From a virus (taxonomy: Duplodnaviria > Heunggongvirae > Uroviricota > Caudoviricetes): 9,821 nt of DNA. The notes beneath the pieces were generated by a model, which ran no database searches, was not told where the DNA came from, and saw nothing but the letters and a program-made list of their open reading frames with translations. This document shows positions 1 to 9,821 of this stretch, piece by piece; within the stretch, counting starts at the first letter, position 1, and the number at the start of each line of letters is the position of its first letter. The position numbers and the translations under genes are program-made. The DNA is taken from the IMG/VR virus record IMGVR_UViG_2703718828_000005; one strand, 5' to 3'.

Positions 1-1053
1 TTACGGGGTAATGCCAACCGCTGCCGCCACTTTGTCGCCACTTGGCAGCGTTGCCAGAGGATTGAAACGGAGCGCCGTTTCCAGATGATCTGGTGCCAGA
101 TGTGCGTAACGCATAGTCATTTTTATATCGTGGTGTCCGAGAATTTTTTGTAAGGCCAGAATGTTTCCACCCGACATCATGAAGTGCGCCGCAAACGTAT
201 GGCGCAGAACGTGTGTGAGTTGACCGCGAGGGAGCACGATAGACGTTTTTTCCATCACGGATAAAAATTGAAAATAGCAGTCTGTGAAGAAATTGAACCC
301 ATCAAGCGCCATGATCTCTTCGTAAAGCTCTTTACTGATAGGGATACTTCTGTTTTTCTTCCCCTTCGTTCTTACAAAGGTAATTCGGTATTTGGTCACC
401 TGTGAACGAGTAAGATTTACGGCTTCTCGCCAGCGTGCGCCTGTGCTTAAGCATATCTTAACTACCAGTGCTAGAATTGGGTCCTGACGTTTGCAATCAG
501 CCAGTAATTCAACAATCTGCTCATGGGTAAGCCATGCCATCTCTTTTTCTGCGATGGTGAATTTTCGCATGTTCTCCAGTGGGTTCGGATACGACCATTC
601 GCCCAGACGGGATAGTTCGCTAAAAACACTACTTAGATAGCTTTGCTCCAGGTTAATGGTGACCGGGCTTGCTCCTTTCTTCCATTTCTCGCTGAAGTAG
701 ATCTCGCCTGTCAGGCGTTTATCTCGATAGTGGGCAAACATTTTAGAGGTGAGATCGGTTGCAAGAGGATTGCCCAGAGCGTCAACCATCAGCAGCAATT
801 TGTCATAGACATGCTGCCCAGCAGTCAGAGATTTACCATGTAGTTTGAACCATAGCTCAACCACGTCTTTCAGGGTTCGACGATCCACTGATTCGCCCAG
901 CCATGGCTTTGATTCGGTTTCTTCCATAGTGTGACGCTCAAAAGCCAGAGCTTCGCCTTTGGTGGCGAATTGTTTACGCACACGACGCCCACTTCGTCCG
1001 GCGGGGTAACATTCGCAAAGCCATTTCCCTGTGGTGAGTTTTCGTACTGCCAT
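1..1053 (-). CDS. int: Phage integrase, tyrosine recombinase family (P2/186-like)
   Basis: 350-aa product. C-terminal catalytic region reads LRHTFAAHF...GHHDIKMTMRYAHL (R, H-x-x-R, Y signature). Start chosen at ATG 1051-1053 (MAVRKLTTGKW...), preceded by GGAGGG 8 nt upstream. The ORF-track start at 1209 would run through the promoter and RBS. Confidence 0.9.
   Translation of the reverse strand: MAVRKLTTGKWLCECYPAGRSGRRVRKQFATKGEALAFERHTMEETESKPWLGESVDRRTLKDVVELWFKLHGKSLTAGQHVYDKLLLMVDALGNPLATDLTSKMFAHYRDKRLTGEIYFSEKWKKGASPVTINLEQSYLSSVFSELSRLGEWSYPNPLENMRKFTIAEKEMAWLTHEQIVELLADCKRQDPILALVVKICLSTGARWREAVNLTRSQVTKYRITFVRTKGKKNRSIPISKELYEEIMALDGFNFFTDCYFQFLSVMEKTSIVLPRGQLTHVLRHTFAAHFMMSGGNILALQKILGHHDIKMTMRYAHLAPDHLETALRFNPLATLPSGDKVAAAVGITP
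19..40. repeat. attL: Putative attL core (cGCTGCCGCCACTTTGTCGCCA)
   Basis: Matches 6967-6988 at 21 of 22 positions (single C/T difference). Lies at the 3' end of int, where attL is expected for a P2-like prophage. Confidence 0.7.
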
Positions 1054-1077
1054 AAAAAATGCCCTCCAGTAGAGAGC

Positions 1078-1106
1078 ATTTTTACTGTATGTATAACCAG
1101 TGTCAA
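1078..1106 (-). promoter_or_regulatory. Candidate sigma-70 promoter for int (-35 TTGACA at 1106-1101, -10 TAAAAA or AAAAAT around 1084-1078)
   Basis: Minus strand reads TTGACA-ctggttatacatacag-TAAAAAT, then GGAGGG and the int ATG about 25 nt downstream. Perfect -35, 4/6 -10, 16-17 nt spacer. Confidence 0.5.
1083..1102. promoter_or_regulatory. Candidate LexA (SOS) box TACTGTATGTATAACCAGTG
   Basis: 16 of 20 matches to the consensus TACTGTATATATATACAGTA. CTGT-N8-CCAG half-sites as in the uvrB operator. Occupies the spacer of the int promoter and overlaps its -35. Confidence 0.5.
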
Positions 1107-1241
1107 TGTATGAAATCCTACGACCATACATCTCACTGAAGCCATAATGAAGTTGGCTATTCTTTTTGCTATGTGAGCATGTAACTTTTGCGGTTAACCT
1201 GCGGCTCATTTTTATTTTAGACGCAGATATAAAAGCAAAAG

Positions 1242-1433
1242 TTATCGTGAGTTTTTAGTACAGATTTTTTTGGATTTACTAATAGTTCCATCATTGCAAA
1301 CGAATTTGCCATCTGAGGTACAGTGAGAAACACCTCCCTTTTTCCCTGAGCAGGGATAATTTCTAGCATAGGTAGTTAGTGGGTTTAATAACAAAGAACA
1401 TGACAAAACCACAAAAAATACCTTACCAAGCAT
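1242..1433 (-). CDS. Small secreted cysteine-containing basic peptide (hypothetical; candidate moron)
   Basis: 63 aa. N-terminal signal peptide [23 protein letters not shown] with predicted cleavage after TYA. Mature ~40 aa carries 4 Cys and is Lys-rich. Strong RBS GGGAGG 5 nt upstream of the ATG. Region is markedly AT-rich. Sits 15 bp downstream of cI on the same strand. Confidence 0.6.
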
Positions 1434-1448
1434 AGTTTCCTCCCGGTA

Positions 1449-2018
1449 CTATTTAACATACTTGACTGTTAAACTTATAATTTTACCAATTATTTCAATG
1501 TCTTCTATCTTACATTCGAAGGCTCTGTTTCCACCCTCGACGAAGATTCTTCCACCGGGTAAACGAGTAATGTCACGGATCGTTACTTCGCCATCAATAC
1601 TTATTACCCATTTACCATCACGTATATCATCAAATTCTTTATCACAAATAAATTCAGAATTGTTATCTGTGATGACAAAAGGTTTTTTAAACGTAGAGGG
1701 TAAAAATCCCTTATCAAAAATATAAAAACCGTCTTCACGCAAGGCACCATCAGATAATACATATTTAGCAACTTCCATAGTATTTGTATTACCTGAAGTT
1801 TGCTTTGAACCATGTCCGGTTGTGAGCCAATTAAGCGAGGTGCCCGTTTCAAGGGCGCACTGGATTACCCATTCTGCTGGGAATGAGTCACGCATGTAGC
1901 GTGTGGCGAGTGTACTTTTAGAGATTCCTAAATGATCGCACAACGCCTGTCGAGTTTTGAATCCATAAGCTTCTACCATGCGCTCTATAGCGCCTCGTCC
2001 GCCTTTCTCCAAATTCAT
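1449..2018 (-). CDS. cI: Phage 186-type CI immunity repressor
   Basis: 189 aa from ATG 2016-2018 (GGAG 5 nt upstream; the ORF-track GTG at 2024 overlaps the SD). N-terminal HTH region (GISKSTLATRYMRDSFPAEWVIQCALETGTSLNWLTTG). Length is close to 186 CI. No S24 peptidase signature seen in the C-terminal domain. Divergent from apl and cII. Confidence 0.8.
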   Translation of the reverse strand: MNLEKGGRGAIERMVEAYGFKTRQALCDHLGISKSTLATRYMRDSFPAEWVIQCALETGTSLNWLTTGHGSKQTSGNTNTMEVAKYVLSDGALREDGFYIFDKGFLPSTFKKPFVITDNNSEFICDKEFDDIRDGKWVISIDGEVTIRDITRLPGGRIFVEGGNRAFECKIEDIEIIGKIISLTVKYVK

Positions 2019-2042
2019 GGTCACTCCAAGTGAACTTTTATC

Positions 2043-2071
2043 TTGACGATTTCATTGTGCGATCGTATGTT
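2043..2071 (+). promoter_or_regulatory. Candidate early lytic promoter (pR-like): -35 TTGACG 2043-2048, 17-nt spacer, -10 TATGTT 2066-2071
   Basis: Read directly from the cI-apl intergenic region 2019-2143. Flanked by a GTGAAC (2030-2035) / GTTCAC (2078-2083) inverted pair that could be operator half-sites. Confidence 0.4.
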
Positions 2072-2143
2072 TATGGTGTTCACAAAATACAAACGATCCG
2101 TATTCGTCCTGATTAATCATCATTAAACGAGGAATGTTGCATC

Positions 2144-2365
2144 ATGAGACCTAACATTTCAATCACTCTTACCACGCCTCATGTGACTATTGAGCGCTAT
2201 AGCGAGCTGACAGGGCTGTCCATCGATACCATCAATGACATGTTGGCTGACGGACGCCTTATCCGTCACCGTTTGCGCAAAGATAAAAAACGCGAAAAAG
2301 TGATGATCAACATAGCAGCCATGACCGTTGATGCGCTTTCAGAATGCAATCTAAACCTTAATTAG
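2144..2365 (+). CDS. apl: Apl/Cox-family excisionase and transcriptional regulator
   Basis: 73 aa, basic. First gene of the rightward operon, divergent from cI, as for P2 cox and 186 apl. RBS GAGGAA 9 nt upstream. Confidence 0.75.
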
Positions 2366-2397
2366 TTCGATTCTGAAATACATCAGAGGCATTGACC

Positions 2398-2907
2398 ATG
2401 TTTGATTACCAAGTTTCCAAACATCCACATTTTGATGAAGCCTGTCGTGCATTTGCACTGCGCCACAATCTGGTGCAACTGGCAGAACGTGCAGGCATGA
2501 ATGTGCAGATTCTGCGGAACAAGCTGAACCCAGCTCAGCCTCATCTATTAACCGCACCAGAAATCTGGCTGCTTACCGATCTGACTGAAGATTCAACGCT
2601 GGTAGATGGTTTTCTGGCACAGATTCATTGTCTGCCATGTGTACCGATTAATGAGGTGGCAAAAGAGAAACTGCCACATTACGTCATGAGTGCAACCGCA
2701 GAGATCGGGCGTGTTGCTGCAGGTGCGGTATCTGGCGATGTAAAAACCAGTGCAGGTCGTCGTGATGCTATCAGCAGCATTAACTCTGTAACACGACTGA
2801 TGGCGTTGGCTGCTGTTTCATTGCAGGCCCGTTTACAGGCTAACCCTGCGATGGCGAGTGCAGTTGATACCGTGACCGGACTCGGTGCTTCATTCGGTTT
2901 GCTGTGA
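2398..2907 (+). CDS. cII: Phage 186-type CII transcriptional activator (lysogeny establishment)
   Basis: 169 aa from ATG 2398 (AGAGG 8 nt upstream), the same length as 186 CII. Immediately follows apl as in phage 186. Confidence 0.8.
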
Positions 2908-2914
2908 GGTGCTT

Positions 2915-3211
2915 ATGCTGACGAAAGAACCATCATTTGCATCGCTGCTGGTAAAGCAAAGCCCGGCAATGCACTACGGTCACGGCTGGATCATGGGTGA
3001 GGATGGAAAACGCTGGCATCCATGTCATTCACAAGATGAATTGCTGTCTGAATTGACCACGAGGAAACGGAGAAAGTCAAAATGTATGCAGCGGAAAGTG
3101 AAGTGGTTTATCAGTTTTGTTACAGAGGGGAGAGTTATTCAGTACCTGAAGATGATTTGCTCTGTTGTTATCCGTCGTTGTCGGGCGATGGCAGTTACTT
3201 TTTCACGCTAA
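2915..3211 (+). CDS. Hypothetical early protein (3' extent uncertain)
   Basis: ATG 2915 with GAGG 5 nt upstream, 8 nt after the cII stop. The 98-aa frame overlaps the next ORF by 130 nt. The N-terminal ~55 aa look protein-like; the C-terminal part may be a non-coding overlap. Confidence 0.4.
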   Translation: MLTKEPSFASLLVKQSPAMHYGHGWIMGEDGKRWHPCHSQDELLSELTTRKRRKSKCMQRKVKWFISFVTEGRVIQYLKMICSVVIRRCRAMAVTFSR

Positions 3212-3306
3212 AGGATGGGACGTTTTTACGGGGAGAGCAGGTTAAAGAGATGGTACGAAAAAATGTATCTCCCCTTGAGCGTTACCGTAAGAACAAAGAA
3301 CGATAG
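3082..3306 (+). CDS. Hypothetical early protein
   Basis: 74 aa (MYAAESEVVYQFCYRGESYSVPEDD...), balanced acidic composition. GGAG upstream. First ATG after in-frame stops in the -1 frame relative to the 2915 ORF. Confidence 0.5.
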   Translation: MYAAESEVVYQFCYRGESYSVPEDDLLCCYPSLSGDGSYFFTLKDGTFLRGEQVKEMVRKNVSPLERYRKNKER

Positions 3307-3328
3307 GTGCGTTTGGGGGATATGAAGT

Positions 3329-3670
3329 ATGGCAATTAATGGCGCTGCGGCGACTGTTCCATTAAGCCCCGGAGAACGCCTGAATGGACTTAATCACATT
3401 GCGGAATTAAGGGCGAAAGTATTTGGCCTGAATATTGAGTCAGAGCTTGAGCGGTTTATTAAAGATATGCGTGATCCACGGGATATCAATAACGAACAAA
3501 ATAAACGGGCACTGGCTGCCATATTCTTTATGGCAAAAATTCCAGCTGAACGTCATAGCATCAGCATTAATGAGCTGACCACTGACGAAAAGCGGGAGTT
3601 GATTAAAGCAATGAATCATTTTCGTGCAGTGGTGAGCTTATTTCCCAGACGGCTAACCATGCCGAATTAA
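3329..3670 (+). CDS. Hypothetical early protein
   Basis: 113 aa. GGGGGA 8 nt upstream of the ATG. Sits in the position of the small conserved early genes of P2/186-like phages. Confidence 0.6.
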   Translation: MAINGAAATVPLSPGERLNGLNHIAELRAKVFGLNIESELERFIKDMRDPRDINNEQNKRALAAIFFMAKIPAERHSISINELTTDEKRELIKAMNHFRAVVSLFPRRLTMPN

Positions 3671-3737
3671 CCAACCAATGAAATTAATGGCGTAAACCCG
3701 CCGGGCATCCCTTTATCTAAATTCAGGAGAATTGATT

Positions 3738-3971
3738 ATGCGTAATATTGAAACCCTCACGACCAAAACCGGACCGGATGATGCAGGTCTTAATCTTTTA
3801 CTGACAGAGGCTCGTCTGGAAGAACGCCGGGCAAGGGCTGAAGCAATGGCTGCTCGCCTCGATAGCCTGGCGTGTCATATCACCTCCCGCCAGCTAAACC
3901 ACGTCGAAGCGGCAGAACTGCTGCGTGTGACTGCTGAAGCAATCCAGAACGAAGCGCAGGAGATCCACTGA
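3738..3971 (+). CDS. Hypothetical early protein, predicted helical/coiled-coil
   Basis: 77 aa from ATG 3738 (AGGAGA 7 nt upstream). Stop TGA overlaps the next gene's ATG by 1 nt. Confidence 0.6.
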   Translation: MRNIETLTTKTGPDDAGLNLLLTEARLEERRARAEAMAARLDSLACHITSRQLNHVEAAELLRVTAEAIQNEAQEIH

Positions 3972-4198
3972 TGGCTGATGCAATGGATCTCGTACAGCAG
4001 CGCGTTGAAGAAGAACGCCAACGCCATATCCGTGCTGCCCGTGCCAAAACGCCGGGCGTGTCCCGCGTGCTTTGCGTTGAGTGTGAAGCGCCAATTCCGC
4101 CAGCACGCCGCCGTGCCATTCCTGGAGTGCAGCTTTGCATTACCTGCCAGGAAATCGCAGAGCTGAAAGGCAAACATTACAACGGAGGTGCTGTATGA
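3971..4198 (+). CDS. TraR/DksA-family C4 zinc-finger protein
   Basis: 75 aa with CxxC-x17-CxxC (CVEC...CITC). Same position as the TraR-like gene upstream of A in P2-like phages. Confidence 0.8.
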   Translation: MADAMDLVQQRVEEERQRHIRAARAKTPGVSRVLCVECEAPIPPARRRAIPGVQLCITCQEIAELKGKHYNGGAV

Positions 4199-5052
4199 GC
4201 ACCATCCTGAAATGGGCGGGTAATAAAACCGCCATTATGTCCGAACTGAAAAAATACCTTCCTGCTGGCCCGCGACTGGTTGAACCTTTCGCGGGTTCTT
4301 GTGCTGTGATGATGGCGACGGATTACCCCAGCTATCTGGTTGCGGATATTAATCCTGATTTAATCAACCTCTATAAAAAGATTGCCGCTGATTGCGAAGC
4401 GTTTATATCTCGTGCCAAAGTTTTATTTGAGGAAGCAAACAGTGAGCTGGCTTATTACAACATAAGACAGGAGTTTAATTACTCAACTGAAATTACTGAT
4501 TTCATGAAGGCGATATATTTCCTGTATCTCAATCGTCACGGTTACCGTGGTTTATGTCGCTATAACAAGAGCGGGTATTTCAACATTCCCTACGGTAATT
4601 ATAAAAATCCGTATTTCCCTGAAAAAGAAATTCGCGCATTTGCAGAGAAAGCCCAGCGGGCAACGTTTATCTGCGCGAGCTTTGATGAAACGCTGGCGAT
4701 GCTGCAGGTGGGGGATGTGGTGTATTGCGATCCGCCGTATGACGGTACGTTTTCCGGCTATCACACTGATGGTTTCACTGAAGATGACCAGTATCACCTG
4801 GCATCCATTCTTGAACATCGGTCATCAGAAGGACATCCGGTCATTGTTTCTAACAATGACACATCCCTGATTCGTTCGCTGTATCGCAATTTTACTCACC
4901 ACTATATCAAGGCAAAACGCAGCATCGGCGTGTCAGCTGGCGAGGGTAAATCTGCAACAGAAATCATTGCTGTTTCCGGGCCGAGCTGCTGGTTGGGATT
5001 TGATCCTTCGCGTGGCGTGGATAGTTCTGCCGTGTACGGAGTGTGTGTATGA
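4195..5052 (+). CDS. dam: DNA adenine methyltransferase, Dam family (GATC-type N6-adenine MTase)
   Basis: 285 aa from ATG 4195 (GGAGGTG upstream). LKWAGNK N-terminal motif, [15 protein letters not shown] and the catalytic DPPY motif. Clearly similar along its length to E. coli Dam. Start overlaps the upstream stop (ATGA). Confidence 0.9.
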
Positions 5053-6368
5053 GTCATGACGATATGAACAATTGCAGCGGCTTTAACGAGGCCGCCGCAG
5101 CATTTTCATGGAACGGCTCGAAAAAGGCCATTAACCCTTATCTGGACCCGGCGGAAGTTGCGCCGGAGTCTGCACTTTCAAACCTGATCACTCTGTACGC
5201 TGCCGATAACGAGCAGGAACAACTGCGCCGCGAGGCACTGAGTGAGCAGGTCTGGGAGCGTTATTTCTTTAATGAATCCCGTGATCCTGTCCAGCGCGAA
5301 ATGGAGCAGGATAAGCTCATTAGCCGGGCAAAGCTGGCGCATGAGCAGCAGCGTTTTAATCCGGACATGGTCATTCTGGCGGACGTAAACGCCCAGCCTT
5401 CCCATATCAGCAAGCCGCTGATGCAACGTATTGAATACTTCAGCAGCCTGGGCAGGCCAAAGGCTTATTCCCGCTATTTGCGTGAGACGATTAAGCCATG
5501 TCTGGAGCGACTGGATTGTGTACGTGACAGTCAGCTATCTGTTTCTTTCCGTTTTATGGCAAGCCATCAAGGGCTGGAGGGTCTGCTGATCCTGCCTGAA
5601 ATGAGCCAGGATCAGGTGAAACGCCTGTCCACCCTGGTAGCAGCGCATATGAGCATGTGTCTTGAGGACGCTTGTGGTGATTTGTATGCCACCGATGACG
5701 TTAAGCCAGAAGAAATCCGCAAGACATGGGAAAAGGTGGCAGCGGAAACCCTGCGTCTGGATGTAATCCCGCCTGCGTTTGAGAAACTTCGTCGGAAAAG
5801 AAACCGCCGCAAACCAGTGCCCTATGAACTCATCCCGGGTTCGCTGGCGCGTATGTTGTGTGCCGACTGGTGGTATCGGAAATTATGGAAGATGCGTTGC
5901 GAATGGCGGGAAGAGCAGTTGCGTGCTGTCTGCCTGGTCAGCAAAAAAGCATCCCCCTATGTCAGCTATGAAGCCGTGATGCATAAACGTGAGCAGCGCC
6001 GTAAGTCGCTGGAGTTTTTTCGTTCTCATGAACTGGTGAACGAAGACGGCGACACGCTGGATATGGAAGATGTGGTAAACGCCAGCAGCAGCAACCCGGC
6101 GCATCGCCGCAATGAGATGATGGCCTGTGTTAAAGGTCTGGAGCTTATCGCGGAAATGCGCAGTGACTGTGCCGTTTTCTACACTATCACCTGTCCGTCG
6201 CGTTTCCATTCCACGCTCAATAACGGCAGACCAAACCCGACCTGGACAAACGCGACGGTAAGACAAAGTAGCGATTATCTGGTCGGCATGTTTGCTGCAT
6301 TTCGTAAGGCTATGCATAAAGCCGAGTTGCGCTGGTATGGCGTGCGGGTACCTGGTGGGGACGGATGA
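5049..6368 (+). pseudogene. A: Replication initiation endonuclease (P2 gpA family), truncated at about codon 435
   Basis: N-terminal region includes ITCPSRFH and ends ...ELRWYGVRV, then runs into an unrelated PGGDG-stop tail. The HUH histidines and catalytic tyrosines that normally follow are absent. Start ATG 5049 overlaps the dam stop. Confidence 0.8.
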
Positions 6369-6657
6369 AAACGTGCTGGTACTTAATCGCACTTATGCCA
6401 ACCGGAGCAACGCCGAACGAGCGGCAAAAATGCAGTGGGAACGCCTGCAACGCGGTGTTGCGTCATTCTCGCTACAACTGGCGGAAGGGCGGGCAGATCT
6501 TTACACGGAAATGCCTGTAAAAGTCAGTGGTTTTAAACAGCCGATAGATGATGCGGAATGGACCATTACCACCCTGACGCATACTGTCAGCCCGGATAAC
6601 GGTTTTACGACCAGTCTGGAGCTTGAAGTGAGGATTGATGATTTCGAAATGGAATGA
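6351..6657 (+). pseudogene. D: C-terminal fragment of tail gene D (P2 gpD family)
   Basis: Frame +1 relative to A encodes ...LVLNRTYANRSNAERAAKMQWERLQRG...SGFKQPIDDAEWTITTLTHTVSPDNGFTTSLELEVRIDDFEME, recognised as a gpD C-terminus. No own RBS or 5' portion. Lies directly upstream of ogr as in P2. Confidence 0.7.
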
Positions 6658-6747
6658 TTCTTCGCAATGGAGAACTTTTAAGTTTGCAAAATGGAATAAT
6701 GCGGTATCATTGTTGTGAATTTAGCAAAAATGGGGAGAACTCGAAAA

Positions 6748-6966
6748 ATGATGATTTGCCCACTGTGTGGAAGTGCCGCCCATACTCGCAGCAGTTTTCA
6801 GGTATCTTCATTGACCAAAGAGCGTTACAACCAGTGCCAGAACATTAACTGCAGCCATACTTTTGTTACCCATGAAACTTTTGTTCGTTCGATTGCAACG
6901 CCAAAAGAGTCAAATCCGGTTCAGCCGCATCCAATGAAATCAGGGCAGGTGGCGCTCTCTCTTTGA
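6748..6966 (+). CDS. ogr: Ogr/B-family zinc-finger late-gene transcriptional activator
   Basis: 72 aa from ATG 6748 (MMICPLCGSAAHTRS...KERYNQCQNINCSHTF...). CxxC...CxxxxC finger and strong resemblance to P2 Ogr and 186 B. Last phage gene before attR. Confidence 0.85.
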   Translation: MMICPLCGSAAHTRSSFQVSSLTKERYNQCQNINCSHTFVTHETFVRSIATPKESNPVQPHPMKSGQVALSL

Positions 6967-6988
6967 CGCTGCCGCCATTTTGTCGCCA
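6967..6988. repeat. attR: Putative attR core (cGCTGCCGCCATTTTGTCGCCA)
   Basis: 21/22-bp direct repeat of 19-40. Starts 1 nt after the ogr stop codon. Confidence 0.7.
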
Positions 6989-7043
6989 TCGTTAAAAAAC
7001 AGTGCTTCTAACATCATGATTTTAAACAGCATAAATTTCAGGC

Positions 7044-7089
7044 AACAAAAAACCCATCAACCTTGAACCGAAATGGCGGGGTTGATGGG
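7044..7089 (-). terminator. Candidate intrinsic terminator downstream of ybjL
   Basis: Perfect 10-bp inverted repeat CCCATCAACC (7053-7062) / GGTTGATGGG (7080-7089) followed on the minus strand by TTTTTTGTT (7052-7044). The loop is long (17 nt, ~11 with G-U pairs). Confidence 0.35.
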
Positions 7090-7201
7090 CTCCACAAAAT
7101 GGGGACATCAAAGAAAAGCAGTGGCACTAATTAAGACTGATGCCCTGCGGAAAAGTTCTGCGGTTGTGCAAAAAAATTTCATTTTCAGGGCAACTTCAGT
7201 T

Positions 7202-8887
7202 TTATCCTAATCCTGGCCATACCATGACGATGATTGTCCCTGCCAGCGTCAGCAGGACGTTGGCGATTGCATAGGTGCCCGCATAGCCCAGCGCCGGGAT
7301 GTTACTGCGAGCTGTATCACTGATGATCTCCATTGCCGGCGCGCAGGTACGTGCGCCCATCATTGCGCCGAACAACAGCGCGCGGTTCATTCGCAATACA
7401 TAAGCACCGAACAAGAAACAGATAACCACGGGCACCAGACTGACAATCAATCCGGCAATCAACATCTGACCGCCAATCGCGCCCAGGCCGTTATTAATAC
7501 CGCTACCGGCGCTCAGACCAACGCCTGCCATAAACACCATCAAGCCGAACTCTTTCACCATGCTTAATGCACCCTGCGGAATGTAACCGAAGGTCGGGTG
7601 GTTAGCACGCATAAAGCCCAGCATAATTCCGGCGAATAACAACCCGGCAGCGTTCCCCATGCCGAAACTGAATGTGCTGAACTGGAAGGTGATCATCCCG
7701 ATCATCAGCCCAATAACAAAGAAGGCGCAGAATGCCAGCAGGTCAGTGACCTGGCTGTGAATCGAGATAAAGCCGATGCGATCGGCGATGGTTTTTACGC
7801 GGCGGGCATCGCCGCTGACTTGTAAAACGTCACCTTTGTTAAGCACGACGTTGTCATCTATCGGCATCTCAATCTGGCTACGAATGACGCGGTTAAGGAA
7901 GCAACCGTGATCGGTCAACTTCAGTTGTGCGAGACGTTTACCTACAGCGTTATGGTTTTTAACGACCACTTCTTCAGTGACGATACGCATGTCGAGAAGG
8001 TCACGATCGAAAACTTCTTTACCGTTACGGAAGCTGGGATCGAGTCGGGCATGGGCGTCGGGATAGCCTACCAACGCTATTTCATCGCCCATTTGTAGCA
8101 CGGCATCACCGTCTGGATTTGCCAGAATCCCGTTACGTCGAATACGTTCAATGTAGCAGCCGGTTTGTCGATAAATACCCAGTTCACGCAGATTTTTGCC
8201 GTCGGTCCAGGCCACCAGTTCCGGGCCGACGCGATAGGCGCGGATCACCGGTAAATAAACCTTACGGTTGGCATCAGTGTCCAGGCCACGTTCGCGGGCG
8301 ATTTGCTGGGCGCTGGTCTGTAAGTCCTGATGCTGCAATTTCGGCAAGTAACGCGCACCAACAATCAAACTCACCAGACCGATTAAATAGGTTAAGGCAT
8401 ACCCGAGGCTCAGATTATCCAGTGCCAGTGAGAGCTGCCTGCTTTCCATGCCGGAATGACGCAGTGTATCGCCAGCACCGACCAGAACCGGTGTCGACGT
8501 CATAGAGCCTGCTAACATACCGGCCGTCAGGCCAATATCCCAGCCAAACAGCTTACCTAACCCTAAGGCGATCACCAGCGCACTGCCAACCATCACCAGT
8601 GCTAACATTAGGTAATTTTTCCCATCGCGAAAAAAAATGGAAAAAAAGTTCGGTCCGGCTTCGACCCCGACGCAGAAAATAAACAGCATAAAGCCAAGAT
8701 TAAGCGCATCGGTGTTAATGCTGAAATGTTGTTGGCCTAATAACAGCGATACGACTAAAACGCCAATGGAATTACCCAGTTGGATCGAACCAAGTCGTAA
8801 CTTTCCGAGACATAGCCCAAGCGCGAGGACCACAAATAATAACAGAATGTAATTCCCATTTAACAATTCGGCGACGTTTATATTCAC
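7202..8887 (-). CDS. ybjL: YbjL-type putative transporter (AAE/YidE-YbjL family, two transmembrane domains flanking a cytoplasmic regulatory region)
   Basis: 561 aa. N-terminus [25 protein letters not shown]... recognised as E. coli YbjL. Conserved synteny with ybjM and grxA. Start appears to be GTG with a weak SD. Confidence 0.85.
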
Positions 8888-9156
8888 GGAGGCTAACTTC
8901 TTGTTTACTAGTAAGCTGTTGAAAGAAATGGTAATTTACGATAATGTTTTTTACCAGAATTCAGGGCGCAGATTCATTCAGCGCACCTAAACGATAGTAA
9001 AGTAACAATATATTTTACTAGTGTAATCACATTAGGTATCAACGGCTATATGAATTGCGTTGGCCTATATTAGCATGGAATGCGAAGCGGCTTTATCTTA
9101 CTGAACGCCACACTGGCGAAAAATGTGTTCGATAGACGCAGTGTCAGGAGGAACGA

Positions 9157-9534
9157 GTGAAACATAAACAACGTTGGGCGGGGGCAATCTGCTGTTTTGT
9201 CCTCTTCATTGTGGTGTGCCTTTTTCTGGCGACGCACATGAAAGGCGCTTTTCGGGCTGCCGGGCATCCTGAAATCGGCTTGCTATTTTTCATTCTTCCT
9301 GGAGCAGTCGCCAGCTTCTTTTCACAGCGTAGAGAAGTCCTGAAACCTCTGTTTGGCGCAATGCTGGCGGCACCCTGTTCGATGCTCATTATGCGGCTGT
9401 TTTTTTCACCGACGCGCTCATTCTGGCAAGAGCTGGCATGGTTACTAAGCGCGGTGTTCTGGTGTGCGCTGGGGGCACTGTGTTTCTTATTTATCAGTAG
9501 TTTGTTTAAACCACAGCACAGAAAAAATCAGTAA
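9157..9534 (+). CDS. ybjM: Inner membrane protein YbjM
   Basis: 125 aa, multiple hydrophobic segments. GTG start with AGGAGG 5 nt upstream. Position between ybjL and grxA as in E. coli. Confidence 0.8.
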   Translation: MKHKQRWAGAICCFVLFIVVCLFLATHMKGAFRAAGHPEIGLLFFILPGAVASFFSQRREVLKPLFGAMLAAPCSMLIMRLFFSPTRSFWQELAWLLSAVFWCALGALCFLFISSLFKPQHRKNQ

Positions 9535-9554
9535 AGCCCTCAACGCGAGGGCTT
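9534..9554 (-). terminator. Intrinsic terminator between convergent ybjM and grxA
   Basis: 8-bp stem AAGCCCTC / GAGGGCTT with 5-nt loop. On the minus strand it is followed by a U-tract (ACTGATTTTTT), placing it just downstream of the grxA stop. Confidence 0.55.
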
Positions 9555-9563
9555 GTCAGACGA

Positions 9564-9821
9564 TCAGGCGTCCAGATTTTCTTTCACCCATGCAGCAAAA
9601 TCGGTATAGCCGCCGATATGTTGCTGATCGACAAAAATCTGCGGCACGGTTTCTACGGGTTTACCTGCCTTTTGTTGTAGATCTTCTTTAGTGATCCCTT
9701 CCGCACGAATATCTACATACTGATACTGAAAATCATCGCGTTCATTGCTCAATTTCTCAGCCAGATCTTTTGCACGCACACAGTAAGGGCAACCCGAACG
9801 ACCAAAAATAACGGTTTGCAT
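9564..9821 (-). CDS. grxA: Glutaredoxin 1
   Basis: 85 aa with the CPYC active site. Sequence recognised as E. coli GrxA along its whole length. Start codon is at the window edge. Confidence 0.95.
   Translation of the reverse strand: MQTVIFGRSGCPYCVRAKDLAEKLSNERDDFQYQYVDIRAEGITKEDLQQKAGKPVETVPQIFVDQQHIGGYTDFAAWVKENLDA

Follow-up and report, generated by a model that had tools for sequence, protein, structure and literature searches.

A 9,821-nt stretch of viral DNA (IMG/VR record IMGVR_UViG_2703718828_000005; hereafter the window) carries a phage-derived element beside the host gene ybjL, and a direct repeat lies near both apparent ends of that element. Is this repeat the attachment core, and does it delimit the element, as the preliminary description proposed, or does it have another role within the phage DNA? 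We consider it very probable that the 21/22-bp repeat represents the P and P′ arm sites of the integrase (Int) in attP, with phage DNA on both sides of each copy, in what is now a prophage remnant.

A deletion remnant of a 186-type prophage

Apart from its leftmost ∼90 bp, a ∼7.13-kb 186-type prophage (P2 family, Peduoviridae) lies within the window. Its gene order, int-cI-apl-cII-fil...dam-A′-′D-ogr, is that of 186 and of the Escherichia coli HS prophage, and together with the Pfam assignments (Table 1) it supports the earlier view of a defective P2/186-family prophage of ∼7 kb beside ybjL, about one-fifth the size of a complete P2-like genome. Int is 54.5% identical to 186 Int and 38% to P2 Int, and 99–100% identical to many prophage integrases. 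Scanning IMG/VR with Int returned 80 loci, nearly all 99–100% identical and trimmed at the int stop; these were too alike for divergence analysis, and nine longer ones were informative.

Table 1. Annotated features of the window
Feature	Position	Strand	Details
int	1–1053	−	Intact 350-aa tyrosine integrase, 186 type; Pfam Int_N, Phage_integrase
Proposed P′ arm, box pair	19–40	+	TGCCGCCA at 22–29, TGTCGCCA at 33–40; overlaps int end (...GDKVAAA...)
Promoter-like site	1078–1106	−	TTGACA, 17 nt, AAAAAT; 25 bp upstream of int ATG
LexA-box-like CTG-N10-CAG	1083–1102	−	TACTGTATGTATAACCAGTG; occupies promoter spacer
63-aa ORF	1242–1433	−	AT-rich variable slot between cI and int
cI	1449–2018	−	186-type immunity repressor, 189 aa; Pfam Phage_CI_repr, Phage_CI_C
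First early gene, 73 aa	2144–2365	+	apl/cox position; assigned by position
cII	2398–2907	+	Pfam Phage_CP76
fil	2915–3211	+	Pfam Phage_186_Fil
DUF5347 gene	3329–3670	+	Pfam
DUF2732 gene	3738–3971	+	Pfam
TraR/DksA zinc finger gene	3971–4198	+	Pfam
Dam methylase gene	4195–5052	+	Pfam
A′, replication endonuclease, truncated	5049–6349	+	Pfam Phage_GPA 1–243 of 321; blastn
Deletion joint A′/′D	6345–6354		GCGGGTA/CCTGGTG; imperfect 6-bp microhomology
′D, final 309 nt of tail gene D	6350–6657	+	Pfam Phage_GPD 237–302 of 305
ogr/B	6748–6966	+	Late-gene activator, 72 aa, intact; Pfam Ogr_Delta
Proposed P arm, box pair	6967–6988	+	TGCCGCCA at 6970–6977, TGTCGCCA at 6981–6988; non-coding, just past ogr stop
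IHF-like site	7009–7021	−	AATCATGATGTTA; 1 mismatch to WATCAANNNNTTR; between P arm boxes and core
attR core	7031–7057	+	ATAAATTTCAGGCAACAAAAAACCCAT; 22/27 match to E. coli attB ATAAGTTTTAGATAACAAAAAACCCAT
ybjL intrinsic terminator	7047–7089	−	Stem CCCAUCAACC/GGUUGAUGGG, then UUUUUU

The variable slot between cI and int holds a 63-aa ORF that has no Pfam match, and in KP12 the same slot encodes a 558-aa ATPase. The 73-aa protein at the apl/cox position is presumed, from that position, to be the excisionase and switch regulator; it has no Pfam match and no evident similarity to 186 Apl. Its sequence is identical in REL606, and the same protein accession recurs in L9, TUM12357 and HS, while the ogr/B accession is common to L9, REL606, AH21, TUM12357 and HS.

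Virion and lysis genes, cos, tum and an intact A with ori are all missing, and the element is thus a defective remnant. A′ is cut off after ∼1303 of 2415 nt, beyond which the ORF is out of frame and ends at a stop at 6368; the lost part of A is where the 186 annotation, by analogy, would place ori. Relative to the HS prophage, which is intact, 24.2 kb is missing, from nt ∼1303 of A to nt 793 of D. The microhomology at the joint reads TAGCTG in A and TACCTG in D, pointing to an origin by at least one illegitimate deletion from mid-A to late D that took away ori, tum, cos and every virion and lysis gene. AH21 has an A′/′D joint that is 100% identical, but its cI–fil segment is replaced by ISKpn26, excluding AH21 as the source strain. 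An engineered or restriction-site origin of the joints, suggested by a GGTACC hexamer in both the window and L9, was dropped, the shared hexamer being probably a coincidence: in the window, the only joint for which this was checked (the L9 parental sequences are not recoverable), the hexamer arises where the parental sequences meet at the imperfect microhomology.

Of complete E. coli genomes, ∼20% have the rcdA–ybjL site occupied, strains B, C and HS among them. The HS prophage is functional and SOS- and tum-inducible (Phollow preprint), the E. coli B prophage at this site is defective and carries a retron, and NC-MV of NC101 has been reported between ybjL and rcdA. The HS and E. coli B prophages share attB, core, arm pairs, Ogr, Apl-position proteins and early-gene order with the window element. 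Unlike it, both have int and the P′ arm separated by a moron, and HS differs further in possessing tum, cos and the capsid, tail and lysis genes.

The repeat, the attachment core and the element borders

The preliminary description reported a 21/22-bp repeat at 20–40 and 6968–6988, with one extra matching base on the left, placed at the 3′ end of int and directly after ogr. Both the repeat and its placement were confirmed: 22-nt copies with one mismatch (21/22) occur at 19–40 (CGCTGCCGCCACTTTGTCGCCA) and 6967–6988 (CGCTGCCGCCATTTTGTCGCCA), the left within the final codons of int and the right starting 1 base past the ogr stop. Its interpretation fared differently. If the 21-mer were an att core duplicated at attL and attR, the element would extend from 20 to 6988; such a reading is favored by the strong non-randomness of the repeat and by its location near the ends expected from the int 3′ end and the position after ogr, yet we give it almost no credence. 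The empty site, a check named beforehand as refuting, does not contain the 21-mer: it was not found in the 7.8-kb rcdA–ybjL locus of K-12 BW25113, whose intergenic region has no match, and the best match (five mismatches) lies elsewhere. Both copies are instead present in unintegrated attP. Phage homology, moreover, continues 69 bp past 6988, stopping at 7057 in the comparison with KP12, and extends ∼90 bp left of position 1, placing attL outside the window, whereas host homology begins only at 7031, where the window match starts in all sampled genomes lacking the prophage. Related prophages and attP sequences, the second check named beforehand as refuting, also place their borders away from the 21-mer.

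What the K-12 empty site does contain is a 27-bp core-like sequence, ATAAGTTTTAGATAACAAAAAACCCAT, just past rcdA. The core starts 4 bp past the rcdA stop and ends 145 bp from the ybjL stop, replacing the earlier figure of ∼210 bp for the distance between the insertion and the 3′ end of ybjL. Within the attR core of the window lies a 14-bp identity block, AACAAAAAACCCAT (7044–7057), found once each in attB, attP, attL and attR with flanks swapped as recombination predicts, the left flank being of attB type at attL and of attP type at attR. Judging from these alignments, the crossover must fall within AACAAAAAACCCAT, and the element ends on the right at 7057.

The left junction can be read in relatives. 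In L9, AH21, TUM12357, REL606 and HS, attL runs from host DNA through AACAAAAAACCCAT directly into TTATGTAAAC and phage DNA, and in L9, AH21 and TUM12357 the rcdA and int stops are 104 bp apart. From four near-identical relatives, attL of the window element would lie ∼75–90 bp left of position 1 and its AACAAAAAACCCAT block at ∼75–88 bp, with the rcdA stop expected to be followed by ATAAGTTTTAGATAACAAAAAACCCAT and then, across the junction, TTATGTAAACGGG. A lysogen at a secondary site has its junction at the same point (CCAT/TTATG). In the HS study (Phollow preprint), the rebuilt attB starts 77 bp past ogr, and lysogenisation was carried out with the cured strain bearing this attB as the recipient. 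That start corresponds to window position 7044, the start of the core.

The att core coincides with the U-tract and the final 5 nt of the stem of the ybjL terminator, and integration therefore regenerates this terminator at attR. The ybjL hairpin, evaluated by folding as its loop is too large for the terminator scan, has a fold energy of −23.3 kcal/mol (z = −3.1). On the phage side, a separate hairpin and U-tract (−9 kcal/mol) terminate the int transcript.

The repeat copies as probable integrase arm sites

Each repeat copy consists of two TG(C/T)CGCCA boxes, 11 bp start to start, and variation between the copies is confined to positions outside these 8-mers. TGYCGCCA occurs five times in the window (0.78 expected; none of 200 shuffles gave five), and four of these occurrences make up the two in-phase pairs. 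In the contiguous attP of KP12, an oddly labelled "partial" record, and independently in that of a second IMG/VR contig, the two 21-mers are 183 bp apart with the core between them. vB_EcoM-813R9, considered as a free-phage attP, was rejected: it is a prophage record with rcdA/ybjJ flanks and contains attL only.

The window boxes (TGCCGCCACTT, TGTCGCCACTT, TGCCGCCATTT and TGTCGCCATCG) fit both the 186-type Int arm-site consensus tgccGCCActt (PMC3448106) and the YAYCGCCAYTY arm sites of the 186 GenBank record, three on the left and two on the right, which are labelled "predicted" there. The P′ pair of 186 (TCTACCGCCACTTTATCGCCA), ∼100 bp from its crossover, matches the window pair at 18 of 21 positions and keeps the 11-bp phasing. 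A pair of boxes 11 bp apart lies on each side of the core in the window, 186, GCS667 and RCIP0057, and in P2 with a motif of its own; GCS667 and RCIP0057 keep this architecture despite other cores. The N-terminus of the window Int (GKWLCECY) has the W11/E14/Y16 discriminators of 186, versus Y/D/R in P2.

Similarity arising by chance or from coding constraint, with no function, is conceivable for a left copy that lies within the int reading frame, but we regard it as extremely unlikely. Only ∼1.8 × 10⁻⁴ direct pairs with ≥21/22 matches (about 2 × 10⁻⁴) are expected in random 9.8-kb sequence, the right copy is non-coding, and the boxes are still kept in phages with only 54.5–57% Int identity and different cores. 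In HS and REL606, where a moron separates int from the P′ pair, the first 41–44 bp of the window, with the left copy in them, are retained as non-coding DNA, 96 bp from the core. Conservation of the left copy in the window is itself confounded by its overlap with int coding sequence, and the HS and REL606 cases relieve this.

The repeats could alternatively serve a phage protein other than Int as operators, for instance CI at flanking sites, an Apl-like excisionase or Ogr. Repressor and Cox/Apl types of the P2 family fall into the same two groups as Int (PMC3448106), so that covariation of motif and group alone cannot single out Int. We nevertheless consider operators very unlikely: the motif equals that of 186, yet the Apl-position protein does not evidently resemble 186 Apl; 186 has its annotated Apl and CI sites at other places, as features distinct from its arm-type sites; and the boxes occupy the canonical arm positions flanking the core, phased at 11 bp as they are in P2. 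A repeated motif of the P′ region, AAAACAAYAAGTTRG, was also sought by eye in pR–pL as a possible RDF site, with no clear match.

Taking the repeat copies as arm sites, a mechanism can be proposed. In lambda, Int uses its N-terminal domain to bind arm-type sites away from the core, with IHF bending the DNA and an RDF steering the reaction toward excision. Homology with 186 and P2 predicts that the boxes are bound by the N-terminal arm-binding domain of a heterobivalent Int whose core-binding and catalytic domains act at the core; IHF would probably bend the DNA between arm sites and core. The IHF-like site may parallel, in its position, the IHF footprint left of the 186 core; binding of the boxes by Int and of this site by IHF is predicted by analogy. 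Integration splits attP, sending the P arm (after ogr) to attR and the P′ arm (int 3′ end) to attL; the prophage sits between rcdA and ybjL, inserted where the U-tract and 3′ stem of the ybjL terminator lie.

In prophages of the P2/186 type, the direct repeat that stands out most near the ends would be the arm-site pair, not the core, and border calls made from it would be ∼70–110 bp off, predicting the wrong empty site and excision junction. This correction of the border assignment is the main value of the analysis. The real core is short, with 14 identical bp within 27. The element itself is nothing new in kind, an unexceptional remnant left by deletion in a 186/P2-type E. coli prophage that is well known, and rcdA–ybjL is an already described, common integration site.

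Possible residual activity and comparison with 186, P2 and lambda

The remnant retains int with its promoter-like site, both arm pairs, the attR core, the IHF-like site, the Apl-position gene, cI and ogr, and among relatives the joint is repeatedly eroded while the flanking genes are intact. Upstream of int, the CTG-N10-CAG motif is kept in four diverged versions of the region and in Yersinia phage vB_YenM_31.17, and the HS prophage has, at the SOS promoter of its tum gene, a sequence identical to the LexA-like box at 19 of 20 positions. The 20-nt LexA consensus, allowing ≤3 mismatches, gave no match, because the int-upstream box departs from it at four positions. We think it unlikely, if worth stating, that the remnant is still an SOS-responsive module for recombination and immunity, perhaps under selection rather than decaying; such a module might be capable of excision, or of action in trans on incoming relatives. 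The PCR across an excision junction after SOS induction that was proposed earlier would probably fail in that form, since tum, the SOS antirepressor gene, was part of the deleted segment.

Among known systems, 186 resembles the window element in the order of its attP (ogr(B)-P arm-core-P′ arm-int), in direct tandem ..CGCCA.. boxes 11 bp apart on both sides and in the cI/cII/fil switch genes. Its core, however, is 36 bp of the tRNA-Ile gene ileY, compared with a 14/27-bp core in the ybjL terminator here, and only 186 has a third, inverted left box and an orf69 between attP and int. The window element differs further in an RDF-position protein unrelated to Apl, in the variable slot separating cI from int and in the promoter-like site of its own at int.

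P2 likewise has a heterobivalent Int, two 8-bp boxes 11 bp apart flanking a ∼27-bp core, and intergenic integration with core identity that is partial at some attB sites; its attP also carries a ∼21-bp direct repeat, near-perfect and with one copy to each side of the core (GATGTGGACGCTATGTGGACA and GTGTGGACACTATGTGGACA). The box sequence is TGTGGACA in P2 versus TGYCGCCA in the window, and the P2 switch is of the C/Cox type, whereas that of the window element is of the CI/Apl/CII type. The arm sites of lambda (P1, P2, P′1–3) operate by the same general mechanism but are unrelated in sequence and differ in number and spacing.

Attachment core and element borders

The window carries a defective 186-type prophage of ~7 kb, in agreement with the preliminary description, and the direct repeat reported there is present exactly, with its two copies identical at 21/22 positions (chance expectation for such repeat pairs ~1.8e-4 in random sequence of the same length). 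The repeat is, however, neither the attachment core nor a delimiter of the element, as had been proposed.

We compared the whole window by megablast with 5,426 complete E. coli genomes. In the prophage-free genomes sampled, the match is confined to 7031–9821, and the empty site of K-12 BW25113 reads rcdA-stop(TAG)TAG-ATAAGTTTTAGATAACAAAAAACCCAT-caaccttgaacc.... This site had been predicted to hold one copy of the repeated 21-mer, which was not found in the 7.8-kb K-12 BW25113 locus; the best match there has 5 mismatches and lies away from the empty site. A near-identical remnant in strain L9 has the left junction ...GATAACAAAAAACCCAT|TTATGTAAACGGGTTAATG..., with the int stop (corresponding to window position 1) 104 bp past the rcdA stop, and the right junction of the window reads ...ATAAATTTCAGGCAACAAAAAACCCAT|CAACCTTGAACC.... 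Because host homology starts at 7031 and homology to Klebsiella phage KP12 stops exactly at 7057, and from these junction reads, we assign the att core to the 27-bp segment between the two positions. The borders therefore do not fall at 20 and 6988: attL lies beyond the window, ~75–88 bp left of position 1, and the element measures ~7,131 bp core to core. The core starts 4 bp past the rcdA stop and ends 145 bp from the ybjL stop, compared with the ~210 bp from the ybjL 3' end first estimated.

The core shares 22 of its 27 positions with E. coli attB, and crossover must occur inside a 14-bp identity block, AACAAAAAACCCAT. The left half of the core is of attB type at attL and of attP type at attR, as expected for a reciprocal exchange within this block. 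Three further sets of observations support these borders independently. In an IMG/VR secondary-site lysogen (L012), flanked by what we take to be a yifB-like gene, the junction falls at the identical CCAT|TTATG point. Two other IMG/VR loci (L067 and L068) have a variant rcdA 3' end joined at attL to a full 27-bp attP-type core (ATAAATTTCAGGCAACAAAAAACCCAT); some host lineage may have an attB that equals the phage core throughout, or, alternatively, exchange took place further left. In the E. coli HS study, in which a cured strain with a rebuilt attB was the recipient for lysogenisation by the HS phage, the homology arm used for rebuilding begins "77 bp downstream of ogr", at the position where the identity block starts (HS ogr end 43199, core start 43277).

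On the ybjL strand, a 10-bp stem (CCCAUCAACC/GGUUGAUGGG) is followed by UUUUUU (fold −23.3 kcal/mol, z = −3.1), and the identity block consists of this U-tract and the last 5 nt of the stem. The phage-side sequence forms a smaller hairpin (−9 kcal/mol) ahead of the same AUGGGUUUUUUGUU, a predicted end for the leftward int transcript. After integration, the ybjL terminator is thus restored at attR, and the predicted phage terminator stays at attL.

Features of the element, in window coordinates
Feature	Position	Strand	Remarks
int	1–1053	minus	
Left repeat copy (P' arm)	19–40		CGCTGCCGCCACTTTGTCGCCA; within final codons of int
Promoter-like site	1078–1106	minus	TTGACA, 17 nt, AAAAAT; 25 bp upstream of int ATG
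LexA-box-like sequence	1083–1102	minus	TACTGTATGTATAACCAGTG (CTG-N10-CAG); forms promoter spacer
63-aa ORF	1242–1433		cI–int slot
fil–DUF5347 segment	3047–3328		282 bp
74-aa ORF	3082–3306		unannotated
A'/'D joint	6345–6354		
ogr stop codon	6964–6966		
Right repeat copy (P arm)	6967–6988		CGCTGCCGCCATTTTGTCGCCA; starts 1 base past ogr stop codon
IHF-like site	7009–7021		1 mismatch; between P boxes and core
att core	7031–7057		27 bp
Identity block	7044–7057		14 bp
Terminator hairpin	7047–7089	ybjL strand	

The repeat as putative arm-type integrase sites

Two contiguous attP sequences, those of KP12 and of a 39.9-kb metagenomic viral contig (L078), contain both 21-mers, spaced 183 bp and flanking the core, in the order ogr stop, tCTGCCGCCAaTTTGTCGCCA, 42 bp, 27-bp core, 93 bp and GCTGCCGCCACTTTGTCGCCA, the last within the int 3' end. 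The repeat is therefore phage DNA that integration splits between attR and attL; being present twice in attP and absent from the empty site, it is not the core.

Each copy contains two 8-mers, TGCCGCCA and TGTCGCCA, spaced 11 bp start to start. Boxes of this form (TGYCGCCA) number 5 in the window versus 0.78 expected, a count reached in 0/200 shuffles, and none of the variation between copies (spacer C/T/A; G/T 2 nt upstream) touches the 8-mers. The boxes of this element (TGCCGCCACTT, TGTCGCCACTT, TGCCGCCATTT and TGTCGCCATCG) match the arm sites annotated in the 186 GenBank record (YAYCGCCAYTY). The arm consensus is tgTGGaCa in P2-type and tgccGCCActt in 186-type phages, the boxes here agreeing with the latter, with W/E/Y (186-type) versus Y/D/R (P2-type) residues proposed as discriminators of arm recognition (Nilsson et al., PMC3448106). 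The W/E/Y residues are present in the N-terminus of the window Int (GKWLCECY), which shares 54.5% identity with the Int of 186 and 38% with that of P2.

In the related prophages of REL606 (E. coli B) and HS, a moron ORF separates the P' pair from int, and the Int C-terminus differs. The first 41–44 bp of the window, ending just past the box pair, are kept there as non-coding DNA 96 bp from the core, a constraint on DNA and not on protein. From consensus, architecture, attP layout and this retention, the reading of the 21-mers as P and P' arm-type sites is well supported, with binding putative for this Int.

The two moron ORFs differ, and each fits precisely between the P' pair and the 3' end of int (2692–3024 in the REL606 locus L005; 11947–12216 in the HS locus L096), leaving the arm pair undisturbed. 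Int has 338 aa in REL606 versus 350 aa in the window, where its 12-residue tail, GDKVAAAVGITP, looks like a by-product of read-through across the arm sites.

For the IHF-like site beside the core, we only infer a role of IHF from the sequence match. On the P' side of the KP12 attP (L003 3720–3765, outside the window), two copies of AAAACAAYAAGTTRG lie 19 bp apart between core and P' pair, each 1 mismatch from the IHF consensus; a GGTGGT..GGTGGT repeat comes after the two. IHF and/or excisionase may bind at these sequences; in 186, Apl sites occupy that position.

The CTG-N10-CAG in the int promoter spacer is kept in four diverged upstream versions in IMG/VR relatives and in Yersinia phage vB_YenM_31.17 (TACTGTTTTTATATACAGTA), and the window box is 19/20 identical to a sequence found at the SOS promoter of tum in the HS prophage. 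Phages in which int abuts cI (186, GCS667 and Cartapus) are without the box, a pattern that suggests SOS control of int in phages with a moron between cI and int.

Gene content and decay of the remnant

Pfam matches comprise Int_N and Phage_integrase; Phage_CI_repr and Phage_CI_C; CII (CP76); 186 Fil; DUF5347; DUF2732; TraR/DksA; Dam; GPA (profile positions 1–243 of 321); GPD (positions 237–302 of 305); and Ogr_Delta. An intact relative of 31,464 bp occupies the same site in E. coli HS and shares its Ogr and Apl-position proteins with the window; its induction requires LexA cleavage and tum. Alignment of the window with HS ends at HS 18351 in replication gene A and restarts at 42582 in tail gene D, with ~24.2 kb absent: the 3' 46% of A, tum, a DinI-like gene, morons, portal and terminase genes, capsid, lysis and tail genes. 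By analogy with 186, the lost part of A is expected to hold ori, and cos was presumably lost with the portal and terminase genes. The joint, GCGGGTA|CCTGGTG, lies in imperfect 6-bp microhomology (TAGCTG in A, TACCTG in D), typical of illegitimate deletion. With int, cI, ogr and the Apl-position gene apparently intact, the remnant could conceivably excise; it could not replicate, be packaged or undergo Tum-mediated SOS induction.

Three types of joint between the truncated genes (A' and 'D) occur among the few ~7-kb remnants, including those at L002 10260 and L094 ~7780: A' ~1303 nt/'D 309 nt in the window and AH21, 1212/757 in L9 and EC-07, and 1181/326 in TUM12357. The TUM12357 joint could have arisen from the L9 type via a second deletion across the joint; derivation of the window joint from either is excluded. 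The differing joints therefore imply that the pseudogene joint was eroded repeatedly or that deletions arose independently, with flanking genes intact. AH21, whose joint is identical to that of the window, carries the IS5-family ISKpn26 in place of cI–apl–cII–fil (L093 3686–4818) and is a further decay step of the same remnant.

The REL606 relative at the same att site has a retron (St85-family reverse transcriptase plus effector; L005 11893–13941) in the slot after A/tum. In KP12 and vB_EcoM-813R9, the cI–int slot holds a 558-aa 'chromosome segregation ATPase', where the window has only the 63-aa ORF. The two slots have the appearance of hot spots for morons or defence genes. The fil–DUF5347 segment, replaced by ~32 bp in KP12, REL606 and HS, is a small mosaic difference that provides a longer Fil C-terminus and the 74-aa ORF, for which there was no Pfam match.

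Prevalence and comparison with known phages

The 261-bp attR junction (ogr end, P arm, core and host flank) was found at ≥80% coverage in 1,105/5,426 complete genomes, including E. coli B/BL21, C, ATCC 8739 and HS, and ≥80% of the whole window, corresponding to a ~7-kb remnant, in only 7 genomes of the same set. The E. coli B copy is a defective 24-kb form carrying the retron. Prophages between rcdA and ybjL have already been described in the literature, and the element is nothing new in kind.

The 186 P' pair, TCTACCGCCACTTTATCGCCA, is identical to that of the window at 18/21 positions and shares its 11-bp phasing and its orientation; the distance to the crossover is ~100 bp in 186 versus 96 bp here. 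The 186 attP record also annotates a "predicted terminator of lysogenic operon", paralleling the phage-side hairpin. In Yersinia phage GCS667 (57% Int identity) and Klebsiella phage RCIP0057 (55%), whose cores are different, the core is flanked on each side by the same tandem boxes. P2 shares the identical arm architecture but uses the box TGTGGACA, and a ~21-bp direct repeat is likewise visible on either side of its core.

Follow-up and report, generated by a model that had tools for sequence, protein, structure and literature searches.

A 20-mer at positions 1083-1102, located directly upstream of the integrase gene (int) of a prophage remnant related to phages 186 and P2, is likely to be a functional LexA operator. 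It lies in the spacer of the predicted int promoter (Pint) and appears to belong to a portable int cassette. The window, i.e. the whole stretch of DNA that was analysed, comprises 9,821 nucleotides. Its element has the 186/P2 switch gene set (int, cI, apl/cox, cII, fil, dam, A, D and ogr), as read from the RefSeq annotation of a near-identical locus and from Pfam matches, in P2 prophage order. The cassette would consist, in this order, of a CII-like inverted repeat, a -35 hexamer, the LexA box, a -10 region and a hairpin that contains the ribosome-binding site, followed by int. The features are as follows.

1-1053, minus strand: int, intact P2/186-family tyrosine integrase of 350 amino acids (Pfam Int_N and Phage_integrase)
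1051-1053, minus strand: int start codon, ATG
1055-1083, minus strand: leader hairpin (5′ arm 1083-1071, loop 1070-1068, 3′ arm 1067-1055)
1062-1067, minus strand: ribosome-binding site, GGAGGG
1070-1072, minus strand: predicted Pint transcription start, placed about 7 nt downstream of the -10
1078-1084, minus strand: -10 region, TAAAAAT, directly after the CAG of the box (sequence and promoter scan)
1083-1102, plus-strand reading: predicted LexA operator (SOS box), TACTGTATGTATAACCAGTG
1085-1100, minus strand: 16-nt spacer, CTGGTTATACATACAG (sequence)
1101-1106, minus strand: -35 hexamer of Pint, TTGACA (sequence and promoter scan)
1106-1131, no strand assigned: inverted repeat ATGTATG-N12-CATACAT, candidate 186-type CII operator, overlapping the -35 by one base
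2398-2424, no strand assigned: pE-type CII operator ATGTTTG-N13-CAAACAT at the start of cII, used as comparator
2398-2907, plus strand: cII, intact 186-type CII activator (Pfam Phage_CP76)

LexA binding, the transcription start, promoter activity, the action of CII and the role of the hairpin are all read here from the sequence and are given as predictions.

The predicted LexA box and int promoter

The box fills the interval between TTGACA and TAAAAAT, overlaps the promoter and is 29 nt 5′ of the int ATG; on the int-sense strand it reads CACTGGTTATACATACAGTA. This is the layout that an earlier note on this DNA had given base by base, and direct reading of the sequence bears it out. That promoter picture included the box and overlooked the CII-like repeat and the leader hairpin, both of which bear on the way in which Pint would operate. 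The -10 can be read in two ways, as TAAAAA with a 16-nt spacer or as AAAAAT with a 17-nt spacer, and Pint scores 10/12 in a promoter scan with the 17-nt spacer. As promoter-like matches in the scan are no commoner than in shuffled sequences (three found, 4.2 expected), the promoter assignment rests on conservation and not on the scan. In an alignment of 30 diverged loci the -35 is conserved as TTGAC(A/C) or TTGA(A/T)T, and in most relatives the box is followed by a T(A/T)AAAT-like hexamer. RefSeq annotates the int start at 1053, which is also conserved in homologues, and on these grounds an in-frame ATG at 1209 was rejected as the start.

The box matches the LexA consensus TACTGTATATATATACAGTA at 16 of 20 positions, as had been stated, with mismatches at positions 9, 14, 15 and 20. 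A consensus search allowing three mismatches finds no match in the window because the site has four, and scoring by heterology index (HI) was used instead. The CTGT-N8-CCAG pattern pointed out earlier is present; taken alone it is weak evidence, with one match found and 0.27 expected, but the full site is strong. The HI matrix was rebuilt from the values published for 140 sites of E. coli K-12 (PMC12527982, Table S1), and a symmetric additive model fits the 140 sites with residuals below 1e-4. The box has an HI of 5.67. Validated E. coli SOS boxes span approximately 2.8-12.9, and the value falls among them, which is the result that had been named in advance as favouring a LexA site. Compared with all CTG-N10-CAG sites of K-12 this is the eighth best value, between recN (5.16) and uvrB (6.11) and better than both lexA boxes (6.40 and 8.32). 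In the HI table, the boundary of the Mean Shift clustering falls between 13.60 and 13.95 (PMC12527982), far above the value of the box. Sites this good are expected by chance at 7e-5 per 9.8-kb window and 0.03 per 4.6 Mb, and the second-best site in the window has an HI of 17.8.

The sequence thus scores as a high-affinity operator that overlaps the -35 and -10 upstream of int, and the suggested layout of a LexA-repressed promoter is supported at the level of prediction. It is proposed that bound LexA would cover the interval from -35 to -10, silencing int in undamaged lysogens, and that RecA-stimulated cleavage of LexA would open Pint.

Conservation of the box in related prophages

Whether orthologous prophages keep the box had been put forward as a check. 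With a box counted if its HI is <13.6 and it lies 25-36 nt upstream of the int ATG, a LexA-type box is present in 193 of 229 related loci: in all 80 IMG/VR loci with a window-type int, in 74 of the 78 with a Pantoea-type int and in 39/71 species-level genomic loci. These counts are not independent events, since the loci are homologous, and the weight of the argument lies in how far the flanking columns have diverged. Across 30 aligned sequences with a mean column identity of 59%, the invariant columns are the box arms and an ACATTGA block. The boxes comprise 56 distinct sequences with an invariant CTG and CAG and an A/T-rich interior, and all 56 variants obey the position preferences of LexA. 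The box is retained down to approximately 53% Int identity, and some relatives have boxes stronger than that of the window, with HI values down to 1.4.

The lineage is found in E. coli, Klebsiella, Serratia, Yersinia, Pantoea, Rahnella, Pectobacterium and other hosts. Among 5426 complete E. coli genomes, 1135 have a region that matches window positions 1-2400, with a coverage of 80% or more in 594. The cassette is modular: similarity to Klebsiella phages ends at 1111 or 1131, and 31 different sequences are found just 5′ of the inverted repeat among integrase genes at least 99% identical.

The operon-type relatives, whose int adjoins or overlaps the gene before it, have no box upstream of int; they are 186, PSP3, YenM_201.16 and the Fels-2/SopEPhi-type loci. 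According to the annotation of the 186 record, int of this phage has no promoter of its own, the cI stop overlapping the int start. The window Int is 56% identical to 186 Int, approximately 54% identical to Int of the Fels-2/SopEPhi-type loci and 99.7% identical to Int of prophage vB_EcoM-813R9. The cassette takes the place of the 186 layout, where int simply comes second in the cI operon.

Inverted repeats are abundant in phage switch regions, and the palindrome might be the operator of a phage regulator (CI, Apl or Int) that resembles a LexA box, with LexA uninvolved. This is very improbable in view of the settings in which the box occurs. The box type is unchanged across elements whose CI proteins share only 33-57% identity, it persists under unrelated immunity regions and in another gene order (gpD-ogr-Pint-int), and in some box-bearing prophages a 186-type cI or cII is absent within 3 kb on either side of int. 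Such retention points to a host factor and not to a phage repressor. The fit of every box variant to the LexA preferences also argues against a phage regulator, as does the 186 Int arm-site consensus (YAYCGCCAYTY), which differs from the box. Furthermore, the only other such site in two intact relatives lies upstream of a tum-like operon, and tum is a LexA target in 186.

A sequenced phage with the gpD-ogr-Pint-int layout was sought for a whole-genome reading. Comparison of the Pantoea locus with the phage collection by blastn and tblastn gave only ogr matches or integrases at most 58% identical; PSP3 and YenM_201.16 were rejected as phages of this layout, both being of the operon type.

The inverted repeat and the leader hairpin

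The inverted repeat upstream of the box resembles the CII operator of 186 pE, which reads ATGTTTG-N13-CAAACAT in the 186 record; the half-sites of the window pE operator are identical to those of 186 at 23435-23461. The Pint repeat differs from pE by one symmetric change per half-site and by N12 instead of N13, with a centre-to-centre distance of 19 bp as against 20 bp in the pE type. The pattern ATGTWT-N(8-24)-AWACAT has two matches in the window, the Pint repeat and the pE operator, where 0.08 are expected. Relative to the Pint start predicted from the -10, the half-sites are at -38/-57, and the CII half-sites of 186 pE are centred at -38/-58 (PMC6593788). Nearly all loci that have the box also keep the repeat in this position. 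In relatives it takes the form ATGT(A/T)T(G/A)-N12-13-CA(A/T)ACAT, and some of them match 186 perfectly, such as ESSI2_ev040 with ATGTTTG-N13-CAAACAT. Two other identities were rejected: the Ogr/B-type late-promoter dyad is TGT-N12-ACA and the repeat is TGT-N18/19-ACA, like the CII site, and there is no resemblance to the 186 Int arm site.

A cognate CII, as would belong to a pE-type promoter, is encoded in the window. CII is 69% identical to 186 CII, and its putative DNA-binding segment of 17 residues is nearly identical. Pint does not display the weak basal promoter of the pE type; its -35 is a perfect TTGACA, so that, judged by the sequence, Pint should be active without CII. For the ogr-int prophages, no contig name is common to the IMG/VR scans for Int, CII and the pE operator among the matches listed (80, 80 and 120, respectively), an outcome that counts neither for nor against a cII gene in them.

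It can be argued that Pint is mainly an establishment promoter, activated by CII as a counterpart of lambda pI, and that the LexA box is a secondary brake on leakiness in the lysogen. The repeat agrees with the 186 CII operator in half-sites, symmetry, spacing (12-13 vs 13) and position, is conserved and marks the upstream limit of the cassette; cII is intact, and Int is needed after infection while LexA is intact. A perfect -35, however, should need no activator. The LexA box is conserved no less strictly than the repeat, and in many loci it is stronger than here. A part in induction would also suit its pairing with a LexA-boxed tum operon, seen in the two intact relatives. An establishment role is a serious contender that falls somewhat short of probable, and it is compatible with LexA control of Pint, not exclusive of it.

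By analogy with lambda CII at pI, the inverted repeat may let CII activate Pint after infection, which we hold to be slightly less likely than the contrary. A Pint blocked by LexA poses a difficulty, as an infecting phage must make Int under intact LexA, and a route that is independent of LexA removal must therefore exist. The candidates would be CII overriding LexA, or read-through. Pint would do for int what pI does in lambda, and its repeat is like the CII operator of 186 pE, at the same distance from the predicted start. Lambda CII is unrelated to 186 CII and binds direct TTGC repeats; to our knowledge, 186 CII acts solely at pE. Pint differs from pI and pE in its consensus -35 and in its additional, predicted LexA operator, and the action of CII at Pint is a prediction.

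The leader hairpin has a folding energy of -17.5 kcal/mol (z -5.4, from per-sequence shuffles) and is flanked by an A-tract and a U-tract. Shuffles were preferred to a covariation count because stems of different lineages can be aligned only by fitting them to the structure, a source of bias. The hairpin is stable and contains G+C, its 3′ arm holds GGAGGG (1067-1062) and thus masks the ribosome-binding site, and six consecutive U (1059-1054), mostly within the base of the stem, give it the look of an intrinsic terminator. The predicted Pint start is at the end of the 5′ arm. RNA from this start loses the hairpin (-2.1 kcal/mol, z 0), a loss that is partly an effect of the shorter RNA and depends wholly on the start position. 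Equivalent hairpins with different stem sequences are found in most lineages (z < -2 in 14/19 and -2.0 in a fifteenth), and a compensatory C:G to T:A stem change is present among close relatives. The read-through leader folds below -7 kcal/mol in 17 of 20 sampled lineages, and there the 5′ arm is ended by the predicted start or contains it; in 18 of the 20, values are -5.8 to -19 kcal/mol for the read-through RNA vs 0 to -4.2 for the Pint RNA. In Pectobacterium and Mixta the hairpin is absent and folding is near zero. An Rfam search of positions 900-2500 gave only a Phe_leader match below threshold (22 bits vs a gathering score of 55, E 0.79), which was rejected as chance.

The folding models suggest that the hairpin terminates or translationally silences read-through from the cI or cargo operon and that Pint transcripts escape; the chances of this seem about evenly balanced. 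A simpler proposal is that the hairpin and U-run at 1055-1083 are the terminator of cI-orf63, that the -35 and -10 are fortuitous and that LexA is at most a roadblock to read-through. The hairpin has the form of an intrinsic terminator with its flanking tracts, there is no other minus-strand terminator between orf63 and int, and promoter-like matches are not enriched, as given above. On the other hand, the -35 block and the -10-like hexamer are conserved at fixed spacing around the box, and the same layout is found in Pantoea, Winslowiella and Mixta together with a separate terminator upstream of the repeat. In those prophages a second terminator would be needless, and int could be expressed only from a promoter. 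If no promoter followed the terminator, int would stay silent. The terminator proposal is quite unlikely on this evidence.

Davis, Simons and Kleckner reportedly described, in 1985, a 'fold-back inhibition' that protects the IS10 transposase from external read-through. In IS10 and, by prediction, in the leader described here, a hairpin sequesters the ribosome-binding site only in transcripts from outside, the own start, which is predicted for Pint, lying inside the hairpin. The gene and the element differ, and the hairpin of the E. coli-type cassette also has a terminator-like U-run.

The box may mark a portable int cassette of Enterobacterales P2/186-like prophages with three inputs, namely SOS/LexA, CII and insulation from read-through, a tentative reading that is on balance doubtful. 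In such a cassette, a region of approximately 80 bp, CII may displace or override LexA sitting 3 bp away, and the transcripts of Pint itself would skip the insulating hairpin.

Proposed LexA control in intact relatives and in the remnant

In the textbook account, 186 induction has a single SOS input. The tum gene is under LexA control, its product inactivates CI, and Int is supplied by the lysogenic operon. The annotation of the 186 record agrees with the earlier note in placing the SOS input at p95-tum and not at int. This is a LexA-repressed anti-repressor promoter that couples SOS to prophage induction (PMC7708051). Its box, TACTGTATGTTTATACAGTA, has an HI of 1.49 and overlaps the promoter. 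Pint is similar in phage family and in its predicted host repressor, and two intact relatives of the window keep such an operon. It differs in that it controls the integrase and not an anti-repressor, and in that its box is in the -35/-10 spacer whereas that of p95 is over the -10 and the start; 186 itself has neither a promoter nor a box before int.

The two intact relatives, vB_EcoM-813R9 and Klebsiella phage 4LV2017, carry both the int cassette and a LexA-boxed tum-like operon. In each of them just two boxes reach an HI <13. The Pint boxes score 6.08 and 7.25, and the box of the tum-like operon, after gene A, scores 5.89 in both phages. In 186 and YenM_201.16 only the tum-region box is present. 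From these comparisons, the predicted int box is an ancestral second SOS input of the 186-like lineage. The earlier view of the box as an oddity of a remnant without tum is not upheld, given that the cassette is widely conserved and that intact relatives pair it with a tum-like operon. In intact phages LexA would hold two promoters, a p95-type promoter for tum, the anti-repressor gene, and Pint, and SOS would deliver Int while Tum frees pR for expression of the excisionase Apl.

The element in the window is defective, with a fusion of genes A and D and no structural genes or tum. No Tum homologue is detected in the window by tblastn, in agreement with the earlier note. That note's description of CI as apparently non-cleavable is also supported, the protein being of the 186 type (Phage_CI_repr and Phage_CI_C) with no Pfam match to Peptidase_S24 above the cutoff. 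Excision in P2/186-type phages requires Apl/Cox in addition to Int, and pR, its source, stays CI-repressed without Tum. As tum has been lost here, in the deletion that joined A and D, SOS would raise Int but not Apl. The suggested route from DNA damage to recombination at the att sites is probably incomplete in this element, with Int alone raised and Apl/Cox still repressed, and SOS control is probably vestigial for excision.

These defects, and the lack of an obvious use for Int induction when Tum and Apl are missing, would also suit a dead remnant whose site is accidental or decayed and regulates nothing in this genome. The score and the conservation exclude an accidental match. The cassette is base for base the commonest allele beside integrase genes at least 99% identical in IMG/VR prophage contigs, and int is a full-length open reading frame. 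With both intact, LexA binding and SOS-dependent transcription should persist, useful or not. A dead site is thus unlikely, and the vestigial part is likely limited to the downstream consequence of Int induction.

Guerin et al. are said to have described, in 2009, LexA control of integrase promoters (PintI) in integrons of class 1 and of Vibrio. Such control is also a subject of Cambray et al. (2011; PMC3108266). In the integrons and, as predicted, at Pint, a LexA box lies over the promoter of a tyrosine recombinase, SOS raises the recombinase and the box is conserved across elements; the recombinase subfamily differs, and cassettes are shuffled there whereas a prophage is integrated and excised here. 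We know of no CII-like operator or leader hairpin described for integron PintI. The intS gene of KplE1 is likewise a prophage integrase gene with its own tightly controlled promoter that is not on the repressor operon, but KplE1 belongs to another phage family and its intS is reportedly controlled by IntS and TorI binding near attL. A paper on KplE1 intS regulation (PMC2951348) speaks of an integrase promoter and makes no mention of LexA.

No description of LexA at a P2/186-type integrase promoter was found in the literature searched, a weak absence as subscription journals were thinly covered. A comparative study of P2-like regulatory regions mentions neither LexA nor SOS (PMC3448106). For a P2-like phage of E. 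coli HS, lexA(Ind-) and tum-deletion strains are available (PMC12055606).

Should LexA control Pint, the integrase itself would be an SOS gene in a large, rewired sister lineage of P2/186-like prophages, and the SOS regulon would gain a site-specific recombinase. The cassette would be a compact, testable case of one promoter under a host repressor and a phage activator that is also shielded from read-through, and it would explain how int is regulated despite the variable cargo genes inserted between cI and int. If the three inputs are real, 186-type induction would have two LexA-gated arms, Tum and Int. An SOS-inducible tyrosine recombinase would then be present in approximately one in five complete E. 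coli genomes, also in remnants, from which it could act in trans on related att sites. Control of this type matters for predicting which prophages and remnants respond to DNA-damaging antibiotics.

A probable LexA box in a predicted integrase promoter

On the minus strand, int is preceded by the following elements, as obtained by direct reading of the sequence.

1106-1101, minus strand: -35 element TTGACA
1100-1085, minus strand: spacer CTGGTTATACATACAG
1084-1078, minus strand: -10 region TAAAAAT
1067-1062, minus strand: ribosome-binding site GGAGGG
1053, minus strand: int ATG

The 20-mer TACTGTATGTATAACCAGTG at 1083-1102 (plus strand) agrees with the LexA consensus in 16 of its 20 positions, and the sequence reading bears out the earlier note's description of such a box inside a TTGACA/TAAAAAT promoter before int. 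In a promoter scan this predicted int promoter, Pint, scores 10/12 with a 17-nt spacer; the promoter call alone weighs little, because shuffled sequence gives such matches as often.

E. coli K-12 CTG-N10-CAG sites have been listed with their heterology index (HI), in which lower values are better (PMC12527982, Supplementary Table S1). The HI values peak at 7.3 on the low side and at 22.3 in the background, and the Mean Shift cluster boundary in the table lies between 13.6 and 13.9 (PMC12527982). The HI matrix used here is a reconstruction. It is symmetric and additive by position, was fitted to 140 of the K-12 sites, reproduces every value within 6e-5 and can therefore score any CTG-N10-CAG site. 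With it the window box has an HI of 5.67. Only seven entries of the K-12 list are better, the boxes of umuDC, dinD, recA, sulA and recN among them; uvrB (6.11), the lexA boxes (6.40 and 8.32) and uvrA/ssb (6.98) are weaker. The value falls among known SOS boxes, between recN and uvrB; the earlier note had named a value in the range of known boxes as support. Given the window's base composition, sites this good are expected by chance 7e-5 times per 9.8 kb and 0.03 times per 4.6-Mb genome; the next best CTG-N10-CAG site in the window has an HI of 17.8. The site is quite probably a LexA operator controlling int.

The int homologues retrieved with their flanks comprise 77 loci, at one genome per species, and, among the IMG/VR matches listed, 80 window-type and 80 Pantoea-type int. 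A box was counted if its HI was below 13.6 and it lay 25-36 nt before the int ATG.

Table. Loci with a LexA box before int; the loci are related by descent, and their counts exceed the number of independent observations
Species-level genomes: 71 with usable int start, 39 with box
IMG/VR window-type int, among the matches listed: 80 with usable int start, 80 with box
IMG/VR Pantoea-type int, among the matches listed: 78 with usable int start, 74 with box

A check set beforehand was whether orthologous prophages keep the box at the same position; most of the loci with a usable int start do, at 25-36 nt from the int ATG. Among the matches listed there are 56 distinct box sequences, with HI as low as 1.36; in all 56 the CTG and CAG are unchanged and the interior obeys LexA preferences. 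Boxes are still present where Int identity has fallen to about 53-57%, the carriers being Pectobacterium, Rahnella, Pantoea, Mixta, Brenneria, Winslowiella, Acerihabitans, Serratia and Yersinia. When 30 diverged upstream regions are aligned (mean column identity 59%), the columns that never vary are both arms of the box and, at the -35, an ACATTGA block. Boxless loci have int abutting or overlapping the preceding gene (186, PSP3, YenM_201.16 and the Fels-2/SopEPhi type); the 186 overlap is between the stop of cI and the start of int. The box is kept alongside CI proteins only 33-57% identical, and in some box-bearing prophages no 186-type cI or cII was found in the 3 kb to each side of int, which argues for the host protein LexA, not a phage repressor.

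A second, weak box, TGCTGTTTATCAAACCAGGG (HI 12.4-12.8), is present in three Rahnella loci (L027, L028 and L032, about 1000-1255), in the tail-gene region about 1.8-2 kb upstream of int, and is conserved between species.

Leader hairpin and CII-like inverted repeat

RNA from the -10 to the ATG is predicted to form a 13-bp hairpin, 1083-1071 paired with 1067-1055 (-17.5 kcal/mol, z -5.4). Its 3′ arm holds the ribosome-binding site GGAGGG, and the stem lies between an A-tract and a six-U run, a form like that of an intrinsic terminator. Hairpins at the same place elsewhere have unlike stems (GCCCUCA/UGAGGGC, CACAUUCUC/GAGAAUGUG, CUCUCCUAA/UUAGGAGAG and CCCCCUU/AAGGGGG), and a compensatory change is seen among close relatives (GCCCUC/GAGGGC to GUCCUC/GAGGAC). 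The z score is below -2 in 14 of 19 lineages, with a fifteenth at -2.0. The predicted Pint start falls at the end of, or within, the 5′ arm; in 18 of 20 sampled lineages leader folding is -5.8 to -19 kcal/mol for RNA from upstream versus 0 to -4.2 for RNA from this start. In Pectobacterium and Mixta folding is near zero for either RNA, and where a separate upstream terminator is present the hairpin tends to be weaker or absent. The chance that the hairpin is insulation from which Pint transcripts escape is put at about even.

Besides the hairpin, a second feature absent from the earlier note is the inverted repeat ATGTATG-N12-CATACAT (1106-1131), whose last base also opens the -35. One further window sequence fits the pattern ATGTWT-N(8-24)-AWACAT: it is ATGTTTG-N13-CAAACAT, it lies at 2398-2424 and it forms the first codons of cII (0.08 matches expected by chance). 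The homologous stretch of 186, 23435-23462, carries in its record the annotation of a CII binding site that activates pE, with pE drawn to 23400. CII half-sites lie at -38 and -58 of pE (PMC6593788); those of the Pint repeat are centred at -38 and -57, assuming a start at about 1071, taken about 7 nt past the -10 from a -10 match. Nearly all box-bearing loci have the repeat at the same place, as ATGT(A/T)T(G/A)-N12/13-CA(A/T)ACAT among the matches listed, and that of ESSI2_ev040 is a perfect ATGTTTG-N13-CAAACAT. The window and 186 CII proteins are 69% identical, with one 17-residue segment in common. Activation of Pint by CII is put forward tentatively, as a possibility on the doubtful side.

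The portable cassette and its neighbours

Klebsiella phages KP12 and 4LV2017 and the E. coli prophage vB_EcoM-813R9 resemble the window's nucleotide sequence across int and no further than 1111 or 1131. Among the IMG/VR matches listed with ints at least 99% identical, the 60 nt beyond this edge occur in 31 unrelated versions. By sequence comparison, the unit travelling with int is about 80 bp and starts with the inverted repeat. The window cassette is the second commonest allele, in 11 of 80 listed IMG/VR prophage contigs with ints at least 99% identical.

Table. Cargo between cI and the Pint cassette
Window, 1132-1448: 63-aa secreted Cys-rich ORF
813R9, L159 27790-29466: 558-aa 'chromosome segregation ATPase'
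4LV2017, L162 1851-2900: 349-aa protein
Brenneria, L073 229-2906: 338-aa and 506-aa ORFs
ESSI2_ev040: nothing

This slot is a possible hotspot of accessory or defence genes. The window's 63-aa ORF (1242-1433, minus strand) encodes a signal peptide followed by a small Cys-rich, Lys-rich protein, is named 'YdcA family' in some RefSeq records, has no Pfam match and looks like a cargo (moron) gene. A palindrome at 1188-1204, TTGCGGTTAACCTGCGG, centred on GGTTAACC and followed by a T-run on the plus strand, is terminator-like and would stop antisense transcription from the int side towards cI. Defence-type cargo also occurs elsewhere: a retron St85-family effector and polymerase downstream of the tum-like region in 4LV2017 (L162 10905-12888), and, in ESSI2_ev040 (L444 3743-4561), an 'abortive infection family protein' encoded immediately downstream of int.

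The cassette of Pantoea, Rahnella, Pectobacterium, Mixta and Winslowiella shares a strand with gpD and ogr and comes after these genes and a separate terminator. This second layout (L025, L026, L030, L033, L036, L039, L044; L164-L243) reads gpU, gpD, ogr, terminator, Pint cassette and int on one strand at the prophage end, which puts int across att from its place in P2 and 186; none of the records in the phage collection showed this layout. One 37-kb viral contig (IMGVR_UViG_2885069628_000001; L201 and L206) has two ogr-int junctions, one near each end, with ints 77-78% identical to the Pantoea type; the internal copy has the inverted repeat and no LexA box. The contig may be a tandem remnant plus a prophage.

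A proposed two-armed SOS circuit and its remnant

In 186, int lies distally in the cI operon and is reached by transcripts from pL and pE (186 record; PMC7708051). In the window's lineage int would be uncoupled from this operon under its own promoter, with the leader hairpin stopping or silencing transcripts from cI and any cargo gene. With its consensus -35, Pint should be active unless held down, and a LexA dimer on the spacer would repress it in a healthy lysogen. In 813R9 and 4LV2017 the only other strong box in the genome is at the tum promoter (HI 5.89 in both). DNA damage and LexA cleavage would open both promoters; Tum would inactivate CI, pR would fire, and Apl and CII would be made. 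As Apl would be made only after Tum acts, the rise of Int should have begun before the excisionase is present. Int is needed, too, when the phage infects an undamaged cell, and for this the CII-like operator is a possible route by analogy with lambda pI. The model is weakest at this point, where CII would have to override a LexA dimer lying 3 bp from it.

In Serratia marcescens (L019, about 36-215), a short stretch that matches Tum (43% over 35 aa) adjoins a very strong box, TACTGTATATTCGTACAGTA (HI 3.65), about 400 nt upstream of cI, in a prophage that also has a boxed Pint. It may represent an anti-repressor module beside the immunity region.

Among known systems, 186 p95-tum shares family and repressor with Pint and differs in the controlled gene, whereas LexA-controlled integron integrase promoters share the logic and differ in recombinase subfamily. 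Lambda pI and 186 pE are closest in CII input, and IS10 fold-back inhibition in hairpin logic. The full-text literature searched, which covers few subscription journals, gave no description of a LexA-controlled P2/186-type int, and no first description is claimed. Neither LexA nor SOS comes up in a study comparing P2-like regulatory regions (PMC3448106). A recent tool sorts prophages according to whether any promoter region contains a low-HI box (PMC12527982). It would flag such elements without describing this arrangement: 'integrase' and 'P2-like' each have zero occurrences in the main text.

Of 5426 complete E. coli genomes, 1135 have a match to the window's first 2.4 kb. The locus as it occurs in strain L9 is flanked by rcdA (ybjK) and ybjL, and its annotated genes are, in order, integrase, 63-aa hypothetical protein, CI repressor, small Apl/Cox-like gene, CII, Fil, DUF5347, DUF2732, TraR/DksA-like protein, Dam, a truncated replication endonuclease fused to a gpD-like tail protein C-terminus, and Ogr. 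The gene order is that of a P2/186 prophage from which the region from mid gene A to the end of gene D is deleted. The deletion end points differ between the window (6260-6349) and L9 (L001, 18260-18707); up to about 6349 the window tracks gene A in the intact form found in 813R9, and it is without about 450 bp of the gpD fragment present in L9, and the same prophage at the rcdA-ybjL site has therefore undergone independent or stepwise decay. In Pfam searches of the window, CI is 186-type (Phage_CI_repr and Phage_CI_C) with no Peptidase_S24 above cutoff, CII is 186-type (Phage_CP76), and the intact integrase is P2-family; tblastn with 186 Tum found no homologue in the window. Since annotation, domains and the absent Tum match agree, the earlier note was right to describe a 186-type context without tum and with an apparently non-cleavable CI.

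As the cassette allele and int are intact, the predicted LexA binding and SOS-dependent int transcription should persist. P2/186-type excision requires Apl/Cox. As tum is absent, CI should stay active and Apl off. Of the SOS route to att recombination proposed earlier, the control of int, predicted from the box, stands, and the route as a whole is probably incomplete in this element. The remnant's boxed int is better described as the putative surviving half of a two-armed SOS circuit, and any effect in the remnant would require Tum or Apl in trans, or activity of Int alone.

What the first reader, a model, noticed from the sequence alone, without database searches (positions are those of the whole stretch)
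1242..1448. AT-rich cargo gene for a small secreted 4-Cys basic peptide inserted between cI and int
Between the repressor and the integrase lies a 63-aa ORF with a strong SD, a clear Sec-type signal peptide and a ~40-aa Lys-rich mature part with four cysteines. It is 15 bp downstream of cI on the same strand, so it would be co-expressed from the lysogenic promoter in the prophage state. The local composition is much more AT-rich than the flanking phage genes, typical of a horizontally acquired moron. I do not recognise it as a standard P2/186 gene. A small disulfide-bonded cationic peptide exported from a lysogen could be a lysogenic-conversion factor (toxin, bacteriocin-like peptide, envelope modifier or surface-exclusion factor).
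Basis: partly seen in the sequence, partly recalled or inferred. Interest (0 to 1): 0.65.

Follow-up and report, generated by a model that had tools for sequence, protein, structure and literature searches.

The report
Prophage copy of exported YdcA mini-protein
The small ORF between the phage repressor and integrase is a real, strongly conserved gene for an exported 40-residue, four-cysteine protein of the already catalogued but functionally uncharacterised YdcA family, carried in the lysogeny operon of a decayed 186-like prophage of E. coli.

Summary
Window 1242-1433 (minus strand) encodes a 63-aa precursor. A GGAGG Shine-Dalgarno sits 5 nt upstream, and the start lies 15 bp after the cI stop. 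A Sec-type signal peptide (residues 1-23) precedes a 40-aa, net +7 mature part with four cysteines.

It is not an orphan. RefSeq calls it "YdcA family protein" (NCBIfam NF007463, above the curated cut-off; PHROG 6000; Pfam PF27300). The mature core is under very strong purifying selection (dN/dS about 0.02).

The gene travels with this cI type in about 630 of 5426 complete E. coli genomes. The same cI-YdcA-int arrangement recurs in Klebsiella, Yersinia, Enterobacter and Haemophilus (unannotated in phage HP2). Phage 186 itself has nothing in that slot. Sibling prophages carry defence genes there (PD-Lambda-1, a KAP NTPase).

The only solved relative is Legionella Dis2. It is a periplasmic, outer-membrane-proximal, disulfide-stapled accessory subunit of the Dot/Icm secretion system, and each of its two lobes resembles YdcA.

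The bacteriocin/toxin and lipoprotein readings are not supported. An envelope-level lysogenic-conversion role is plausible but untested, and broad phage exclusion is unlikely because E. coli B carries the intact gene. This is a known family of unknown function, of moderate interest.

The parts
1242..1433 (-). CDS, 63-aa precursor of a YdcA-family protein (stop codon at 1242-1244)
   Evidence: ORF list. NCBIfam NF007463 E 5e-34, above the cut-off. PHROG 6000 E 2e-34. RefSeq annotation 'YdcA family protein' WP_000900883.1 on identical DNA. dN/dS about 0.02.
1365..1433 (-). Signal peptide, codons 1-23 ([23 protein letters not shown]), with predicted SPase I cleavage after A23
   Evidence: Hydrophobic core and a T-Y-A motif. 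Ala at -1 is conserved at this column in 27/27 homologues, while the rest of the leader diverges freely. No lipobox pattern. Cleavage was not tested experimentally.
1245..1364 (-). Mature domain, 40 aa, net charge about +7, with four invariant Cys (C28, C38, C46, C58) and core motif [12 protein letters not shown]-x4[17 protein letters not shown]
   Evidence: Alignments A1 and A3. AF2 pLDDT is 87-88 in the core. The only PDB relative is Dis2.
1434..1448 (-). 15-nt cI-ydcA spacer carrying the Shine-Dalgarno GGAGG (1439-1443), 5 nt before the ATG
   Evidence: Read directly from the sequence.
1449..2018 (-). cI repressor of the 186 type (32% identical to 186 CI), the upstream cistron of the same operon. 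Its C-terminal half shares the low GC of the ORF.
   Evidence: Pfam Phage_CI_repr and Phage_CI_C. BLASTP against 186 CI. GC values. RefSeq CDS.
1054..1241 (-). 188-bp AT-rich spacer between the ORF and int. It has no minus-strand terminator-like site. A promoter-like site (TTGACA-17-AAAAAT) lies at 1106-1078 on the minus strand.
   Evidence: Promoter/terminator scan. The int-proximal roughly 90 bp are conserved in a relative that carries a KAP NTPase gene in between.
1..1053 (-). P2/186-type tyrosine integrase, the downstream cistron
   Evidence: Pfam Int_N and Phage_integrase. RefSeq CDS. 96% nt identity to the integrases of Klebsiella phage KP12, 4LV2017 and E. coli phage 813R9.
2019..2143 (.). 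cI-apl intergenic switch region, where the lysogenic (leftward) and lytic (rightward) promoters are expected by synteny with 186. A rightward promoter-like site lies at 2043-2071.
   Evidence: 186 annotation of pR/pL and scan. The sequences do not align with 186, so promoter placement is inferred, not shown.

Best explanation
**What it is (shown).** The ORF is the second cistron of the lysogeny operon (cI - ydcA-like - int) of a 186-like prophage remnant. The remnant sits between rcdA and rybB/ybjL in E. coli. The ORF encodes a YdcA-family mini-protein.

**How it most likely works (inferred).**
- It is transcribed with the repressor in the prophage state and exported by Sec.
- Signal peptidase I cleaves it after Ala23.
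- In the periplasm it is oxidised to a two-disulfide, strongly basic 40-residue domain.
- The domain has the same fold and motif as each lobe of Legionella Dis2. Dis2 sits just under the outer membrane and docks on the lipoproteins DotC, DotD and DotK.

I therefore read it as a non-enzymatic, periplasmic, outer-membrane-proximal binding module. It would change an envelope property of the lysogen by binding a highly conserved, probably anionic, envelope ligand or partner. That makes it a lysogenic-conversion factor rather than a toxin. What the changed property is remains undecided: tolerance to envelope or acid stress as suggested for chromosomal ydcA, or hindrance of incoming DNA or phage.
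For: **Identity**
- NF007463 above its curated cut-off; PHROG 6000; precomputed PF27300 'YdcA'.
- RefSeq name.
- Homology to K-12-type YdcA.

**Real and constrained**
- dN/dS about 0.02 in the core, while signal peptides diverge freely.

**Export**
- Conserved SPase I-type site in 27/27 homologues.
- The literature describes K-12 YdcA as a signal-sequence periplasmic protein (bioRxiv 10.1101/2024.02.12.579971).

**Operon membership**
- 15-nt spacer with an SD and no terminator-like site on that strand.
- In 186 the pL operon runs cI-int-orf69.
- In HP2 the homologous ORF's ATG overlaps the cI stop codon.

**Recurrence of the cI-YdcA-int slot**
- E. coli, Klebsiella, Yersinia, Enterobacter, Haemophilus and Buttiauxella.
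- Tight linkage to this cI in E. coli.

**Dis2 relation**
- Profile hit E 8e-5 for the whole protein and 0.089 for the mature part alone, still the top hit.
- Foldseek top hit: prob 0.96, TM 0.64, 38% identity, with the next hit at prob 0.13 or less.
- hhalign 69%, E 4.5e-5.
- A Dis2-like protein (96% identical to the PDB chain over the matched half of the query) carries PF27300.
- Dis2 location, disulfides and partners come from PMC8486379 and PMC12716638.

**Stress link for the chromosomal paralogue**
- PMC7642389.
Against: - No experiment here shows transcription, export, disulfides or any phenotype.
- Dis2 lacks the conserved lysines, so its partners cannot simply be transferred.
- Deletion of dis2 has only subtle effects (PMC12716638).
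- No conserved chromosomal neighbour points to a partner.
- PADLOC has no model for it.
- The promoter driving it is placed by synteny only.
Confidence: 0.6

Rival explanations
1. Dedicated superinfection exclusion or anti-phage factor. The periplasmic peptide would block genome ejection or receptor use by incoming phages, or entry of conjugative or transforming DNA.
For: - It sits in a slot that carries defence genes in siblings: PD-Lambda-1 (E 3e-120) and the KAP NTPase PDC-S20 (E 1e-171).
- The int-primase interval is a listed minor P2 defence hotspot (PMC13586616).
- In HP2 it is followed by an exported OB-fold protein that hits a 'Sie-like' PHROG.
- It is expressed with the repressor.
- It recurs as prophage cargo in several unrelated phage types.
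Against: - E. coli B, a BL21 derivative and HS carry an intact copy, yet B is the classical permissive host of T1-T7 (own knowledge).
- Extreme purifying selection on the mature part is not what an arms-race interface usually shows.
- A core-genome chromosomal paralogue exists.
- There is no PADLOC hit.
Confidence: 0.2
2. Host-fitness paralogue. The phage copy would do the same job as chromosomal YdcA (a periplasmic factor linked to acid or organic-acid tolerance) and simply raise its dose in lysogens.
For: - The domain is the same, 70% identical in the mature part to K-12-type YdcA.
- ydcA deletion sensitises E. coli W to 3-hydroxypropionate, and the authors cite acid induction via YdcI (PMC7642389).
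- The gene stays intact in a prophage remnant that has lost all structural genes.
Against: - The K-12 function itself is unknown, and that phenotype comes from a single report.
- It does not explain the repeated capture by prophages in hosts that already have a chromosomal copy.
Confidence: 0.2
3. Nucleic-acid-binding (or nuclease-targeting) module. The basic domain would bind DNA in the periplasm or outside the cell.
For: - Net charge is +7 with invariant lysines.
- The domain is fused N-terminally to two unrelated exported nuclease families: Endonuclease_NS in 4 and SNase in 1 of the 52 longer representatives.
- It occurs in phages of naturally competent genera: Haemophilus, Moraxella, Acinetobacter and Neisseria.
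Against: - The fusions are few and could equally reflect anchoring of the nuclease to the envelope.
- Dis2 binds proteins, not DNA.
- There is no recognisable DNA-binding fold.
Confidence: 0.12
4. Secreted bacteriocin-like peptide or toxin.
For: It is small, cationic, disulfide-rich and exported.
Against: - There is no immunity gene, dedicated exporter or double-glycine leader in the window.
- A Sec leader delivers only to the periplasm.
- A chromosomal paralogue is present across E. coli.
- The gene is carried harmlessly in about 12% of complete E. coli genomes.
Confidence: 0.03
5. Lipoprotein anchored through Cys12 (V-L-S-C resembles a lipobox).
For: Residues 9-12 (VLSC) fit the last four lipobox positions.
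Against: - The Cys is at position 12, too close to the N-terminus.
- K4 violates the uncharged stretch of the PROSITE-type pattern.
- That Cys is present in only 9 of 27 homologues, whereas the Ala-X cleavage site is universal.
Confidence: 0.04

Closest known systems
E. coli K-12 YdcA (b1419) and the YdcA family (Pfam PF27300, NCBIfam PRK10040 models NF007462-NF007464, PHROG 6000)
   Same: The architecture is the same: a Sec signal peptide plus a domain of about 35 aa with motif PCSG-x-KGG-[VI]-SHC...G-x-F-x-C-x-DG-x-x-S-x-SK-x-x-C and four Cys. The window protein scores above the curated cut-off of NF007463, and RefSeq names it a YdcA family protein.
   Different: The K-12 gene is chromosomal (hokB-ydcA-cybB) and 57 aa. 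This copy is prophage-borne, sits in the repressor operon, has an unrelated signal peptide and is more lysine-rich. Neither has a known function.
Legionella pneumophila Dis2 (Lpg0823), outer-membrane-cap subunit of the Dot/Icm type IVB secretion system (PDB 7MUC/7MUD)
   Same: It is the only solved relative. Each lobe carries C-[CS]-K-x-GG-[VI]-x-x-C...G-x-x-VCN-[DN]-G-x-x-S. It is Sec-exported, disulfide-stapled, periplasmic and next to the outer membrane. A Dis2-like protein is hit by PF27300.
   Different: Dis2 is a tandem of two lobes with five disulfides. It is not lysine-rich, is part of a secretion machine, and the literature describes it as Legionellales-specific. The window has a single lobe, four Cys and no T4SS genes. 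The similarity is marginal by sequence once the signal peptide is removed.
Cargo ('moron') and defence genes in variable slots of P2/186-like prophages (old, tin, fun; PD-Lambda-1; PDC-S20 KAP NTPase)
   Same: It occupies a variable slot between int and the early genes. Sibling prophages at the same att site fill that slot with known or candidate defence genes, and it is expressed in the lysogen.
   Different: Those are cytoplasmic enzymes or NTPases, whereas this is a 40-aa periplasmic peptide with no PADLOC model. Unlike typical hotspot cargo, it is almost invariably linked to one cI type.
Envelope-acting superinfection-exclusion proteins of temperate phages (for example the outer-membrane lipoproteins Cor of phi80/N15 and Llp of T5; named from my own knowledge)
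   Same: They are small, exported proteins that act in the cell envelope and are made by the resident phage.
   Different: There is no sequence or fold relation and no lipobox. No target or phenotype is known.

Membership tests
YdcA family (NCBIfam NF007463 / Pfam PF27300 / PHROG 6000) | Whole-protein HMM score above the curated cut-off | tested here: met
   NF007463: 115.8 bits against a cut-off of 93, E 5.3e-34. PHROG 6000 E 1.9e-34. All close homologues carry a precomputed PF27300 'YdcA' hit. The local Pfam copy lacks this model, so that search returned no hit.
YdcA family (NCBIfam NF007463 / Pfam PF27300 / PHROG 6000) | Conserved four-Cys core motif PCSGxKGG..C..F.C.DG..S.SK..C | tested here: met
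   Invariant or near-invariant columns P27, C28, S29, K32, G33, G34, C38, F44, C46, D48, G49, S52, S54, K55 and C58 in 27 sequences, and in 18 mature domains that include K-12 YdcA and HP2.
YdcA family (NCBIfam NF007463 / Pfam PF27300 / PHROG 6000) | N-terminal Sec signal peptide giving a periplasmic protein | tested here: inconclusive
   Heuristic features and a conserved A-X cleavage column in 27/27 sequences. The literature states that K-12 YdcA has a signal sequence. No dedicated predictor or experiment was available.
Dis2 (Lpg0823)-type T4SS outer-membrane-cap subunits | Fold and motif of the individual lobe | tested here: inconclusive
Dis2 (Lpg0823)-type T4SS outer-membrane-cap subunits | Two tandem lobes pinned by five disulfides | tested here: not met
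   The window protein has a single domain and four Cys in the mature part. Dis2 is described in PMC8486379.
Dis2 (Lpg0823)-type T4SS outer-membrane-cap subunits | Encoded in a genome with, and assembled into, a Dot/Icm type IVB secretion system | tested here: not met
   There are no T4SS genes in the window or in the 25 kb around the identical locus.
Bacterial lipoproteins | Lipobox ([LVI][ASTVI][GAS]C) after an uncharged stretch, with the Cys at about position 15-35 | tested here: not met
   A PROSITE-type pattern does not match. Cys12 is too early and is present in only 9/27 homologues.
Phage morons / lysogenic-conversion genes | Extra gene absent from the reference phage at that position | tested here: met
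   In phage 186, cI (22433-23011) abuts int (21423-22433) with nothing between them. Siblings carry different cargo in the slot.
Phage morons / lysogenic-conversion genes | Own promoter and terminator, and deviant base composition | tested here: inconclusive
   No promoter- or terminator-like site of its own on the minus strand; it appears embedded in the cI operon. GC is low (35%), but that is shared with half of cI and with the downstream spacer.
Phage morons / lysogenic-conversion genes | Expressed from the prophage and changes the host phenotype | not testable with these tools
   Needs RNA or protein detection and phenotyping.
Known anti-phage defence systems (PADLOC-DB 2.0) | Match to a defence-protein model | tested here: not met
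   No family at E <= 0.01. Neighbouring cargo in siblings does match (PD-Lambda-1, PDC-S20).
Peptide bacteriocins / microcins | Dedicated leader (double-glycine type) with a cognate exporter and immunity gene nearby | tested here: not met
   The leader is Sec-type. All other ORFs in the window are phage regulatory or replication genes or host genes.

The most novel reading that the evidence does not exclude
The YdcA domain would be a periplasmic, outer-membrane-proximal binding module that temperate phages of several families express together with their repressor. It would hinder entry of foreign DNA across the periplasm: phage genome ejection, conjugative transfer or natural transformation. 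It would act by binding a universally conserved envelope component or the DNA itself. That would make it a new, non-enzymatic class of envelope-level exclusion factor. It would also explain why the same domain became a subunit of the Legionella type IVB secretion machine and an N-terminal module of exported nucleases.
Probability: 0.12. Interest if true: 0.75.

Novelty: already known. Interest (0 to 1): 0.35.

Why it matters
This exact protein is already in RefSeq and belongs to a named family, so the gene itself is not a discovery. What remains open is its function.

- It is a 40-residue exported domain that is almost invariant from Enterobacterales to Haemophilus and Moraxella.
- It is present in the E. 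coli core genome, and prophages of at least four architectures have captured it repeatedly.
- In these prophages it is co-expressed with the repressor.

Two modest points emerged that I did not find stated in the papers I read:

- The cI-YdcA-int arrangement is a recurrent, stably linked feature of a large clade of 186/HP1-like prophages, and the gene is unannotated in the reference phage HP2.
- The 'Legionella-specific' T4SS subunit Dis2 looks like a tandem duplication of the YdcA domain. That gives YdcA its first structural and localisation lead, and gives Dis2 relatives outside Legionellales.

If the protein modifies the envelope of lysogens, it would be a very widespread and easily testable lysogenic-conversion factor. 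About 12% of complete E. coli genomes carry it, including the laboratory strains B and BL21.

Tried and rejected
- **Local Pfam-A scan of the ORF.** It gave only a meaningless sub-threshold hit, because the installed copy predates PF27300.
- **PADLOC.** No hit.
- **Lipoprotein reading.** Rejected on pattern and on non-conservation of Cys12.
- **Bacteriocin or toxin reading.** Rejected on context.
- **Non-coding alternatives in 1242-1448.**
  - No Rfam family and no tRNA.
  - There is no + strand ORF of 40 aa or more in the region.
  - The overlapping 50-aa minus-strand ORF at 1217-1369 is in another frame, and I take it to be spurious.
- **Search for a conserved chromosomal neighbour across 69 loci that lack 186/HP1-type cI or int neighbours.**
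  - It gave only genus-level synteny.
  - Apart from that, it gave prophage markers (antirepressor, Mu Gam), and no functional partner.
- **Aligning the cI-apl switch region with phage 186 to place pL.** The sequences are too diverged.
- **Literature on 'YdcA'.**
  - Most hits use the same name for other things, such as the B. subtilis rhomboid protease paralogue YdcA.
  - I took the ydcA names in the Neisseria gonococcal island and on plasmids to be position-based, but did not check.
  - Only three papers concern the E. coli gene, and none gives a function.
- **The UniRef label 'Conjugal transfer protein' for this cluster.** It could not be traced to any evidence and was not relied upon.

Full report
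**Where the window comes from.** The window is E. coli chromosome. Identical DNA is found in many complete genomes, for example NZ_CP134370, where the region lies between rcdA and ybjL. Positions 1-6966 are a decayed P2/186-like prophage. Its gene order is int (1-1053, -), the ORF in question (1242-1433, -), cI (1449-2018, -), apl-like, cII, fil, DUF5347, DUF2732, a TraR/DksA zinc finger and dam. A replication gene A truncated at its 3' end is then fused to the 3' end of tail gene D, followed by ogr. All structural genes are gone. To the right lie RybB sRNA (7044-7122, -), ybjL, ybjM and grxA.

**Observation check: ORF, spacer and signal peptide.** The ORF exists exactly as described, on the minus strand. 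It has an ATG at 1433-1431, 63 codons and a stop at 1242-1244.
- The cI stop (TAG, 1449-1451) is followed by a 15-nt spacer, TACCGGGAGGAAACT, with GGAGG 5 nt from the ATG.
- The N-terminus ([23 protein letters not shown]) has the three regions of a Sec signal peptide.
- In an alignment of 27 homologues the leaders are almost unrelated in sequence. All are hydrophobic and all end in Ala at the same column, with S/A/T/V at -3 in 24 of 27.
- The mature part (R24-R63) is 40 aa with 7 Lys, 2 Arg, 2 Asp and four Cys.

**Observation check: composition.** The low GC is real but not specific to the ORF. The values are ORF 35.4%, downstream spacer 36.7% and C-terminal half of cI 34%. By contrast int is 48% and the prophage as a whole 47%.

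**It is a real gene of a known family.** NCBIfam NF007463 (PRK10040.1-2) matches at E 5e-34, above its curated cut-off, and PHROG 6000 at E 2e-34. RefSeq annotates the identical sequence as 'YdcA family protein' WP_000900883.1. The large protein collection assigns Pfam PF27300 'YdcA' to its homologues. The installed Pfam copy is older, which is why my own Pfam scan was empty. The chromosomal ydcA of K-12-type strains (57 aa, between hokB and cybB) is the same domain.

Selection is strong.
- Over the 32-codon core, the window and the E. coli B copy differ at 8 synonymous and 0 nonsynonymous sites.
- Against a 69%-identical E. coli variant, synonymous sites are saturated and there are only 2 amino-acid changes.
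- Where it can be computed, dN/dS is 0.015-0.025.

An exhaustive profile search finds 446 clusters (50% identity level) at E <= 1e-3. A species-level scan places the family in Gamma-, Beta- and Alphaproteobacteria.

**Context.** In phage 186, cI abuts int and both belong to the pL lysogenic operon, which ends at a terminator beyond orf69. In the window the ORF is wedged between them, with no terminator-like site on that strand. Co-transcription with cI is therefore the natural reading, although the promoter itself could not be aligned with 186 (the CI proteins are 32% identical).

The arrangement is not a one-off.
- cI of this type occurs in 648 of 5426 complete E. coli genomes, and the ORF at >= 90% nucleotide identity in 632. 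I did not intersect the two sets.
- The carriers include an E. coli B derivative, a BL21 derivative and HS. One strain has an IS5-family insertion in the ORF.
- More divergent cI-YdcA-int modules, each with its own signal peptide, occur in other E. coli, Klebsiella, Yersinia and Enterobacter.
- In Haemophilus phage HP2 the 60-aa ORF is unannotated, and its ATG overlaps the cI stop codon.
- Of 80 species-representative loci, 10 have a 186/HP1-type cI immediately upstream.
- Five others sit next to a P22-type antirepressor, and the Neisseria flavescens locus sits next to Mu gam.
- In Moraxella phages the gene lies between head and tail genes.

So the family is partly chromosomal and partly recurrent prophage cargo.

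**The slot.** Phages with a 96%-identical integrase at the same att site fill the cI-int interval differently.
- E. coli phage vB_EcoM-813R9 carries PD-Lambda-1 (PADLOC E 3e-120).
- Klebsiella phage 4LV2017 carries a 349-aa unknown protein.
- Several E. coli and Klebsiella prophages carry YdcA followed by a KAP NTPase that matches PADLOC candidate PDC-S20 (E 1e-171).
- A 2026 survey lists the integrase-primase interval as a minor defence hotspot of P2-like phages (PMC13586616).
- In HP2 the next gene encodes an exported OB-fold protein that hits a 'Sie-like' PHROG.

This is guilt by association for a defence or exclusion role, no more than that.

**Structural lead.** A profile of the family hits one PDB sequence, the chain deposited as 'neurogenic locus notch protein homolog' in 7MUC/7MUD. 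That chain is Dis2 (Lpg0823) of the Legionella Dot/Icm type IVB secretion system (PMC8486379).
- With the signal peptide removed from the profile, Dis2 is still the top hit, but only at E 0.089.
- AlphaFold models (pLDDT 77 for the precursor, 80 for the mature part, 87-90 in the core) have Dis2 as the sole credible Foldseek match. The figures are prob 0.96, query-normalised TM 0.64 and 38% identity; the next hit has prob 0.13 or less.
- hhalign against two Dis2-like sequences gives 69% probability. One of them carries a precomputed PF27300 hit.

Dis2 consists of two similar lobes pinned by five disulfides. It lies near the outer membrane, contacts the lipoproteins DotK, DotC and DotD, and is dispensable for assembly. 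The published papers call it Legionella-specific, with no structural relatives. I read Dis2 as a tandem YdcA domain. The similarity is real but marginal, and the YdcA-specific lysines are absent from Dis2.

**Other leads.** Among the 52 longer family representatives, four carry a C-terminal Endonuclease_NS domain and one an SNase domain. Others are tandem repeats of the domain. Fusion to two unrelated exported nuclease families suggests either nucleic-acid binding or envelope anchoring. For chromosomal ydcA the literature offers only three things: a signal sequence and unknown function, sensitivity of a deletion mutant to 3-hydroxypropionate with cited acid induction via YdcI, and induction in a persister time course.

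**Mechanism.**
- Shown: a conserved, constrained coding sequence of the YdcA family, in the repressor-integrase interval.
- Inferred with good support: expression from the lysogenic operon, Sec export, cleavage after A23, and a periplasmic disulfide-bonded state.
- Inferred with weak support: a binding role under the outer membrane, by analogy with Dis2, and a conserved anionic ligand, from the charge and extreme conservation.
- Undecided: the phenotype.

Broad phage exclusion is unlikely, because E. coli B and BL21 carry the intact gene and are classical permissive hosts (host range is my own knowledge). A narrow exclusion, a stress-tolerance role or DNA binding all remain possible. The toxin/bacteriocin and lipoprotein readings are disfavoured.

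**Verdict.** The gene is an already catalogued family member rather than something unrecognised. Its linkage to cI and its recurrence show a long-standing component of a phage lineage rather than a recent insertion. The function is unknown. Interest is moderate to low (0.35). The object is known, but the family is an unusually conserved, widespread and experimentally tractable unknown, and the Dis2 link and the unannotated HP2 gene are small additions.

Noticed in passing
window 7044-7122 (-): RybB sRNA gene (Rfam RF00110, 105 bits) lies 78 bp beyond the end of ogr, at the right edge of the prophage remnant. The element therefore appears to be integrated beside, or into the 3' end of, rybB. 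The att repeats were not mapped, because the window starts at the int stop codon.
   Followed up: partly
window 5043-6657: The replication endonuclease gene A is truncated and fused to the 3' part of tail gene D. RefSeq marks both as incomplete. The whole morphogenesis region of the prophage has been deleted, yet cI, the YdcA-like gene, int, cII, fil, dam and ogr remain intact ORFs.
   Followed up: partly
   Followed up: yes
L001 3112-3876 (HP2 orf1(S)): The gene after the HP2 YdcA ORF encodes a protein with its own signal peptide and a tRNA_anti-like OB fold (E 3e-13). It also hits PHROG 8545, 'superinfection exclusion Sie-like' (E 9e-9).
   Followed up: partly
L007 1791-3467 (phage vB_EcoM-813R9); L008 4198-5529; L014 1142-2473: The cI-int slot of sibling prophages holds PD-Lambda-1 (annotated there as 'chromosome segregation ATPase') or a KAP NTPase that matches PADLOC candidate PDC-S20. 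The KAP gene starts 12-14 bp after the YdcA gene.
   Followed up: partly
P0128, P0151, P0197, P0206 (representative library): The YdcA domain occurs as an N-terminal module of exported nucleases of two unrelated families (SNase, Endonuclease_NS). It also occurs as tandem repeats of two or three copies (P0081-P0085), and once fused to a VasL fragment (P0114).
   Followed up: partly
P0079, P0080; PDB 7MUC chain AN: The papers I read describe Dis2 of the Legionella Dot/Icm system as species-specific and without structural relatives. Its two lobes nevertheless carry the YdcA motif, and a Dis2-like protein has a precomputed PF27300 hit.
   Followed up: yes
window 1453-1481 (+): A near-consensus sigma-70 promoter-like site (TTAACA-17 nt-TATAAT, 11 of 12) sits on the plus strand at the cI/ORF junction, pointing antisense into cI. 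It may be chance in AT-rich DNA, since the region had no more sites than shuffled controls.
   Followed up: no
window 1449-1760: The C-terminal half of cI is as AT-rich (34% GC) as the YdcA-like gene, while its N-terminal DNA-binding part is 46% GC. This suggests that the cI C-terminal domain, the ORF and the spacer share a compositional history.
   Followed up: no
window 1245-1433 versus L013 2504-2692 (E. coli B): Synonymous divergence between the window and the E. coli B copy is higher in the mature core (8 of 20.7 sites) than in the signal-peptide codons (2 of 17). This could be small-number noise or a recombination mosaic inside the gene.
   Followed up: no
L015 2501-3900 (E. coli strain a7): An IS5-family element (ISKpn26) is inserted in the 5' part of the YdcA-like gene. 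It was the only disrupted copy among the genomes sampled.
   Followed up: partly
window 1188-1204 (+): A terminator-like hairpin followed by a T-run sits on the plus strand in the spacer between the ORF and int. It is oriented against the operon, and no plus-strand gene ends there.
   Followed up: no

Follow-up and report, generated by a model that had tools for sequence, protein, structure and literature searches.

That defective prophages can confer repressor immunity is a well-known idea, and RacR/YdaS-YdaT and DicA/DicB are cryptic-prophage precedents for silencing by a repressor. RacR is essential in K-12, where it represses the toxic genes ydaS and ydaT (PMC5700373, PMC5700377). In phage 186, the CI repressor is inactivated by the Tum antirepressor and not by self-cleavage (PMC3121763, PMC7708051), and a split arrangement of tum has been described for Fels-2 and PSP3 (PMC3121763). 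A single-copy chromosomal fragment of the 186 switch was made UV-responsive by an adjoining p95-tum module (PMC7708051). Our studies concern a switch of this kind in a 9,821-nt stretch of DNA, all of which was analysed and is referred to here as the window. Taken as a whole, the results are best explained by a wild-type 186-type switch that survives in a young prophage remnant, and we hold this reading with considerable confidence.

Positions 1449-2907 of the window belong to an E. coli prophage remnant of 7 kb, which is integrated at the terminator of the rybB sRNA gene. In all likelihood the phage was a temperate member of the 186 family (Peduoviridae) with an immunity type of its own, and the remnant is a young deletion derivative of it. 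Comparison with the SFE8 prophage places the deletion junction at position 6349: window 1-6349 aligns to the A side, while 6349-9821 aligns from the last 309 nt of tail gene D onward. Replication gene A is thereby fused to D at about nt 1307 of its 2415 nt. The truncated A gene (5049..6349, + strand) retains roughly the first 435 of 804 codons; its Pfam Phage_GPA match covers only profile positions 1-243 of 321, and a BLAST alignment with intact A stops at 6349. The 3′ remnant of D (6350..6657, + strand) gives a weak match to Pfam Phage_GPD. Missing from the remnant are 27,396 bp of the SFE8 prophage, which bears out the first-pass annotation of this DNA, where replication and morphogenesis functions were said to be lost. 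Judged by this alignment, the lost segment comprises cos, all head, tail and lysis genes, a LexA-boxed tum-like operon and ori. The last is placed by analogy with 186, where the 3′ part of A holds ori. Since the A-D junction shows only 2 nt of microhomology and independent junctions differ, a microhomology-based or ori-linked mechanism was rejected. A satellite or PICI-like element was rejected as well, because this element arose from a full prophage by simple deletion and no longer has the segment that holds cos in 186. The same junction occurs in one of 5,426 complete genomes (AH21). The collection has 41 indexed blocks with the exact A′-′D fusion protein, and 24 contigs that carry it were read.

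The tyrosine integrase gene int (1..1053, - strand), with which the leftward lysogenic (pL/pE) operon ends, encodes a protein 56% identical to 186 Int. This coding sequence is WP_000290950.1 in the annotation of AH21, to which window 1-1366 is 100% identical, and the annotation of the complete SFE8 prophage uses this accession too. Between int and cI lies a 63-aa ORF of the YdcA family (1242..1433, - strand; PHROG 6000, 1.9e-34) in a low-GC stretch (local GC about 0.35); Pfam YdcA is given for its gene calls. It is probably cargo co-transcribed with cI, and relatives carry other cargo in this slot. At the far end, the late-gene activator gene ogr/B (6748..6966, + strand) is intact; it is annotated as an Ogr/Delta zinc-finger protein and is 54% identical to 186 B. 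Upstream of it are a TATCAT -10 element (6705-6710) and a candidate CI site; the 186 annotation has pB repressed by CI. The attR core, AACAAAAAACCCAT (7044..7057), coincides with the 3′ end of the rybB sRNA gene (7044-7122, - strand; Rfam RybB, 105 bits), which was the sole match of an Rfam scan of the window and lies outside the element. This 14-bp att core forms a direct repeat that brackets the remnant in L011, L012 and AH21, with the attL copy 88 bp to the left of window position 1.

The cI gene (1449..2018, - strand) encodes a 186-type immunity repressor of 189 aa. Its start is the ATG at 2018, as given by RefSeq annotation and the recorded gene calls, and not the GTG at 2024. The protein combines an N-terminal CI-type helix-turn-helix domain (Pfam Phage_CI_repr PF07022, residues 11-74, 2.8e-33) with the C-terminal oligomerisation domain of 186 CI (Phage_CI_C PF16452, residues 85-183, 5.4e-29), both matches being above cut-off, and it aligns over its full length with the solved 186 CI structure 2FJR (3.3e-31). 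Identity to 186 CI is 32%. In contrast, the protein is 100% identical to the CI of QDFD216, and SFE8 has the same protein accession. The earlier annotation had noted that this repressor lacks a LexA-like autocleavage motif, and our reading agrees: neither an Ala-Gly nor a Cys-Gly dipeptide occurs anywhere in the 189-aa sequence, which was read directly, and Peptidase_S24 matches CI with only 16.9 bits (cut-off 23.3) over profile positions 56-116. Its sequence thus indicates a repressor without a self-cleavage site of the LexA or lambda type. No sequenced phage isolate has this CI type, the best match being 56% identical in amino acids, whereas the immunity region is found at a coverage of at least 80% in 640 of 5,426 complete E. 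coli genomes (about 12%).

Rightward of cI, the early lytic promoter pR (2043..2071, + strand) consists of TTGACG (2043-2048), a 17-nt spacer and TATGTT (2066-2071). A bare consensus scan gave this promoter no significance, with two promoter-like sites in 2.2 kb against 4.1 expected. However, a manual reading of our alignment with NC_001317 (A1) places both hexamers on the annotated -35 and -10 of 186 pR, and TTGAC is kept in heteroimmune E. coli relatives; the pR proposed at first pass is therefore retained. The same alignment suggests a lysogenic promoter, pL, convergent with pR (2133..2162, - strand), with a -35 of TTGAAA (2162-2157), 17 nt and a -10 of CAACAT (2139-2134). Its hexamers fall on those annotated for 186 pL in columns conserved among E. 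coli relatives, and the weak -10 accounts for its having been missed by the consensus scan. Positional homology therefore points to face-to-face promoters between cI and apl, as in the 186-family switch.

The operators are less clearly delineated. A candidate CI operator element, GTGAACTTTTA (2030..2040, + strand), stands immediately upstream of the pR -35, with sister copies at 1910-1920, inside cI and 120 bp from the pR copy, and at 6670-6680 in the ogr promoter. These sites would parallel the CI sites of 186 at pR, at its flanking sites and at pB. Across the 36.5 kb of the SFE8 locus, the motif GNGNACTTTTA matches exactly only three times, at the three corresponding places, against 0.24 expected, and none of 100 shuffles reached three; as the motif was defined after the sites had been seen, these figures are only suggestive of a CI operator. 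The 186 operator motif TTCAC-N5-GTGAA is not enriched in the window (four matches at up to two mismatches against 4.9 expected, only one of them near pR), and a 186 immunity type was rejected for the element on this basis. Palindrome and repeat scans of the switch yielded many short pairs and two perfect 10-nt inverted matches that pair the pR region with cI (2055-2064 with 1934-1943, and 2092-2101 with 1575-1584), from which a defined operator set could not be derived.

The first gene of the pR operon (2144..2365, + strand) belongs to the Apl/Cox family. It matches PHROG 575, 'Cox-like excisionase and repressor', over its full length (6.1e-31); it has no Pfam match and is only weakly similar to 186 Apl by BLAST (20 aa, E 1e-4). 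Next is cII (2398..2907, + strand), encoding the activator of lysogeny establishment (Pfam Phage_CP76 PF06892, 3.4e-42; 69% identity to 186 CII); its start is the ATG at 2398, again on the evidence of RefSeq and recorded gene calls, rather than the TTG at 2392. At pE, overlapping the cII start, lies the CII inverted repeat ATGTTTG-N12-CAAACAT (2399-2424), which is conserved relative to the annotated 186 CII site at 23435-23462. A complete switch, as claimed at first pass, is thus present, with cI, an Apl/Cox-family gene and cII as its genes, pR and pL facing each other, and a CII site at pE; pL and the CII site are additions to the first-pass list. The apparently complete SFE8 prophage shares the protein accessions of CI, Apl, CII and Int, and the exact CI, Apl and CII proteins each occur on at least 1000 contigs. 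Under pR follows a homologue of the fil cell-division inhibitor family (2915..3211, + strand; Pfam Phage_186_Fil, 1.8e-23), 60% identical to 186 Fil, its 3′ part overlapping orf74 (3082-3306). For Fil, the 186 record states that 'overexpression blocks cell division'. The rest of the early operon (3329..5052, + strand) encodes, according to Pfam, DUF5347, DUF2732, a TraR/DksA zinc-finger protein and a Dam methylase, in agreement with the RefSeq annotation of relatives. A PADLOC scan of ten remnant proteins matched only Dam (orphan and type II methyltransferase models), and no dedicated anti-phage defence system of that catalogue was found.

Homologues of Tum, DinI, Orf97 and Orf69 are absent from the window (best tblastn E 0.2), consistent with the earlier remark that no antirepressor gene is present, and LexA boxes in the window match at chance level. 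In complete relatives, a tum-like operon of a 62-aa ORF and a DinI-like gene follows closely on A and is preceded by a perfect LexA box (CTGT-N8-ACAG); it falls inside the segment that is deleted in the remnant. The LexA-controlled Tum that belongs to a 186-family switch is therefore missing here, and the switch is present without its induction input.

Based on these observations, a mechanism in which an uncleavable CI and the loss of Tum leave the repressor locked and the cell immune to phages of the same type is well supported by homology to 186. A single illegitimate deletion of 27.4 kb took the tum-like operon along with cos, every late gene and the distal portion of A. CI made from a weak pL, whose activity and CI output we assume, would bind operators over pR and probably over the ogr promoter too, shutting the rightward operon from apl, cII and fil to the truncated A; with convergent transcription from pR stopped, synthesis of CI from pL would be sustained. 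Because the tum-like operon is deleted and CI has no self-cleavage site, the switch would be locked in the lysogenic state and blind to SOS unless a compatible antirepressor arrived from another element. Antirepressors supplied in trans by other prophages can act (PMC3121763). The first-pass description of the repressor as constitutively active would thus hold, by homology, for a switch that is SOS-blind and permanently on, but it ignores such antirepressors. As a by-product, the locked switch would give repressor immunity against incoming phages with the same operators. We predict that it probably still works and blocks phages of its own type. Immunity against 186-like phages in general, as had been suggested, is too broad: with a CI only 32% identical to that of 186 and no enrichment of the 186 operator, immunity should be narrow and confined to the same immunity type, for which homology does argue.

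Why the switch is intact is a separate question, and the first-pass annotation had answered it with retention by selection as a host defence. On that account the host keeps cI, as part of a domesticated defence module, by purifying selection for immunity to circulating phages of the same type. Targets would be common given the frequency of the immunity region among complete genomes; at the rybB site, at least ten remnants with independent deletions keep int-cI-apl; and cI is full-length in the three displayed same-junction contigs that cover it, a further 20 such contigs being reported with mostly the same neighbouring proteins. Genuine selection, and not survivorship, may lie behind retention in the ten or more remnants, although the sample is a small one and biased, all its members having been found through queries containing cI. 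Within the remnant, copies with the same junction are only 0-1 SNP away from the window sequence. This leaves no time for decay, an intact switch would be expected even if nothing selected for it, and its intactness says nothing about selection; 'recent' here is an argument from SNP counts, not from a dated tree. The pN/pS of cI (0.11 across loci) also lies inside the range of the other genes of the block (0.025-0.21), which have no immunity role. This dN/dS-type comparison had been put forward as a check on defence, and it lends no weight to that claim. Moreover, as the differences predate the deletions and all genes behave similarly, pN/pS cannot separate host-level from phage-level selection. 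One remnant copy carries the CI change E172K, and AH21 lost the entire switch in a single event, an IS5-family insertion with deletion that removed window 1367-3335 (cI, pR, pL, apl, cII, fil and orf74). PADLOC, for its part, recognised nothing except the orphan methylase. Neither the stronger purifying selection nor the long-term retention of a domesticated gene is seen, host selection for the switch is not supported by the comparative data, and we consider domestication for defence unlikely. A broader version, in which independent deletions at the rybB site converge on int-cI-apl plus ogr as a domesticated, SOS-blind 'immunity cassette', is very doubtful; were it true, the lethal or inducible parts (A, tum and lysis genes) would have been stripped away to leave a permanently active CI as a narrow-spectrum defence.

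Silencing offers a second account of retention. Loss of cI alone would derepress pR and release Fil, the early proteins and Apl, and Apl with Int would excise a circle unable to replicate, such that only co-deletions of cI and pR would survive. In keeping with this 'addiction', pR still has fil and six more early ORFs downstream of it, the 186 record notes the toxicity of overexpressed Fil, and both att cores are preserved intact, as are int and apl. The sole observed loss, in AH21, also took pR, apl, cII and fil along with cI, but this is one event only, and harm presupposes that a predicted Fil homologue is toxic at single copy. In addition, the D97-1 remnant keeps cI and apl but has lost all other genes of the pR operon, cII and fil included, so silencing of fil is not the whole story there. 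Silencing of fil together with a block to excision nevertheless explains retention equally well as defence does, and as the main cause we regard it as a tentative possibility. A switch that is intact in sequence and functionally dead or irrelevant, either because cI is not expressed or because the CI that is made confers no measurable immunity, would be neutral DNA awaiting decay; this would fit a pL that is weak by consensus and was missed by the scan, as well as the absence of this CI type from sequenced isolates. Yet all proteins and promoter regions match those of an apparently complete prophage exactly or almost exactly, the pL of 186 is likewise weak and depends on repression of pR by CI according to its annotation, and a silent cI would turn on pR at an expected cost; this reading is highly improbable. 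In our preferred explanation, a wild-type switch in a young remnant, the probable recency of the deletion is the main reason why the switch is intact. Remnants that lost CI alone would express Fil and early proteins or be excised by Int and Apl, and in either case would vanish from view.

The finding matters little beyond annotation, where it adds a natural tum-less 186-type switch of a distinct immunity type, one that is common in E. coli prophages and absent from sequenced phage isolates. The switch is an ordinary representative of a known kind. If defence were shown experimentally, the remnant would be one more case of a defective prophage conferring repressor immunity. An intact repressor in a young remnant is no proof of domestication, since recency and the harm of repressor-only loss predict the same picture.

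Compared with the 186 switch, the remnant has the same gene order and orientation, a two-domain CI, fil after cII, a closely similar CII with its inverted-repeat site at the 5′ end of the gene, positionally homologous pR and pL hexamers, and B/ogr at the far end next to att; complete relatives also place a LexA-boxed tum-like operon downstream of A. It differs from 186 in its distant CI and in the lack of enrichment for the operator ATTCAC-N5-GTGAAT, which indicate another immunity type, in an Apl-like protein of 73 aa that is barely similar by BLAST to the 87-aa Apl of 186, in the YdcA-family gene between cI and int, and in its attachment site (the rybB terminator rather than ileY). Tum is split in relatives into a 62-aa ORF and a DinI-like ORF, as in PSP3 and Fels-2 and unlike 186, and in the remnant itself tum, cos, all late genes and the distal portion of A, which by analogy would hold the ori region, are gone. 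Similar to RacR/YdaS-YdaT of Rac and DicA/DicB of Qin, it has a repressor in a defective prophage beside a divergent operon that includes a growth or division inhibitor, which in the remnant is fil, and harm is expected when only the repressor is lost; those systems, however, belong to unrelated, lambdoid protein families, and Rac and Qin are old and widespread whereas this remnant is very young. The defective prophage of E. coli B/BL21(DE3) shares the rcdA-rybB integration site and, over the YdcA-family ORF, cI, apl and the 5′ part of cII, 95.4% nucleotide identity across 90% of the query. It has lost replication too, by a deletion that fuses cII to A and removed the 3′ end of cII through the 5′ part of A, which the remnant keeps from cII through A′; in contrast, it retains the tum-like operon, a retron and part of the late region, while the remnant has neither tum nor late genes. 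Finally, the synthetic constructs of Shearwin and Dodd (PMC7708051), chromosomal cI-pL/pR-apl-cII fragments, are functional analogues of the remnant. They are engineered, carry reporters and are of the 186 immunity type, whereas the remnant also keeps int, fil, early genes and ogr.

By our analysis, this defective prophage arose recently and is an ordinary representative of a known family. The window comes from the E. coli chromosome, with the host genes ybjL, ybjM and grxA at 7202-9821 and a P2/186-like prophage remnant from position 1 to about 7057. The Rfam-annotated RybB sRNA is encoded on the minus strand at 7044-7122, and the 3′ end (terminator) of rybB is the integration site of this prophage family. 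A 14-bp direct repeat, AACAAAAAACCCAT, forms the att core at 7044-7057, and rybB is intact at attR. In contigs that match the window at 99.99% identity, the repeat recurs 88 bp left of window position 1; attL and attR, separated by about 7.1 kb, therefore still flank the element. In one metagenome contig (L013) the remnant is 100% identical to the window, yet ybjL, ybjM and grxA carry 31 differences, a discrepancy due to flank recombination or else to chimeric assembly of the contig.

Strain SFE8 harbors a 34-kb prophage, apparently complete, at this site. Relative to it, the remnant has a single 27,396-bp deletion that joins replication gene A, cut at about nt 1307 of its 2415, to tail gene D, of which the final 309 nt are left; the junction shows only 2 nt of microhomology. 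The deletion took the 3′ part of A (which holds the replication origin in the 186 record), the segment holding cos in 186, and all head, tail and lysis genes. This bears out the first-pass annotation's claim that replication and morphogenesis functions have been lost.

The same annotation had considered cI, apl and cII intact, and our results agree. The product of cI (1449-2018, minus strand) contains the two Pfam domains known from the 186 repressor and aligns over its full length with the solved 186 CI structure. The ORF at 2144-2365 belongs to PHROG 575, the Apl/Cox family of excisionases and repressors; compared directly with 186 Apl, it shows weak similarity. The product of cII (2398-2907) is 69% identical to 186 CII. 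At least 1000 public contigs encode exactly this CI, and the same holds for Apl and for CII. The SFE8 prophage shares the protein accessions of CI, Apl, CII and Int. The switch is thus wild type rather than decayed. The proposed pR is unremarkable as a bare consensus match; however, its -35 and -10 align with the pR hexamers of the annotated 186 record. The earlier observation is thus correct, and is extended here by a leftward pL (TTGAAA-17-CAACAT, 2162-2134) that aligns with 186 pL, by a CII-bound inverted repeat (pE) kept at the cII start as in 186, by a candidate ogr control site, and by the att sites and exact deletion. Downstream of cII, the RefSeq-annotated fil ORF (2915-3211) overlaps, in a different frame, a 74-aa ORF at 3082-3306 (PHROG 4312, 7e-53) found by another gene caller. 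The Fil domain spans roughly nt 2927-3091, and the long C-terminal tail of fil may be unreal. On the other side, a low-GC stretch holds a 63-aa YdcA-family ORF (1242-1433, minus strand), presumably co-transcribed with cI. The cargo between int and cI varies among relatives (L006 1875-3608, L007 1333-2860, L008 1340-3806), encoding P-loop or KAP NTPases, an AAA ATPase pair, or a second, 307-aa CI-like protein, and the slot seems to be a hotspot of accessory or defence functions.

Such a switch is expected to confer repressor immunity against phages that share its operators. The first-pass annotation had predicted immunity against 186-like phages; protection would not reach 186 itself, since the two CI proteins have only 32% identity and the window shows no enrichment of 186 operators. 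As for this repressor's own operators, GNGNACTTTTA is a candidate judging from its placement. The 36.5-kb SFE8 locus has exactly three copies (0.24 expected, for a motif defined after the sites were seen): one immediately before the pR -35, one 120 bp into cI and one at the ogr promoter, echoing the 186 CI sites at pR, the flanking sites and pB. Two perfect 10-nt inverted matches also link the pR/pL region with cI (2055-2064/1934-1943 and 2092-2101/1575-1584); GATC is present in both, and a Dam methylase gene is among those of the element. The pairs may represent flanking repressor sites or have arisen by chance. This CI type was absent from phage-collection isolates, where the best match had 56% amino-acid identity. 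Of 5,426 complete E. coli genomes, however, 640 contain the immunity region at 80% coverage or more. The early genes on its flanks share about 94-95% identity with those of Escherichia phage vB_EcoM-813R9 and Klebsiella phages KP12 and 4LV2017, in a mosaic family whose immunity cassettes are exchanged as units. The immunity type is so far undescribed in isolated phage and is carried by an ordinary prophage of a known family.

It had also been suggested that the remnant is kept as a host defence module. This is one of several explanations, and the comparative data do not support it. In the assembly collection, 41 blocks index the exact A′-′D fusion protein. Of the contigs encoding it, 24 were read; across the remnant, the copies displayed show 0-1 SNP relative to the window. 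With so little divergence, an intact 570-bp cI is the neutral expectation. Among related loci, pN/pS of cI is 0.11, within and no lower than the 0.025-0.21 range of int, apl, cII, DUF5347, dam and ogr, and such differences date from time in working phages. One displayed copy carries CI E172K. In AH21, the one complete genome with the exact junction, an ISKpn26/IS5-family element (L002 4362-5494) replaces window 1367-3335, removing cI, pR, pL, apl, cII, fil and orf74. Outside this replacement AH21 matches the window at 100% identity. At least one background can thus do without the switch, which was lost there jointly with pR and fil.

At least ten independently deleted elements at the rybB site (L9, strain 3908, PSJ-29, AHB21, KSC64, BL21(DE3), QDFD216, D97-1, P15-25 and the window) retain int, cI and apl. 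Their left deletion endpoints range from just past apl to beyond A, and ogr is demonstrably kept in nine; the fetched P15-25 locus stops short of its position. Deletions in the window, L9 and strain 3908 all end inside D at different junctions, and in the E. coli B defective prophage at this site cII is fused to A. BL21(DE3) also carries a retron (St85-family reverse transcriptase plus effector; L005 13218-15266) between the tum-like operon and the portal gene. Selection for immunity could account for the retention of int-cI-apl. Survivorship fits the pattern just as well, as loss of cI alone would switch on pR, producing Fil and the remaining early proteins, and Apl with Int would then excise a dead circle. 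There are documented cases of cryptic prophages keeping a repressor on account of its silencing of toxic neighbors, as with RacR and YdaS/YdaT (PMC5700373, PMC5700377). Search bias fits equally well, for all ten elements were found with cI-containing queries.

The permanently active repressor proposed earlier finds support in homology with 186. By that homology, CI made from pL would repress pR, lifting convergent transcription so that CI synthesis becomes self-sustained. As had been noted, CI lacks a self-cleavage motif: neither an Ala-Gly nor a Cys-Gly site is present, and Peptidase_S24 matches it only partially and below threshold. The antirepressor gene is likewise absent, with no Tum-like or DinI-like homologue left in the window. 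The deletion includes the operon immediately downstream of A, which in SFE8, QDFD216, BL21 and PSJ-29 consists of a 62-aa ORF and a DinI-like ORF. In SFE8, whose sequence was read here, the operon follows a perfect LexA box (CTGTAAATATAAACAG). A LexA-box-like CTGTATGTATAACCAG (CTG-N10-CAG) lies at 1085-1100, just upstream of the int start; matches of this type are at chance level in the window. The SFE8-type operon resembles the split tum of the 186 relatives PSP3 and Fels-2, with the antirepressor upstream and a DinI homologue downstream (PMC3121763). Without Tum, the SOS input would be missing, and homology lends good support to a locked repressor that receives no induction signal. Single-copy chromosomal fragments of the 186 switch became UV-responsive after the p95-tum module was integrated alongside (PMC7708051), and in nature the remnant corresponds to such a fragment, minus that module.

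Follow-up and report, generated by a model that had tools for sequence, protein, structure and literature searches.

The stretch of DNA analysed here, called the window (9,821 nucleotides), very probably contains a 7.1-kb defective remnant of a 186/P2-like (Peduoviridae) prophage of about 33.8 kb, located at the 3' end of the small RNA gene rybB of E. coli. The remnant results in all likelihood from a large internal deletion by homology-independent joining, which left two pseudogene fragments: A', from the replication endonuclease gene A, and 'D, from the tail/baseplate-hub gene D. The element is a remnant, not a functional phage.

The Pfam scan and the ORF listing of the window reveal the early half of a 186/P2-like temperate phage. 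The gene order is that of P2 and 186 (int, a divergent repressor and the early operon up to A, then D, ogr and att), as seen from the Pfam matches and from the collinearity of both arms with intact phages and prophages (Table 1). The element has the features of a cryptic remnant: att repeats, a known integration site, truncated A and D, and the loss of essential modules.

Table 1. Features of the prophage remnant and of its insertion site, in window coordinates.
Feature	Position	Strand	Basis or remark
Retained left arm of the prophage	1..5052		Pfam matches; gene calls on identical contigs L006/L007
int	1-1053	minus	
ydcA-like gene, 63 aa	1242-1433	minus	YdcA family, NCBIfam NF007463, 115.8 bits
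cI, 186-type CI repressor	1449-2018	minus	Phage_CI_repr and Phage_CI_C
apl/cox-like	2144-2365	plus	
cII	2398-2907	plus	Phage_CP76
orf74, 74-aa ORF	3082-3306	plus	
DUF5347	3329-3670	plus	
DUF2732	3738-3971	plus	
TraR/DksA zinc finger	3971-4198	plus	
dam, Dam methylase	4195-5052	plus	
A', first 434 of 804 codons (5' 54%) of gene A, a replication endonuclease gene of the P2/186 type	5049..6350	plus	Pfam PF05840; DNA and protein alignments
Deletion junction, 2-bp TA common to both parents	6349..6350		Base-level alignments to A and D parents
Novel out-of-frame tail of A', PGGDG and TGA (stop 6366-6368)	6351..6368	plus	D DNA in the wrong frame; translation and alignment
'D, last 102 codons and stop (codons 265-366) of tail/baseplate-hub gene D	6349..6657	plus	BLASTP, DNA identity, Pfam
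ogr, intact, 186 B-type late-gene activator, 72 aa	6748..6966	plus	Ogr/Delta zinc finger, Pfam PF04606, E=6.7e-22
attR core AACAAAAAACCCAT, right end of the remnant, overlaps the rybB 3' end	7044..7057		14-bp direct repeat
rybB sRNA gene, full length	7044-7122	minus	Rfam RF00110, 105 bits, 79/79

The junction between gene A and gene D

An earlier note on this DNA, made from the letters alone, had read the A frame as running to ...RWYGVRV and then changing to PGGDG and a stop, with the HUH motif and the catalytic-tyrosine region missing. The alignments bear out both statements. The Pfam profile PF05840 (Phage_GPA, E=7e-87) is covered at positions 1-243 of 321 only, and BLASTP aligns A' with residues 27-396 of P2 A (761 aa), the match ending at YGLRV/VEPHHDG. 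The DNA of A' is 99.5-99.9% identical to that of full-length A genes of 2,415 bp, up to position 6350/6354. In a three-way alignment of the window, P2 A and the A gene of the E. coli B prophage, the window copy stops just before AEPHHDGTVHWH. The break falls ten codons before the HUH motif: the HUH-type sequence HWH, at residues 444-446 of the parent, is absent from A', whose native part ends at residue 434, and the paired catalytic tyrosines (YxxKY, which is YIAKY 498-502 in the parent) belong to the deleted part of the gene. The A' product has 439 aa, that is 434 native residues followed by PGGDG, if the ATG at 5049 is taken as the start (the ORF listing gives an alternative GTG start at 5043). 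No frame gives a full-length A or D through 6349-6350, as there are stops in all frames. In the genome of E. coli AH21, the automatic annotation by PGAP describes A' as a pseudogene ("replication endonuclease, missing C-terminus").

The other side of the join is D-related, as proposed in the earlier note, according to which the +1 frame encodes a gpD C-terminus ending at 6657. Indeed, 'D matches residues 282-382 of P2 gpD (387 residues) with 58% identity (BLASTP, E=3e-40), and it is 100% DNA-identical to the 3' end of the full-length, 1,101-bp D gene of E. coli prophages, including that of strain 806883-11-2019. The match to the Pfam profile PF05954 (Phage_GPD) covers positions 237-302 of 305 and scores 26.5 bits, below the gathering score of 30.1. 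A full-length gpD (about 366-387 aa, the whole Phage_GPD profile) is not present: the retained part, 309 bp long, comprises 102 codons only and lacks its own start codon at the join. The reading frame that had been assigned to gpD, an ORF of 121 codons at 6292-6657, is derived from D from 6349 onwards only; its first 19 codons are A DNA read in the +1 frame from a fortuitous TTG at 6292. In AH21, PGAP annotates 'D as a pseudogene ("late control D, missing N-terminus") adjacent to the A' pseudogene.

The crossover can be placed to within two bases. Identity with the A parent extends through 6350 and identity with the D parent begins at 6349; the G at 6348 is specific to A and the C at 6351 is specific to D, so that the crossover lies within the TA at 6349-6350. 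The closest A parents are the prophages of E. coli B and GCM74-1-1; the sequences around the join are GCGTGCGGGTAGCTGAGCC for A, GGGCGATTACCTGGTGGG for D and GCGTGCGGGTACCTGGTGGG for the window. The junction had been expected to be mappable to about 15 bp, and aligning the A and gpD sides with their parents (GCM74-1-1, E. coli B and 806883-11-2019) locates it more sharply. When the window is compared by megablast with 50,697 phage records, A homology ends at position 6349 in every intact relative, and D-ogr homology begins at 6349. Similar limits are seen in about 90 phage records and over 1,200 genomes of E. coli: homology on the A side stops at 6349-6354, and on the D side it starts at 6349. 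The matches of a 201-bp probe laid across the join also break at that base in the 5,426 complete genomes of E. coli, with the exception of one genome, which spans it.

Relative to A, D is read in the +1 frame, and the A' frame stops six codons past the join. The join being out of frame, there is no A-D fusion protein, and the possibility of an in-frame fusion was rejected on the basis of this frame shift and of the A' stop. The fusion of A to the 3' end of D described in the earlier note thus holds for the DNA but not for a protein.

Looking for microhomology at the junction, as the same note had advised, gives a modest result. Two bases are exactly common to both parents, and five of the six bases of an imperfect microhomology, TA(G/C)CTG (6349-6354), are shared. 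When 200,000 breakpoint pairs are drawn at random inside an intact sister prophage, an exact microhomology of at least 2 bp occurs by chance with P=0.16. A match of at least 7 in-register positions out of 12 has P=0.016 in a 200,000-pair simulation, but the interval was chosen post hoc and the value is therefore not compelling. Significant microhomology at the junction was rejected on these grounds, and neither an IS element nor a repeat is found at the join.

In the scenario that is by far the most probable, one illegitimate (homology-independent) recombination joined codon 434 of A to codon 265 of D at the common TA. This event, or the last of several, excised about 26.4 kb and produced the two pseudogene fragments. 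Slippage or end-joining at minimal microhomology may have been the mechanism, although a microhomology as unremarkable as this one would not allow the mechanism to be fixed from the sequence.

Retained and lost parts of the prophage

The order and the lengths of the left-arm genes are those of the intact sister prophages, except that orf74 stands in place of fil. The segment around orf74 (window 3047-3328, about 280 bp) is without homology to the sister prophages, which have fil there, and the 74-aa product has no match in NCBIfam; the segment looks like a mosaic replacement inside the early operon. The region from int to cII (window 47-3046) is about 95.5% identical to the prophages of E. coli B and GCM74-1-1, and the replication region (window 3329-6354) is 99.4-99.5% identical to the same prophages. 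Going by these identities, there is a mosaic boundary between the two regions, within the retained left arm. The GC content is 0.34-0.37 at window 1050-1800, a patch extending over the spacer between int and cI and the 3' portion of cI, versus about 0.50 elsewhere. The YdcA-family gene located in this patch looks like a moron.

On the right side, the D-ogr intergenic region is kept upstream of ogr. It includes a weak sigma-70-like site (6683-6710), which is a consensus match only. In AH21, where the DNA is 100% identical, Ogr has the accession WP_000972391.1, which is common to the intact sister prophages.

For this prophage family, the 14-bp att core is formed by the 3' end of the rybB terminator; a second copy of the core precedes the window start by 74-87 bp (contig L006, 4865-4878). 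In E. coli genomes in which the site is empty, homology to the window stops precisely at the att core, and the core copies are 33.8 kb apart in an intact prophage (L013). The integration site of these 186/P2-like phages is therefore the 3' end of rybB, in the interval from rcdA to ybjL, and a phage arm is present there in about 1,123 of the 5,426 complete genomes of E. coli. The chromosomal genes to the right of the prophage are ybjL, ybjM and grxA, according to the annotation of the 100%-identical DNA of AH21.

The extent of the lost DNA is given by comparison with related prophages. The prophage of E. coli GCM74-1-1 is apparently intact (no pseudogenes), occupies the same site and has 33.8 kb between its two att core copies; relative to it, the gap is 26,443 bp, with 99.5% identity on the A side and 99.05% on the D-to-flank side. 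The gap is 26,367 bp relative to strain 806883-11-2019 and about 27.7 kb relative to Klebsiella phage ST11-OXA245phi3.1. The missing stretch runs from codon 434 (of 804) of A to codon 265 (of 366) of D. It contains the catalytic half of A, the ori region (by homology to P2), cos, and all the head, lysis and tail genes. The genes int, cI, apl, cII, dam and ogr and both att cores are kept, in agreement with the statement in the earlier note that the immunity region, the early operon and ogr were left.

The nick site of P2 ori is annotated at nucleotide 1,859 of A (codon 620 of 761), which aligns to the deleted region about 185 codons (about 550 bp) past the break, so the cognate ori would be gone from the element. 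Concerning cos, a BLAST search with the cos region of phage Cartapus, which included positive controls, places this region inside the deleted interval in three sister prophages, and the region is not found in the window. The cos 19-mer of P2 is not conserved even in the intact sister prophage, so that a DNA search with it carries no information on the window. A complete structural, lysis and packaging module with cos is not present, about 26.4 kb being absent.

Since the nuclease and ori are gone, the element cannot replicate. The loss of all the late genes means that it can neither build virions nor lyse the cell, and without cos it cannot be packaged. The remnant may still confer immunity and may still be excisable, as judged from the genes that it keeps. 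It still encodes a late-gene activator, Ogr, whose activity is a prediction.

A P4-like satellite, or a PICI using Ogr/Delta, was also considered for the element and rejected: there is no cos and there are no hijacking genes (psu, sid, alpha primase-helicase). Among the ORFs of the remnant, ogr is the only one with a satellite-type domain, and the remaining genes are collinear with 186-like early genes.

Origin and spread of the junction

The earlier note proposed that a single deletion had removed everything from mid-A to late D. The interval is indeed absent by comparison with the intact sisters, but that it was lost at once is unprovable, since earlier nested deletions would be traceless. 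It is conceivable, if rather unlikely, that the remnant does not derive from one deletion in one prophage, and that the join is the last of several deletions or an illegitimate crossover between two P2-like prophages, for example in a double lysogen with both prophages in tandem at one att site; in the case of a crossover, each arm would come from a different phage. The A side is nearest to GCM74-1-1 and E. coli B (99.7-99.9%) and the D side to 806883-11-2019 (100%), whose A is only 94.9% identical. Thus the best relatives of the two sides, GCM74-1-1 (99.9%) and 806883-11-2019 (100%), are different strains, and no single sequenced prophage is at least 99.9% identical to both arms. It follows that the true parent is unsampled, and that the size of the deletion and the "single event" are model-dependent. 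Stepwise loss is also illustrated by the E. coli B sister prophage, which has accumulated several smaller deletions (from scaffold to lysozyme and from invertase to D). However, P2-like phages are pervasively mosaic, and discordant nearest relatives are expected even with a single parent; phage mosaicism explains the discordance of the arms equally well as stepwise loss or a crossover between two prophages. Moreover, a single scar is visible from int to attR, the GCM74-1-1 prophage by itself accounts for both arms with at least 99% identity, and the present junction is a single join either way.

The junction left by the large internal deletion occurs, identical, in the closed complete genome of E. 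coli AH21 (100% identity over 6.5 kb), which makes it present in one of the 5,426 complete E. coli genomes. The exact 439-aa product of A' is encoded on 28 contigs from four sources (NCBI, JGI/IMG, Logan and ENA). A 41-mer across the junction is found in AH21, in ENA metagenome assemblies and in the Logan assembly of an unrelated run. In the four contigs for which gene maps are available, A', 'D, ogr and ybjL are in the same order and the 41-mer is present (4/4); two of them, which reach far enough to the left, also show rcdA and int. A scan for the exact junction in GTDB species representatives and JGI metagenome contigs returned zero matches. Identity between the carriers over the length of the remnant is 99.99-100%, which fits a recent event. 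The earlier note had asked whether the junction is shared across strains or strain-specific; it proves to be restricted to a lineage, with one occurrence among the complete genomes and 28 contigs in wider public assemblies. It is genuine but rare, a mark of one lineage and not a remnant that was fixed long ago.

In AH21 (contig L003, 4891-6086), an IS5-family element, ISKpn26, and a partial EAL-domain gene fragment replace window 1367-3335, which contains cI, apl, cII and orf74. The window therefore comes from a close relative of AH21 and not from AH21 itself. The replacement came after the deletion, as a second step of decay in this lineage. In another carrier contig (L008, ENA ERZ27272449), the remnant is identical to that of the window up to the prophage end, and the ybjL-ybjM-grxA flank (window 7349-9797) has 31 SNPs, several of which are common alleles of other strains. 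This contig either has the remnant in a second chromosomal background, as a result of recombination, or is a chimeric metagenome contig.

It is improbable that the remnant, or A', is a domesticated module selected for cI immunity, for the activity of Dam or Ogr, or for a dominant-negative effect of A' on P2-like phages. The retained genes are all full length, with the same lengths as in the intact sister prophages, but the near-identity of the carriers means that there has been no time for decay, so that this intactness is uninformative. Remnants consisting of a D fragment and ogr do recur independently, with 219 bp of D in PR-X of K-12, 402 bp in E. coli B and 309 bp here. On the other hand, AH21 is already without cI, apl and cII because of the ISKpn26-associated replacement, the junction is rare (1/5,426 complete genomes), and cI should repress the early operon, including A'. 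Equally doubtful is the idea that the remnant persists stably in the rybB terminator as a "mini-186" cassette for regulation and immunity, made up of int, cI, apl, cII, dam, ogr and the att cores. If it were true, the host could be protected from homo-immune P2/186-like phages, Ogr or the truncated A' could interfere with superinfecting relatives or cross-activate them, and the recurrent survival of D' and ogr in K-12, E. coli B and this lineage would reflect selection rather than chance. Domestication is at present without positive support and has little chance of being the right explanation.

There is even less reason to think that the A protein itself, an HUH rolling-circle nuclease, nicked ori and rejoined the DNA aberrantly at a pseudo-ori in D, a scenario which is highly improbable. 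It would fit with the P2-type ori being inside gene A, and with the left endpoint being inside A too, but the P2 nick site aligns within the deleted DNA, well downstream of the break, which is why the left breakpoint is not attributed to nicking at ori. A 32-nt P2 ori probe, with up to 9 mismatches allowed, gives no match in the window or at the junction, a search for which there was no positive control since it gives none in the intact sister either. Finally, a chimeric contig as the source of the A-D join can practically be dismissed: nothing specific points to it, beyond the fact that some of the carrier contigs are metagenomic and that in L008 the remnant is identical but the flank divergent, and it is contradicted by the presence of the 41-mer in the closed AH21 genome, in ENA and in an unrelated Logan run, and of the 439-aa product on 28 contigs from four sources.

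Significance and known relatives

The large internal deletion described here is routine prophage decay, already recognised by automatic annotation (PGAP). The progressive deletional decay of defective prophages is commonplace according to general reviews (PMC6379469). The finding has little importance beyond annotation. The scar marks a dead prophage, and prediction tools should therefore not count the element as inducible. Pseudogene is the appropriate annotation for A' and 'D, in place of the 439-aa "hypothetical protein" given in some sources. The exact junction 31-mer, GGTATGGCGTGCGGGTACCTGGTGGGGACGG, is a convenient clonal marker of one E. coli lineage. The junction also gives the precise endpoints of a large prophage deletion that arose with essentially no microhomology, and the element is a further instance of a P2-family remnant which keeps ogr and a fragment of D beside an sRNA gene.

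The nearest counterparts are the cryptic prophage PR-X of K-12, which is the classical one, and the defective prophage of E. coli B. The PR-X element (ogrK and yegZ), a P2 remnant next to cyaR, resembles the remnant of the window in having an intact ogr, a C-terminal fragment of D and the right att end, which abuts the 3' end of an sRNA gene in both cases (cyaR in PR-X, rybB here). However, PR-X is only 629 bp long and has lost the whole left arm, whereas int, cI, apl, cII, dam and half of A are kept here. It also lies at another chromosomal site and has another breakpoint in D (yegZ has 219 bp, compared to 309 bp here).

The defective P2-like prophage of E. coli B (B-StaR/BL21 lineage) is at the same rcdA-ybjL site, and its flank is identical to window 7028-9821, with 0 mismatches. 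Its early region is 99.4% identical to that of the window, and its Dam, TraR and Ogr proteins are the same as those of AH21. Like the remnant of the window, it is defective by internal deletions, one of which likewise ends inside D. Unlike the remnant, it keeps a full-length A (2,415 bp) and most of the late genes, and its junctions are independent (scaffold to lysozyme, and invertase to D with 402 bp of D kept). These two independent internal deletions, from the GPO scaffold to the lysozyme and from the invertase to D, are at 20172-20342 and 28214-28854 of the B-StaR contig (L004). The same prophage has a retron St85-family RT and effector in the moron position after A (L004, 14450-16498).

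Intact Peduoviridae (the GCM74-1-1 prophage, Escherichia phage Cartapus, Klebsiella phage ST11-OXA245phi3.1 and 186/P2) share with the remnant the order int-cI-apl-cII-...-dam-A ... D-ogr-att, and their DNA is 94-99.9% identical to the retained arms. They differ from it by some 26-28 kb which they carry and which is absent here: the C-terminal half of A with the HUH motif, the tyrosines and ori, followed by cos and the head, lysis and tail genes.
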